Source: a virus
Reading direction: 5' to 3' (one strand)
UHGV virus genome: UHGV-0207032
Length of the DNA: 43,131 nucleotides
Shown here: positions 1-43,131 of the stretch, piece by piece
How positions within the stretch are numbered: the stretch's first letter is position 1
Layout of the letters: each line of letters opens with the position of its first letter
Notes under the pieces: generated by a model
Seen by the model: the letters and a program-made list of their open reading frames with translations, nothing else
The model's database searches: none
Told to the model about the DNA's origin: nothing
Program-made: the position numbers and the translations under genes

Positions 1-2037
1 GTGATGGATTTGGAACTAGATCAATTTAGAGATGTCGATTTAGTGATTGATAGAGCGAATGATAGCTTTGTGCAGAAGCAGTTCGTTTCTCAAGGCGATT
101 ATAAAGGCCGCACGCTTACCATTCAGGTTACTAACAATGGAAATGTCGGAGAAGTTCCGGGATTGATGTTAAATCTTAATTGGCATAATGAAGCAAGCGG
201 GCTGACAGATTTGAAGGCTTTTTCTGTTTTAGATAAAGCCAATAGCATTTACCGAATTGAATACCCTCAAAATATGATGACACCCGGGAAAGTTATTGCA
301 AGTATTCAGGTTATCCAAGACGGAAAAGTAACGAATTTAAAACAATTTGAGTTAACAGTTCAAAACTTGGCGGGACAGCCTGTAGGGATAGTAGAAAAAG
401 CTGAATTTAGCGCACTAGTAGCAGTTTTGGCAGATGCTAACAGATTTCGAACAGACATAGACGATTTGGATCAATCAAAAGCAAGTAGGGTAGAACTGGA
501 AACCGTTGAGACAGACTTATCTATGAAAATTGAACAGAATGCATTAAATACAACAAATCAATTAGGAAACAAAGTAGATAAGGGAGGCGCATCTCAAGTT
601 ACTTGGGGGATGATTGCACAAGATGCTCGTGAACAAATTTCCGGAGATAAGGTAGCGGTTGTGGGTCCAGATAGTGTCAATACTCCGAACTTGGTAGATG
701 GAGCAGTTACTTCTGTAAAACTTTCAGGAGAATACAATTATAAAAAATATATAAATTCTGGAATGCTATCCACCGTTCTGAATAATGGACTTTATTTGTT
801 TTCAGCACAATTAATTGGAGACAGCCCTTTAACGAACGGCAATGGGCAGTTAGAAGTTAGGAAGACAGGCGACTATGTTGTTCAAATTGTGACTAATCTG
901 TCAAATCCAAAAGAGGAGTATTATCGTATTATTCGGCCAAGCATTAATAATGTAAGCAGTTGGGTAAGTTCTTTAATTGGAGAAGCGAGTATTTCTAGAT
1001 CCAAATTAGCTAAAGATTATAACTTTGTAAATACAATTTCAACTGGAAGCTATAATGATTTATTGTCTAGTGGTATCTATTTAATGGTTGGGGAAATTAA
1101 CGATGGTCCAATTGGGATTAATGGTAGTTCAATCCTTAAAGTAGAAGTCGCGGGACAATGGATACACCAAACTTTTGCAACACTACAAATGCCTAGTCAG
1201 AGAGCATATAGATTTTATAACGGAACGAATTGGAGCACCTGGGATAGTATAAAGGTAAGTAATTTAACCGGAAGTATTGTTGTTAATTTTGGAGATTCAA
1301 TTTTTGGAAACACTCAAAATAGCACAAGTGTATCTAATTATATTGCATTAAAAACGGGAGCAACTGTTTATAACTGCGGATTTGGTGGATGCCGCATGGC
1401 ATCTGGTCAAGAAATAGATAGGTGGCAGGCATTCTCTATGTTCAGATTAGCAGATGAAATCGTAAAAGAAGCTACAGATGATACTAAATGGAACATTCAA
1501 GATAATGCTATTTCGAATACATCGTGGTCAGACAAACCTGCATATTTTGAAAATTCATTAGAACGATTGAAAGGAATAGATTTTTCTACCGTTGACATAC
1601 TTACTATAGCATATGGAACAAATGACTATACTGGTGGTAATGCGATTGATGATGTTACCAATTCTTATAATACGGATACATTTGCGGGAGCATTAAGACA
1701 TTCCCTAAAAAAAATAATGACAAAGTATCCAAACGTTAAAATATTGTTATGTACTCCAACATATCGACTATGGTTTAACTCAGACGGAACCGTAGAATCT
1801 GACTCGGATAGTAGAGATTATGCTGGTACAGGGTCTTTAATCGGGTATGTTGAAAAAACAAAAGATATTGCAAAAGAATACAAAGTTCTTTGTATAGATA
1901 ATTATTATGAACTTGGTATCAATAGATTTAATGCGATAAATTTCTTTACAGTTCAAGACGGAACTCATCACAATTCTGTAGGAAGAAAAGTATTGGGAGA
2001 AAAAATAGGTGCTAACTTACTATCATTTTTTAGTTAG
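1..2037 (+). CDS. Tail fibre / receptor-binding protein with C-terminal SGNH(GDSL)-hydrolase domain
   Basis: 678 aa directly after Tal; C-terminal third carries GDS block (VVNFGDSIFGN) and DGTHHN (DxxH) block typical of SGNH esterases; the true start is probably the ATG at position 4. Confidence 0.65.
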   Translation: MMDLELDQFRDVDLVIDRANDSFVQKQFVSQGDYKGRTLTIQVTNNGNVGEVPGLMLNLNWHNEASGLTDLKAFSVLDKANSIYRIEYPQNMMTPGKVIASIQVIQDGKVTNLKQFELTVQNLAGQPVGIVEKAEFSALVAVLADANRFRTDIDDLDQSKASRVELETVETDLSMKIEQNALNTTNQLGNKVDKGGASQVTWGMIAQDAREQISGDKVAVVGPDSVNTPNLVDGAVTSVKLSGEYNYKKYINSGMLSTVLNNGLYLFSAQLIGDSPLTNGNGQLEVRKTGDYVVQIVTNLSNPKEEYYRIIRPSINNVSSWVSSLIGEASISRSKLAKDYNFVNTISTGSYNDLLSSGIYLMVGEINDGPIGINGSSILKVEVAGQWIHQTFATLQMPSQRAYRFYNGTNWSTWDSIKVSNLTGSIVVNFGDSIFGNTQNSTSVSNYIALKTGATVYNCGFGGCRMASGQEIDRWQAFSMFRLADEIVKEATDDTKWNIQDNAISNTSWSDKPAYFENSLERLKGIDFSTVDILTIAYGTNDYTGGNAIDDVTNSYNTDTFAGALRHSLKKIMTKYPNVKILLCTPTYRLWFNSDGTVESDSDSRDYAGTGSLIGYVEKTKDIAKEYKVLCIDNYYELGINRFNAINFFTVQDGTHHNSVGRKVLGEKIGANLLSFFS

Positions 2038-2180
2038 AAAGCAGGGTGGAAATTTAGTGAAAATCGAAAACTTATCTTCTAAAGTGTTTGACGAAAATAG
2101 AACAGAGGAAAGAAAGTTAATGAACCAATTTATTGATTTTCTTAAAGATGATATCATTGTCATAAAAACTGAAGGAGACA

Positions 2181-2687
2181 ATGATGGAAATTTTAGGGAT
2201 GAAAGAACAAAAGATAAAGATACTAGATACTCCGTTAGGAAATAAAATATCTATAAGCGCAGATTTTGAGTTGCCAGAAAAATTAAACATGGAAATACTA
2301 ATAGCCATTAAACTAGTCGAGTTAGAAATGGAGTTTCAAGGAATCAATATTGAAAAAATAAAGGGAACGAACTTAATCATCCTCTCCTCAGGAATAATTG
2401 AATTAAAAATGAGTAGTATAGGGAATTACATTCGTTTCTCTGTCATTGATTACTCTAAACTAATAAACATTAGTAATGAGATCGCTAGAATTGCGGTGAT
2501 AATCGAAGAGTTAGTCCATAATTTTTGGAATTATAGCGATGAAGAAAAAATTAAACTGATTGATATTAAAATTCTAAAGAGGTTGGATCAGAATGTTGAG
2601 ATTGAGGATATATTTGATATGAGTACTATTCAGGATTCTGAAAAGATCAGCTATTTAGTACTTACACCCGAAAATTTTGATAAGTAG
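2181..2687 (+). CDS. Hypothetical protein, very AT-rich insert between tail-fibre gene and lysis cassette
   Basis: 168-aa ORF with RBS AAGGAGA upstream of ATG 2181/2184; GC far below the flanking genes; followed by a strong terminator. Confidence 0.4.
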   Translation: MMEILGMKEQKIKILDTPLGNKISISADFELPEKLNMEILIAIKLVELEMEFQGINIEKIKGTNLIILSSGIIELKMSSIGNYIRFSVIDYSKLINISNEIARIAVIIEELVHNFWNYSDEEKIKLIDIKILKRLDQNVEIEDIFDMSTIQDSEKISYLVLTPENFDK

Positions 2688-2693
2688 TGAATT

Positions 2694-2725
2694 AAGCATA
2701 CTCAATCGAGTGTGCTTTTTATTTT
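2694..2725 (+). terminator. Rho-independent terminator
   Basis: 10-bp stem AAGCATACTC/GAGTGTGCTT (one G-U pair), loop AATC, then TTTATTTT. Confidence 0.6.
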
Positions 2726-2742
2726 AGGAAAGTAGGTGGCAT

Positions 2743-3102
2743 ATGAAAAATATAATTATCCTCAAATGGGATAGTTTAGTTCTCAGTATCGTGTCGGTTT
2801 TATACGGTTTGCAGTTGCTTTTGCACCCCGAAATTTTGCAAGAGTACAGAGTATATCAGTTGGTTGACGAACTGTTCGACTATCGAGCAATCAGCGCAGT
2901 GTTTATGATATTGGGTTTTCTCAAAATCTTAGGCATTGTTATCAATAATAAGAAATTAAAGCATACAGTGTTAGTATTACTTACATTCTTTTGGACACTC
3001 TTTGGGGTGTCTTTTGTTTTATCTGCACCACCAAATACAATCGGCATTTTATCCTTGGCAATGGCATTCCTTGCGATGGGAATTGCCATCAAGGAGGACT
3101 GA
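2743..3102 (+). CDS. Small multi-pass membrane protein (lysis-cassette associated, possible holin-like)
   Basis: 119 aa with 3-4 hydrophobic segments; RBS GGAAAGTAGGTGG before the ATG; sits immediately upstream of the holin/endolysin genes. Confidence 0.45.
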   Translation: MKNIIILKWDSLVLSIVSVLYGLQLLLHPEILQEYRVYQLVDELFDYRAISAVFMILGFLKILGIVINNKKLKHTVLVLLTFFWTLFGVSFVLSAPPNTIGILSLAMAFLAMGIAIKED

Positions 3103-3106
3103 TACT

Positions 3107-3418
3107 GTGGGAGACATCAACTTGACTACAATCATTGTGGCTCTTGGCGGTGGGTATATCACCTATCTAGGAACTAAATATTCTAACAAAGCAAATCTCG
3201 AAAAGACTAATACTGAAAATGCCGATGTTCTATACAGAAAGTATCAGGAGATGGTAGATAAGTTAGAGAAGAAAGTCGATAAACTTGAAGCAGAAATTTC
3301 TGATATCAAAAACAAGTATGAGAAGGAAATTGCTTACTACCAAAAATTGGTTGAAGAGTTAGAAGACGAGAACGAAGAGTTGAAAACAGAATTAGCAAAT
3401 TTGAAAGGTGGAATTTAA
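3107..3418 (+). CDS. Membrane-anchored coiled-coil protein (GTG start)
   Basis: RBS AAGGAGGA 5 nt before GTG 3107; N-terminal TM (IIVALGGGYITYLG) then heptad-rich coiled coil. The ORF-track start at 3002 overlaps the previous gene and lacks an RBS. Confidence 0.4.
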   Translation: MGDINLTTIIVALGGGYITYLGTKYSNKANLEKTNTENADVLYRKYQEMVDKLEKKVDKLEAEISDIKNKYEKEIAYYQKLVEELEDENEELKTELANLKGGI

Positions 3419-3754
3419 ATGGAAGCATTACAGGATGTATTGTTAAACTTGTTGATTGTCGTTGTTGGTTTGGCGACAACTTTCATCGGACAAAAAGGAA
3501 CGGCATATTTGAAGAAGAAAGGTGTCTTAGCTCAGTTGGAAAGCAAGAAAAACTATGTGGCGATCGTTGTATCAGCAGTTCAGCAAGTATACGCAGAAGC
3601 AAATGGAGATGCTAAGTTGCAAGAAGCGAAAGTTCAACTTATTGATTTATTTAATAAGAACGGTATTAAGTTTACTGAAGACGAGTTGGACCTACTGATT
3701 GAGTCAGCGGTTAAGGGAATGAAAGACGGAGTAAAACAAGGAGTGGCTGAATAA
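3419..3754 (+). CDS. Putative holin
   Basis: 111 aa with a single N-terminal TM (LLNLLIVVVGLATTFIG) and a charged C-terminus; immediately upstream of the endolysin and translationally coupled to the previous gene. Confidence 0.5.
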   Translation: MEALQDVLLNLLIVVVGLATTFIGQKGTAYLKKKGVLAQLESKKNYVAIVVSAVQQVYAEANGDAKLQEAKVQLIDLFNKNGIKFTEDELDLLIESAVKGMKDGVKQGVAE

Positions 3755-3789
3755 GCCGCTCTTTTTCTATATCTAAAGGAGGAATATTT

Positions 3790-4764
3790 ATGACAATCCA
3801 ATCAGTACACGCAGGACATGGCGGAAAGAAAAACGGAAATGCATGGACAGATCCAGGAGCGGTAGGCAACGGTTATAAAGAAGCGGATGTAGCACGTACA
3901 ATCACTGATTTAATGGTCAAGAAAACTGGTGCTAAGAACGTTACCGATAATACAAGCTCGACATCGAATGGGATTATCAATAATGTAGCAGCGAACATCA
4001 ACAAATGCGCTGACGGTTGGCAAATTTCTAACCACTTGAATGCCTTCAACGGAAAAGCTACGGGCGTGGAAGTCTTATATGGTTCAGCAAGCAACAAAGC
4101 AACAGCTGCTAAGGTATCTGCCGCAATTGCCAAAACATTAGGTTTAGTTGATCGTGGCGCCAAAGATGGCTCTTGGCTGGGAATCGCTCGTAACTCGGGA
4201 TCAGGTAAAAAAGTCCTGTTGATCGAATGGGGATTTATCGACAACGCATCCGATATGAAAGCTTTATTCGGTAAAATGGATGCAGCAGTTAATGCGGCGC
4301 TGGCTGTGTTCGGATATTCTGCAAATTCATCTAGCAACAACAATACATCCACAAGCAAGCCAGCTGCTTCAACAAGTTTTAAAGTAGGAGACAAGGTGAA
4401 AATCATTGATGCGCTATACAAGGATAGTACAGGAGCTGGGCGTTCGACTGCTAGTCGTGGAAAAACAGCTACAATCAAGCGTATAGTCAGCGGGAACAAG
4501 CCATATCTTATCGACAGCCTCGGATGGGCGCATAAGAACGACATTCAGCTTGTGACAAGTAGTAATGCGACATACAAAGTTGGCGATACTGTGACCGTTC
4601 AAAGCTTCGCAACAAACTACCAAACTGGACAAAAGATTCCGAATTGGGTTAAAGGACAGAAGTACAAAATTAAGAAAGTAAAATCTGTTAACCAATCGAG
4701 ATCTAAAAAGGCATATTTGCTGGACGATGTAAATTCGTGGTTTCTCGAACAAGATATTAAGTAA
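3790..4764 (+). CDS. Endolysin: N-acetylmuramoyl-L-alanine amidase (Amidase_3-like) with two C-terminal cell-wall-binding repeats
   Basis: N-terminus HAGHGGKKNG..DPGAVGNG..E, later LIEWGFIDN, matching the Amidase_3 zinc-amidase pattern; C-terminus holds two ~60-aa repeats (KVGDKVKIID.. / YKVGDTVTVQ..); strong RBS AAGGAGGAA. Confidence 0.85.
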   Translation: MTIQSVHAGHGGKKNGNAWTDPGAVGNGYKEADVARTITDLMVKKTGAKNVTDNTSSTSNGIINNVAANINKCADGWQISNHLNAFNGKATGVEVLYGSASNKATAAKVSAAIAKTLGLVDRGAKDGSWLGIARNSGSGKKVLLIEWGFIDNASDMKALFGKMDAAVNAALAVFGYSANSSSNNNTSTSKPAASTSFKVGDKVKIIDALYKDSTGAGRSTASRGKTATIKRIVSGNKPYLIDSLGWAHKNDIQLVTSSNATYKVGDTVTVQSFATNYQTGQKIPNWVKGQKYKIKKVKSVNQSRSKKAYLLDDVNSWFLEQDIK

Positions 4765-4878
4765 ACAAAAATAGCCCGCTTTGGCGAGCTTATAAACGAA
4801 ATATTAAACGTTATTCTTTTCATTTGAATTAAAAATTATTTTATTGTAGACTTTGTAAGGCGATATTAAATCGTCAAT

Positions 4879-4941
4879 GAAGAGCACTATGCAAGGGAAA
4901 AGCTTGGGGAAGTGCGCATAGTACTCTTCTTATTTATTTTA
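4879..4941 (+). terminator. Long hairpin + U-tract (terminator of lysis cassette, or structured RNA element)
   Basis: 14-bp stem GAAGAGCACTATGC/GCATAGTACTCTTC (1 mismatch) with a 23-nt loop, followed by TTATTTATTTTA. Confidence 0.5.
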
Positions 4942-5063
4942 TCACGATTTCAACGTAATAGATATTATTGATTAGAAAATCGTCATAAATTGGTTGAGTT
5001 TAATTAATAAAAGATGTATCGTAGACTCATACAAACCAATCCAATTTTTCATATTACTCTTTT

Positions 5064-5097
5064 GGTCCACTCTATCATAACTAGGGTGGATTTTTTG
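5064..5097 (+). terminator. Terminator-like hairpin
   Basis: GGTCCAC..GTGGATT stem (two G-U pairs) then TTTTTTGTTG. Confidence 0.35.
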
Positions 5098-5176
5098 TTG
5101 AAATTAAACAAAGTAAATTGTAGAATGGAAGCAGCCTTAACCAGGCTAATATCCTGACATTTTTAACCCTGTTTCA

Positions 5177-5207
5177 AGCCCACTTTCTCCAAGGTGGGTT
5201 GTTTTTG
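5177..5207 (+). terminator. Terminator-like hairpin
   Basis: AGCCCAC..GTGGGTT stem then GTTTTTG. Confidence 0.35.
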
Positions 5208-5313
5208 AGCAAATGGTTTGAAAGATTTGGAAATAGTTAATATTATGAAATCTCCTTATAAAAAACTTTTTCATCTAATTGTGCCACTCCTCTCCGGAAG
5301 TGGTTGCTTGTTG

Positions 5314-5342
5314 TTGAAATGCAAACTGATGTTTGGTATAAT
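5314..5342 (+). promoter_or_regulatory. Consensus sigma-A promoter for the 3-gene accessory operon
   Basis: TTGAAA (5314-5319), 17-bp spacer, TATAAT (5337-5342); ~120 bp upstream of ATG 5460, which has RBS GTGAGGA. Confidence 0.6.
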
Positions 5343-5459
5343 TGCCACATAATCCTCATACGATTATATCTGCTATAGGAAGTCTTAGAAAACGCTTGTT
5401 TTTGAGGCTTCCTTTTGGTTTAATTTAATTAGCGGATAATTGCAAAGTGAGGATTATTT

Positions 5460-6527
5460 ATGGAATATACAAAAAAAATGTTAGAAAATAAACTAAACGA
5501 GATGAGCAAGGCTCAAAAGAAAGAACTCAATAAAGTATTTAAAGCAAATTCATCATTTTCAGAAGCATATTTTGAAGATATTGAAGAAGCACTTGAATCC
5601 AATGAAGCAATTGAGAATATTATTCAATCATTAAATCAATTTCTATTTATTGATAAGTACAAATACTCAGCAATATTTGAAGTTGTCAATAATGAAAAAC
5701 TAAGTTTTGAACAAATATTATCAAGAGTGCCTGTAGAATCAATAGATAACAAAAAGATTCAAAACTTAAATGACGAAAAATTAGGTTTTATGCGTAATGA
5801 TAATGATTTTGCTATATATTATCCTATTTATACAAAATTTGAAGATGATAATGGTAATTTAATAGATATTCAGAATTTTAATGGTATGCTCTTTAGCTTT
5901 TATCAAATAGATGAAAGGGTTTTTGTAGAAATCTGTATTTCTAGTATTAAATTAATGTATAGAGGTGACGATCCAGATTATTTTGGCACTATGATTAGTT
6001 TGGTCAAGTCAAGTATAACAAGAATTATCTCTTTAAAATTGGTGCCTTTAGATTTTAGTGATTTAGTATATTCTTTATCAGAAGATAAGAATCATCCAAT
6101 TATAAGAGGAACAGGCCAAAATATGTACACCAAGAAAAGAGCACAAGCAACGCTTACTAGTGGTAATTCTATTGATTTTGTTATCCCAATTCTAGGTGAG
6201 CTTGAGGAATTCATGGAATCAAAGAAAATCCATTTTGAAGCCAATAAAGAAACAAGACTATTACAGACAGAATTGCTAAACTTTATTCATGAAATAAAGT
6301 TTAATTCTCATTATTCATGGATTAATCTAACATGGGGCCAAAAAGACCTCCCTAAAAGCAGATTAATTGAAATCAAGTATTTATTTGATGGAGGATACAC
6401 ACTGCTTAGTTATTATAGTCATCTTTTAGGAAGAGAGGGAATGCGATATGCCACCAGAAAATTACTCGAAGAATTTATTGTCTACCAATCTCTTGAAAGA
6501 ATTGAAGAAAATGAATTTGTCATATAA
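5460..6527 (+). CDS. Hypothetical protein A of candidate defence operon (355 aa, no recognisable domain)
   Basis: ORF with RBS; ~28-30% GC, well below the phage backbone; N-terminal helical/coiled region; no Walker A or nucleotidyltransferase motif seen by eye. Confidence 0.6.
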   Translation: MEYTKKMLENKLNEMSKAQKKELNKVFKANSSFSEAYFEDIEEALESNEAIENIIQSLNQFLFIDKYKYSAIFEVVNNEKLSFEQILSRVPVESIDNKKIQNLNDEKLGFMRNDNDFAIYYPIYTKFEDDNGNLIDIQNFNGMLFSFYQIDERVFVEICISSIKLMYRGDDPDYFGTMISLVKSSITRIISLKLVPLDFSDLVYSLSEDKNHPIIRGTGQNMYTKKRAQATLTSGNSIDFVIPILGELEEFMESKKIHFEANKETRLLQTELLNFIHEIKFNSHYSWINLTWGQKDLPKSRLIEIKYLFDGGYTLLSYYSHLLGREGMRYATRKLLEEFIVYQSLERIEENEFVI

Positions 6528-6828
6528 TGAAGAACGACTTGTTAACGATATTTCAACTTATAACATAAATGAATATATCTATATTTCTTCGTTCAAAAGG
6601 AAGCATAATTTATCATACGATGATACGATTAAAATTTGTCGACTATGTATTAAAATGAATATTTTGAGAGAAGTATTTGTTGTTTCCTACAAAGGCAAGT
6701 GGATAGAGAAATACTATAAACTGTCTGAGATACCAAATATTGTATATGATGAAGAAGATGGTATTGATATATCCGTTAAAGAAGAAAACATATTTACTTG
6801 TTTTGAGGTGATTTCCAATGTTAAGTGA
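6448..6828 (+). CDS. Hypothetical small protein B of candidate defence operon
   Basis: ORF overlapping the end of gene A (RBS GAGGGAA before ATG 6448; alternative start at ATG 6511 gives 106 aa); its stop overlaps the start of gene C. Confidence 0.5.
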   Translation: MPPENYSKNLLSTNLLKELKKMNLSYNEERLVNDISTYNINEYIYISSFKRKHNLSYDDTIKICRLCIKMNILREVFVVSYKGKWIEKYYKLSEIPNIVYDEEDGIDISVKEENIFTCFEVISNVK

Positions 6829-7480
6829 GTTAGATCGAACGATAAATTACCTCCAGAAAATTGATACTGAGGATGAAAAAAAAGAATTATTATCTCAATA
6901 TCGTCTAGATAGTAGTTATATTAGCACTCTTAAAAAAGAGATAGAAAATATAGAAAAAGATGAATTTAAGAATTCTAAAGAAAAAGGGGATGCTCTAGAA
7001 AAATTAGCAAAAAATATCTTGACATTTAATAATATGTTTAGTGTTGACTCTAATCTGCATTCTTCAACAAACGAAGTAGATTTAGTATTAACATTGAATC
7101 CTGGAGCAAGGTTAATTTTAAGTACGCTGTATCCAAATTTGAGTAAACTTCAGTATATAGGAGAATGCAAAAACTATAACAAAAAGGTTGATGTTACTTG
7201 GGTTGGGAAAGTCCATTCTCTGTTGAACTTACATAACTTCGATATATGTTTGTTGTTTTCCCGAAAAGGATTTACAGGAAGAAATTGGGATGGTGGAAAA
7301 GGTTTATCCAAAAAAATTGCTCTCAAAGAAAACTTATATGTTATAGATATTAGTTTTGATGATATAAAAAGTCTGGAAGAAGTTTCTGTAATTGAATTGA
7401 TTGACAGTAAGTATCTTGAAATTATTCACGATATAGATTATACAAAATATTTATCAAAACACCCAGCGGAAACAGATTAA
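6818..7480 (+). CDS. PD-(D/E)xK nuclease, Mrr-cat-like restriction-endonuclease fold, with N-terminal coiled-coil extension (protein C of candidate defence operon)
   Basis: RBS GAGGTGA; motif series LEKLAKNIL ... NEVDLVL ... YIGECKNYNKKVDVTWVGKV parallels the Mrr_cat pattern FE.lv..ll / DgGiDl / QcK; 4-nt overlap with gene B. Confidence 0.6.
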   Translation: MLSELDRTINYLQKIDTEDEKKELLSQYRLDSSYISTLKKEIENIEKDEFKNSKEKGDALEKLAKNILTFNNMFSVDSNLHSSTNEVDLVLTLNPGARLILSTLYPNLSKLQYIGECKNYNKKVDVTWVGKVHSLLNLHNFDICLLFSRKGFTGRNWDGGKGLSKKIALKENLYVIDISFDDIKSLEEVSVIELIDSKYLEIIHDIDYTKYLSKHPAETD

Positions 7481-7486
7481 TAACTA

Positions 7487-7535
7487 AAACATACTAAAGC
7501 AGTAGATAATATATCTATAGTTTTAGTATGTTTTT
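7487..7535. terminator. Bidirectional terminator between convergent operons
   Basis: 13-bp perfect inverted repeat AAAACATACTAAA ... TTTAGTATGTTTT flanked by A/T runs. Confidence 0.55.
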
Positions 7536-7571
7536 AATTAGTAGAATGTTACAATGATAAACTTTTTAAGT

Positions 7572-7865
7572 TTATAAACGTAAATAAAAGGGGTCCTCGA
7601 AATCTTCAACACTCGTATCTTCGAAATTACATCTTTCAATGACTTCATGATGATCGCCTCCGTATCGTTGTACATAGTAACTATAACCAGTTTTGCCTAA
7701 AGTGACATCAACATAAAATTCTACACAGCGAGTTCCAAATAAGCATTCTTGAGATTCAGATATACTTTCAGGAAATTCCTGTTCAAACTCTGAATATGAG
7801 ATATACCCTTGTTCATACTGACTTATGATGTTTATTTTTATCAGTCCCTTCGTTCGAAATTCCAT
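7572..7865 (-). CDS. YolD-like small protein (partner of Y-family polymerase)
   Basis: ~98 aa immediately downstream of the umuC-like gene in the same operon, the arrangement seen in B. subtilis uvrX-yolD / yqjW-yqjX; the ORF-track start at 7961 overlaps the polymerase gene, so the internal start MEFRTKG was chosen. Confidence 0.45.
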   Translation of the reverse strand: MEFRTKGLIKINIISQYEQGYISYSEFEQEFPESISESQECLFGTRCVEFYVDVTLGKTGYSYYVQRYGGDHHEVIERCNFEDTSVEDFEDPFYLRL

Positions 7866-9177
7866 CCATGCCGCCTGCGTGACCACCAACCAGTTTACTT
7901 CTTGCAATCGCACGAGCGCCTTCAAGTTTGCTATTAGCATGAACAATAGAAGTAAATCCATACTTTTCCCTTATCTTATCAATGATCTTGTCTAGCTTCA
8001 TTTGCTTTATCTGCTCCTCAGCATCAGCAAATAAATCAAGCTGAATACTTGATGTGTAAATCAATTTTGAATAAGTGATACCAACGTGACGAACCACTTG
8101 GCCAGTATAATATTTACGAAATAGGAACAGTGCGTGCGACACCAATACTTTTGTGTTATCTGTTGGTGGGACAGTCATTTGTCTAGAGAATCCTTTCTGT
8201 GTTTCTCCAAACGCAACACCAATGTAAATGGAAACGCAAGAAGTTTGACAATGATGTCTTCGTATCCTTGCAGCAACCTGTTCCGCCATCTCTTTAACAA
8301 CAATTTCGATTTCATCTTGTAAATAATAATTCCTGTTTAGCACTTGACTATTTCCATAACTTTTATCTCTTGTCTGAGGAGCTGGCTCAGAAATAATCGT
8401 CCGATCAATTCCATTCGCGTGATGATATAACTGCTCACCAATAATTCCCATTCGACTTCGCAACAAATCGGGGTTAGCCTTTGCGAGTTGCTCAATCGTT
8501 TCTATTCCCATTCGCTCAAGTCGTTTTTGTGTGCGTGATCCAATGCCCCAAAATTCTGTGATCGGAGAGATGTTCCAAACCTTGCTTTTCACGTCTTGAT
8601 AGGTCCACTCTGCAATTAGGGATTTATTATGCTTCGATTCGTTGTCTAATGCTAGTTTGGCTAAAAGAGGATTGTCGCCAATTCCTACTGTCACATAGAG
8701 CTTCGTCGTGTCATATACATCACGTTGAATCATCTTAGCTAGTCGCCATCGTCTTTCGCTTCGAGACAAGCTTTTGTCTGGGACAAACAAGTTCAGTGAT
8801 TTAGTTACGTCCATCATTGATTCATCAATAGAGTAGAGGAGTAGATCCTCATCGGCTACATATTTTCTAAATACATTGTTTACTTTCAAATTTTCTTTTA
8901 TATATAAGTTCATGCGTGGAGGGACCTTGAATAGGAGGGGATGGTTCGGTAAATTATCAGCACGAGTAACATTTGAAATGCCTAACTTCTTTTTCGCCAA
9001 AGGAGAAGCGGCAAGGACCAACCCGTTTCCTGTATTATCCGATTGAGACATGACTACAAGCATAGTTTTCATTGGGTGAAATCCACGTTGAACACACTCA
9101 ACCGAAGCATAAAATGATTTTACATCAATAAAAAGAATGTCACGTTTGGGTTCAAGTTCGTATCGAAAACTTCCCAT
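7813..9177 (-). CDS. Y-family (UmuC/DinB-like) translesion DNA polymerase
   Basis: N-terminal motifs ILFIDVKSFYASVE, LAASPLAKKKLGI and a polymerase-associated C-terminal region; 454 aa; RBS GGAGTGAG; Cheo box upstream. Confidence 0.85.
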   Translation of the reverse strand: MGSFRYELEPKRDILFIDVKSFYASVECVQRGFHPMKTMLVVMSQSDNTGNGLVLAASPLAKKKLGISNVTRADNLPNHPLLFKVPPRMNLYIKENLKVNNVFRKYVADEDLLLYSIDESMMDVTKSLNLFVPDKSLSRSERRWRLAKMIQRDVYDTTKLYVTVGIGDNPLLAKLALDNESKHNKSLIAEWTYQDVKSKVWNISPITEFWGIGSRTQKRLERMGIETIEQLAKANPDLLRSRMGIIGEQLYHHANGIDRTIISEPAPQTRDKSYGNSQVLNRNYYLQDEIEIVVKEMAEQVAARIRRHHCQTSCVSIYIGVAFGETQKGFSRQMTVPPTDNTKVLVSHALFLFRKYYTGQVVRHVGITYSKLIYTSSIQLDLFADAEEQIKQMKLDKIIDKIREKYGFTSIVHANSKLEGARAIARSKLVGGHAGGMDGISNEGTDKNKHHKSV

Positions 9178-9204
9178 AATAGCTCACTCCTTACGGAAAG
9201 TATA

Positions 9205-9218
9205 CGAACTTACGTTCG
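9205..9218 (-). promoter_or_regulatory. LexA (Cheo/SOS) box CGAACTTACGTTCG
   Basis: Exact match to the Firmicute LexA operator consensus CGAAC-N4-GTTCG, centred ~35 bp upstream of the polymerase start codon at 9177. Confidence 0.65.
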
Positions 9219-9240
9219 TTTTGTAAAGCGAACAACGCAA

Positions 9241-9270
9241 ATAAAAAAAGCCCTGCTCAATTAGAGCAAG
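9241..9270 (-). terminator. Rho-independent terminator after lipoprotein gene
   Basis: On the minus strand: CTTGCTC-TAATT-GAGCAGG stem followed by GCTTTTTTTATTTG. Confidence 0.5.
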
Positions 9271-9278
9271 ACTCATAG

Positions 9279-9617
9279 CTATTGTTTTTCAAAGGTCATT
9301 ACAAATGAACCTAAGACGTTTTCTGTTTTGACAACCTTAACTATTAATTGGTCGCCTTTTTTGACATCGGGATTATCAGAAGAAATAAAATTCAGGTGTT
9401 CTCCAGTTTGAATCGTATATCCTAGTGTTCCGTTTGGTACATATTCATCAACAGTTATCTGAACTGTTTTTCCATTAATGTCCTCACCGTTATTAAGTGC
9501 TGTTTCTGCTTCTTCTGTGGTATAATCTGCTTTCTTCTCATTTGAGCCACAAGCTACCAAAAACAATCCAACAAATAGAGTTACTAGTACAACTCTTAAT
9601 TTTTTCATGATTATCAT
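9279..9617 (-). CDS. Lipoprotein (signal peptide with lipobox LVAC)
   Basis: MIIMKKLRVVLVTLFVGLFLVAC-GS... ; 112 aa, no further domain recognised. Confidence 0.6.
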   Translation of the reverse strand: MIIMKKLRVVLVTLFVGLFLVACGSNEKKADYTTEEAETALNNGEDINGKTVQITVDEYVPNGTLGYTIQTGEHLNFISSDNPDVKKGDQLIVKVVKTENVLGSFVMTFEKQ

Positions 9618-9627
9618 CCTTCTTTGT

Positions 9628-10281
9628 TTATAATCCTAACAGTTCCTTCTTTTTGGCATCAAATTCGTCTTGTGTTATTATGCCGTCATCTAACAATTCT
9701 TTATATTTACGAATTTCATCAACCTCATTTTTTGAAGCGGTTGTTGGGTGATTAGAAGAGGCTATTATCTGATCAAGTTTTGCTGCTATATTGTTGTAAT
9801 CTTCCATAGCAGATTTGGTTAAGAAACTATCAGTTTTGGATTCCGATATAACGAGCATAAAATTCTGAGATCGATTGTCAGTAAGGTGTAGTATGAAGCC
9901 TAATCGCTTTATGGTATCAAATTCTTTTCCACCAGTTCCAGCTCCTACAACAGCACCAACAGGACCTGCTAAAACGCCGCCAACAATTGCACGTGTAATG
10001 CCATGATGTTTTTTGATTTTACCACCTTCAAAAATAGGCGTGTAGCTAATTAACTCATCGTAATTGTATACAGCTTGTGATCTGTTCATGGTAAAAGATT
10101 TCTTTATAAATAATTTTCCATGTTTATCATCAAAATACATGTCGCCAACTTTGTAGTCACTATGGTTCTTAAAGTATTCTAGTATTTTTTCGTTTTCAGC
10201 TTTACGATTCGCTTTTTCAATCTTTGCCTTTTCTTTATCTGCTTTGCTGCTAAACAAACCCATACCCGTTCCTCTTTTCAT
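9628..10281 (-). CDS. Membrane-associated protein with glycine-zipper segment and C-terminal SHOCT domain
   Basis: GGVLAGPVGAVVGAGTGG hydrophobic Gly-zipper; C-terminal KYKELLDDGIITQDEFDAKKKELLGL matches the SHOCT short C-terminal domain pattern. Confidence 0.5.
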   Translation of the reverse strand: MKRGTGMGLFSSKADKEKAKIEKANRKAENEKILEYFKNHSDYKVGDMYFDDKHGKLFIKKSFTMNRSQAVYNYDELISYTPIFEGGKIKKHHGITRAIVGGVLAGPVGAVVGAGTGGKEFDTIKRLGFILHLTDNRSQNFMLVISESKTDSFLTKSAMEDYNNIAAKLDQIIASSNHPTTASKNEVDEIRKYKELLDDGIITQDEFDAKKKELLGL

Positions 10282-10384
10282 TAATTTTATAGCTTCATTG
10301 TATCAGAAAAAATTATCCTTACATATATTTTTGTGTATAATTAGTTTACTACTATTAAATAGATGGTATTCAATACAAATATAA

Positions 10385-10580
10385 ATATTTGGCACATGTT
10401 TGGCACAAAATAAAAATATCCCTTATAATATAAGGGATTGAAGTATATATTAAACGTTCCCTGCCAACGATTACAGCATTCGATTGTGGTCGGCGGGAGA
10501 CGTTTTGCTTTTAATATTAATAATCAGTTAGCTAGAAAAAGATAGCAATCGGGAAAATTTGGCACGAATTTGGCACATAG
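10385..10580. other. Candidate attP: two pairs of integrase arm-type direct repeats TTTGGCAC(A/G) flanking a 9-bp inverted repeat
   Basis: Repeats at 10388-96, 10399-407, 10558-66 and 10569-77 (11-bp phasing within each pair); inverted repeat ATCCCTTAT-AAT-ATAAGGGAT at 10418-10438; abuts the int stop codon at 10581. Confidence 0.45.
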
Positions 10581-11711
10581 TTAGTAGATATTTTCCATAA
10601 TGTTTTTAATAGCGGTATTATCCTTTTCTTCTAACTCTTTGATTGTATGCAAATATGTTTTCATAGTTGTGTTGATATCAGCATGTCCTAATCTTTTTGA
10701 AACTGATAGTATGTTTACTCCTTTATATAAAAGCACCGAAGCATGTGTATGGCGCAAGCCGTGTATGCTAAGTGGCTTATCTATACCAAGTTCTTTTAAC
10801 CTTACTCGTAACTGTTTTGTTACAGCGTTTTGTGAGACCGGTCCATTCTTAATATTGAAAAAAATAAAATTATTAGGATTATCAATACCGATGTTACTAA
10901 TAAGTTGCTCCTGATCGCTTTTATATTTTTTTAGAATAGATAGTGTTTTGTTGTCGATCGGAATTTTTCTTAGCGATGATGGATTTTTAGTTGGTCCGAA
11001 TTTGTTTAACTTATAAAGCCACGTCTTATTAACATCTACTATTCCATTATCAAAATCAATATCAGACCATGTTAATCCCATAAGCTCAGCTAATCGCATA
11101 CCTGTTGCCCCAGCAAAGAAAAGCAAGAATGGGGATGCATAGGTGGGATTTATTCGAGTCTCTAAGAGTTGCATTAGTGCCTGAAACTCGTCGTAGTTAA
11201 GGTATTTATTCTCTGTAGGCTTGCTAGGAAGTCCTTTAATCACTACGTTATAAGTGGGGTTCCTGAGAACTAATCCTTGTTCTACCGCATCATCTAGCGC
11301 TGATTTTATATGATTGTTTAATTTAGCAGTTGTAGATCTGGCATGTGTTTTAGCGTAATTATTCAACGATTTTTGATAGTTTGCTTTATCTAGGCTTGAT
11401 AATGTGGTATAAGGAAACAATTCTTTTATAGCACTCAATGTGTTTAAATATTTCCTGTAAGTTATTTCAGATACATAATTTTCTTTGTACAATTCTATCC
11501 AGTTCTTGAAAAAATCATATAACGTAAGGCTATTTTTGTCAGCCTGATATCCTCGGCCTAGGTTGTAAGACATTTCTATTTCAGCTTCCTTGGCTTCAGC
11601 TTTGGTTTTAAAGCCGCCTTTTCTTATTTTGCTATATTCACCAGTAGCTTTTTTATATGATATTTCAAATTGCCATGATTTGCCACGCTTTCTTACTGCC
11701 AATTGATTCAA
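10581..11711 (-). CDS. int: Tyrosine integrase (phage integrase family)
   Basis: 376 aa; N-terminal SAM-like arm-binding region; C-terminal catalytic residues in ...GMRLAEL..., ...HGLRHTHAS..., ...LGHADINTTMKTYLH (R..HxxR..Y pattern). Confidence 0.9.
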   Translation of the reverse strand: MNQLAVRKRGKSWQFEISYKKATGEYSKIRKGGFKTKAEAKEAEIEMSYNLGRGYQADKNSLTLYDFFKNWIELYKENYVSEITYRKYLNTLSAIKELFPYTTLSSLDKANYQKSLNNYAKTHARSTTAKLNNHIKSALDDAVEQGLVLRNPTYNVVIKGLPSKPTENKYLNYDEFQALMQLLETRINPTYASPFLLFFAGATGMRLAELMGLTWSDIDFDNGIVDVNKTWLYKLNKFGPTKNPSSLRKIPIDNKTLSILKKYKSDQEQLISNIGIDNPNNFIFFNIKNGPVSQNAVTKQLRVRLKELGIDKPLSIHGLRHTHASVLLYKGVNILSVSKRLGHADINTTMKTYLHTIKELEEKDNTAIKNIMENIY

Positions 11712-11802
11712 CTCCTCAACTTTGATACAATAGGCATGACCAAATAAGCCTACTGTTTATTTGTTTTTGCGCGCTCTCCCGTCGAAAGTGGAGCGTGCTT
11801 TT

Positions 11803-12273
11803 TTATTGAACTGATTTGAATACACTTACAGTTCCGTCTTCTCTAAAAATAATAATATGATTATCTTCTGTCATAATCCCTCTAAACTTCCTAGCATAGA
11901 ATTTCACAGCATCTTTGAATGCCTGGTCAGTAATATTCAAATGTTCTGCACATTCCCAAACGCTTTTACATCCAGTTTCAAAGCAATCAATTATATCCTT
12001 AGGTGTTACTAGTATTGCAGCACCTATATCTCTCGCTAATCGCTCTTGCTTACGTTTCTCAATTGAATCTTGTGCAATTATATTCCCTGATCCAGTTAAG
12101 TAGTGTGCAATTTCTTCAGCCACAGTAACATTTAATTCTTTATATTCCTGATTTGGATTTATATAAACAGTTTTGCCCATAATCAAACCTTTGTGTTTTT
12201 CTGGCATTAAGGGGTCAAACTTGAAATCTAGATATGGATAACTCGCCATTAATTCCTCATAAACCTGCATCAT
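11803..12273 (-). CDS. ImmA/IrrE-family metallopeptidase-like protein (anti-repressor protease partner of the XRE repressor)
   Basis: 156 aa directly upstream of and co-oriented with the XRE repressor; EEIAHYL zinc-binding-like segment; ImmA-ImmR style pairing. Confidence 0.5.
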   Translation of the reverse strand: MMQVYEELMASYPYLDFKFDPLMPEKHKGLIMGKTVYINPNQEYKELNVTVAEEIAHYLTGSGNIIAQDSIEKRKQERLARDIGAAILVTPKDIIDCFETGCKSVWECAEHLNITDQAFKDAVKFYARKFRGIMTEDNHIIIFREDGTVSVFKSVQ

Positions 12274-12287
12274 TCCACCTGCTTATC

Positions 12288-12614
12288 TTATAAAGGATTA
12301 TTCTTTCTAAATTCTATATATCTTAAAATATCATCCATATCTTCTTCCGAAACATCATCATCAATATGAGCGGCTAAAAGCTCTCCGTGGGCACCTAATT
12401 TTCTCTCAAAGTCTTCTCTACCCAACAAATAGTCAACCGAAACACCAAATAGCGATGACAGTTTCTCTAATACATCACTTGGTATTTTAGTAACTGTACC
12501 TCGTTCATAATTAGATATATTCTCTCTTTTCATCCCTAAAAAGTCAGCAAGTTCTTTTTGTGACATTTTTTTATTCGATCTTAATTCCTTTAATCTCAAT
12601 GCAAATGTACTCAT
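12288..12614 (-). CDS. XRE-family HTH transcriptional repressor (CI-like)
   Basis: HTH MSQKELADFLGMKRENISNYERG; 108 aa; divergent from the cro-like gene. Confidence 0.8.
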   Translation of the reverse strand: MSTFALRLKELRSNKKMSQKELADFLGMKRENISNYERGTVTKIPSDVLEKLSSLFGVSVDYLLGREDFERKLGAHGELLAAHIDDDVSEEDMDDILRYIEFRKNNPL

Positions 12615-12660
12615 AATAATCTCCTCTCAGTTATTTTTAACGAAAAAATAAAGAAAAGGG

Positions 12661-12689
12661 TTGCGTAATTATCATTTACCATTTATAAT
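12661..12689 (+). promoter_or_regulatory. Putative early rightward promoter (cro) with overlapping operator half-site
   Basis: TTGCGT, 17-bp spacer, TATAAT; the CGTAATTA motif overlapping the -35 is repeated in palindromes downstream of cro. Confidence 0.35.
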
Positions 12690-12722
12690 CAAAAGTGTAA
12701 TTGGCAGTTACGTAAATTTGAT

Positions 12723-12950
12723 ATGAATAGAGGTGATAAAATGTGTAACCCTAGATTGCCTTTTAAAGAGGCACGTAAATCTAAATCTCTCACTCAGCGC
12801 AAATTAGCTGAAATGTCTGGTGTAACAGAAACGACCATCAGAAATATTGAAGCCAACAGAGTAGACCCAAGCTTTAAATTAGCGATCAACCTAACTTTAT
12901 TGCTTGAAACATCATTCGAAAAGTTATGGGAAAATGATTTTTCGAACTAA
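12723..12950 (+). CDS. Cro-like XRE-family HTH regulator
   Basis: HTH LTQRKLAEMSGVTETTIRNIEAN; the likely true start is ATG 12741, preceded by RBS AGAGGTGA. Confidence 0.75.
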   Translation: MNRGDKMCNPRLPFKEARKSKSLTQRKLAEMSGVTETTIRNIEANRVDPSFKLAINLTLLLETSFEKLWENDFSN

Positions 12951-12974
12951 CAACTTTCTTTTTTTATTATAAAA

Positions 12975-13007
12975 CGTAATTAAAAATTACGCAAGTGGTA
13001 ATTACCA
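12975..13007. promoter_or_regulatory. Operator-like palindromes (CGTAATT-AAA-AATTACG and the 12-bp perfect palindrome TGGTAATTACCA)
   Basis: Inverted repeats at 12975-12991 and 12996-13007 sharing the TAATTA core with the cI-cro intergenic motif. Confidence 0.35.
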
Positions 13008-13047
13008 TATTTTTTAAATATGTAATTAATGATAGGAGAGTGATCCC

Positions 13048-13368
13048 GTGCAACAATTTTTGGAAGCAAAGATACCTGTACCTGAAGATTATGTGATCAT
13101 TTCTAAGGTTGAGTACGAGGAGTTGCTTCAAGCGGATAGTTTAGGTCGGTGGATGACGCTAAAAGAAGTACTTGATCGCATAAATAGAAAATATGATTGG
13201 TTTAGTCAGAAAGTTTTAAAAAATCCTAGATATAGAAATAGAATCGACATTTCAAAATCATCTGAAGGGTTTGTGTATTACCCAGGGGATGGCAACGACA
13301 AGTATCTTTTTTTGAAATCAAAAACATTAGAATTTTTAGAAGAAAACTTCGGAGAAATTCTTAAATAA
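13048..13368 (+). CDS. Hypothetical early protein (possible excisionase/DNA-binding, DUF771-like by position)
   Basis: 106-aa ORF after cro with RBS AGGAGAG; no motif recognised with confidence. Confidence 0.35.
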   Translation: MQQFLEAKIPVPEDYVIISKVEYEELLQADSLGRWMTLKEVLDRINRKYDWFSQKVLKNPRYRNRIDISKSSEGFVYYPGDGNDKYLFLKSKTLEFLEENFGEILK

Positions 13369-13382
13369 AAGGAGGAGCACTA

Positions 13383-14075
13383 ATGCAAACAATCGAAAAA
13401 ACATTAACTAGCAATGAAGTGGCAGTAATGGTAGACCGACGGCATGACCAAGTTTTAAGAGATATCGCTAAGATAATCGAGCATCTGACTGACCACAAAA
13501 GTGTGGCGAGCGATTTATTTATTGAATCAACTTATGAAGATTCAACAGGCAGAAGCTTACCGAACTACCTACTAACGAAAAAAGGCTGCGAGTTATACGC
13601 AACCAGAATGACAGGAGCCAAGGGAACACAATTCGCCTTAAGCTATATCGAACGCTTCAACGAAATGGAATCACACATCAAGGAGCAAGCGCTTAAGATT
13701 CCAGAAACACCAGAAGAAGCGCTGGAACTCATGTTTGAATTTCAAAAAGGCACAAAGGAAAAAGTTGCCAAAGTCGAGAAACGTGTTACTGATCTTGAAG
13801 AAAACACAGTCCTAAGTGCCGGAGACTACGGCTACATCACACGCCGTATCAATCAGCGAGTGGCAGAAGTAGCACGAGGGTTCGGTAAAGTCACTAACAG
13901 CCAACGAGGAGAGCTACACAAGGACATCAACTCAGGAGTCAAGAAAATCACAGGTGTGAGCACCAGAACCCAGCTACGGCAGAAACACTTTCAAAAGGTA
14001 CTTGATTACATCACAGACTGGGAGCCAAGCACAGCAACAAAAACGATTGTCCGCCAGATGAATTTGTTGGATTAA
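13383..14075 (+). CDS. Phage antirepressor, Rha-family regulatory protein
   Basis: N-terminus LTSNEVAVMVDRRHDQVLRDIAKI matches the Rha family signature (..hk.vlrdi..); 230 aa; RBS AAAGGAGGAG. Confidence 0.65.
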   Translation: MQTIEKTLTSNEVAVMVDRRHDQVLRDIAKIIEHLTDHKSVASDLFIESTYEDSTGRSLPNYLLTKKGCELYATRMTGAKGTQFALSYIERFNEMESHIKEQALKIPETPEEALELMFEFQKGTKEKVAKVEKRVTDLEENTVLSAGDYGYITRRINQRVAEVARGFGKVTNSQRGELHKDINSGVKKITGVSTRTQLRQKHFQKVLDYITDWEPSTATKTIVRQMNLLD

Positions 14076-14168
14076 AAATAACCCCACACGGAAGGAGGGG
14101 CTAGGGTGAATAAATATTTTTCATTGGTGTTCCTGTTTTCTCTTCCTATTTTAGGATTTATCACGTTT

Positions 14169-14612
14169 TTAGTTTTGAATCTTATCTCTGACTTTGTTGG
14201 TGAATTCTTTAGGAAGTATAAAACTAAAAAGAGCGAGAAAAGCCAAAAATGATGTCGCTACACTAAATTGTTCTGACGTTAGGCAAATTATCATCGGGAT
14301 TATTAGACTTGCCGAAGTCGATATCTTAATCAAAATAAAGAAAATTTTATCCGATTTTTCTTCTTCATACTCTGAGATTACGAGTATAGCGTGAACACCA
14401 ATAATCAATGCTATAGAAACGATGAAGATAATCGAAAAAATTTTAAAAAATAAAAGGTAGTCTATTGAATTTAGATTTGTCATTACGCTGTCTTCTCTAA
14501 CATATTCACTTAGATATTTTATGAGTTTAAAAACTAAATCTAGACTGAATATAGTAATTGCTACAGTCGAGAAGACGGAAAAAGAATAAGAAAACAACTT
14601 GTCAAATTTCAT
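14169..14612 (-). CDS. Reverse-oriented multi-pass membrane protein (moron-like; superinfection exclusion candidate)
   Basis: ~147 aa with 4 hydrophobic segments, very AT-rich, oriented opposite to the early operon; the start MKFDKLFSYSF was chosen over the ORF-track start at 14690. Confidence 0.4.
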   Translation of the reverse strand: MKFDKLFSYSFSVFSTVAITIFSLDLVFKLIKYLSEYVREDSVMTNLNSIDYLLFFKIFSIIFIVSIALIIGVHAILVISEYEEEKSDKIFFILIKISTSASLIIPMIICLTSEQFSVATSFLAFLALFSFILPKEFTNKVRDKIQN

Positions 14613-14659
14613 TTCAGCACCACCAGTTTTTAAACAATTATACCAAAGGAGGAACCACA

Positions 14660-15091
14660 ATGAAAAACAAACTAGCAAAAACAACAGCAATCATCGGACT
14701 GGCACTAGGTAGCGGCGTTATCGGCTACGCAGCAAGCAACGCATTTCAAGATTTGGACACGATCAAAGCGAACTTCAACACAGTCCTACAATACGGCCAA
14801 ACCAAATCGCAACGTGTGTCAGAACTCGAATCACAGCTATCTAACAACACTCGTACACAGGAGCAGCTAAAAGCCGAAATTGAGCAAATCAAATCGGACA
14901 AGCAAAAAGAAATCGAAGCCAAGCAACGAGAGATCGAACAAAAGCAACAGGAGATCGCTACAAAGCAACAGGAAGCCGACAGCTTGCGCCAACAACTGAA
15001 CACAGTGCAAAACGACAAGGAGCAGTTAGAACAGCGTGTGAGCGAGTTACGGCAGTATACGGATCAAAAAGTAGGGGAGTTGGGGAAATGA
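14660..15091 (+). CDS. Signal-anchored coiled-coil protein
   Basis: Strong RBS AAAGGAGGAACC; N-terminal TM (AIIGLALGSGVIGYAA) then a Q/E/K-rich coiled coil. Confidence 0.5.
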   Translation: MKNKLAKTTAIIGLALGSGVIGYAASNAFQDLDTIKANFNTVLQYGQTKSQRVSELESQLSNNTRTQEQLKAEIEQIKSDKQKEIEAKQREIEQKQQEIATKQQEADSLRQQLNTVQNDKEQLEQRVSELRQYTDQKVGELGK

Positions 15092-15372
15092 TTACAGTAA
15101 CATTCACAGACGGCACCACAACGCACACAGTCCACACGGAAGGTGAAGTATTGGATTTGGTTGATCGGTATTTTCCGAAAGTGAAAATCGGCGACAAGGT
15201 GCGGATATTGACAGATGGTGGTTTTGAAATTATTGGAGAAAAATATGTTGGTAGCGTTCATGTAGTTGAAGCCTTATATGGTACAAGCGGTGTTGGATTG
15301 CGCACGGGTATGCTCGGAACATCTGATTTGTGGGCTTACTACCCCGAAGAATACGAACTAGTAAAGGAGTGA
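15088..15372 (+). CDS. Hypothetical protein
   Basis: 94-aa ORF translationally coupled to the previous gene. Confidence 0.4.
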   Translation: MITVTFTDGTTTHTVHTEGEVLDLVDRYFPKVKIGDKVRILTDGGFEIIGEKYVGSVHVVEALYGTSGVGLRTGMLGTSDLWAYYPEEYELVKE

Positions 15373-15376
15373 AGAT

Positions 15377-15565
15377 ATGAAGAAAATCTATTGGCTTAGA
15401 CGTACTGCCTTCGTCCTAACGATTTTTGCACTTGGAACACTCGTATCTGGTAACGTGCCGACATGGATGAAGATCGGGTTTCCCACTGTAGTGATGTTTT
15501 GGCTGATGATCTACGATGATGCAGCATTTGAACTACGGACGAGGAGTGTGAAGAAAGTTGACTAG
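15377..15565 (+). CDS. Small membrane protein
   Basis: 62 aa with two hydrophobic segments; RBS AAGGAGTGA. Confidence 0.4.
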   Translation: MKKIYWLRRTAFVLTIFALGTLVSGNVPTWMKIGFPTVVMFWLMIYDDAAFELRTRSVKKVD

Positions 15566-15726
15566 AGCAGAGGTATTAGATTTATATTTTCGAACGCTCG
15601 ACTGGAAAGAAATTTACTATGAAGCGCAAGCAAAAATGGACACAAAAAAAGACTCCGGCCTGCAAGCATAGAGTCTTACGAAAAAATATTTACCTAAGTT
15701 TACCACAAATCGAGAGGAGTGGGAAG

Positions 15727-16062
15727 ATGTCAGATTATATCGCAACAAATTACGACAAACTGCTGCAAGACGAAAGCAGCCATGTGATGCCTAATATCCA
15801 TTCTTTAGACGACAACGAAGAAGAAGTAGACCTGTCAGCACATTGGAATGAGGACGATAACGGAACGATTGTTCATGAATCGGATTGGATGTTTATAGGT
15901 TATCGAGAAAACAAAAATGGCACGCTTGCTAAATATGTCGTACAGCAAGAGAATTTCTTACTTGTAGTTGATGAATATGGACCAAAATCACTGAGGATGG
16001 ACACGATGAAAATTATCAGTGGTAAAGAATGGCTGAAGCAAAGACAGGAGGAGTTTAATTGA
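15727..16062 (+). CDS. Hypothetical protein
   Basis: RBS GAGAGGAGTGGGAAG before ATG 15727 (the ORF track starts at 15619). Confidence 0.4.
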   Translation: MSDYIATNYDKLLQDESSHVMPNIHSLDDNEEEVDLSAHWNEDDNGTIVHESDWMFIGYRENKNGTLAKYVVQQENFLLVVDEYGPKSLRMDTMKIISGKEWLKQRQEEFN

Positions 16063-16754
16063 GCGAACAGTTTACAGAAAAGCAAAACGAGATATTTAAC
16101 TTCTTGTTTACCTTAGATGTCAATAACCACGTTGAAAAGAAGAAAACAGGAAGTGTGCAACTCAGCTATCTTTCTTGGGCGTGGGCATGGGCAGAAGTGA
16201 AAAAGAAATTCCCAACGGCGGAGTACGAAATAGAAAAATTCGACAATAGCCTTCCTTATGTTTTTGATCCCAACACTGGCTATATGGTGTTTACCAAGGT
16301 CACAATCGAAGGACTGACACACGAAATGTGGTTGCCAGTGATGGACGGGGCTAATAAAGCGATGAAAGCTAATCCATATACCTACGACACAAAGAAAGCC
16401 AAGGGTTTAAGAGTTGATGCAGCTACCATGTTTGACATTAACAAAACGATAATGCGTTGCCTAGTAAAGAACTTGGCAATGTTTGGATTAGGATTGTATA
16501 TCTATGCTGGTGAAGATTTGCCTGAATCCCCATCAGCCAGTAAAGAGCAACTGGAAGAACTGAAATCGTTGTTTGAAGAAGCATCAAGCTTGCTGAAACG
16601 ATCGCCGAAGACATTTGAGAATCAAGCTTTGGCACACTTTAATTACTCTGGAAAATTTGAGGATATAAACGAATCATTTTATGAGTTGCTAAAAGAGTAT
16701 ACGCAAAACGGTATTGATCAAATGAAAGCTGCTCAAGAAAACAAAGAGAAGTGA
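16059..16754 (+). CDS. Rad52/Sak-like single-strand annealing protein
   Basis: SYLSWAWAWAEV and KNLAMFGLGLYIYAGEDL blocks resemble the Rad52 N-terminal annealing-domain motifs (..GWAHSI.. / ..RSFGNALGNC..); sits at the start of the replication/recombination module. Confidence 0.5.
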   Translation: MSEQFTEKQNEIFNFLFTLDVNNHVEKKKTGSVQLSYLSWAWAWAEVKKKFPTAEYEIEKFDNSLPYVFDPNTGYMVFTKVTIEGLTHEMWLPVMDGANKAMKANPYTYDTKKAKGLRVDAATMFDINKTIMRCLVKNLAMFGLGLYIYAGEDLPESPSASKEQLEELKSLFEEASSLLKRSPKTFENQALAHFNYSGKFEDINESFYELLKEYTQNGIDQMKAAQENKEK

Positions 16755-16759
16755 TGTAA

Positions 16760-17437
16760 ATGAACAATCTTTCGTATCTAGCAAAAATAACAAATGTCGA
16801 TGGAGACAAAGTCACTTTGCAGCTCAAAGAGTCGCTAAACATCGAACGACTCAAAACAATCTTTGATGGATATGATGGCGAGAGACAAGCGGAAATATTC
16901 ATCAAAGACCCACGAGGGTTCACAGTCGAACAGAGACGCTTCACATTCGCTTTAATGCAAGACATATACATTTACACTGGCGAACCATTAGAGAGCCTTA
17001 AAGATGTGTTCTATTGGCAATTTCGATACTTCACAGGGAAGAACATCAGCTTGTCGAATCAATCGGAGAACACAGTCGATGAAGTCTCAACATTAGATGA
17101 ATTGATATTAGATTTCATTTTTGCAAATGACATTCCGTTTCGTGAAGGATATGAGATTCCGCCGCAAAATGAACAGTACTTTTTTTATAAATGTGTGACA
17201 AACAGGACTTGCTGCATTTGCGGTAAAAAGAACGCTGACATCGATCACTTTGACAAAGCCCTAGGCAGACGAAAGCGGAAAGAAGTAGATCACACAGAAT
17301 TTACTTTTGCAGCACTTTGCAGAACCCATCATACCGAGAAGCATCAAATGGGGATTACTGAGTTTAAGAAGAAGTATCGCGTTATCGGGATCAAATTGAA
17401 ACAGGATGAAATCATAAAATTAAGGATTGGAGGGTAA
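16760..17437 (+). CDS. HNH-nuclease-motif protein
   Basis: C-terminus CCICGKKNADIDHFDK...ALCRTHHTEKH fits the HNH zinc-finger/His-metal pattern. Confidence 0.45.
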   Translation: MNNLSYLAKITNVDGDKVTLQLKESLNIERLKTIFDGYDGERQAEIFIKDPRGFTVEQRRFTFALMQDIYIYTGEPLESLKDVFYWQFRYFTGKNISLSNQSENTVDEVSTLDELILDFIFANDIPFREGYEIPPQNEQYFFYKCVTNRTCCICGKKNADIDHFDKALGRRKRKEVDHTEFTFAALCRTHHTEKHQMGITEFKKKYRVIGIKLKQDEIIKLRIGG

Positions 17438-18317
17438 GGAGTTGGCAGAAATAAGTTGGATTAAGCTTAAGACGACAATGTTTGATGATGAAAAAATAAG
17501 GTTAATTCAAGCTGTTCCTGAGTCAGATGCAATCTTGGTCATATGGATAAGACTTCTAGTGCTAGCAGGTAAGACCAATGACGATGGCTTGATCTATATA
17601 CAAAGGAATATGCCCTACACAGAAGAAATGTTAGCAACTCTATTTGGAAAGAATGTTAACACAGTAAGACTAGCACTCAAAACCCTTGCTGGTTTCAACA
17701 TGATTGATCTTAACAATGATGGCTTAATTGCTATTAGCAACTGGGAAAAACATCAGAATATTGAAGGAATGGAGCAAGTTAGGCTAAAGAATGCTGAGAG
17801 AAACAGGAAATACCGTGAGCGTAAAAAGCAAGAATTACTCGAGGCTAGTCGTGACGTTAGCGTGACGTCACGTGACGGTACAGATATAGATAAAGAAGTA
17901 GATATAGATAAAGAAATAGATAAAGAGAGAGAAATAGATAAAGAAAAAGAAACAAAGAAAAAGAAGAAAACTTCCCCTCGCCACAAATACGGTGAATATA
18001 AAAATGTTCTTTTGAATGATGAACAACTTGAAAAACTCAAAGAAGAGTTTCCAAACGATTGGGAGCAACGAATCGATCGAGTTTCTGAATACTGTGAGCT
18101 GTCTGGTAAGACTTACAAAAATTATCTAGCAACCATAAGAGCTTGGGCGAGAAAGGATAAGCAAACACCTAAGAAGCAGGCACGATCGTATGCTCGACAA
18201 GAACAACTGCCAGATTGGGCGAAGGAGCCAGTCAATTATTCTAGCAACAAGCCAAAAGTGACTGATGAAGATTTAAGGAGGTTCTTAGAAGATGTCGGAG
18301 ACACAGAGGGATTTTAG
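17427..18317 (+). CDS. Phage replisome organiser / replication initiator (N-terminal replisome-organiser domain) with embedded origin repeats
   Basis: N-terminus ISWIKLKTTMFDDEKIRLIQ..LVIWIRLLVLAGK typical of Firmicute-phage replisome organisers; the gene contains iterons (see repeat feature). Confidence 0.6.
   Translation: MEGKELAEISWIKLKTTMFDDEKIRLIQAVPESDAILVIWIRLLVLAGKTNDDGLIYIQRNMPYTEEMLATLFGKNVNTVRLALKTLAGFNMIDLNNDGLIAISNWEKHQNIEGMEQVRLKNAERNRKYRERKKQELLEASRDVSVTSRDGTDIDKEVDIDKEIDKEREIDKEKETKKKKKTSPRHKYGEYKNVLLNDEQLEKLKEEFPNDWEQRIDRVSEYCELSGKTYKNYLATIRAWARKDKQTPKKQARSYARQEQLPDWAKEPVNYSSNKPKVTDEDLRRFLEDVGDTEGF
17850..17954 (+). repeat. Putative phage origin: 3x CGTGACG (with palindrome GTGACGTCAC) followed by 4 tandem 18-bp iterons GATATAGATAAAGAARTA
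   Basis: CGTGACG at 17850, 17861 and 17871; 18-bp units starting at 17883, 17901, 17919 and 17937; encodes the DIDKE repeat inside the organiser protein. Confidence 0.55.
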
Positions 18318-18603
18318 TAAGCCTGTTAAATTAATATTTAGTCTTTTGCCTGCTGAACATCAAGAATCGATGAGGTTTCCACTAGAGTCTATGACTGGTT
18401 ATGTCAAAGAGACAGGTGATACAGAATCTACAGGAGCAGAAGGTAAATTCAGAGTGTTTATGCTCATGTATCGACATTTGCTTATATCAAAGCGGTTAGT
18501 AGACAGCAATCACTTTGGAAAGAATTTCATGGATGTCACGACAGATGAACTTTGGAAAGAGGCGCAGCAGCTATACATCAGTTTGAAAAATGGAGGCGGA
18601 TGA
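18292..18603 (+). CDS. Hypothetical protein
   Basis: 103-aa ORF overlapping the neighbouring gene ends. Confidence 0.35.
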   Translation: MSETQRDFSKPVKLIFSLLPAEHQESMRFPLESMTGYVKETGDTESTGAEGKFRVFMLMYRHLLISKRLVDSNHFGKNFMDVTTDELWKEAQQLYISLKNGGG

Positions 18604-18787
18604 CATGGAGAAAGTGATTTGCTTAGACGGGTGGCGATTTGACTTCCCTAAAAGATTACTCGTGAGAGCAGCGGCACTCTTAGATTCTGGTATGAAGCCA
18701 ACGGAGGTTGCACAAGAATTGAAATTATCAGAAAGGGATATAGCGGTCATAACTTTGGACCTCTTGGATAAACGAAATGCCTTATAA
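18590..18787 (+). CDS. Hypothetical small protein
   Basis: 65-aa ORF, coupled. Confidence 0.3.
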   Translation: MEADDMEKVICLDGWRFDFPKRLLVRAAALLDSGMKPTEVAQELKLSERDIAVITLDLLDKRNAL

Positions 18788-19160
18788 CAAAAAGATTGTA
18801 ATTCCTGGTGAATTGACTGACTTGAATAAGTTCATCAATAGCCAGCGGACAAACCGCTATGCAGGCGCCAAGTTGAAAAAGGAGAATACGGAAAAATGTT
18901 GCTATGCATTCTTGATGGCGAAAGCGGCAGGGTTAAGAGTGACAACGCCGATCAACTTGAAAATCACTTGGTACTGCAAAAACAAGCGCAAGGATCCCGA
19001 TAATGTGGCTTTTGGTGTCAAGTTTATATTAGATGGCATGCAGCAAGCAAGAATGATTGAAAACGATGGATTCAATGAAATCAAGGAAATTCACCATTAT
19101 TTTGGAGTGGATAAAGATTGTCCAAGAATTGAAATTGAGATATTGGAGGAAGAAAAATGA
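18777..19160 (+). CDS. rusA: RusA-like Holliday-junction resolvase
   Basis: 127 aa; KRKDPDNVAFGVKFILDGM block matches the RusA D.DN..K..lD catalytic pattern. Confidence 0.6.
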   Translation: MPYNKKIVIPGELTDLNKFINSQRTNRYAGAKLKKENTEKCCYAFLMAKAAGLRVTTPINLKITWYCKNKRKDPDNVAFGVKFILDGMQQARMIENDGFNEIKEIHHYFGVDKDCPRIEIEILEEEK

Positions 19161-19600
19161 ATACAGTAAATTTAATCGGCAGATTGGTAAGAGATAACGA
19201 ATTGAAGTACACGAAGTCTGGCAAAGCGGTGGCTACAAATACCATAGCATTAGATGACGGATGGGGAGATAACAAGAAATCATATTTCATCCCGATCGTT
19301 GTATGGGAGAAGCAAGCTGAATCATTAGCGAACTACACAAGAAAGGGATCAAAAATTGCAGTCATCGGCAAGCTGACTAGCAGAAGTTATGAAACGAATG
19401 ACGGACAGAAAAGAACAGTTGTCGAGGTTGTAGCGAATCAATATGGCGGAATCGAGTTTTTAGACGCCAAAAACAACGGTGGCGGCGTTTCAAATAGCCA
19501 AACGACTAATAATGCCAACGCTCAACAAAACCGAAACAACATTCAATCAGACCCATTCAGCAATTCATCGATCGATATTGATGATAGCCTTCCATTTTGA
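19157..19600 (+). CDS. ssb: Single-stranded DNA-binding protein
   Basis: OB-fold N-terminus NTVNLIGRLVRDNELKYTKSGKAVA; Gly/Asn/Gln-rich tail ending DDSLPF. Confidence 0.9.
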   Translation: MNTVNLIGRLVRDNELKYTKSGKAVATNTIALDDGWGDNKKSYFIPIVVWEKQAESLANYTRKGSKIAVIGKLTSRSYETNDGQKRTVVEVVANQYGGIEFLDAKNNGGGVSNSQTTNNANAQQNRNNIQSDPFSNSSIDIDDSLPF

Positions 19601-19751
19601 GAGGTGAGCAGATGACACCAACTCAAATCCAAATCAGAAACATGTCAGATAAGGACCTAGTATGGAGAAAGAAAGTGATCGACAGCCATATCGAGAGATT
19701 GCTCAAGCAACAGGAATGGCTAGCCGAGGAAATGGAACGGAGGAGTAAAGC

Positions 19752-19985
19752 ATGAAACTAGCAGACACGGTAACAGGCGTGCAAGACGGCAAGTATAGCC
19801 CACCGCCACGTGTAGTCAGAAAGCAACGTAGAGTAAAAGCAGGCATCGAGTATTGGTGCGTGACCGAACGTTTTGCAAAACCTTTCAAAGCAGTGTGTGT
19901 CAAAGTGCTTGAAAATTCAGCTATTGTGACGTTTGGCAGCGATCGGACAGTAGTTAAATTGCGAAATATGAAGAGGGTGGAATGA
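19752..19985 (+). CDS. Hypothetical protein
   Basis: 77-aa ORF with RBS GGAGGAG. Confidence 0.35.
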   Translation: MKLADTVTGVQDGKYSPPPRVVRKQRRVKAGIEYWCVTERFAKPFKAVCVKVLENSAIVTFGSDRTVVKLRNMKRVE

Positions 19986-20296
19986 TGGCTAACAAAGAAG
20001 ATTTGTATCGGTTGGAAAAGCTAGTTAATACGCCAGGTGCTGATGAAGACGAAATCAGAGTTTTGAGAAAGGCTTTGTGGGGAAAGAGTTACGATCGACC
20101 GAAGCAGAATAGATACAACTCAACGCCTGTCAGATTTACTTTTCCAGATGGCGAAGTCAAAGAATTCAGCACACAGCGTGAAGCCGCAGAGATGTCAGGG
20201 CTGAACAAATGGACTTTGGATCGAGCATGCAGATTGCAGATACCTTTGAAGAAAGGCAATTTCGCAGGTGCAACGGTCGAGATATTGAGTCAGTAA
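19982..20296 (+). CDS. Hypothetical protein
   Basis: 104-aa ORF, coupled. Confidence 0.35.
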   Translation: MMANKEDLYRLEKLVNTPGADEDEIRVLRKALWGKSYDRPKQNRYNSTPVRFTFPDGEVKEFSTQREAAEMSGLNKWTLDRACRLQIPLKKGNFAGATVEILSQ

Positions 20297-20327
20297 TAGG
20301 AGGAAATAAAAGAATGGAGGGGAGCCG

Positions 20328-21086
20328 GTGAGAGCATTATCTCTTTTTTCAGGGATTGGCGGCATTGATTTAGCAGCAGAATGGGCAGGTATTGAAACTG
20401 TAGCATTCTGCGAATATGCTGATTTCCCCAGGAAAGTTTTAAATAAGCATTGGCCTAATGTGCCAATCTTTAAAGATGTTAAGGATCTCAATAGAGCAGC
20501 ATTAGAGAAAGAAGGGGTTATCGATCGAAACAGAACAATTGAGCTTATTCACGGAGGATTCCCTTGCCAACCTTACAGTGTATCCGGGGAGCAAAAAGGC
20601 AAAGAAGATGACCGTGATCTCTGGCCAGAAATGTCTAGAGTTGTCGAAGAACTCAGGCCCAATTGGGTTGTTGGAGAAAATGTTGCTAACTTCGCCAATA
20701 TGGAACTCGACCGTACGATATCTGACCTGGAAAACTTCGATTACCAAACAACAACGTTTGTACTTCCAGCTTTGGCCATCGGTGCCGAACATCAAAGGCT
20801 TAGAACATTCATTGTTGCCAACTCCTACGGCATCGATGTGGAAAGGTGCAGCGAGATCCAGATACCTTGGGGGGGAGAATTATCGCGGGAGTTTCACGCA
20901 AGAAGCTTTGAGGAAATCAATCGAAGATCCGCAGTATATCAACCCAGATTATGCCGAGCTTATAATGGGATTCCCGATCAAGTGGACCGACTTAAATCAT
21001 TAGGGAATGCTGTAGTGCCGCAACAAGCTTTCCCAATTTTTGCGGCAATTATGGAAATAGAAAGAGTTGTCAATCCGACGAGATAG
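20328..21086 (+). CDS. DNA cytosine-5 methyltransferase, orphan, unusually compact (252 aa)
   Basis: Motif I LFSGIGG, IV GFPCQPYS, VI ENV, VIII QRLRTFIVA, IX-like RAYNGIPDQV, X LGNAVVP; only ~30 aa between VIII and IX; no adjacent restriction endonuclease gene. Confidence 0.75.
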   Translation: MRALSLFSGIGGIDLAAEWAGIETVAFCEYADFPRKVLNKHWPNVPIFKDVKDLNRAALEKEGVIDRNRTIELIHGGFPCQPYSVSGEQKGKEDDRDLWPEMSRVVEELRPNWVVGENVANFANMELDRTISDLENFDYQTTTFVLPALAIGAEHQRLRTFIVANSYGIDVERCSEIQIPWGGELSREFHARSFEEINRRSAVYQPRLCRAYNGIPDQVDRLKSLGNAVVPQQAFPIFAAIMEIERVVNPTR

Positions 21087-21103
21087 CAGAAAGGAAAAAG
21101 ATT

Positions 21104-21334
21104 ATGGTATATCCGAATTTTAAGAAAGAAAGTTCCACCTGTGCTAATTGTGGCAACGCATTGTTCAATGATGGAGCATGGACTAATCAATCATATTTAA
21201 CGGTTAGAGACAATTTTATGATAGCTAAGTTTTTCCAGTTTGAAGATGGAACTGACAATATGTTTTGTGATGCAAATTATCTTGCTAGTTTTCTTTCAGC
21301 GGAAGAAGTGGAAATAGCAGAAAGCGAGGAATGA
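21104..21334 (+). CDS. Hypothetical protein (Cys-x2-Cys motif)
   Basis: 76-aa ORF; CANCGN motif. Confidence 0.3.
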   Translation: MVYPNFKKESSTCANCGNALFNDGAWTNQSYLTVRDNFMIAKFFQFEDGTDNMFCDANYLASFLSAEEVEIAESEE

Positions 21335-21666
21335 ATGTGAGTGAAATTAAAGCAGGTGACAAAATTTACTTCCAAGGAAATCAGGGGAAAGTTATGAAAG
21401 TAATATCAGATGAAAATGAGCCACTACTTGAAGTGGTTCTTACTCAAAAACGAGTGGCTTATTTAAATCCTAGTCAATTAGATCTATATCCTTTTGCAGA
21501 GAAACTCAACGAGAACCAGCAGATTGTAATTGATCTTGAAATGTCTGACTGTTCTGTGGAAGTTACTGGGTGGACTTATCCGGATGAGCTCGATACGGAA
21601 AATCTTAGATACCTTTTTGACAACGTTCTAGAAAATGCCAGAGCTTTGGAACAGGAGGAAGAGTGA
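21331..21666 (+). CDS. Hypothetical protein
   Basis: 111-aa acidic ORF. Confidence 0.35.
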   Translation: MNVSEIKAGDKIYFQGNQGKVMKVISDENEPLLEVVLTQKRVAYLNPSQLDLYPFAEKLNENQQIVIDLEMSDCSVEVTGWTYPDELDTENLRYLFDNVLENARALEQEEE

Positions 21667-21874
21667 TGGAAGATCAGGTAACAATTCCAGATGTTAGAGA
21701 AGCCATCAAAATGGCAAGAGAAATCACGCCGATTATGAACAACACTGAATACACCACATTGATGATCTTTTACAATCAAGTTTTGAATCGGTATCAAAAA
21801 GAAGTATATCCAGATGGATTGCCAGAAGAAAATTAATTCCGCAATCGTCAGCGATAGCAAACAGGAGGGATAAG

Positions 21875-22291
21875 ATGGTAACAAAATTTAGAGCGTTTTT
21901 AACCGAAACAAAAACAATACACCATGTGCTGCAAATTGATTTAAGCAGAAGTATGGTTAGTCTCAAAATTGAAAACGCCAGTGAGTGGTATTGGTTTAAA
22001 GAAGTAGTCCTCATGCAGTCCACTGGATTGAAAGACAAGAACGGCGTGGAGATTTTCGAGGGGGATATAGTGCGAAGCAATTGGTATGAATATGATAATA
22101 ATGCCTATAAAAAGAAAGGCGAAGTCATATTTGTGGGCGCCCAATTTGTAATTGCATATGATAGTCAATTTGATTTAGAAACGGGTGAAATTGAATATGA
22201 CGCACACAGTTTGTCATATGCGGAAAATCCAGAAGTCATCGGCAACATCTACGAGAACCCAGAACTACTGGAGCAAGCCAATGAAAACTAG
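21875..22291 (+). CDS. YopX-family protein
   Basis: IFEGDIV...GNIYENPELL matches the YopX family signature; RBS AGGAGGGA. Confidence 0.65.
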   Translation: MVTKFRAFLTETKTIHHVLQIDLSRSMVSLKIENASEWYWFKEVVLMQSTGLKDKNGVEIFEGDIVRSNWYEYDNNAYKKKGEVIFVGAQFVIAYDSQFDLETGEIEYDAHSLSYAENPEVIGNIYENPELLEQANEN

Positions 22292-22469
22292 CCAAGCAAT
22301 CATATTGATACTGCTAACGATCGCTGGCTTGAGTTGGCTATCCTATACAATAATTGACCAACAAAAGCAGATCGTGAAGCTAGAACAGCAGTTACAAGAA
22401 GTGCAAATGAAGTATGAAATTATCAAGAATGATCCGTTAGCACGGGATGCGATGGAAGCAGGGGGATGA
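22281..22469 (+). CDS. Small membrane protein
   Basis: 62 aa with a single TM (AIILILLTIAGLSWLSY); start overlaps the yopX stop. Confidence 0.35.
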   Translation: MKTSQAIILILLTIAGLSWLSYTIIDQQKQIVKLEQQLQEVQMKYEIIKNDPLARDAMEAGG

Positions 22470-22565
22470 ATGATGGACTTTGCAGTAGCGATTTTTCTCG
22501 CAGTCGTAGCGACAGTGGTCGCAAACGTGATTTTTGGTAAGGAAGACAATAAGGAGGGCAAGTGA

Positions 22566-22979
22566 TTGAGTAAGAATGATTCATTAATCAATGAGCTGGA
22601 TAGAAAGTTTGCTAACTATCCAGCATACAACAAAGAGATTGCTATTCGTAAGGAAGAGTTAAAGCTTCGAGAAGTCGATGAAAATATTGGTGGCGGTCGA
22701 AGTAATATCATGAGCAATCCGATTGAGTCGCAGGTAATCAAGGAAATGTCTGATCCGTACATTATGAATCGAGAACTGTGGAAAAAGGCAGTCAAAGAAA
22801 CTCTGAGCGATCAAAGTGCAGAGATAAGACAGTTGATTGAAACCAAGTACTGGGGCGAAGACAGTTGGATGGATTGGGTAAGCTTCGGCAAAAAGCATGG
22901 ATATGCGAGAACGCCAATCTATCGTATTAGACAAAAAGTTTTACTCGACTTTGGCAGAAAGATCGGTGAAATCAATTAA
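22566..22979 (+). CDS. ArpU-family late-gene transcriptional regulator
   Basis: 137 aa; sits immediately upstream of the packaging module as in Enterococcus and Lactobacillales phages; sigma-region-4-like C-terminus. Confidence 0.55.
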   Translation: MSKNDSLINELDRKFANYPAYNKEIAIRKEELKLREVDENIGGGRSNIMSNPIESQVIKEMSDPYIMNRELWKKAVKETLSDQSAEIRQLIETKYWGEDSWMDWVSFGKKHGYARTPIYRIRQKVLLDFGRKIGEIN

Positions 22980-22989
22980 TTTGGGAAAG

Positions 22990-23575
22990 AAACGTGTAGT
23001 TTTCCCTGTGTCAAGAGGGGTAAAATAGTATTATCAGATATCGCCCACAAGCAAATGACAGATCATTCTCCTTTCATTAATGCTTAGTTGGTGCTTGTGG
23101 GCGATAGTCACTGTGGCGGAAAGGGTAAACGCTAAGTCCTAGTTGGGAAGGCAAGTGCACTTGCTAAGGAGTGAAACTCAACATGCAAGGTTCGATTCCT
23201 TGCCAGTGACATAGGCAAAAGCCTCCTGATTGCAAGGGGTAAGTGCAAGTAGCCTAAAAAAGCGCGCGGAGGTAGCTCCCTCAAGTTGGTATATAGTTTA
23301 AAGGGAAAACAGTCGTCAGAATGCGGAGGATGTCGGTTCGAGCCCGACTATGCCAATAGGGTTTATAGTTATCCCATTAAAAACTTGGTGTTTCGCTACC
23401 TTGATGCGAACGAACAAAGAAAGCAACCGAGGCTGTGGAAGGGCGGAGGAGCGGACGTCGGGCTCGTGTAGGTTGCTTTAAATTTAAGTCAATACTCTCA
23501 TTCCCTTGTGGCAGACGTGTATCTGATATGAGAGTTTTATAAGTCACTCATTGCGAGTGGCTTTTTATTTTGCAG
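22990..23575 (+). ncRNA. Candidate large structured non-coding RNA (ornate large RNA / tRNA-like element?)
   Basis: ~590 nt with no credible ORF; 14-bp inverted repeat ATCGCCCACAAGCA/TGCTTGTGGGCGAT (23039-23104); two tRNA T-arm-like hairpins CAAGG-TTCGATT-CCTTG (23186-23202) and GTCGG-TTCGAGC-CCGAC (23332-23348); recurring GCAAG hairpins; ends at terminator 23541-23572. Confidence 0.35.
23541..23572 (+). terminator. Rho-independent terminator
   Basis: AGTCACTC-ATTGC-GAGTGGCT stem (8 bp, one G-U pair) followed by TTTTATTTTG. Confidence 0.55.
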
Positions 23576-23584
23576 AAAAGCGAG

Positions 23585-24796
23585 GTGGCAGACATTACTA
23601 AATGGACGGAACAGCAGGTCAAACGATTGTCGGAATTGGCAAATGAAGGACTAACAAATATAGAGATAGCACCTGTGTTGTCAGAGGAGTTCGGCAAAGA
23701 GTTTTCATGGCCAAGCGTTAGAAGTAAACGTGCCAGGTTGGGTTTGCCACCGAGCGAAAAGAATATGCGTGTTAAGCAAACAGATAAGGCTAAGAAGAAT
23801 GTAGTATCTACAGAAATTAAATCAGATGGTACTCAGACAAACCTTATCAAGTTGCGTATGACTGAAGAACAGTCAAAGAATCCCGATTATGTATTACAAG
23901 CACACGGGTATGATCCCGAAAATTGGGAATTGGTTCAAGCGACTAATAACATCTGGGAACAGAACAACCAAGTAGATGGACTTATACAGCTTTATCAATC
24001 AAAGATAGTTGTTAAGCCGAAACATAAAGGATTTAACATAGCAGCCTTCACCGAATCAATCGAGCCAGTAAAGCTAACTGCAATCAAGAATGGTGACAGA
24101 AACTTATTCATCGGTTTGGCTGATTGGCATTTTGGTATCACTAAGCTAGAGGATTTACAAGATAAGCTCGCAAGAATGATTGAAGTTATCTCAAAAGGCT
24201 ATAAGCAGATTGTTATTGGTCAGCTAGGAGATTTATTCCATAGCAGCCAAATCAAGAAGTCGGTCACGATGGCTGGCACACAATTAGATGATGTGGACAT
24301 GGAGCAAGCGATTAAAGACGCTCGCTCCTTTTTTGACCTGTTGATTACTGAGTGTGTGAGACATTCGAAGCAAGTGACTGTTGAACATGCAGAGGGGAAC
24401 CATTCGGGAAACTTGGAATACATGTTTCTTCTGTACCTAGAAGCAAGATATCCGGATATCCAAGTGCACGCACACAACAAATACCGCCAAGCGTTCATGT
24501 TGGATAATGTGGCGATCATGATTACTCATGGGCAGTATGGCAAGCGAAAGGATTTGCCGATGTTGTTTGCTACTGAATTTAGCGATATATGGAGTAAGGC
24601 AACTACAAGGGAGATAATCACTGGTCATTTCCACACGCAACAGACAAACGACTATCAAGGTGTGATTCATCGGCAGTTAGGAACCATTAAGCCGAATGAC
24701 AGCTACGAGATAGAGAACGGTTGGACGATGGGCAAGAAAGTGCTGCAGTTGTTTGAATATGATAGTGAAAGGTTGAGGGTGACGTATGACATCTAA
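23585..24796 (+). CDS. HTH-domain / calcineurin-like metallophosphoesterase (Mre11/SbcD-like) fusion protein
   Basis: Phosphoesterase motifs GLADWHFG, GQLGDLFHS, AEGNHSGN, ITHGQYG, ITGHFH in the C-terminal 230 aa; N-terminal ~100 aa helix-turn-helix-like (TKWTEQQVKRLSELANEGLTNIEIAPVL); the start is uncertain because the ORF-track TTG at 23570 lies inside the terminator, so GTG 23585 was taken. Confidence 0.55.
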   Translation: MADITKWTEQQVKRLSELANEGLTNIEIAPVLSEEFGKEFSWPSVRSKRARLGLPPSEKNMRVKQTDKAKKNVVSTEIKSDGTQTNLIKLRMTEEQSKNPDYVLQAHGYDPENWELVQATNNIWEQNNQVDGLIQLYQSKIVVKPKHKGFNIAAFTESIEPVKLTAIKNGDRNLFIGLADWHFGITKLEDLQDKLARMIEVISKGYKQIVIGQLGDLFHSSQIKKSVTMAGTQLDDVDMEQAIKDARSFFDLLITECVRHSKQVTVEHAEGNHSGNLEYMFLLYLEARYPDIQVHAHNKYRQAFMLDNVAIMITHGQYGKRKDLPMLFATEFSDIWSKATTREIITGHFHTQQTNDYQGVIHRQLGTIKPNDSYEIENGWTMGKKVLQLFEYDSERLRVTYDI

Positions 24797-25013
24797 GCCG
24801 AGTTATTACTATTACATCCAACTATCAGTAGGAATACTAAGGCATAAGAACATCCGTCAAGCGGAGTTGAAACCAAAGCACACGCTGCTTGAATGCTATG
24901 AGCAGTTTGATGACGAGTATATCGATCGGCATAGGTTGATATACATTGGGCATGGTTGGAAGAGTGATCCGCATATTGCAGAGAGATTAAGGAGGTATGG
25001 ATGTGGTATATAG
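24786..25013 (+). CDS. Hypothetical protein
   Basis: 75-aa ORF overlapping the previous stop. Confidence 0.3.
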   Translation: MTSKPSYYYYIQLSVGILRHKNIRQAELKPKHTLLECYEQFDDEYIDRHRLIYIGHGWKSDPHIAERLRRYGCGI

Positions 25014-25370
25014 ACCGAGATACTTAGATCCTAAACGCAATAAGAAATTCATCTGTAAAGTTTTCCATGAAAGAGACAAAATGTTCTTTGAATATACAGA
25101 CGGCAGTATGATCGTTCTTGATAGCTATGGAATTCATCCGATCAAATGATACAACCTAATGGTTAAGGAGGTATTCGAATGCTTAAATTTATTGTTTACG
25201 TTTTGATAGCAATTGCATTATATCTCGCTATTCCTTGGCAGATGAAGCAAATAGAAAAGAGTGTTGGTGGAGATTCGTTCCTGAGATTAGGAAGATGGTA
25301 TCTCACATTTATGATAGCAATGATACCGATATGCAGCTTTTTTTGGTGATTGATTTAAGGAGGCAGGCGC

Positions 25371-25727
25371 ATGAAATTCTATGAAGCATTATTAACGGTT
25401 AATGTAGAACCTGAATTTGCTGAAGCATATAAGAAGGCAATTGAGGGAGAGAACGATAGATACTTTACAGAGAACCCTATTCTGGATAAAGAGGGAAAGT
25501 TGATCAGCAATGAGATTAAACCTGTATGGAGCGGTAACTATGTGAATGTGGAGATTATCCGTGTTGGAACAGCGATAGAAAATTCAATAATTAATGGATT
25601 AAAAATCTCAGTAGTATCCCGTACAAAAACAAACGTTGAAGAATTCATTAAGCAGTATGAGCGTGAAGGCGCGATGTTGATTATGAAAAACTACGGGAAT
25701 GTCGTATACGAAAATAGCGCTGAATAA
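25371..25727 (+). CDS. Hypothetical protein
   Basis: 118-aa ORF with RBS AAGGAGGCAGG. Confidence 0.4.
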   Translation: MKFYEALLTVNVEPEFAEAYKKAIEGENDRYFTENPILDKEGKLISNEIKPVWSGNYVNVEIIRVGTAIENSIINGLKISVVSRTKTNVEEFIKQYEREGAMLIMKNYGNVVYENSAE

Positions 25728-25749
25728 TTTTTAGAAAGAAGGTGAGGTC

Positions 25750-26211
25750 ATGGCAAAATACACAGAGTGGCTAACTGAAGAAGGGTTATTGAAAATCGAA
25801 GGTTGGGCTCGTGATGGCCTTACCGATAAACAAGTAGCACATAACATGAATATTGCTGAGTCAACTCTTCATGAGTGGAAAAAGAAATACTCGGTGTTAT
25901 CGGAGGCCTTAAAAAGAGGAAAAGAAGTAGTTGATCGGCAAGTCGAGAATGCTTTGCTTAAACGAGCATTGGGATACGAATTCAAAGAAACTACCCAAGA
26001 GCTGACTGAAGATGGCATGAGAGTGACAAAAGTTATCACTAAACAGCAGGCGCCAGACACTACTGCTCAAATATTCTGGCTGAAGAATCGTAAGCCACAA
26101 GAATGGCGTGATAAAAAAGAAACCGAGGTATCTGGCAACATGACAGTGAGCAATCCTTTTGCTAATCTTTCCGAAGAAGAATTGCGAAAGTTGGCGAGTC
26201 GGGATGGATAA
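25750..26211 (+). CDS. terS: Terminase small subunit
   Basis: 153 aa; N-terminal HTH (GLTDKQVAHNMNIAESTLHEWKKKY); immediately upstream of and overlapping terL. Confidence 0.7.
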   Translation: MAKYTEWLTEEGLLKIEGWARDGLTDKQVAHNMNIAESTLHEWKKKYSVLSEALKRGKEVVDRQVENALLKRALGYEFKETTQELTEDGMRVTKVITKQQAPDTTAQIFWLKNRKPQEWRDKKETEVSGNMTVSNPFANLSEEELRKLASRDG

Positions 26212-27616
26212 AATCGCTCTAGGTGCCAAGATTGAGTTAGCAAAGCGATATTTCTTCGATTATTGTCACTTGATTATGCCATCGTTTTATAAATCAGATA
26301 GAGATTACCTTGTTTCAGTTTGCGGAGAGTTTCAATCATTCCTTGATGATAATGAGCATGATGTTTTAGTGCTTAATATGCCGCCTAGACACGGCAAGTC
26401 ATTAACGCTTGGACGGTTTGTTGAATGGGTACTAGGGAATGATCATAGCAAGAAGATTATGACTGGTTCGTATAATGAGACTCTATCAACTGTATTTTCC
26501 AAGAATGTGAGAAACACGATACAAGAGATAAAAGCCGATAAAGATATGATAGTGTATGCCGATATATTCGATGCAAAAATCAAATATGGTGATGGCGCAA
26601 TGAATCTTTGGAGTTTGGAAGATGGCTATAATAACTACCTGGCTACATCGCCTACTGGTACAGCTACCGGTTTTGGTGCAGATATCATCATCATTGATGA
26701 CGTAATCAAGAATGCAGATGAAGCTAATAATGCTGCGGTGCTTGATAAACATTGGGAATGGTTTGTAAACACTATGTTATCCCGTCTTGAGAGTAACGGC
26801 AAGATTATTATCAACATGACTAGATGGCATAGCAATGATTTGGCAGGAAGAGCGTTGAAAGAGCTACCTCTTAGCGGATATAAGGTTAAGCACATTAACT
26901 TTCAAGCATATGATGAAAAGAACGATCGGATGCTTTGTGAAGAGGTCCTTTCCTACGAGGATTATCAACGTAAAGTTAAAACAATGGGTGCTGACATCGC
27001 TAGCGCCAACTACCAACAAGAACCTATCGATATTAAAGGGAGATTGTACGGAGAGTTCAAGACTTATGGCAATAGATCTAACTATAAGAAGATTTGGCAT
27101 TATTGTGATACTGCCGATACTGGTAAGGACTACCTTTGTTCGATTGTTTGGGGCGAAACGCTAGATGGCTATCAAGATGTTTTAGACGTTATCTATACGC
27201 AACAACCTATGGAATACACGGAGAGTGCAGTTGCAAATCAATTGATTAACTTCAAAGTGAATACATCACGTATCGAGCGCAACAACGGCGGTCGGTCTTT
27301 TGCTCGTTCCGTAAGAGAGAAAGTAAAAGGGAAATGTGCAGCTGCAATATCCGATTTCTTTCAAAGCGCCAATAAAGAAGCGAGAATCTATTCCAACAGC
27401 CATTGGGTTGAACAATATGTACGGATGCCGAGTGATTGGAGAACAAGGTTTCCTGATTACTACAAGGCAATGACTACATACCAGCGAGAAGGAAAGAACA
27501 AACATGACGATGCTCCAGATGCTACAACAGGCATCGCCGAAACGATGAGCATGAACACAACAGAAAAAATAGATGTCATGAAGACGATCGACACATTCAA
27601 AAAACTAGGATTGTAG
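26204..27616 (+). CDS. terL: Terminase large subunit (ATPase + nuclease)
   Basis: Walker A-like LNMPPRHGKS; C-terminal nuclease Asp clusters; 470 aa; ATG 26204 overlaps the terS stop. Confidence 0.85.
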   Translation: MDKIALGAKIELAKRYFFDYCHLIMPSFYKSDRDYLVSVCGEFQSFLDDNEHDVLVLNMPPRHGKSLTLGRFVEWVLGNDHSKKIMTGSYNETLSTVFSKNVRNTIQEIKADKDMIVYADIFDAKIKYGDGAMNLWSLEDGYNNYLATSPTGTATGFGADIIIIDDVIKNADEANNAAVLDKHWEWFVNTMLSRLESNGKIIINMTRWHSNDLAGRALKELPLSGYKVKHINFQAYDEKNDRMLCEEVLSYEDYQRKVKTMGADIASANYQQEPIDIKGRLYGEFKTYGNRSNYKKIWHYCDTADTGKDYLCSIVWGETLDGYQDVLDVIYTQQPMEYTESAVANQLINFKVNTSRIERNNGGRSFARSVREKVKGKCAAAISDFFQSANKEARIYSNSHWVEQYVRMPSDWRTRFPDYYKAMTTYQREGKNKHDDAPDATTGIAETMSMNTTEKIDVMKTIDTFKKLGL

Positions 27617-27626
27617 AGGTGATACA

Positions 27627-29246
27627 GTGGAACAGAATATTCAGCTTCTAGGTAAAAAGCGATTTGATGAAGAAGCTAACCTTGTCTATAAGGTACCAGT
27701 TAGTCAGTTGCCGAAAATCGACATGTTAGATCAGCAGACAGGAGAGGTCAGCGAGTTTATTGACTTCAAGCATGAAGATATGTGGAAAATGATTGTTGGC
27801 TTTATCAAGCATCATCGAGAAAGACAAGTACCTAGATTAAAAGAGCTAAAGCGATATCTGAATGCAGACAATAACATTAAGCGGCGTCCAAACAAGCCAG
27901 ATGGCAGAGCAGACAACCGCATAGCGAGCGATTTCGCTAACTTTATTGTGTCGTTTAAACAAGGTGTCTTGTTAGGTAATCCGATTAGTTATAACGGCGA
28001 TAAGGTTATTGTCGAACGTATTAATCGGTTTGCTAGTGAATCTAACGAGGACTACCATAATCAGTTGATGAGCCGAGATGCCTTTGGCTTAGGTCGTGCT
28101 TATGAATGGGTTGGACGTGACGAATACGGCAAAGAAACAATAGCTAAGTTTGATGCGGAGCAAACATTTGTGATTTACGACAACACAAAAGACAGAAACT
28201 CGATTTGCGGCGTACATTACTTCGTTGAGAAATTTTTGGATAAGTCATTCACTAGGGTCGAGTTATACACAAACTGTGGATACAACTATTACTTCACAGC
28301 TAAAGATGATGGTTTGGAAAATGCCGCACTGGATGAAAACGGGGCAGTTCAAAGCTATTTTGACACTGTGCAGATCAATGAATGGACAAACAACGAAGAG
28401 CGCACAAGTGATTTTGAGCATGTAATGGATTCCATTGATGCATACGACCTTTCACGCTCGGAAATGGCGAATTTCCAACAAGATTCATCAGAAGCCTACT
28501 TGGTGATTAAAGGGAATCCTGACACCGCTGTTGATCCAACAGGCAAGAATAGTCCAATGGAAGTGCTTCAAGCTATGATGCAAGCTAGAACGCTTGTATT
28601 AGGCGACAAGAAGATTTATGAAGGTAGCATAGCTGGTTCCGAACCAGACGCTTTCTATTTGAAAAAAGAGTATGACGTTGCCGGAATGGAATCTAACGAC
28701 AGCCGAACAGTCGCTGATATCTTACGCTTTACATCTCTTATTGATTTTACTGACGAGAACATTGGGTCCAACCAGTCAGGCATCGGATTCCGTTTCAAAG
28801 GTTGGGGATCAGATAACGATCGTAAGAACAAGGAACGAATGGTCAAGAAAGCTATTATGCGCCGTCTGCGGTTGCTTACACACTCTTGGAGCATTAAAGA
28901 TGGACTGGATAAACCACGAGGCTTGATTGATACAGTCAAAGCATTTTTTGTTTCGGATGAAAAGCAACAAGAACAGCTATACAACAAAGTAAACGAGATA
29001 CAAATCCAATTTACGCCGAATGTGCCGCAATCAGACGAAGAGATTATGAAAGTTATCGCTGGAATGGTCGGCATCGTATCAGATCAAACATTGTGTGAAA
29101 TGGCTGAACGATTAACTGGCGTGCCGTTTGAAGAAGAGCTTAAACGACTGAAAGAGCAAGTTGGTGACGGTGTGTTTGACAGTGACAAAGAAACTGATAC
29201 GGAGGTTGAAGAAGATGAAAAAGAAAATAAAGAAGATGAGTTATGA
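27627..29246 (+). CDS. Portal protein
   Basis: 539 aa immediately after terL; acidic C-terminus; size and position typical of SPP1-type portals. Confidence 0.7.
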   Translation: MEQNIQLLGKKRFDEEANLVYKVPVSQLPKIDMLDQQTGEVSEFIDFKHEDMWKMIVGFIKHHRERQVPRLKELKRYLNADNNIKRRPNKPDGRADNRIASDFANFIVSFKQGVLLGNPISYNGDKVIVERINRFASESNEDYHNQLMSRDAFGLGRAYEWVGRDEYGKETIAKFDAEQTFVIYDNTKDRNSICGVHYFVEKFLDKSFTRVELYTNCGYNYYFTAKDDGLENAALDENGAVQSYFDTVQINEWTNNEERTSDFEHVMDSIDAYDLSRSEMANFQQDSSEAYLVIKGNPDTAVDPTGKNSPMEVLQAMMQARTLVLGDKKIYEGSIAGSEPDAFYLKKEYDVAGMESNDSRTVADILRFTSLIDFTDENIGSNQSGIGFRFKGWGSDNDRKNKERMVKKAIMRRLRLLTHSWSIKDGLDKPRGLIDTVKAFFVSDEKQQEQLYNKVNEIQIQFTPNVPQSDEEIMKVIAGMVGIVSDQTLCEMAERLTGVPFEEELKRLKEQVGDGVFDSDKETDTEVEEDEKENKEDEL

Positions 29247-29404
29247 CGATGAAATTAGAGTTTTCAAACTTATAAATTTTGCGTTTGCCGTTTTCTTTTA
29301 TTATGCATTTGGAATCGAGATGGCTGTTATTCTTCTTCTATCTAACATATCAGTATATCTTTTTGCATTAGAAAAATACGCAAGACCTAAGGAGGTTTCC
29401 AAAA

Positions 29405-29635
29405 ATGAATCTCAAAGAACAGATGATGAACGAATATCAGAAGAAGGATAGCGAAAAAATCAAAGATGCTATTGCTGAAGAAATGAAAAAAGGTCGCAAC
29501 GAAGTTTTTTATGGTAAAGACGTAATCACAGATGATATTCGCAAAGAGTTTCAAGATGGCGGCTTTACTGTTGAAGATTACGAGGATGAGCATACGATTG
29601 ATGCAAAAATTGAGTTAGTCAGATTTTCTTGGTAG
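29405..29635 (+). CDS. Hypothetical protein
   Basis: 76-aa ORF with RBS AAGGAGG; an alternative overlapping small membrane ORF lies at 29236-29451. Confidence 0.35.
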   Translation: MNLKEQMMNEYQKKDSEKIKDAIAEEMKKGRNEVFYGKDVITDDIRKEFQDGGFTVEDYEDEHTIDAKIELVRFSW

Positions 29636-29646
29636 GGAGTGATTAA

Positions 29647-30600
29647 GTGAAATCACAAGATTACTTCATCAAAAGGGAAAAAGCTTGGCAAGAGCAACAG
29701 ATTAAAGATGATAAGAAACGCATGAACGAAATCAAGAAGCGTCTGCAATTCGCACAGGATGCGATACAGAAAGAGATAGACGCACAGTGGGATAGTTTTT
29801 CCAACGGGCAGAAAATCACTCGTAGCGAAGCGATGAAGCGTGCTAGTGAAATGGATGTAAAAGCATTTGCTCGCAAGGCTAAGAAGTATGTTAAAGAGAA
29901 AGACTTTTCGCCTACAGCAAACAAGGAGTTGAAGCTATACAATCTTACAATGCGTGTCAATCGCTTAGAATTGCTGAAGGCGAACATTGGACTTGAGCTG
30001 ATAGCCACGTTTAACGATATGGACAAGTACTTCTCGGGAGAGCTTACCAGTGCTGGCTTGAAAGAATTGCAACGTCAAGCAGGCATCTTAGAAATGACTA
30101 TCGCTAAAAGCGGTTATGCCAAATTAGTGGAGCAAGTGATCAACAGTTCATTTAGAGCGGATGGATTTGCAACGTTTAGCGAACGACTATGGATGTACCA
30201 AGCGGAATTGAAAGCAGATTTGGATAAGTTGCTTGTCCGAAGTGTGACGATGGGGAGAAACCCGAAACAGTTGGCATCTGAATTAACGAGATTCCTTACT
30301 GAGAAAGGTAGAGAGAATACTAGATTCAATACCGAGCGTTTGATGGTCACAGAAACGACTAGGGTGCAGATAGGTATCCAAGAGCGAAGTTATCGTGATG
30401 CTGATATTACTAAGTACACATTCATTTCTGAGCCTTCAGCTTGTCGTCTGTGCTTACCGCTTAATGGAAAAGTATTTGATGTTGATGAAATGGAACCAGG
30501 GACAAATGCGCCAAACATGCATCCATTTTGCAGATGTAGTACGGCACCTTATGTTGATAGTGACGCTTTTGAGAAGTCACTAAAAGAAAGAGGGTTATAA
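29647..30600 (+). CDS. Minor head / head-morphogenesis protein (Mu F / SPP1 gp7 family)
   Basis: C-terminal conserved MHPFCRCS motif (HPNCRC signature of the family); 317 aa; follows the portal. Confidence 0.7.
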   Translation: MKSQDYFIKREKAWQEQQIKDDKKRMNEIKKRLQFAQDAIQKEIDAQWDSFSNGQKITRSEAMKRASEMDVKAFARKAKKYVKEKDFSPTANKELKLYNLTMRVNRLELLKANIGLELIATFNDMDKYFSGELTSAGLKELQRQAGILEMTIAKSGYAKLVEQVINSSFRADGFATFSERLWMYQAELKADLDKLLVRSVTMGRNPKQLASELTRFLTEKGRENTRFNTERLMVTETTRVQIGIQERSYRDADITKYTFISEPSACRLCLPLNGKVFDVDEMEPGTNAPNMHPFCRCSTAPYVDSDAFEKSLKERGL

Positions 30601-30602
30601 TC

Positions 30603-30827
30603 TTGTCAAAACTAAATAAAGTTTCAATCAGCAATGGTTTGTTCGTTGACGGTACGAAGATTAACGGTTTAACTGATGTTGACATCAAATCGAGCGTTGA
30701 CAATATATCCGAAGTCACTTTGAAATTCTATGGAATCATTGACGGACTAGACAACATTCAAGAAACATATCAATTTAAAGAGCCTAAAAAAACATACAAA
30801 CCAAATAGAAAATACAAAAGCCGATAG
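30603..30827 (+). CDS. Hypothetical protein
   Basis: 74-aa ORF. Confidence 0.35.
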   Translation: MSKLNKVSISNGLFVDGTKINGLTDVDIKSSVDNISEVTLKFYGIIDGLDNIQETYQFKEPKKTYKPNRKYKSR

Positions 30828-30850
30828 CTTAGAACTAACGGCTTCTTTTT
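30817..30850 (+). terminator. Terminator-like hairpin + T-tract
   Basis: AAGCCG...CGGCTT stem with a large loop, followed by CTTTTT. Confidence 0.35.
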
Positions 30851-30856
30851 AGTGCT

Positions 30857-31057
30857 TTATTCAATATGACTGTCTGGATCAGTTGTCAAATCTTTAATCG
30901 CAAGAACGTTTTCTTGGATCAAATCTAAAGTTTCGTTGCTCTTACCTGTATTGATTCTTGTAGTTTCTGAATCACTTTCGATTTCATTAAGACTATTTAC
31001 GATTAAATCTAGCTTTTCATTCATTGAAGTTAACAGTTCAATCACTTTTTCATTCAT
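30857..31057 (-). CDS. Small reverse-oriented protein (moron inside structural module)
   Basis: 66 aa (MNEKVIELLTSMNEKLDLIVNSLNEIES...) with strong RBS AAAGGAGGGATAGCA before the ATG on the minus strand. Confidence 0.45.
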   Translation of the reverse strand: MNEKVIELLTSMNEKLDLIVNSLNEIESDSETTRINTGKSNETLDLIQENVLAIKDLTTDPDSHIE

Positions 31058-31100
31058 TGCTATCCCTCCTTTGGCAGATAGTATATAGAATAAAAAAATA

Positions 31101-31340
31101 TTGTCAACTATATTTAATGGTTTAGACACTATAACAAAGACATTGAAACGAGTTAAGGAGGAACGCAAGTTGGAACCAAAAATTGATATTGATATAGAAT
31201 TAAAATCTCTTAAGGAACTTAAAGTGTTTCTCAATAAACTTCCAGATGAAATACTAGACAAAGAGCTTCAAAACGACGGTATTCATGATGGGTTGAGATT
31301 ATACGAAGATCAAGAAGAACCCATAGTTTATTATTTGTAA
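31101..31340 (+). CDS. Hypothetical small protein
   Basis: 79-aa ORF; an alternative TTG start with RBS TAAGGAGGA gives 56 aa. Confidence 0.35.
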   Translation: MSTIFNGLDTITKTLKRVKEERKLEPKIDIDIELKSLKELKVFLNKLPDEILDKELQNDGIHDGLRLYEDQEEPIVYYL

Positions 31341-31478
31341 TTAAGTCGCTAGCCCATTCGCTAACGGCTTTTTATTATGCCTTCTTACTGCTTACAGGCA
31401 CTAAAGAGAAAGCTGTTCCGACTGACTGGCGTAATTAGTTAAATTATCGGGTAGCGGCGTAACCGTGGAGGAATAATC

Positions 31479-31742
31479 ATGGATAGTAAGAAGTTCATTG
31501 ATATCTGTAAAGAAGCTGTTATTGCTTATGCTAATGAGAATTTTGAGAAGACAGATCAGAGACAAATTACTGAAGAAGATGTTTTTGTTGTTTGGAGCTG
31601 TAAAACACTACAGAACAATAAAGCTTTGCTCAGCACAACGGTTTCAGATGGTATGTATTATGAATTGACCCATAACGGCGATAAATCAGAAGTATACCTT
31701 GATGCATACAAAAAATGGGAAAATAAGTGTATTAAAGTCTAG
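31479..31742 (+). CDS. Hypothetical protein
   Basis: 87-aa ORF with RBS GGAGGAATAATC. Confidence 0.45.
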   Translation: MDSKKFIDICKEAVIAYANENFEKTDQRQITEEDVFVVWSCKTLQNNKALLSTTVSDGMYYELTHNGDKSEVYLDAYKKWENKCIKV

Positions 31743-31843
31743 CAAACGTTAGGCTTTTTGTTTTTGTCCAAGCATTGATGACTTTAAAAGCTATGGAAAG
31801 TGCAAGCATTTATCCACGTTAAAAGATATGGAAGGAGAAATAT

Positions 31844-32491
31844 TTGATGAAAGATAAATTATTGATGAAAAATAAATTTCTTATGCCGATGAAGCTACAA
31901 TTCTTTGCCGATCCAGACGGAGAAGACGACCCGGGAGAAGCAACTCCACCTGAATTAAACGTTGAAGAATTGAATGAGGAGCAATTGGCGCTCATCAAAG
32001 AAAAGTATGGTTTCAAAGACGACAAAGATGTTGATTCGATCGTAAAAAGTAAGAAGTCTAGATGGCAAAAAGAAGCTGAAGCAGAGAAAAACGAAGCTGC
32101 CAAGTATGCCGAAATGACAGCTGAAGAAAAGATTCAACACGAATTGGCAAAGAAAGACGCTCGGATTGCTGAGTTCGAACGTAAAGAAGTGCTATCCAAA
32201 ATGTCGGAACAAGCAAGTGAAATGCTGTCTGAGAAAGGCGCTACGCCTACGAAAGAAATGCTTCGACTAATTGTGTCAGAAGACGCTGAAACCACGTCAA
32301 GCAACGTTAAGACATATCTAGCATCTGTTGAAGCAGAACGTGAAGCAATCAAAGCGGAATATGAAAAACGACTTGGCGGAAAAGTTCCTTTAGATGGAAA
32401 CGGCGCAACAATTTCTCGTGGTGCACAGCTAGCAAAAAATGCAAACAACCAAACGAAAAAGCCTGAAAATGACCCTTGGGCAATTAAATAG
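31844..32491 (+). CDS. Capsid scaffolding protein
   Basis: N-terminal LQFFAD motif common to Firmicute siphovirus scaffolds; highly charged helical protein upstream of the major capsid gene. Confidence 0.6.
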   Translation: MMKDKLLMKNKFLMPMKLQFFADPDGEDDPGEATPPELNVEELNEEQLALIKEKYGFKDDKDVDSIVKSKKSRWQKEAEAEKNEAAKYAEMTAEEKIQHELAKKDARIAEFERKEVLSKMSEQASEMLSEKGATPTKEMLRLIVSEDAETTSSNVKTYLASVEAEREAIKAEYEKRLGGKVPLDGNGATISRGAQLAKNANNQTKKPENDPWAIK

Positions 32492-32502
32492 GAGGAATAT
32501 CA

Positions 32503-32856
32503 ATGGTTTATGTTAAAAAATCAGAAACATTCAAAGAAATCAATTTTCTAAAATCTCAACAATTCATTTCATTCACAAAACAGGTTGATGATACTCATGC
32601 AGGAGTTACAAATGGTGTGTTGCCAGCGGGCTCTATCTTCCCTGCAAACGATGCAACAGCAGAAGGAATCACGATCAATGATGTTGATGTAACTAATGGA
32701 GCACAGCCAGTTGGTGTAATTGTTGATGGGCACATTTTAATTGAACGGTTACCAGTTAAACCAAGCGATGCTGCTCAAACAGCAATGCGTGAAATCAAAC
32801 TTTATGATGAAGCAGGAAAAATAATCGCTTTACCAGCCGCTGCAGGCGGACAGTAA
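32503..32856 (+). CDS. Hypothetical head-associated protein
   Basis: 117-aa ORF between the scaffold and major capsid genes; RBS TAGGAGGAA. Confidence 0.4.
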   Translation: MVYVKKSETFKEINFLKSQQFISFTKQVDDTHAGVTNGVLPAGSIFPANDATAEGITINDVDVTNGAQPVGVIVDGHILIERLPVKPSDAAQTAMREIKLYDEAGKIIALPAAAGGQ

Positions 32857-32880
32857 TAGGAATATAGGAGGAAAAAATAA

Positions 32881-33888
32881 ATGGCAAATATCGCAGAATT
32901 ATTTTCACAACGTAACGTCTTAGACTATGTAAACAATCGTCAAGCCCCCGCTTTGTTGGGTGAAACACTTTTTCCAGCAAGAAAGGTGCAAGGGCTTGAA
33001 TTTGATATTTTAAAAGCAGGTACTCGTATTCCAACGATCGCAAGCGTTCATGCATTTGATACTGAGGCAGAAATTGCATCTCGTGTAGCTTCTCGCAGCG
33101 CTCAGGAATTGGCTTTCATTAAACGCAAAATTCAGTTGAAAGAAAAAGACTTGATTGCATTGCGTAATCCTCGTACTGCTGAAGAACAAGCATTTTTGGA
33201 AAATGAAGTATATAACGATGTATTTTCAATGGTTTCTTCTGTCAATGCACGTGTTGAAAAAATGCGCATGGAAGTATTGGCAAACGGAACCGTAACATTA
33301 GATGAAAATGGATTGGATCTAGTTGTTGATTATGACGTTCCGGCAGAACACAAAGCTACCGTTGATTTCGCTGCTTCTTCTACCGATGTTATCGGATTAT
33401 TAACTACTTGGGCAGGTACGCTAGATACTACACCAACTCGGATCTTAACTTCGACTAAAGTGCGTAATGCTATTTTGCAAAATGCTGGTATCAAAGCTTA
33501 CTTCAAAGATGCTGGATTGCTGCCAACAGCTGGAACATTAAATCAGTTGTTACAACAATTTGGTTTGCCAGTAATCGCAACATACGATGCTAAGTACTAC
33601 AAAGAAAATGCTCAAGGTGTGTTGGTCAAAGAGCGTTACTTCCCAGAAAATAAACTTGTCATGTTTGGTGATGAAAATCCGGGCGAATCTATTTTCGGTG
33701 TAACGCCAGAAGAATCTCGGCTATTATCTGGTGGTACTAATGATTATCAAGTTGGAAACATTTTTGCAATGGTTTATGAATCAAATCTTGACCCTGTTGG
33801 AACATGGACAAAAGCAGCTGGTACTGCACTTCCGAGCTTCCCTGAAGCGGACAACGTGTTCCAAGCAACTGTATTAGCAGAAGGGTAG
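32881..33888 (+). CDS. Major capsid protein
   Basis: 335 aa; position after scaffold; strong RBS ATAGGAGGAAAA; followed by a strong terminator; N-terminal pattern typical of lambda gpE-like coat proteins. Confidence 0.7.
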   Translation: MANIAELFSQRNVLDYVNNRQAPALLGETLFPARKVQGLEFDILKAGTRIPTIASVHAFDTEAEIASRVASRSAQELAFIKRKIQLKEKDLIALRNPRTAEEQAFLENEVYNDVFSMVSSVNARVEKMRMEVLANGTVTLDENGLDLVVDYDVPAEHKATVDFAASSTDVIGLLTTWAGTLDTTPTRILTSTKVRNAILQNAGIKAYFKDAGLLPTAGTLNQLLQQFGLPVIATYDAKYYKENAQGVLVKERYFPENKLVMFGDENPGESIFGVTPEESRLLSGGTNDYQVGNIFAMVYESNLDPVGTWTKAAGTALPSFPEADNVFQATVLAEG

Positions 33889-33898
33889 GTGATCCTCT

Positions 33899-34105
33899 AT
33901 GGCCAAATATAAAGTAGCTAAAGTTTTCAAAGACGTTCATACGAAAGAAACATACAAATTGGACCAAGAGGTCGATTTGACGAAAGAACGATTTGAGGAA
34001 ATCGAGAAGAATCTTGAAGTGTTTGGCGGAGGATTCTTAGAACCGATTAAGGCAGAGAAAGAGCAAGTTAAGAAATCAGCTAAATCAACTAAAAAGAAAG
34101 GTTAG
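33899..34105 (+). CDS. Hypothetical small lysine-rich protein
   Basis: 68-aa ORF. Confidence 0.35.
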   Translation: MAKYKVAKVFKDVHTKETYKLDQEVDLTKERFEEIEKNLEVFGGGFLEPIKAEKEQVKKSAKSTKKKG

Positions 34106-34130
34106 TCATTTGACTAGCCTTTTTATTTTT
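34100..34130 (+). terminator. Strong rho-independent terminator after capsid genes
   Basis: GGTTAGTC-ATTT-GACTAGCC stem followed by TTTTTATTTTT. Confidence 0.65.
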
Positions 34131-34144
34131 GAAAGGAGGCAGTC

Positions 34145-34483
34145 ATGGACGAAACCTTAGAAGAAGTAAAACGATCGCTCGAAGTTGATAACGAAGAACT
34201 CGACAAACAACTAACTGACTTTATCAAACGAATCTCAAACCAACTGTGTGTGCGTTTAGGCTTTTTAGAGACCGTTCCTGCGGCTTTAAATTATATAGTA
34301 GTCGAATGTACGATCAAGAGATTCAACCGCAAAGGTAACGAAGGTATGAGCTCGTATGGACAAGAAGGTGAGTCAATCTCCTATGGAAAGCTTTTAGATG
34401 AATTTGAAGATGACATTTCAGCATACAAAGAGAAGCAAAGGGAAAATAGCGTTCCTCGTAGAGGGGTGGCTAGGTTCCTATGA
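34145..34483 (+). CDS. Head-tail connector (gp6-like adaptor)
   Basis: 112 aa; LEEVKRSLEVD..ELDKQLTDFIKRI pattern typical of gp6-like connectors; RBS AAAGGAGG. Confidence 0.6.
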   Translation: MDETLEEVKRSLEVDNEELDKQLTDFIKRISNQLCVRLGFLETVPAALNYIVVECTIKRFNRKGNEGMSSYGQEGESISYGKLLDEFEDDISAYKEKQRENSVPRRGVARFL

Positions 34484-34809
34484 GATATGACACAGAAGTA
34501 ACTTTCGTTATCGAAAAAGATGGCTATTATGATCCAGAGTTAGGGGAGCATGTAGAACCGACTTTAGATGAAAAAATCAAGCTTGCTAATGTAACTGATT
34601 TGGGGACTGATCGCTCGAAAGTTTTGTTCGGAGATATTAAGGAAGGCGCAAAAGTTATTCGTTTACTTCGACCCTATACCAAGGAGTGGGATTACGTTTT
34701 AATATTCAACAAACTAAAGAGCAAAACGGAGAAGTTCGAGATTATCACTGAGCGTAACCTTCGACTTAAAAACACTTTTATCGTCCAGGAGGTGGCTTCT
34801 GGTGGCTAG
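34480..34809 (+). CDS. Head closure / head-tail joining protein
   Basis: 109 aa; coupled; position. Confidence 0.5.
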   Translation: MRYDTEVTFVIEKDGYYDPELGEHVEPTLDEKIKLANVTDLGTDRSKVLFGDIKEGAKVIRLLRPYTKEWDYVLIFNKLKSKTEKFEIITERNLRLKNTFIVQEVASGG

Positions 34810-35143
34810 AAGGAATGTTTCTCTCAAAGGCGTTAGCGAATTGACGATGAAACTCAAGTCTAATGCAAATATGAAAGATGTGAAGCAAATCGTCAAACAG
34901 AATACAGCTGAATTGACACAAGGCGCTCAACGTAAAGCGCCAGTCGATACTGGTAACTTGAGACGATCAATAACTATGGATTTGAGCGATGGTGGTTTAA
35001 CAGGAAAGGTGAAACCTACCGCCGATTACGCTCCTTATTTGGAGTACGGAACAAGGTTCCAATCAGCTCAACCATTTATGCGACCAGCTTTCAATAAGCA
35101 GAAGGCGCAGTTTAAATCTGATATGGATAAGTTGGTGGAATAG
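34802..35143 (+). CDS. HK97 gp10-family tail component
   Basis: PVDTGNLRRSI motif characteristic of the HK97 gp10 family. Confidence 0.6.
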   Translation: MARRNVSLKGVSELTMKLKSNANMKDVKQIVKQNTAELTQGAQRKAPVDTGNLRRSITMDLSDGGLTGKVKPTADYAPYLEYGTRFQSAQPFMRPAFNKQKAQFKSDMDKLVE

Positions 35144-35539
35144 ATGAAGACTAGAGAACAATCAATCTTTGACGAAATGTTTAAACGATCGAATGCATTG
35201 GGGTATCAAACCTATGACTACAAACCAACGAGTGATACTAGCTATCCTTTTGTAGAATTTGAAGATACTCAAACACTTCACTCTATCAACAAGTCTCATG
35301 TCTTGGGAAATGTCGTGATCGTGATTTCTGTATGGGGATTGCATAAAAAGCGAAAACAGGTGTCTGAAATGGCGTCTGCTTTGTTTGAGCAAGCGATGCA
35401 AGTAAATACATCTGACGGATATTCATGGACGCTAGACACCAATGCAAGCGACATACAGACAGTAACAGATACAAGCACAAACACACCGCTTAAACGAGCG
35501 ATTATTGAATTGAATTTTAGATTAATAGGAGGAATTTAA
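35144..35539 (+). CDS. Tail completion/terminator-like protein
   Basis: 131-aa ORF immediately upstream of the major tail protein gene. Confidence 0.4.
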   Translation: MKTREQSIFDEMFKRSNALGYQTYDYKPTSDTSYPFVEFEDTQTLHSINKSHVLGNVVIVISVWGLHKKRKQVSEMASALFEQAMQVNTSDGYSWTLDTNASDIQTVTDTSTNTPLKRAIIELNFRLIGGI

Positions 35540-36046
35540 ATGGCACTAAAAAAAGGTATTGACGTCATTTTGGTCTATCGGGACTTGGAAAAGCAAGCCG
35601 AAGAAGATGCCAAAACTGTTACTTATCAAACCGAGCATACATTCGGTATGTCACGCAGTACAGATGCTACCGAAACTAAAGATGGCACTGCACAAAAAGT
35701 AGGGGCGGTTGAATATGATTTCAGCTCTACCGCTTTATATGAACGTGGCAGCAAAACACTAAAAATGCTTTACGATGCATTTATGAACAACAAATTGGTG
35801 GAAACATGGATCATTGACAAACTCGAACCACAAGAAGGCGATACAGGGAAATTTGCAGCTAAATATATGCAAGTGTATATCTCAAGCTACGAAGAAACAG
35901 CTTCTGCCGAAGATAATGTTGAAGTTTCATTGGAATACGCCGTACAAATGATTCATCAAGATGGTTATGCAACCTTAACGGCCGAACAACAAAATGAAGT
36001 TCAGTATGCATTTGTAGACACAACAAAACAAACACCAGCAGGCTAA
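35540..36046 (+). CDS. Major tail protein
   Basis: 168 aa; strong RBS TAGGAGGAATTTAA; followed by a strong terminator; position before the G/GT chaperone. Confidence 0.6.
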   Translation: MALKKGIDVILVYRDLEKQAEEDAKTVTYQTEHTFGMSRSTDATETKDGTAQKVGAVEYDFSSTALYERGSKTLKMLYDAFMNNKLVETWIIDKLEPQEGDTGKFAAKYMQVYISSYEETASAEDNVEVSLEYAVQMIHQDGYATLTAEQQNEVQYAFVDTTKQTPAG

Positions 36047-36074
36047 GCACTCTTAATTGAGTGCTTTTATTTTT
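36045..36074 (+). terminator. Rho-independent terminator after major tail gene
   Basis: AAGCACTC-TTAATT-GAGTGCTT perfect 8-bp stem followed by TTATTTTT. Confidence 0.65.
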
Positions 36075-36088
36075 AGGAGGATGAATAA

Positions 36089-36436
36089 ATGGAACTAACT
36101 ATTAACGACAAAGAGTATAGCTTTATTTTTGGATTTGGGTTTATCCGTGAAATGAACCGCAGATATTCCGTTGTAGAGCAAGGGATGACAATGAAGCTTG
36201 GTTTAGATTCAACGCTAGTGAATTTCTTTAACGAAGATATCGAGACTTTGATTGAAATGTTAAAAGTAGCAAATGCAACAGAGTCACCACGAGTAGCAGA
36301 AAAAGATTTGATTGCCCTAGTTAGTGAAATTGGCTCGGATAAACTCTTTGATTTGGTACTAGAAGAATTAAAAAAGTCGGAATTTACAAAGAAAAAAACA
36401 CTAACGATCGAAAACAGAATCAAGGAAAGCAATTAG
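36089..36436 (+). CDS. Tail assembly chaperone (gpG-like)
   Basis: 115 aa acidic protein directly upstream of the tape measure; contains the slippery site. Confidence 0.65.
   Translation: MELTINDKEYSFIFGFGFIREMNRRYSVVEQGMTMKLGLDSTLVNFFNEDIETLIEMLKVANATESPRVAEKDLIALVSEIGSDKLFDLVLEELKKSEFTKKKTLTIENRIKESN
36370..36376 (+). other. Programmed -1 ribosomal frameshift slippery heptamer A_AAA_AAG (G/GT chaperone)
   Basis: Zero-frame codons TTA AAA AAG; the -1 frame stays open from 36352 through 36747. Confidence 0.6.
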
Positions 36437-36513
36437 AAGAAGACTTTTATGCCACTGTCCAGATAAACTGTCTGCGTTATCTCGGGATTACTGACTTTTT
36501 AGACATTGATCGA

Positions 36514-36747
36514 ATGACAATGACGAAATACGAAACAAGGCTTATTGCTTATCGTCTCAAAAGGTTAGACGAACAAGAGCTTATTCATTACCAAGCTTGG
36601 GCGAATAATCAAGTTAAAGCTACTAAAAAACGCGGTAAATACGAGGTTCCTTTATTTGACACCTTCGAAAAATTCTTTAACAAGGAAAAACTTGAAAACA
36701 AAATCTTGGGCAAGGATGAAAAAGTACCGAGATTTGTAAACTCCTGA
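36514..36747 (+). CDS. gpT-like -1 frameshift extension of the tail assembly chaperone (GT fusion expected to span 36089-36747)
   Basis: ORF in the -1 frame relative to gpG with no RBS of its own; this frame is continuous back to 36352, overlapping gpG. Confidence 0.5.
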   Translation: MTMTKYETRLIAYRLKRLDEQELIHYQAWANNQVKATKKRGKYEVPLFDTFEKFFNKEKLENKILGKDEKVPRFVNS

Positions 36748-36763
36748 AGAAAGGAGGAAAACT

Positions 36764-39478
36764 ATGGAATCATATAGCGTTGAAGCAATCCTTTCGGCTG
36801 TCGACAAGAATTTTTCTTCTACTATGAAGAATGCTGATAGTTCTATGAACAGCTTAGATAGCAGCACTCAAAAAACGAATACTTCTATCCTCGATATCGC
36901 TAAAGGTATCGGGGTTTTTAAATTGATTGATAATGCTATTGGAATAGTTACTAGTTCATTAGGCGGTGCGATAGATCGCTTTGACACGCTTAATAAGTAT
37001 CCGATTGTAATGCAAGCATTAGGGTATTCTACTGATCAAATCGATAAATCAATGAGCAAACTGACCGAAGGTATCGACGGGCTGCCAACTTCATTAAATG
37101 AGATTGTATCTAATACCCAACAATTAGCTATCTCTACAGGTAATCTCGAAAAAGGAACAGATACAGCAATTGCACTTAATAATGCATTTTTGGCTTCTGG
37201 TGCTTCGACAGCTGATGCTAGCCGAGGAATGCAACAATATGTACAGATGCTTTCCAAAGGGACCGTAGACATGCAGTCATGGAGATCTATTCAAGAAACT
37301 ATGCCTATTGCGATGGACAAAGTATCAAAGTCATTTAAGGATCAAGGAGTTAACTCAGTAAATGAACTTTACGATGCCTTGCAAGATGGAACAATTACAT
37401 TTGACGACTTCAATAACCGACTTATAAAGTTGAATGATGGTGTTGGCGGATTTGCTGAATTGGCTAAGAAAAACTCAGCCGGAATAAGGACATCATTCTC
37501 AAATATAAAAACAGCAGTTGTAAAAGGATTGGCTAATGTCATTACTGCGATTGATGAAGGAATGCAAAATGCTGGACTTGGATCAATTGCTGAAAACTTC
37601 GACAAGATTAAAAATGCAGTAAATGTGGCTTTTAAAGCTATTACTGATAGCATTCCACCGGCTATCAGCTTCTTAACTAATTTGTGGGATACTATTAAAC
37701 CTTTCTTGCCATTGATTATGGCTGTAATAGGCTATATCAGTATTTATCAAGGCGTTATGGGAACCGCTAGAAAAGCAGTTGAACTATACAACGGTGCTCA
37801 AAAGATGATGAACGTTCTCATGAACTTAAATCCGATTGGATTAATCATTGCAGCCGTTATCGCCCTTGTTGCTGGTTTTATCTACCTTTGGAACACAAGT
37901 GAGGATTTCCGAAACTTTTGGATCGGCTTGTGGGAAGGGATTAAAAAAGCAGTAGGTGCAGCAGTAGATTGGATTGTTTCCGCATGGGAAGGTATGAAAG
38001 AATTCTTTTCGAACACATGGAATGGATTGGTAGATGGTACAAAGAACGCAGTAAATTCTGTTAAAGAGGCGTGGAAAGGTACAAAACAATGGTTTGCCGA
38101 TCTGTGGACAGGAATCAAAGACACAGCAACGGATATGTGGGATGGTGTCAAGCAGGCGTTTAGTGATGCTGTTGATGGTGTCGTTTCTACATGGCAGGGT
38201 GTCAAACAATGGTTTGCTGATTTGTGGAACGGTATCAAATCAACAATTTCTTCAATTGTAGACAGTATAAAAGATGCTATCATGAGTAGATTTGGCGTAT
38301 TGATTTATGGTATACGCAATGCGTTTATCCATATGAAACTATTCTTATCTACATTATGGGAGAATCTAGGCAAGATTGCAGGACAAATGTTCGAGATTTT
38401 AAAGAACATCATCTTGGCTCCTATATTGTTTGTTACTTCAATGATTTCTGGCGGATGGGAAGAAGCTAAGAACAATATGATAGCAGTCTGGAATAATATT
38501 CTAGAAGCTGGCGCAAACATTTGGAGTTCAATTCAAGTAATTTTTGACAGCTTTTTGTTAAATACAAAGATGGCTTTCTTAAACGTATGGACCGGTATCA
38601 AGGCCGCGTTATCATATATTTGGACAACGATCTCTGAAACAGCTGTGAACGTATTTAACGGTATAGTCGCTTACTTTGTGGAAACATGGCAAAACATCAA
38701 ACAGACTGCTATAGATAGCTGGGAAAGCACTAAAGCAGCAGTCGCTGAAACATGGCAAAATATGAAACAAGGTGCTATCGATCTGTGGAACTCTGTCAAA
38801 CAATATTTTGCTGACTTATGGCAATCTACAAAAGAAAATGCTATTAACACTTGGAAATCAATCAAACAAGGTGTCGCAGACGCTTGGGAAAATACGAAAG
38901 ATGCGGTAGTAAATACTGCGAAGAATATTGTAAAAGGCGCTGCACAAGCTTGGGAAGATCTCAAAACAGGTGTTAGCAATGCCGTTGAATCAGTAAAAAA
39001 TACATTTGATAAAATTCGTCAAATCGATTTACTACAAATCGGAAAAGATATTATCAACGGATTGATTAATGGTATCACAAGCAAAATCGAGGATGTAAAA
39101 AACGCTGTGAAAGATATCGCGGGATCAATTACTGGAAAGATCAAAGATATTCTGAATATCCATTCTCCATCCAGAGTAATGGCTCAACTAGGTGTATTTA
39201 CCTCCCAAGGTCTTGCAGAAGGTATGCTTGATGGCGCTCGCTATGTTGATCGCGCATCTTCTCAAATTGCTGATCGTGCATCCAATATGGATATTGGCAA
39301 TCGTATATCGGCAGTCAACAGCCAGATTCAAACGCAAGTCCAGCACGAAGTCAGCTACGGAACGAATAGCAAACCAGCTCAATTTAACGTCCGAATCGGT
39401 AATAGCGAATTTTCTGCCTTCCTTGACGACATTAGTCAAGCACAAGGCAACGAGATTAACTTAAACATGCAATTTTAG
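36764..39478 (+). CDS. Tail tape measure protein
   Basis: 904 aa; TM segments mid-protein; tandem ~11-aa W/F-x3-K repeats (WEGIKKAV, WEGMKEFF, WKGTKQWF, WTGIKDTA, WDGVKQAF, WQGVKQWF...). Confidence 0.85.
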   Translation: MESYSVEAILSAVDKNFSSTMKNADSSMNSLDSSTQKTNTSILDIAKGIGVFKLIDNAIGIVTSSLGGAIDRFDTLNKYPIVMQALGYSTDQIDKSMSKLTEGIDGLPTSLNEIVSNTQQLAISTGNLEKGTDTAIALNNAFLASGASTADASRGMQQYVQMLSKGTVDMQSWRSIQETMPIAMDKVSKSFKDQGVNSVNELYDALQDGTITFDDFNNRLIKLNDGVGGFAELAKKNSAGIRTSFSNIKTAVVKGLANVITAIDEGMQNAGLGSIAENFDKIKNAVNVAFKAITDSIPPAISFLTNLWDTIKPFLPLIMAVIGYISIYQGVMGTARKAVELYNGAQKMMNVLMNLNPIGLIIAAVIALVAGFIYLWNTSEDFRNFWIGLWEGIKKAVGAAVDWIVSAWEGMKEFFSNTWNGLVDGTKNAVNSVKEAWKGTKQWFADLWTGIKDTATDMWDGVKQAFSDAVDGVVSTWQGVKQWFADLWNGIKSTISSIVDSIKDAIMSRFGVLIYGIRNAFIHMKLFLSTLWENLGKIAGQMFEILKNIILAPILFVTSMISGGWEEAKNNMIAVWNNILEAGANIWSSIQVIFDSFLLNTKMAFLNVWTGIKAALSYIWTTISETAVNVFNGIVAYFVETWQNIKQTAIDSWESTKAAVAETWQNMKQGAIDLWNSVKQYFADLWQSTKENAINTWKSIKQGVADAWENTKDAVVNTAKNIVKGAAQAWEDLKTGVSNAVESVKNTFDKIRQIDLLQIGKDIINGLINGITSKIEDVKNAVKDIAGSITGKIKDILNIHSPSRVMAQLGVFTSQGLAEGMLDGARYVDRASSQIADRASNMDIGNRISAVNSQIQTQVQHEVSYGTNSKPAQFNVRIGNSEFSAFLDDISQAQGNEINLNMQF

Positions 39479-39488
39479 GAGGTAGGAA

Positions 39489-40271
39489 ATGGAAAACAGA
39501 ATGTATCCGTTTATTGACACTCTGAAGAACGAACGATACATACCGGAGTACATTCCTACTTCCGCTATGTATTATGACGGCATTCTCTTTGAAGGTGTAA
39601 TTGAAGGGTATCAAACTCTTTCGGTTACAGGAAGAGAAATGCTGTCAGTAGGAATTGAATCAGAGTCTATTCAAGTAGGGAGTATCATTACGAATCAGAC
39701 GCTTCCCTCTCGAACGTTAACAATCAAATACAAGTTAGAGGATAAGGATCCAGAACAACTACAAAAAAAGTTTGACTTGTTGATGTGGTATCTTTACAAG
39801 AATAAAGATGTCTCAATTCAGTTTAATGATGAGTTAGATTACACCTATTACGGGAGGTTTGCTTCTGCTGATGAAGTTGCTGGAGACAGGAATAGCATTA
39901 TTTCTAGTTTTAGTATCTACTGTGCTGATCCGCGAAAGTATTCTAAACAATATAAAACGTCCGGTCTAATTGCTACGTACATTCCTTATGCTATTGTTCC
40001 AGACGCAGTCAGAGTGACGTTAAGTGCTCCCACAAGCGTGAAGGTTACTAACGGTAATTTATCAATGTCAATCACAGGTGCGAGTATTGTTGCTGGTGAT
40101 GTAGTTGAGTTTCGAAATCGTGAAGGCACTGTATTTGTAAACGGAGTAGATAAAACAAGCATATTAGATTGGGCTGGCGGTCAGCTCGAAGAGTTTGTCC
40201 TTAAAAAAGGCGATACTATCAAGACGAACAACGGAAAACTAGAAGTTCTTTATCGGGTGGTGGCATTATGA
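39489..40271 (+). CDS. Distal tail protein (Dit)
   Basis: 260-aa ORF between the TMP and Tal genes. Confidence 0.55.
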   Translation: MENRMYPFIDTLKNERYIPEYIPTSAMYYDGILFEGVIEGYQTLSVTGREMLSVGIESESIQVGSIITNQTLPSRTLTIKYKLEDKDPEQLQKKFDLLMWYLYKNKDVSIQFNDELDYTYYGRFASADEVAGDRNSIISSFSIYCADPRKYSKQYKTSGLIATYIPYAIVPDAVRVTLSAPTSVKVTNGNLSMSITGASIVAGDVVEFRNREGTVFVNGVDKTSILDWAGGQLEEFVLKKGDTIKTNNGKLEVLYRVVAL

Positions 40272-43129
40272 GCGAAAGCATTTACTTTCTGGATGACAAA
40301 CAAAAATTGCTGAAGGTATTTGGAGAAAATAAAATCATTGAGTCTATTCAAGCGAAAGAGATTACACCTGATAAGAGTGAGCTCATGAATGATACATTAT
40401 CAGTAAGTGTCATTGATGATGATAAAATTAGAGATGCGGCTTTTATGGCGGTTCGTGAAAACGGATCGTCATTTTCTATGTACAAAATAACCGCTGACAG
40501 CGATCCTAGAGGGCGTTTGAATTTCTCTGGTGTCAGCTTTGCTGTTGACGAGTTAAGTGCTTATATCGTTACTGATATGCGTCCAAAGGACAAAAGCTTT
40601 AAGCAGGTTGCAGAGCAAATTCTAGGATATACAAATGGGGAATGGCGTGTTGGGTTTGTTGATTCAACTTTACCAGCCCTCTCAGGAACATTTTATTATT
40701 TAAGCGTACGAGATGCTTTAAAACAGCTTCAAACTTTCGGTTGTGAGATTCTATTTAAGTGTACGATTACAGGTAACAAAGTCACTGACAAATGGATCGA
40801 GATATACAAGCAGATTGGTAAAGTCAGCAATAAACGATTTGTTTATGGATCCAACGCTTTAGAAGTCGTTCGGCAACGAGATCGGTCTCAACTCTACACA
40901 TCAATTATAGGACGTGGTAAAGGAGAGGAAGTCGGTGACGGTTACGGCAGAAGAATTGAATTCACAAATGTAGAATGGAAAAAATCAAAGGGTGATCCAC
41001 TAGATAAACCAAAAGGGCAGAACTGGCTTGAGTATCCAGAAATGACAGCTCTTTACGGGATCCCAATGAAAAATGGAAGTAAGCGTAAGCGCGAAACAGT
41101 ATTGATCCTAGAGGATATTGAAGATCCGGCTGAATTGCTTCAGGCAACGTATGAAAATCTTGTTGAGTATTCTCGGCCTCTGATCCAATTTAAGACTAGT
41201 GTTTTAGGAGGCGATGCTATAGGAAATATCGTGCCTATTCATCGATCGGATAAAGGGTACCATTACAAGACAAGAGTATTTGGCGTAAAAATAGATCGCA
41301 TAACGAAAAAAGTGGAATGTGGACTTGGCGATAACTTGAATACATCGAGTACAAGGCAAGCTGCAAGTATTCAAAATAGTGTAGCCAATTTGGCTGAAAC
41401 AAAAATGACATTCTATGACTCGACAGAAATCAGCAAGTGGCAATCAGATATCATTCGGGGCGCTCATGGCGGTGCGGTTATTTTGATGTCGCCATCCGAC
41501 TACCCGGCTAATCATCCGCAAAGAGGAGAAAGTCGGCAGCCGTTTCAGATGGTATGGATGGACGGAGATTCTATCCAAACTTCAAGCCATTTTCTAGTTG
41601 CAAATTCGGATGGGATTGGATTTATAGATGGCGACTTCTATACTAGCCCATTTAAAACCGCTTGGACCATCGATGGCAAGTTCAATGCAGACTTTATCAG
41701 AACTGGAACAATTCTAGCTGATATTTTTGAAACTTCATTCAATAAACTAGGCGACACACTTAAACTTGTTTCTGGTGCATTGCAAGTTGAGAATGATGGT
41801 AAGAAAATTATGGAATTGACCAAGCGTGGCATGGAATTTTGGAGTGGTTCGAAATCTATCGGAACGATTGGTACTGCTGGGGAACCTTTTCCAGAATTGC
41901 AAGACCAAGACGGACCTGTTTCGATGGACGGGAAAGCTTTGATGATTCGCACAAATGCTGACGGCGAGTATATAGCTTTTTCCGCCAAAACAGGAACAGG
42001 AATCATTTTAGGTAATGGTAAAGGAATGTATTTGATCGACGATAATATTCGCGTTATTGGAGATATTACCTTGTCTGGTGGCATGAATGTTATGGGCGAT
42101 TTAAAGATAAATGGGCAACAAGTCTATCCAGGTGGATCTGGCGGAGGGGTCGGTCCCAGCGGCTCTACTTATGAACCAATCAATATAGGGAGCAACATTA
42201 CAGGAAACCCCAACATTGTTGCTTGGCTTGACAAATATACAAAGTTATATGGTATCTCCGATTATATCGGTTTAGCTTACGCATTAATTATGGTTGAAAA
42301 CCCAAGTACTGACGGAACAGATGATATCATGCAGTCTTCTGAATCGGCTGGTTATCCAGGACCAGGCCATTTAACTGGAGAAGCTTCGGTTAAACAAGGG
42401 TGTAAACATCTGGCAGAACAGATTAAAAATGGTCAAACGCAAAACGTTGATATTTGGGGAGTTATGCAAGGATACAATTTCGGAAGTGCATATATTCCTT
42501 GGTTAGCAAATCGTGGAGGGAAGAATACTACTGATTTAGCAGAAGAATATTCAAGAGACGTAGTAGCACCTTCTTTAGGAAATACCACAGGAGCCACTTA
42601 TCCATATGTTAATGCAGTTTCTCAAGCAGATGGACGAACCTATCTGTATGTTAACGGAGGAAACTTCCATTATGCAGCGATGATTCGTCAATATGTAAAA
42701 GTAACAGAAAGCGTAGGATATGTAGTACCTATTAGCAAACCAGTCACTGTGACAAGTGAATTTGGCTATAGACAGCATCCTATAACAGGGGCTTACGAAT
42801 TACACAATGGGATTGATTTAGTTAATGGAAATCCAACCACTCCTATTTATGCTTCGGCAGCAGGAGAAGTCGTGATTGCTGGAAGTTATCCTGAATGGTA
42901 CGGAAACTATGTTGTTATTAAGCACTCGGACGGACTATACACAGGATACGCACATCAAAGTCAATTGCGAGTTTCAGTTGGAGACACCGTAAAACAAGGG
43001 CAACAAATCGGTAATATGGGAACAACTGGTCCAAGTACAGGGCCACATTTGCACTTCCAATTTTTTACAAATGGACCTTGGCCATCAAATAGTGATTTTA
43101 TTAATCCAAGAGAACACATTAATTTTTAG
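40268..43129 (+). CDS. Tail-associated lysin / tail endopeptidase with C-terminal M23 (LytM) peptidase domain
   Basis: 953 aa; C-terminus HNGIDLV...GYAHQS...GTTGPSTGPHLHFQF is the M23 HxxxD...HxH zinc-peptidase signature; N-terminal region is siphovirus Tal-like. Confidence 0.8.
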   Translation: MSESIYFLDDKQKLLKVFGENKIIESIQAKEITPDKSELMNDTLSVSVIDDDKIRDAAFMAVRENGSSFSMYKITADSDPRGRLNFSGVSFAVDELSAYIVTDMRPKDKSFKQVAEQILGYTNGEWRVGFVDSTLPALSGTFYYLSVRDALKQLQTFGCEILFKCTITGNKVTDKWIEIYKQIGKVSNKRFVYGSNALEVVRQRDRSQLYTSIIGRGKGEEVGDGYGRRIEFTNVEWKKSKGDPLDKPKGQNWLEYPEMTALYGIPMKNGSKRKRETVLILEDIEDPAELLQATYENLVEYSRPLIQFKTSVLGGDAIGNIVPIHRSDKGYHYKTRVFGVKIDRITKKVECGLGDNLNTSSTRQAASIQNSVANLAETKMTFYDSTEISKWQSDIIRGAHGGAVILMSPSDYPANHPQRGESRQPFQMVWMDGDSIQTSSHFLVANSDGIGFIDGDFYTSPFKTAWTIDGKFNADFIRTGTILADIFETSFNKLGDTLKLVSGALQVENDGKKIMELTKRGMEFWSGSKSIGTIGTAGEPFPELQDQDGPVSMDGKALMIRTNADGEYIAFSAKTGTGIILGNGKGMYLIDDNIRVIGDITLSGGMNVMGDLKINGQQVYPGGSGGGVGPSGSTYEPINIGSNITGNPNIVAWLDKYTKLYGISDYIGLAYALIMVENPSTDGTDDIMQSSESAGYPGPGHLTGEASVKQGCKHLAEQIKNGQTQNVDIWGVMQGYNFGSAYIPWLANRGGKNTTDLAEEYSRDVVAPSLGNTTGATYPYVNAVSQADGRTYLYVNGGNFHYAAMIRQYVKVTESVGYVVPISKPVTVTSEFGYRQHPITGAYELHNGIDLVNGNPTTPIYASAAGEVVIAGSYPEWYGNYVVIKHSDGLYTGYAHQSQLRVSVGDTVKQGQQIGNMGTTGPSTGPHLHFQFFTNGPWPSNSDFINPREHINF

Positions 43130-43131
43130 GA

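Follow-up and report, generated by a model that had tools for sequence, protein, structure and literature searches.

A widely conserved three-gene prophage cassette with an RdgC-like protein and a predicted PD-(D/E)xK nuclease

A cassette of three genes (A, B and C) is located between the endolysin and the integrase gene of the virus genome UHGV-0207032, of which the whole stretch of 43,131 nt was analyzed (hereafter the window). The triad is a real, widely conserved and uncharacterised cassette of Firmicutes prophages. It seems to be a mobile, self-contained cargo of Bacillota prophages and small integrative islands which most likely serves the defence against phages or other mobile elements, a reading that is put forward with moderate confidence. 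The anti-phage function is deduced as most likely from the genomic context and the domain logic of the cassette.

Gene organization and base composition

The cassette consists of three overlapping genes and is closed by a terminator:

5460-6527, + strand: gene A, 355 aa
6448-6828, + strand: gene B, 126 aa, sharing 80 nt with A in the +1 frame
6818-7480, + strand: gene C, 220 aa
7486-7535, + strand: AT-rich terminator hairpin followed by a U-run (fold -21.6 kcal/mol, z = -6.2)

The three ORFs are present where the initial annotation, made from the letters of the DNA, had placed them. The low-GC block described there was likewise found, as the operon has a GC content of 28.3% compared to 38.8% in the remaining window and represents its lowest 2-kb stretch (0.4th percentile). 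The inverted-repeat terminator proposed downstream of C is also real, with 13-bp perfect arms (7486-7498 and 7522-7534) and an inner 7-bp stem. In related phages other cargos stand behind this promoter and leader, which makes a separate acquisition of the block plausible.

For gene B, 6448 and 6511 had been given as alternative starts. The former is the most likely one due to a GAGGG Shine-Dalgarno sequence 9 nt upstream and the alignment of homologues to this start. The start of B is located 38-110 nt inside A and always in the +1 frame in all of the 30 distinct loci compared, and in these loci its GGAG lies within a conserved motif of A. Furthermore, A and B are matched by a single ORF in one locus (L054), which represents a natural fusion.

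No transmembrane segments were predicted in A, B or C, and a motif scan found no Walker A in the three proteins. Nucleotidyltransferase and Rx4-6H motifs are absent from A and B as well. The earlier view that A and B carry no recognisable domain is correct with respect to these motifs, but A is RdgC-like in its fold and B looks like a winged helix with a zinc ribbon.

The predicted nuclease C

The protein C comprises a three-helix N-terminal extension (residues 1-46), followed by a predicted PD-(D/E)xK (Mrr_cat-like) nuclease core (residues 53-178). The AF2 model (pLDDT 89.5) shows an alpha-beta-beta-beta-alpha-beta core with E61 on a helix (53-68), D88 at the start of a strand (86-93) and E116 and K118 on another strand (113-118). 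E61, N85-E86-x-D88 and E116-C-K118 are invariant in 44 C homologues. The Mrr-like motifs noted in the initial annotation are real, and their catalytic residues are conserved among the homologues. Among solved structures, EcoT38I, SfsA, the Shedu nuclease domain and CdiA-CT come closest in fold. As judged from sequence and model, namely the core, the invariant residues and the structural neighbours, C is a nuclease of the PD-(D/E)xK superfamily, and it is presumed to be the effector nuclease of the cassette.

On the Pfam family Mrr_cat (PF04471) the window copy reaches 18.9 bits (E 0.0017), which is below the gathering score of 21; at least nine C homologues carry a precomputed PF04471 match. 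A search of PDB sequences with the C profile gave nothing meaningful. The N-terminal extension had been described as a coiled coil of about 60 aa. This is not borne out by the AF2 model, in which three short helices (4-14, 18-26 and 32-46) and no long coiled coil are seen; the extension has no domain match.

The RdgC-like protein A

The protein A could be placed in no sequence family, and none of its conserved residues looks catalytic. Neither Pfam nor PADLOC gave a match for the window copy, and none recurs among 80 A members (Pfam E <= 1), for which only scattered single PADLOC matches were obtained. Searching PDB sequences with the A profile yielded nothing meaningful, and a search with this profile in a word-indexed database returned only four proteins, none with an informative name. 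The A family comprises about 148 clusters at 50% identity.

At the structural level A has an RdgC-like fold (RexA/RdgC/Iml3/Chl4 class), since it superposes significantly on RdgC and the known structural relatives of that protein. Compared to RdgC, A has in addition a bundle of helices at the N-terminus and a long helix at the C-terminus. Escherichia coli RdgC is a recombination-associated, ring-forming protein binding dsDNA (PDB 2OWL), which is encoded by a stand-alone chromosomal gene without a nuclease partner. Its identity to A is 9% and there is no profile-level homology (hhalign probability 0.3% with the A profile).

In the publication of the RexA crystal structure, RdgC, 3OH8, Iml3 and Chl4 are named as structural relatives of RexA. 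RexA is not among the top structural matches of A, and the likeness of the two proteins is one of fold class, via RdgC only. No sequence similarity between A and lambda RexA was detected by Pfam, PADLOC or hhalign (probability 0.8%). An invariant LPILGEL of A locally matches LPVFGDIL in the dimerisation domain of RexA, a match which is not significant. Based on its fold, A is presumed to act as a DNA-binding sensor or scaffold.

In one Enterococcus hirae genome (L003) A is interrupted by an IS element while B and C are intact, as expected for dispensable accessory cargo.

The winged-helix-like protein B

In the alignment of B, a winged-helix-like half is joined in most homologues by a CxxC...CxxC ribbon. 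The B profile retrieved eS25 (E 1.5e-4) and Fur (E 5e-3) from the PDB sequences. A weak TrmB match was obtained as well. Among 25 B members, six weak Ribosomal_S25, three FUR and several Zn_ribbon matches were obtained, all of them below the Pfam cut-offs. From these alignments and profiles B looks like a winged helix combined with a zinc ribbon, and the role of a DNA-binding adaptor is presumed for it.

The zinc-ribbon cysteines are lost in the window copy of B. This loss and the sub-threshold Mrr_cat score of the window copy of C were both counted against the main reading.

Distribution and genomic context

The operon of three genes described in the initial annotation is genuine, and it is strictly conserved. 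In a jackhmmer search covering 59 loci, which come from Enterococcus, Staphylococcus, Clostridium, Turicibacter, Bacillus and Paenibacillus, A and B immediately precede C in 57. The two exceptions are a locus which is cut off at C (L034) and an orphan C beside a recombinase (L051). The 493-aa neighbour of this orphan was considered as an A-B fusion and identified as a serine recombinase.

The triad is located 3' of the endolysin gene in the Staphylococcus phage Henu2, the C. tetani phage phiCT9441A, a Turicibacter prophage and the window, which agrees with the accessory slot between lysin and attP assumed before. In addition, it occurs in small recombinase-bearing islands of B. cereus and C. 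ihumii. Integrases frequently follow the triad, and a superantigen and a type I HsdR were each seen once in this position. In all, only 1 of 21 downstream neighbours is a restriction gene, which was counted against the defence reading. Among 50,697 phage records the cassette was found in 7 of Staphylococcus and 7 of Clostridium, and it is absent from most related phages.

No methyltransferase is adjacent to the cassette in any locus inspected. Together with the Mrr_cat-type catalytic core of C, the DNA-binding-protein fold of A and the weak winged-helix-like matches of B, this would also fit a methylase-less, type IV-like restriction, in which A and B recognise modified or marked foreign DNA, C cleaves it directly and the cell survives. 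Mrr type IV enzymes share with C the E...D...ExK catalytic core and the lack of a cognate methyltransferase, and C homologues reach the Pfam threshold. However, canonical Mrr carries its winged helix in the same polypeptide, whereas the N-terminus of C (about 46 residues) is a short extension of three helices without a fused DNA-recognition domain, and C depends genetically on two separate proteins. Moreover, domain searches detected no reader of modified bases (SRA, YTH, EVE, DUF3578). Such a restriction is improbable, and it would be a sub-variant of the defence reading and no true alternative to it.

Comparison with known systems

The triad could not be mapped onto any named system, in accordance with the initial annotation. 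A search of PADLOC-DB v2.0.0 with the window copies of A, B and C gave 0 matches at E <= 1, the models for Abi, Lamassu, Shedu, Hachiman, PD-T4/T7/Lambda and PDC included. Pfam, NCBIfam and PHROGs returned only PHROGs of unknown function and sub-threshold matches, and no description of the three-gene cassette was found in the literature. These checks cover models up to 2023 (PADLOC v2.0.0), and later names could still apply. For the 44 C homologues, PADLOC gave 10 weak PDC-S02 matches (best E 2e-4), 5 generic PD_DExK matches and 1 weak LmuC match. That no validated defence family is matched by A, B or C was counted against a defence function.

Shedu SduA, Lamassu with an Mrr effector and Hachiman HamA follow the logic presumed for the triad, i.e., a restriction-fold nuclease effector under the control of a separate or fused sensor and without methylation. 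The nuclease domain of Shedu resembles C weakly in structure (Foldseek E 0.07, TM 0.35-0.40). The triad differs from these systems by the lack of an SMC/ABC ATPase or helicase partner and of a Walker A motif. PADLOC gave no match to Shedu or Hachiman, and Lamassu is represented by the LmuC match in 1 of 44 C homologues.

Lambda RexAB resembles the triad in being prophage-encoded accessory cargo which is expressed apart from the lytic genes, and the RexA homologues of mycobacteriophages (337-372 aa) have a length similar to that of A. However, the cassette shows no RexA-family match and no multi-pass membrane neighbour. It lacks a RexB-like membrane protein and comprises instead a nuclease effector and an additional winged-helix-like protein.

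For the preferred defence function the following course can be proposed. By analogy with RdgC and RexA, A may dimerise to a ring or horseshoe and bind DNA in a sequence-non-specific manner. Jointly with B it would sense infection-associated DNA like the incoming genome, free ends, or intermediates of replication and recombination. The resulting A-B complex might then recruit or release C, for which the helical N-terminal extension of C would be the docking element. C would cut DNA, and either the invader would be destroyed or the infected cell killed.

Promoter and leader RNA

The region between the endolysin gene and gene A contains a promoter and a structured leader:

5064-5092 and 5177-5200, + strand: two terminator-like hairpins between the endolysin gene and the promoter (consensus scan)
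5314-5342, + strand: sigma-70-type promoter TTGAAA-17-TGgTATAAT with extended TG (11/12, best score in the region)
5322-5335, promoter spacer: perfect palindrome CAAAC-TGAT-GTTTG, operator-like
5349-5459, + strand: structured 5' leader (fold -38 kcal/mol, z = -5.9)
5349-5358: anti-Shine-Dalgarno 5' end of the leader, AUAAUCCUCA, pairing with the Shine-Dalgarno region
5366-5374 with 5431-5438: leader helix P2
5377-5413: leader hairpin P3, terminator-like
5413-5424: leader tract UUUUGGUUUAAU
5449-5457: Shine-Dalgarno region of the leader, GAGGAUUAU, pairing with the leader 5' end

The consensus scan found five terminator-like sites in the region compared to 0.8 expected, among them 5064-5092, 5177-5200 and 5377-5413 on the + strand. 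Three hairpins had been regarded as insulating the cassette from the lysis genes. They exist, and two of them lie 5' of the promoter, but the third (5377-5413) is part of the 5' leader and no insulator. Similarly, the promoter has the textbook TTGAAA-17-TATAAT form attributed to it, but it is not simply constitutive in view of the operator-like palindrome, the terminator-like leader hairpin and the pairing of the Shine-Dalgarno region. The palindrome is a symmetric variant of a GAAC-N4-GTTC box which related leaders carry in this position, and its pattern has 2 matches in the window versus 0.05 expected.

In 23 distinct upstream sequences the promoter is conserved with constant spacing. The architecture of the leader recurs in 22 distinct copies, among which P3 has 17 different sequences; the copies were judged sequence by sequence, since RNAalifold on a MAFFT alignment mis-aligned the variable central hairpin. 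The leader and its region have no match in Rfam. This conserved leader is an undescribed cis-regulatory RNA.

The expression in the window is probably held low by the leader, through the terminator-like hairpin and the RBS pairing, which would fit a toxic effector. A double restraint of this kind also suits an addiction module of the toxin-antitoxin type, in which C is the toxin and A and/or B restrain it, so that the carrier is stabilised and the exclusion of phages is incidental. The tight gene overlaps, suggesting a fixed stoichiometry, and the constant location on mobile or accessory DNA are in line with such a module, as is the tolerated IS knock-out of A in E. hirae. The same knock-out speaks against A as the antitoxin, however, because a disrupted A next to an intact C should then be lethal. 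With 355 aa and a DNA-binding fold A is also unusually large for an antitoxin, and three components with the nuclease in the last position and without a short labile partner are atypical. An addiction module is thus unlikely, and it overlaps with the defence reading, as many defence systems are TA-like.

In Enterococcus prophages, the promoter and leader are not restricted to the triad but are shared by ten or more unrelated cargos. Many cargos of this slot consist of a soluble protein and a membrane protein, which is the layout of RexAB-type exclusion systems. The EG-TP1 gp34/gp33-type cargo of the same slot was considered as RexAB-like or related to A and was rejected, as it gave no PADLOC match and no hhalign signal. 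For triads in other genera, the upstream leaders are neither consistently structured nor consistently equipped with LexA boxes. The structured leader and the LexA box therefore characterise the Enterococcus slot rather than the triad.

The canonical GAAC-N4-GTTC box is present in the slot promoter of many related Enterococcus prophages and is identical to the box 5' of the umuC-like gene of the window, which points to SOS-timed expression. This would be compatible with a function in the life cycle of the carrier phage itself, either by modulating RecA or recombination and processing DNA at the time of SOS or induction, or by a RexA-like tuning of lysis and lysogeny. RdgC is a modulator of RecA. 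RexA has been described to bias the lambda switch without the need for RexB (PMC11077077). However, the cassette is also found outside recognisable prophages, it occupies swappable accessory positions and not replication or recombination modules, and most related phages do not carry it. Furthermore, the LexA-type box is a property of the Enterococcus slot which the triad does not share in other genera, and it is degenerate in the promoter of the window. A role in the phage's own life cycle is accordingly very unlikely.

Implications for prophage-encoded defence

If the triad is a defence system, two protein families without a described function, A and its obligate partner B, are added to the means by which Gram-positive pathogens and gut commensals resist phages. 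The cassette could affect the host range in phage therapy, given that Enterococcus, Staphylococcus aureus, Clostridium tetani, Turicibacter and the Bacillus cereus group are among its hosts.

The fold link of A to RdgC and RexA suggests that Rex-type DNA-binding sensors can have a nuclease as their partner in place of a membrane protein, and it offers a simpler system for studying the recognition of infection by such sensors. A wider generalisation is speculative and rather doubtful. According to it, temperate phages would use the RdgC/RexA fold as a general, modular sensor of infection with interchangeable effectors, i.e., a membrane protein in the case of RexAB and, in the triad, a PD-(D/E)xK nuclease connected via a winged-helix adaptor. 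As its second part, the Enterococcus slot would be a dedicated platform for the expression of defence cargo, in which one conserved promoter, often with a LexA box, and an RBS-pairing leader RNA are placed before the different cargos. What a Rex-type sensor detects is a question dating from the rII/Rex exclusion work of the 1950s. If the generalisation is true, the triad provides a soluble and biochemically tractable way to ask it. Finally, the conserved promoter and leader RNA mark a cargo hotspot of Enterococcus prophages, which can be used for mining further candidate systems.

Architecture of the window cassette

The three overlapping ORFs A, B and C of the initial annotation are present on the + strand, and the gene order of holin, endolysin, A-B-C and, further on, integrase confirms that they occupy a lysin-to-integrase accessory position.

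Features of the window cassette and its surroundings (A, B and C from the ORF list)
3419-3754, holin
3790-4764, Amidase_3 endolysin
5064-5092, + strand, terminator-like hairpin
5177-5200, + strand, terminator-like hairpin
5377-5413, + strand, terminator-like hairpin
5460-6527, + strand, gene A (355 aa)
6448-6828, + strand, gene B (126 aa)
6818-7480, + strand, gene C (220 aa)
Next after C, opposite strand to A-B-C, YolD-sized ORF
7813-9177, - strand, Y-family polymerase, UmuC/ImpB-like
Between the polymerase and the integrase, opposite strand to A-B-C, SHOCT protein
10581-11711, opposite strand to A-B-C, tyrosine integrase
Beyond the integrase, opposite strand to A-B-C, ImmA-like protease

The low GC content proposed for the block was confirmed, with 28.3% for A-B-C vs. 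38.8% elsewhere in the window, which makes it the lowest-GC 2-kb stretch in the 43 kb (0.4th percentile). The promoter TTGAAA-17-TATAAT with extended TG (5314-5342) scored 11/12 and is the best match in the region, and the 13-bp inverted repeat behind C, followed by a U-run, was likewise recovered as a terminator (-21.6 kcal/mol, z = -6.2). Five terminator-like sites were observed in the region vs. 0.8 expected. The three hairpins that had been regarded as insulators all exist and are terminator-like, but the one at 5377-5413 follows the promoter and therefore belongs to the 5′ leader instead of insulating the operon. For gene B, the start at 6448 is favoured over that at 6511 and is most likely the correct one, due to an upstream GAGGG Shine-Dalgarno sequence and the homologues that align to this start.

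The Y-family polymerase gene is a second, apparently SOS-controlled cargo of the lysin-to-integrase region. It is overlapped by the 129-aa ORF of YolD-like size upstream of it (together 7572-9177, - strand), for which no Pfam match was found.

Conservation of the triad

Using jackhmmer, C was found to be directly preceded by A and B in 57 of 59 loci, which comprise the 52 loci of a C-profile scan of viral contigs plus those from protein look-ups. One of the two others is truncated at C. The second, L051 (4369-6636), is the sole clear exception to the triad rule, as it carries an orphan C homologue without A and B beside a 493-aa serine recombinase.

By tblastn, A and C were detected together in seven Staphylococcus phage records, including Henu2 and SAP71, and C in seven Clostridium tetani phage records. 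In the annotated records, a block of ~350, 121, and 227 aa lies directly behind the endolysin of Henu2 and is followed by the integrase, and a block of ~350, 122, and 268 aa lies directly behind the endolysin of phiCT9441A, near attR. An exhaustive HMMER search of 1.84 billion proteins yielded 148 representatives of A at 50% identity, nearly all with a length of 340-390 aa. The named hosts are all Bacillota, namely Enterococcus, Staphylococcus, Clostridium, Turicibacter, Bacillus, Paenibacillus, Lysinibacillus, and Shouchella.

In all 30 distinct loci the start of B is located 38-110 nt within the 3′ end of A, in the +1 frame throughout, and C abuts or overlaps B in the distinct triad loci compared. 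The GGAG serving as Shine-Dalgarno sequence of B falls inside the conserved G-x-E-R/G-M motif of A. As both this sequence and the start codon of B lie in what is the most conserved C-terminal motif of A, the nucleotide stretch is doubly constrained. In the locus L054 (4571-5833), a single ORF of 420 aa matches the A profile (E 9e-25) as well as the B profile (E 1e-11) and is directly followed by a C homologue. Judged by these matches it is a natural A-B fusion, which argues for a physical interaction of A and B.

Among the non-redundant loci, the upstream neighbours are cell-wall hydrolases in about one third, and the downstream neighbours include 5 tyrosine integrases, 2-3 serine recombinases, 3 terminases, 1 type I HsdR and 1 superantigen. 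Further copies of the triad reside on small islands with a recombinase or in the E. hirae chromosome. A methyltransferase adjoining the triad was found in none of the loci inspected. In one E. hirae genome (L003, 3283-5424), an IS element with a rve-family transposase and an HTH_Tnp_1 ORF is inserted in the 3′ end of gene A and leaves B and C intact, so that it represents a natural A knock-out tolerated by the host.

Promoter, leader RNA and other cargos of the slot

Searched at the nucleotide level against the phage collection, the region matched only in its promoter and leader (window ~5302-5439). The match lies in Enterococcus phage EG-TP1, where both are also located behind the endolysin, but with a different two-gene cargo downstream. 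The leader RNA (5349-5465) is predicted to form three nested helices (-38 kcal/mol, z = -5.9), in which the 5′ end, AUAAUCCUCA, is base-paired to the Shine-Dalgarno region of A and the middle helix encloses a terminator-like hairpin and a U-tract. No Rfam match was obtained for it. A structure-aware pattern recovered the element from 23 viral contigs and four Enterococcus genomes, and the E. hirae triad has a copy as well.

Promoter plus ~110-nt leader
Window, 5314-5459
L059, 5001-5163
L005, 4538-4661
L060
L068-L093

Two-gene cargos of a soluble and a TM protein
L059, 5158-6565
L060, 3707-5114
L068, L071, L077, L081-L083, L088, L093

In all 22 distinct copies, the minimum-energy fold pairs the 5′ end with the cargo-specific Shine-Dalgarno/start region, the U-tract is invariant and the central hairpin has 9-15 pairs (12 or more in every copy except one), although it is built from 17 different sequences. 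The leader combines an anti-Shine-Dalgarno 5′ end with an enclosing helix and a terminator-like hairpin that covaries and precedes the invariant UUUUGGUUUAAU. At least 10 unrelated cargos lie behind promoter and leader in Enterococcus prophages and genomes. Many of them encode a soluble protein of ~300-345 aa and then a multi-TM protein, the two-gene cargos listed above having a soluble protein of ~300-325 aa and a second protein of 150-230 aa with 2-5 predicted TM segments. In gene layout, these pairs recall RexA/RexB. No sequence link of the slot cargos to A, RexA or RdgC was detected, and the pair of L060, the one scanned with PADLOC, gave no matches. Promoter and leader look like an undescribed cis-regulatory element which marks a cargo hotspot of Enterococcus.

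The promoter is kept at a fixed distance, and around half of the copies have GAAC-N4-GTTC, the LexA box consensus of Firmicutes, in the promoter spacer. A canonical LexA-type box identical to that of the slot promoters, GAACTTACGTTC, is located at 9206-9217, ~30 nt before the umuC-like gene of the window. The triad promoter of the window carries instead the perfect palindromic variant CAAAC-TGAT-GTTTG (5322-5335), so that its control by LexA is uncertain; the palindrome pattern matches twice in the window vs. 0.05 expected. In triad leaders of other genera the box is absent and the structure is not consistent, which indicates that both are properties of the Enterococcus cargo slot and not of the triad.

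Proteins of the triad

The nuclease motifs claimed for C are borne out by their invariance across 44 sequences (G57, L60, E61; N85, E86, D88; E116, C117, K118, N119, Y120). In the AF2 model (pLDDT 89.5) these residues occupy the expected positions of a canonical alpha-beta-beta-beta-alpha-beta core, and the N-terminal extension is formed by three short helices, not by the proposed coiled coil. The nearest solved structures, EcoT38I, SfsA, the Shedu nuclease domain and CdiA-CT, are PD-(D/E)xK proteins, though distant (E >= 0.008). With 18.9 bits, C of the window remains just below the Pfam Mrr_cat threshold of 21 bits; several homologues exceed it.

A motif scan agreed with the initial annotation that A and B lack Walker A, nucleotidyltransferase and HEPN motifs, but the two proteins are not featureless, since both have recognisable features. 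For A, the presumed DNA-binding sensor or scaffold with an RdgC-like fold, no significant Foldseek match was obtained, RexA is absent from its top structural matches, and hhalign probabilities against RdgC and RexA are below 1%. At the sequence level, A is not a member of the RdgC family. The conserved N-terminal half of B, the presumed adaptor, shows weak winged-helix matches to eS25 (E 1.5e-4), Fur and TrmB. In most B homologues it is followed by a putative CxxC...CxxC zinc ribbon (alignment A4), whose four cysteines are all absent from B of the window and of the E. hirae, Staphylococcus Henu2 and L032/L033 lineages. This joint loss suggests that the ribbon is structurally dispensable or replaced.

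Proposed function

We judge the chance slightly better than even that the triad is an accessory defence system, in which A and B would form a DNA sensor with the nuclease C under its control. The folds, motifs and genetics were observed; DNA binding, complex formation, trigger and phenotype are inferred. The strict triad, the overlapping genes and the A-B fusion speak for it, as do the intact active site of C and the putative DNA-binding folds of its partners; a rival reading is a TA-like addiction module. The absence of a methylase also supports a defence system, and a type IV-like restriction complex, a further candidate, would really be a sub-variant of the sensor-nuclease model. The mobile accessory location and the residence in a cargo hotspot point to accessory defence as well. 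Alternatively, the triad may serve the induction or recombination of its own carrier phage.

By analogy, the triad would work like defences combining a sensor with a restriction-fold nuclease, but with two partner families for which no function has been described. RexAB was ruled out, as the triad has neither a membrane partner nor a sequence match. It also falls outside the canonical Mrr enzymes, Lamassu, Shedu and Hachiman, and outside every Abi or PADLOC v2.0.0 family, and full-text literature searches found no prior description.

Naming of C homologues

Four nucleases of the C family (P0027, P0028, P0031, and P0045) are named 'acetylglutamate semialdehyde dehydrogenase' in NCBI records. 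This label is evidently an annotation error, which is spreading in Bacillus, Paenibacillus, and Turicibacter genomes.

Follow-up and report, generated by a model that had tools for sequence, protein, structure and literature searches.

The stretch at 22980-23580, which lies between the late-gene regulator and the packaging genes of an Enterococcus-type prophage and holds no conserved ORF, is a chain of independent RNA modules: a promoter-like block, a hairpin (P1), two tRNA-like elements (A and B), two further hairpins and a terminator. We analyzed it within a 43,131-nt window, that is, the whole stretch of viral DNA under study, and compared it with related phage loci or contigs, which carry L-numbers (L001, L018 and so on). 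Element A is a member of a widespread, previously unnamed and apparently undescribed family in which a near-constant tRNA-Leu-like scaffold bears hypervariable lower halves. This family adjoins ROOL RNAs in some phages, and in another phage ROOL replaces it in the slot between regulator and late genes. We favor, at somewhat better than even confidence, the interpretation that the region is an accessory noncoding RNA cassette in the late-operon leader, with A and B as tRNA-mimic modules. The features are as follows.

22566-22979, plus strand: late transcriptional regulator gene (137 aa), directly upstream of the cassette
22980-23038, plus strand: promoter-like/operator block, conserved in all close relatives
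23039-23106, plus strand: hairpin P1, a 15-bp perfect stem with a 38-nt loop containing CUCCUU
23107-23211, plus strand: element A, a tRNA-like RNA derived from tRNA-Leu that has no anticodon arm, recognized by its fold, D-arm and scaffold covariation
23212-23286, plus strand: spacer, in which a small hairpin (GGAGG-TAGCT-CCCTC, 23268-23282) closely precedes B
23287-23356, plus strand: element B, a 70-nt cloverleaf that scores as a tRNA (Rfam RF00005, ARAGORN)
23359-23375, plus strand: small hairpin GGGUU..AUCCC after B, kept in L001, L005, L006, L011 and the minimal slot of L003
23420-23479, plus strand: hairpin C, with a conserved closing stem (AAAGCAACC / GGUUGCUUU) and a variable interior
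23491-23538, plus strand: hairpin D (AAUACUCUCAU / AUGAGAGUUUU), found by inverted-repeat search and folding, also in L017
23541-23572, plus strand: intrinsic terminator of predicted activity, with a 9-bp stem (23541-23563) and T tract TTTTTATTTT
23570-24796, plus strand: first gene after the cassette (phrog_704, 9.2e-87), given as context and outside the RNA cassette

The regulator matched phrog_36 (7.6e-11) and phrog_248 (1.4e-6), both annotated as transcription regulator/activator, and had a precomputed Pfam match to PF05263 (DUF722); phage VEsP-1 has at this position a protein annotated as 'ArpU family transcriptional regulator'. The 408-aa product of the downstream gene joins an N-terminal DNA-binding-like segment to a metallophosphoesterase and carries the annotation 'DNA repair exonuclease'. 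Its start codon is ambiguous, with a TTG at 23570 within the terminator T tract and a GTG at 23585 in the same frame. Only short, unconserved ORFs lie between the two genes, in agreement with an earlier note on this DNA that had described the region as free of credible coding frames. Coding potential was rejected because the 61-aa frame at 23286-23471, which overlaps element B, had no Pfam match and is truncated in L011, where its counterpart stops after 30 codons and is similar only across the tRNA-like part. A small minus-strand ORF reading from the P1 loop (AAGGAG..ATG) was dropped because its frame and length vary among variants.

The same note had called the region highly structured, and it is: the plus strand folds at -194.7 kcal/mol (z = -4.75 relative to shuffles), compared with z = -3.08 for the minus strand. 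The minimum free energy (MFE) structure of the whole region pairs 23021-23040 with 23520-23539 over a long range; this pairing is not conserved in L017 and was set aside. Between 23036-23575 and the rest of the window, we found no complementary match of 12 nt or more that would point to an antisense target.

The elements that bound the cassette are shared among relatives. The promoter-like block contains an inverted repeat (GGGAAAGAAAC..GTTTTCCC, 22983-23006) that varies on both arms (GAGACAAAAAC/GTTGTCTC in L011, GACACAAAAG/GTTTTGTC in L027), followed by TGTCAA at 23009-23014 and TATTAT at 23029-23034. The block probably acts as a promoter, with a predicted transcript start near 23040; a scan for the sigma-70 consensus returned no plus-strand promoter site. 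The arms of P1 (23039-23053 and 23092-23106) are 100% complementary and the hairpin is unusually stable (MFE -28.4 kcal/mol, z = -4.91). It corresponds to a perfect inverted repeat reported earlier, the length of which is corrected here from 14 to 15 bp and the second arm of which is shifted by 1-2 nt. P1 is present in every slot variant that keeps the promoter block, including the minimal slot of L003 and the ROOL slot of L018; its stem has another sequence in L027, L017 and L015, and L007 has no P1. This conservation was judged by inspection, and P1 falls into two length classes that MAFFT does not align. At the other end, the transcribed strand shows a GC-rich hairpin (23541-23563) and then a U tract, in line with the intrinsic terminator that had been proposed to bound the region. 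It ends 10-20 nt ahead of the start of the next gene and is conserved at the slot end in relatives, including behind ROOL in L018.

Element A is closed by a 7-bp acceptor stem (GTCACTG/CAGTGAC, 23107-23113 and 23204-23210), inside which U8 precedes a D-arm (23115-23133, window sequence TGGCGGAAAGGGTAAACGC) identical to that of Escherichia coli tRNA-Leu leuV at 19 of 20 positions. Its T-arm (23185-23203, GCAAGG-TTCGATT-CCTTGC) has a 6-bp stem with U48 before it (..CAT), the discriminator is A23211, and no CCA is encoded, the next base being U and then AGG (TAGG). In place of the anticodon and variable arms there is a 51-nt core (23134-23184) of three small hairpins with 3-4-nt loops; these lack covariation support because only near-identical copies (L005, L129 and L190) have the same core. 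The MFE structure is a multi-arm cloverleaf of -36.8 kcal/mol that accounts for 31% of the ensemble. ARAGORN did not call element A, and no Rfam model matched it even at E<=10. On the plus strand of the 43-kb window, a T-arm combined with a complementary 7-nt acceptor strand occurs twice, both times within the cassette, at 23185-23203 (A) and 23332-23348 (B); these are the two T-arm hairpins with acceptor-like strands that the earlier note had picked out. Both elements have a 7-bp acceptor stem, a D-arm and a T-arm with a T-loop, and neither has the 5-bp stem, 7-nt loop, U33 and purine 37 of an anticodon arm.

Relatives of A were defined by a closing 7-bp acceptor stem with compensatory variation, U8 and a D-arm of the form GGCGGAA..GUA(G/A)ACGC, a 6-bp T-type stem with a 7-nt loop stacked on the acceptor and preceded by U, and a non-tRNA core that replaces the anticodon and variable arms, with no encoded CCA and a U after the discriminator. 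The window's A has all of these features, including the acceptor, U8 and D-arm, 6-bp T-type stem and non-tRNA core without CCA, and its membership is evident because its scaffold sequence is identical. The family was found in 117 viral contigs, in nine Enterococcus species and in a Leuconostoc phage. Its elements follow genes for small regulators that belong to several families (phrog_36, phrog_248).

Covariation among homologous phages supports the scaffold, in which 11 of 16 pairs change on both sides. Across 32 distinct scaffolds 98.4% of cells are paired, compared with 79% after shuffling and 31-43% when the partner is slid, although the set was gathered with filters that require pairing, so that the percentage paired is partly circular and the compensatory changes are not. 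The acceptor stem alone also occurs as GTCGCTG/CAGCGAC, GTAAGTG/CACTTAC, GCATGTG/CACATGC and TGACAGG/CCTGTCA; MAFFT mis-registers this stem between A subfamilies. U48 and the U after the discriminator are each present in 91 of 95 elements, and CCA is not encoded. Elements with GG in the D-loop tend to have a T54..A58-type T-loop (Fisher p = 1e-10, no correction for phylogeny). The discriminator base, by comparison, is not conserved (T in 63, A in 28 and G in 4), which speaks against a conserved aminoacylation identity.

On these near-identical scaffolds sit at least 27 unrelated classes of core, and where a phage carries two A elements the two cores always differ. The interior spans 19-150 nt and has no tag reading frame. 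Within a class the core is conserved, with compensatory changes such as AAGCA/TGCTA, AGGCA/TGCCT and TTGCA/TGCGA. One core (L028) holds an entire tRNA-Ile, and the L061-type class has a loop with the anticodon-loop consensus CU-GGU-AA. Neutral cassette exchange at the conserved scaffold sequences could also give rise to variable cores.

Existing tools and records largely pass over the family. With default settings ARAGORN called none of 76 distinct A elements as such, detecting only the nested tRNA-Ile in two; one of the 76 was called when introns were allowed, and relaxed settings gave inconsistent anticodons. The most tRNA-like class had tRNA-Sec as its best Rfam match, at 14 bits (E = 2.2). 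A blastn search of the region and common A variants against 50,697 phage records returned short matches only, in an E. gallinarum phage, VEsP-1, EH-TP1 and the Leuconostoc phage phiLM33_01, all unannotated, and a full-text literature search found no description of A-like elements.

Element B is closer to a conventional tRNA. It scored 42.4 bits against RF00005 (gathering score 29), with anticodon-stem pairs flagged as non-canonical. The suggestion that the locus is tRNA-related holds. The statement that no complete cloverleaf could be assembled does not hold for the second T-arm, for which both ARAGORN and Rfam built one (23286/7-23356/7). The T-arm of B (23332-23348, GTCGG-TTCGAGC-CCGAC) is followed by a 7-nt strand complementary to an upstream 7-mer; CCA is not encoded and the trailer is UAGGG. 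The anticodon arm is abnormal, with a 3-bp stem and an 8-nt loop, UCAGAAUG. The 'tRNA-Leu(cag)' called by ARAGORN is an assignment by position only, and B has no long variable arm of the tRNA-Leu type. For its closest relative (L010/L011) ARAGORN gives an impossible 2-nt anticodon. Other relatives range from a normal tRNA-Lys(UUU) (L014, L064) to forms with the anticodon loop cut to a triloop (L017, L027), and L016 holds a deletion remnant. The 'suppressor' and 'selenocysteine' calls made by ARAGORN for some relatives are better read as a TCTGA-CTG-T(C/T)AGA triloop hairpin. ARAGORN reported no tmRNA.

The remaining modules are smaller. The spacer ahead of B folds no better than shuffles overall (z = +0.88), and its hairpin recurs in relatives as GAGGG/CCCTC or GGAGG/CCTCC. 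Hairpin C has 9-nt arms that are 100% complementary (z = -1.95), and its closing stem, AGCAACC(G/A)AG ... GTAGGTTGCT, encloses unrelated interiors in L005, L017, L022, L062, L064, L123 and L190. A 10-nt perfect complement between the B T-arm (23339-23348) and the C loop (23457-23466) is absent from L005 and L017 and was attributed to chance.

Comparison of slots behind identical or near-identical regulators showed that they may be minimal, protein-coding, filled by ROOL, or occupied by differing combinations of A, B and C. The minimal slot of L003 (177 nt) has only the promoter block, P1, one small hairpin and the terminator; L002, L009 and L012 have protein-coding inserts; and L018 carries a ROOL RNA (251.9 bits) after the same promoter-like block and P1. 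Modules are present, absent or swapped independently among phages whose regulators are identical or nearly so, and the region is not the single large ornate RNA first envisaged. In three other phages (L079, L123 and L159), an A-family element begins 13 nt past the ROOL 3' end, inside tRNA arrays.

ROOL is an RNA of phages and prophages that often lies close to tRNA islands and whose function is unknown (PMC12286853, PMC5737381), and GOLLD occurs in Lactobacillales phages, sometimes with tRNAs embedded in a variable linker (PMC12286853). The window belongs to neither class. The ROOL model (RF03087, gathering score 99.1 bits) had no match in the window at threshold, nor at E<=10 on 751 nt, whereas the positive controls L018, L079, L123 and L159 scored 252-268 bits; the GOLLD model had no match in the window, E<=10 included, and none in 39 related loci. 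Of the Rfam models proposed for checking, then, tRNA matched (B) and GOLLD and ROOL did not, and the suspected link to ROOL survives as one of position, with ROOL in the same slot in L018 and beside A in three phages. The cassette shares with ROOL its niche and, in L018, the promoter-like block, P1 and a similar terminator, but ROOL is a single 580-nt fold and the window has separable small modules. With GOLLD it shares the theme of an embedded tRNA, in the linker of GOLLD and inside the A core of L028.

We propose that rightward transcription would start at the promoter-like block beside the late-regulator gene, and that most transcripts would end at 23541-23572, with read-through giving rise to the late mRNA. 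The primary transcript would carry the modules P1, A, B, C and D in a row, each independent of the others. Of these, A and B may act as tRNA mimics that keep the acceptor/T helix, the D/T elbow, U8, A14, A15 and U48 but lack a usable anticodon arm. Their 5' ends would be cut by host RNase P, and RNase Z would cut after the discriminator, since no CCA is encoded and U follows, after which CCA would be added, to yield stable RNAs of ~105 nt (A) and ~70 nt (B). The sequence prerequisites for both enzymes are present (acceptor/T helix, no CCA, U at +1), and cleavage itself is predicted. The layout recalls the PR'-6S RNA-tR' unit of lambda, where a regulator gene, a promoter, a short terminated leader RNA and a terminator stand in the same order ahead of the late genes. 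The window differs in that its regulator is an ArpU/RinA-type protein, regarded as an activator, and antitermination there is hypothetical.

Tentatively, the tRNA top half may serve as a scaffold for processing and stability, and the variable lower half may be the specific, fast-evolving part directed against a host or competitor factor, a role that would most plausibly belong to phage-host conflict. We regard as more speculative the extension of this idea to a natural 'tRNA scaffold display' of Lactobacillales phages, in which the core would be an aptamer or decoy against defence or competitor factors and the RNA a partner or cargo of the ROOL nanocage; on that reading the RNAs are co-transcribed or exchanged with ROOL at one locus.

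A somewhat unlikely alternative, and the one that survives best, is that A and B are tRNA decoys whose top half is itself the effector, soaking up factors that recognize the tRNA acceptor end or elbow, such as AbiEii/MenT-type nucleotidyltransferases, CapRel-type pyrophosphokinases or tRNA-binding sensors. Without an anticodon loop, such RNAs would be of no use to the ribosome and would escape recognition by anticodon nucleases. Phage tRNAs do counter tRNA-targeting defences, and the cassette, like counter-defence loci usually, is accessory and highly variable. The strong constraint on the top half and the tertiary-core nucleotides, the replacement (A) or degeneration (B) of the anticodon arm, and the range of B relatives from a normal tRNA-Lys(UUU) to triloop versions all fit. 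However, a decoy alone leaves unexplained why cores are conserved within a class and why two-copy phages carry differing cores, and most known tRNA nucleases read the anticodon loop that A and B lack.

We judge it unlikely that the whole stretch is a cis-regulatory late-operon leader (acting by attenuation, processive antitermination or maturation of the mRNA 5' end) that needs its tRNA-like modules. Its position is suggestive, with the late regulator gene before it and the first late gene after it. Late transcripts must read through a terminator placed 10-20 nt before that first gene, and every close relative examined, the minimal slot included, retains P1 and the terminator, with the exception of L007, which lacks P1. 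Against this, the minimal slot of L003 and the protein-coding inserts of L002, L009 and L012 imply that late expression can do without A, B, C and D, so that any regulatory core is at most P1 plus the terminator, and A elements also occur in tRNA arrays beside ROOL.

That A and B are decaying, functionless phage tRNA pseudogenes seems quite improbable. Abnormal anticodon arms, odd or impossible ARAGORN anticodons and the B remnant in L016 would suit relics, but the acceptor, D and T stems stay intact by fully compensatory changes in phages with regulators that share only 27-36% identity, U8/A14/A15/U48 and the matching of D-loop to T-loop are preserved as well, and 27 unrelated, internally structured cores sit on an unchanged scaffold.

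We give still less credence to A and B as working decoder tRNAs, A being a tRNA-Leu with an intron or extra arm and B a tRNA-Leu(CAG) or suppressor. B does exceed the Rfam tRNA threshold, and A has the tRNA-Leu D-arm, A73 in the window and, in the L061-type core, a CU-GGU-AA loop. But the default ARAGORN and Rfam results for A elements argue otherwise, as do the 3-bp anticodon stem, the 8-nt loop and the missing long variable arm of B; an intron-containing tRNA-Leu was rejected for A on the single intron-permitting call and the absence of any Intron_gpI match in the window and related loci.

Least probable of all is that the region forms a single large ornate RNA belonging to a new class, or a DNA-level element (pac/cos or a recombination hotspot), readings to which the folding z-score of -4.75, the position of ROOL in L018 and the site upstream of the packaging genes might have pointed, since independent gain, loss and recombination of modules is incompatible with one interlocked fold, covariation and strand asymmetry indicate function as RNA, and the pac/cos association once raised found no support, the typical repeat pattern being absent.

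Several known systems resemble the cassette under our preferred reading of tRNA-mimic modules in a late leader. The mascRNA downstream of MALAT1 and the tRNA-like units of murine gammaherpesvirus 68 are non-decoders, and their cleavage by RNase P and RNase Z sets the ends of a neighboring noncoding RNA; ROOL followed after 13 nt by an A element has the same layout as MALAT1 and mascRNA. Those units, in contrast, are eukaryotic or viral products of Pol II/III, processing in the phage cassette is predicted, and the Rfam mascRNA model matched an A element in the T-arm only (11.9 bits, E = 6.7). In the tRNA-like domain of tmRNA and in YrlA, a bacterial Y-RNA-like molecule, a tRNA upper half, made up of the acceptor, the T-arm and a reduced or retained D-arm, closes a non-tRNA interior, as in A. 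Unlike tmRNA, A has C3-G70 instead of the G3-U70 alanine identity pair and no tag reading frame, and no Rfam match to YrlA was found in the window. Phage tRNA genes and arrays are a further parallel, given that A and B lie where related phages carry ordinary tRNAs, although the window copies have no normal anticodon arm. Finally, Ponchon and Dardel reportedly engineered a 'tRNA scaffold' for recombinant RNA expression in which a structured RNA replaces the anticodon arm. The principle of a tRNA body that provides processing and nuclease resistance to an arbitrary insert is that of the A-family architecture; the engineered version is man-made, whereas the A family is natural, derived from tRNA-Leu and has a 6-bp T stem.

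Few bacterial RNAs without a known function are as large as ROOL and GOLLD, whose cage-like structures have been solved but whose biology has not. The slot that ROOL takes up in Enterococcus phages has a defined layout for expression, made up of regulator gene, promoter block, P1, cargo and terminator. The same slot can hold tRNA-like RNAs, and in some phages the 3' end of ROOL is adjoined by a member of one particular tRNA-like family. This gives testable hypotheses on how ROOL ends are formed and what its partners are, and natural alleles with and without ROOL are available for comparison. Because tRNA finders and Rfam miss A elements, phage annotations are blank at these positions, as in VEsP-1 and EH-TP1. 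With its tRNA-Leu body and 27 or more unrelated inserts, the A family would be nature's version of the engineered tRNA scaffold, and it is a candidate new class of fast-evolving phage accessory RNAs.

The region at 22980–23580 (+ strand) lies between genes for a 137-aa protein (22566–22979) and a 408-aa protein (23570–24796), with only short ORFs between them. The upstream protein matches the phage transcription-regulator families phrog_36 and phrog_248 and has a precomputed Pfam match to DUF722; the protein at the corresponding position in Enterococcus phage VEsP-1 carries an ArpU-family regulator annotation. The 408-aa protein is a metallophosphoesterase with the annotation ‘DNA repair exonuclease’ (phrog_704), and from 25750 there follow two ORFs that are terminase-like (small and large subunit) by position and size only, and then a 539-aa ORF. 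More than one start is plausible for the 408-aa gene (23570–23600): TTG 23570 falls within the T tract of the terminator, GAGGTG at 23581–23586 resembles a ribosome-binding site, and GTG 23585 or ATT 23594 come next in frame as possible starts. Transcripts of the late genes have to pass this terminator by read-through.

Relative to shuffled sequence, the region folds strongly on the + strand (z = −4.75) and more weakly on the − strand (z = −3.08). We recovered the structures described in the earlier note, namely a perfect inverted repeat (15 bp, one more than the note gave), two T-arm hairpins, both with a 7-nt strand behind them that has a complement upstream, and a terminator. The 61-aa frame that it dismissed is unconserved, and the version in one related locus (L011) ends after 30 codons, directly beyond the tRNA-like sequence. 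Its proposal that the region belongs to the large phage RNA classes GOLLD or ROOL fails, because neither class was matched by Rfam 15 on the whole window, where the sole match was a tRNA (23287–23356, 42.4 bits), or by a permissive scan of 751 nt (E ≤ 10), in which the extra matches were noise and none was to GOLLD, ROOL, tmRNA or Y-RNA-like families.

We compared the region with 59 related loci found via the regulator protein, 117 viral contigs found via the DNA pattern, 10 genome contigs, and 8 contigs with an identical regulator. On this comparison the region splits into modules.

Modules of the region (+ strand, upstream to downstream)
Module 1: promoter-like block, conserved; its inverted repeat differs on both arms among regulator subtypes
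Module 2, 23039–23106: hairpin P1, with CUCCUU in the loop
Module 3, 23107–23211: element A, a tRNA-like RNA lacking an anticodon arm
Module 4: spacer with a small hairpin
Module 5, 23287–23356: element B, a tRNA-scoring cloverleaf
Module 6: small hairpin
Module 7: hairpin C, whose closing stem is conserved and whose interior varies
Module 8: hairpin D
Module 9: terminator, ending 10–20 nt upstream of the next gene

Module 1 is a putative promoter by virtue of its conservation alone; a scan for a consensus sigma-70 site found none on the + strand. In the P1 loop (23054–23091 in the window, and at the same position in L006, L027 and L062) the anti-Shine-Dalgarno-like CUCCUU is constant and the stems differ; the opposite strand reads AAGGAG and then ATG, and the tiny ORFs so formed are unconserved. 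Ten nucleotides on the 3′ side of the B T-arm (23339–23348) are perfectly complementary to the interior of hairpin C (23457–23466); this match is missing in L005 and L017 and is therefore probably due to chance.

In element A, a 7-bp acceptor stem is combined with U8, a 6-bp T stem and an A as discriminator; CCA is not encoded, and three small hairpins replace the anticodon and variable arms. The D-arm of the element, TGGCGGAAAGGGTAAACGC, follows a family pattern of which the L001-type member shares 19 of 20 bases with E. coli tRNA-Leu positions 7–26. Neither ARAGORN nor any Rfam model recognised element A, and the most tRNA-like class of the family scored 14 bits at best, against tRNA-Sec. 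Comparison nonetheless shows the A scaffold to be a real, conserved RNA structure. Across 32 distinct scaffolds, in a set collected using pairing filters, 98.4% of cells pair (the figure is 79% in shuffles and 31–43% with the partner slid), and 11 of 16 pairs are altered on both sides. Phages with regulators only 27–36% identical, located without recourse to the RNA pattern, have TGACAGG/CCTGTCA or GCATGTG/CACATGC as acceptor in place of GTCACTG/CAGTGAC. Positions of the tertiary core are likewise kept: U8, A14 and A15 are invariant, and a U directly precedes the T stem in 91 of 95 elements. D-loops with GG co-occur with T..RA-type T-loops and GG-less ones with the GGCRGTG type (p = 1e-10, uncorrected for relatedness). 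The discriminator is variable (T 63, A 28, G 4), and the base after it is U in 91/95.

Between the D-arm and T-arm the family is hypervariable. The 57 distinct cores, 19 to 152 nt long and mostly with predicted hairpins, fall into at least 27 classes among which no similarity is detectable; the commonest class has compensatory changes in its first hairpin. Where a phage has two A copies their cores always differ, and the window’s core is common only to near-identical copies in L005, L129 and L190. One A element (L028:3488–3670, also in L030), with acceptor GCATGTG/CACATGC, has nested in its core a complete tRNA-Ile(GAU), called by ARAGORN and by Rfam (60 bits). The second A element of L061 and L062 (e.g., L062, − strand, 12537–12635) carries a 6-bp hairpin with loop CU-GGU-AA or CU-AGU-AA, which fits the anticodon-loop consensus (Thr); this class might still decode despite its extra arm.

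Element B is taken as a tRNA by both ARAGORN and Rfam, although the stem of its anticodon arm has 3 bp and the loop 8 nt; ARAGORN assigns its closest relative a 2-nt ‘anticodon’. Among relatives the acceptor and T-arm remain similar and the anticodon arm varies, from a normal tRNA-Lys(UUU) (L014, L064) through loops with G at position 33 to a triloop hairpin mislabelled SeC or Stop by ARAGORN (L017, L027). L016:3320–3358 is a deletion remnant of B, in which the 3′ acceptor strand comes directly after the 5′ acceptor strand and D-arm (ACGTGTAGCTCAGTTGGTAACCTCGTTTCACGTCAATAG).

Genomes of nine Enterococcus species contain the A pattern, as do two isolated phages, VEsP-1 and EH-TP1, in which it is unannotated; a Leuconostoc phage has a variant. 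Upstream, the closest ORF usually encodes a small regulator from one of several families. An exact A-family element on a 518-bp contig of a ‘Vibrio olivae’ assembly (L184, NZ_JBHMEP010000156.1) is probably contamination from an Enterococcus phage.

The slot between the late regulator and the next gene serves as an accessory site for cargo. Where the regulator is identical or ≥91% identical to the window’s, one slot is only 177 nt (L003: P1, one small hairpin and terminator), three hold small protein-coding inserts (L002, L009, L012), and others have different combinations of A, B and C, including the B remnant; L190 has A as in the window and both B and C different. Such independent recombination speaks against one interlocked fold and against a need for the tRNA-like parts in late-gene control. 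The slot of a metagenome scaffold (L195) is identical to the window’s, and this scaffold is probably where the window comes from. The coding inserts (L002:3560–3830; L009 and L012:3600–4100; L191/L192:3010–3729) are small genes that bring ribosome-binding sites of their own, or a gene resembling a DUF559 endonuclease, and they replace or accompany RNA modules. A further conserved module, AACCTACGGAAACAATC..ATCGGATGCCGAT..GGTGTAGGTTAGG, follows tRNA-like elements at L014:1170–1300, L027:3935–4090 and L123:1515–1650; it is not in the window and matched no Rfam family. In L062 (− strand, 11660–11720), three direct TGTAGGG repeats 3′ of the phrog_248 (ArpU-type) regulator gene, followed by a TATTAT box and a P1-like hairpin, are likely an activator-binding late promoter of a type unlike the window’s.

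ROOL itself does occupy such a slot. In L018, whose regulator is 77% identical, a full bona fide ROOL (251.9 bits, 846–1434) lies in slot 596–1484, with a window-type promoter-like block and P1 upstream and a similar terminator downstream. Within tRNA arrays, ROOLs of 264–268 bits (L123:801–1512; L079:1140–1851; L159:1395–2106, − strand) are each followed after 13 nt by an A-family element, behind which L123 also has a C-type hairpin. This layout resembles that of mascRNA, and by analogy the A element could define the ROOL 3′ end. ROOL and GOLLD are phage-borne, near tRNA islands and of unknown function (PMC5737381, PMC12286853); we found no mention of tRNA-like neighbours in these two papers.

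We propose that transcription begins at the conserved block and mostly ends at the terminator, with read-through feeding the late genes, a layout similar to lambda PR′-6S-tR′. A and B would be cut out by RNase P and RNase Z, as suggested by the acceptor/T helix, by CCA not being encoded, and by the U at +1, a context preferred by Bacillus RNase Z; CCA addition would follow. The tRNA body would make the RNAs stable and give them defined ends. We favor specificity carried by the variable lower half, because cores are conserved within classes and differ in multi-copy phages, and by analogy with engineered tRNA scaffolds. The leading rival reading has the top half itself acting as a decoy for factors targeting the tRNA acceptor end. 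No target was found, and there is no antisense match (≥12 nt) elsewhere in the window.

Known tRNA-like RNAs include tmRNA, mascRNA, viral tRNA-like units and Y-RNA-like RNAs. The A family, which neither Rfam 15 nor the literature searched (coverage incomplete) contains, combines a tRNA-Leu body and a 6-bp T stem with hypervariable RNA in place of the anticodon and variable arms; it is located in phage late leaders and has an apparent partnership with ROOL. Its interest is chiefly as a handle on ROOL biology.
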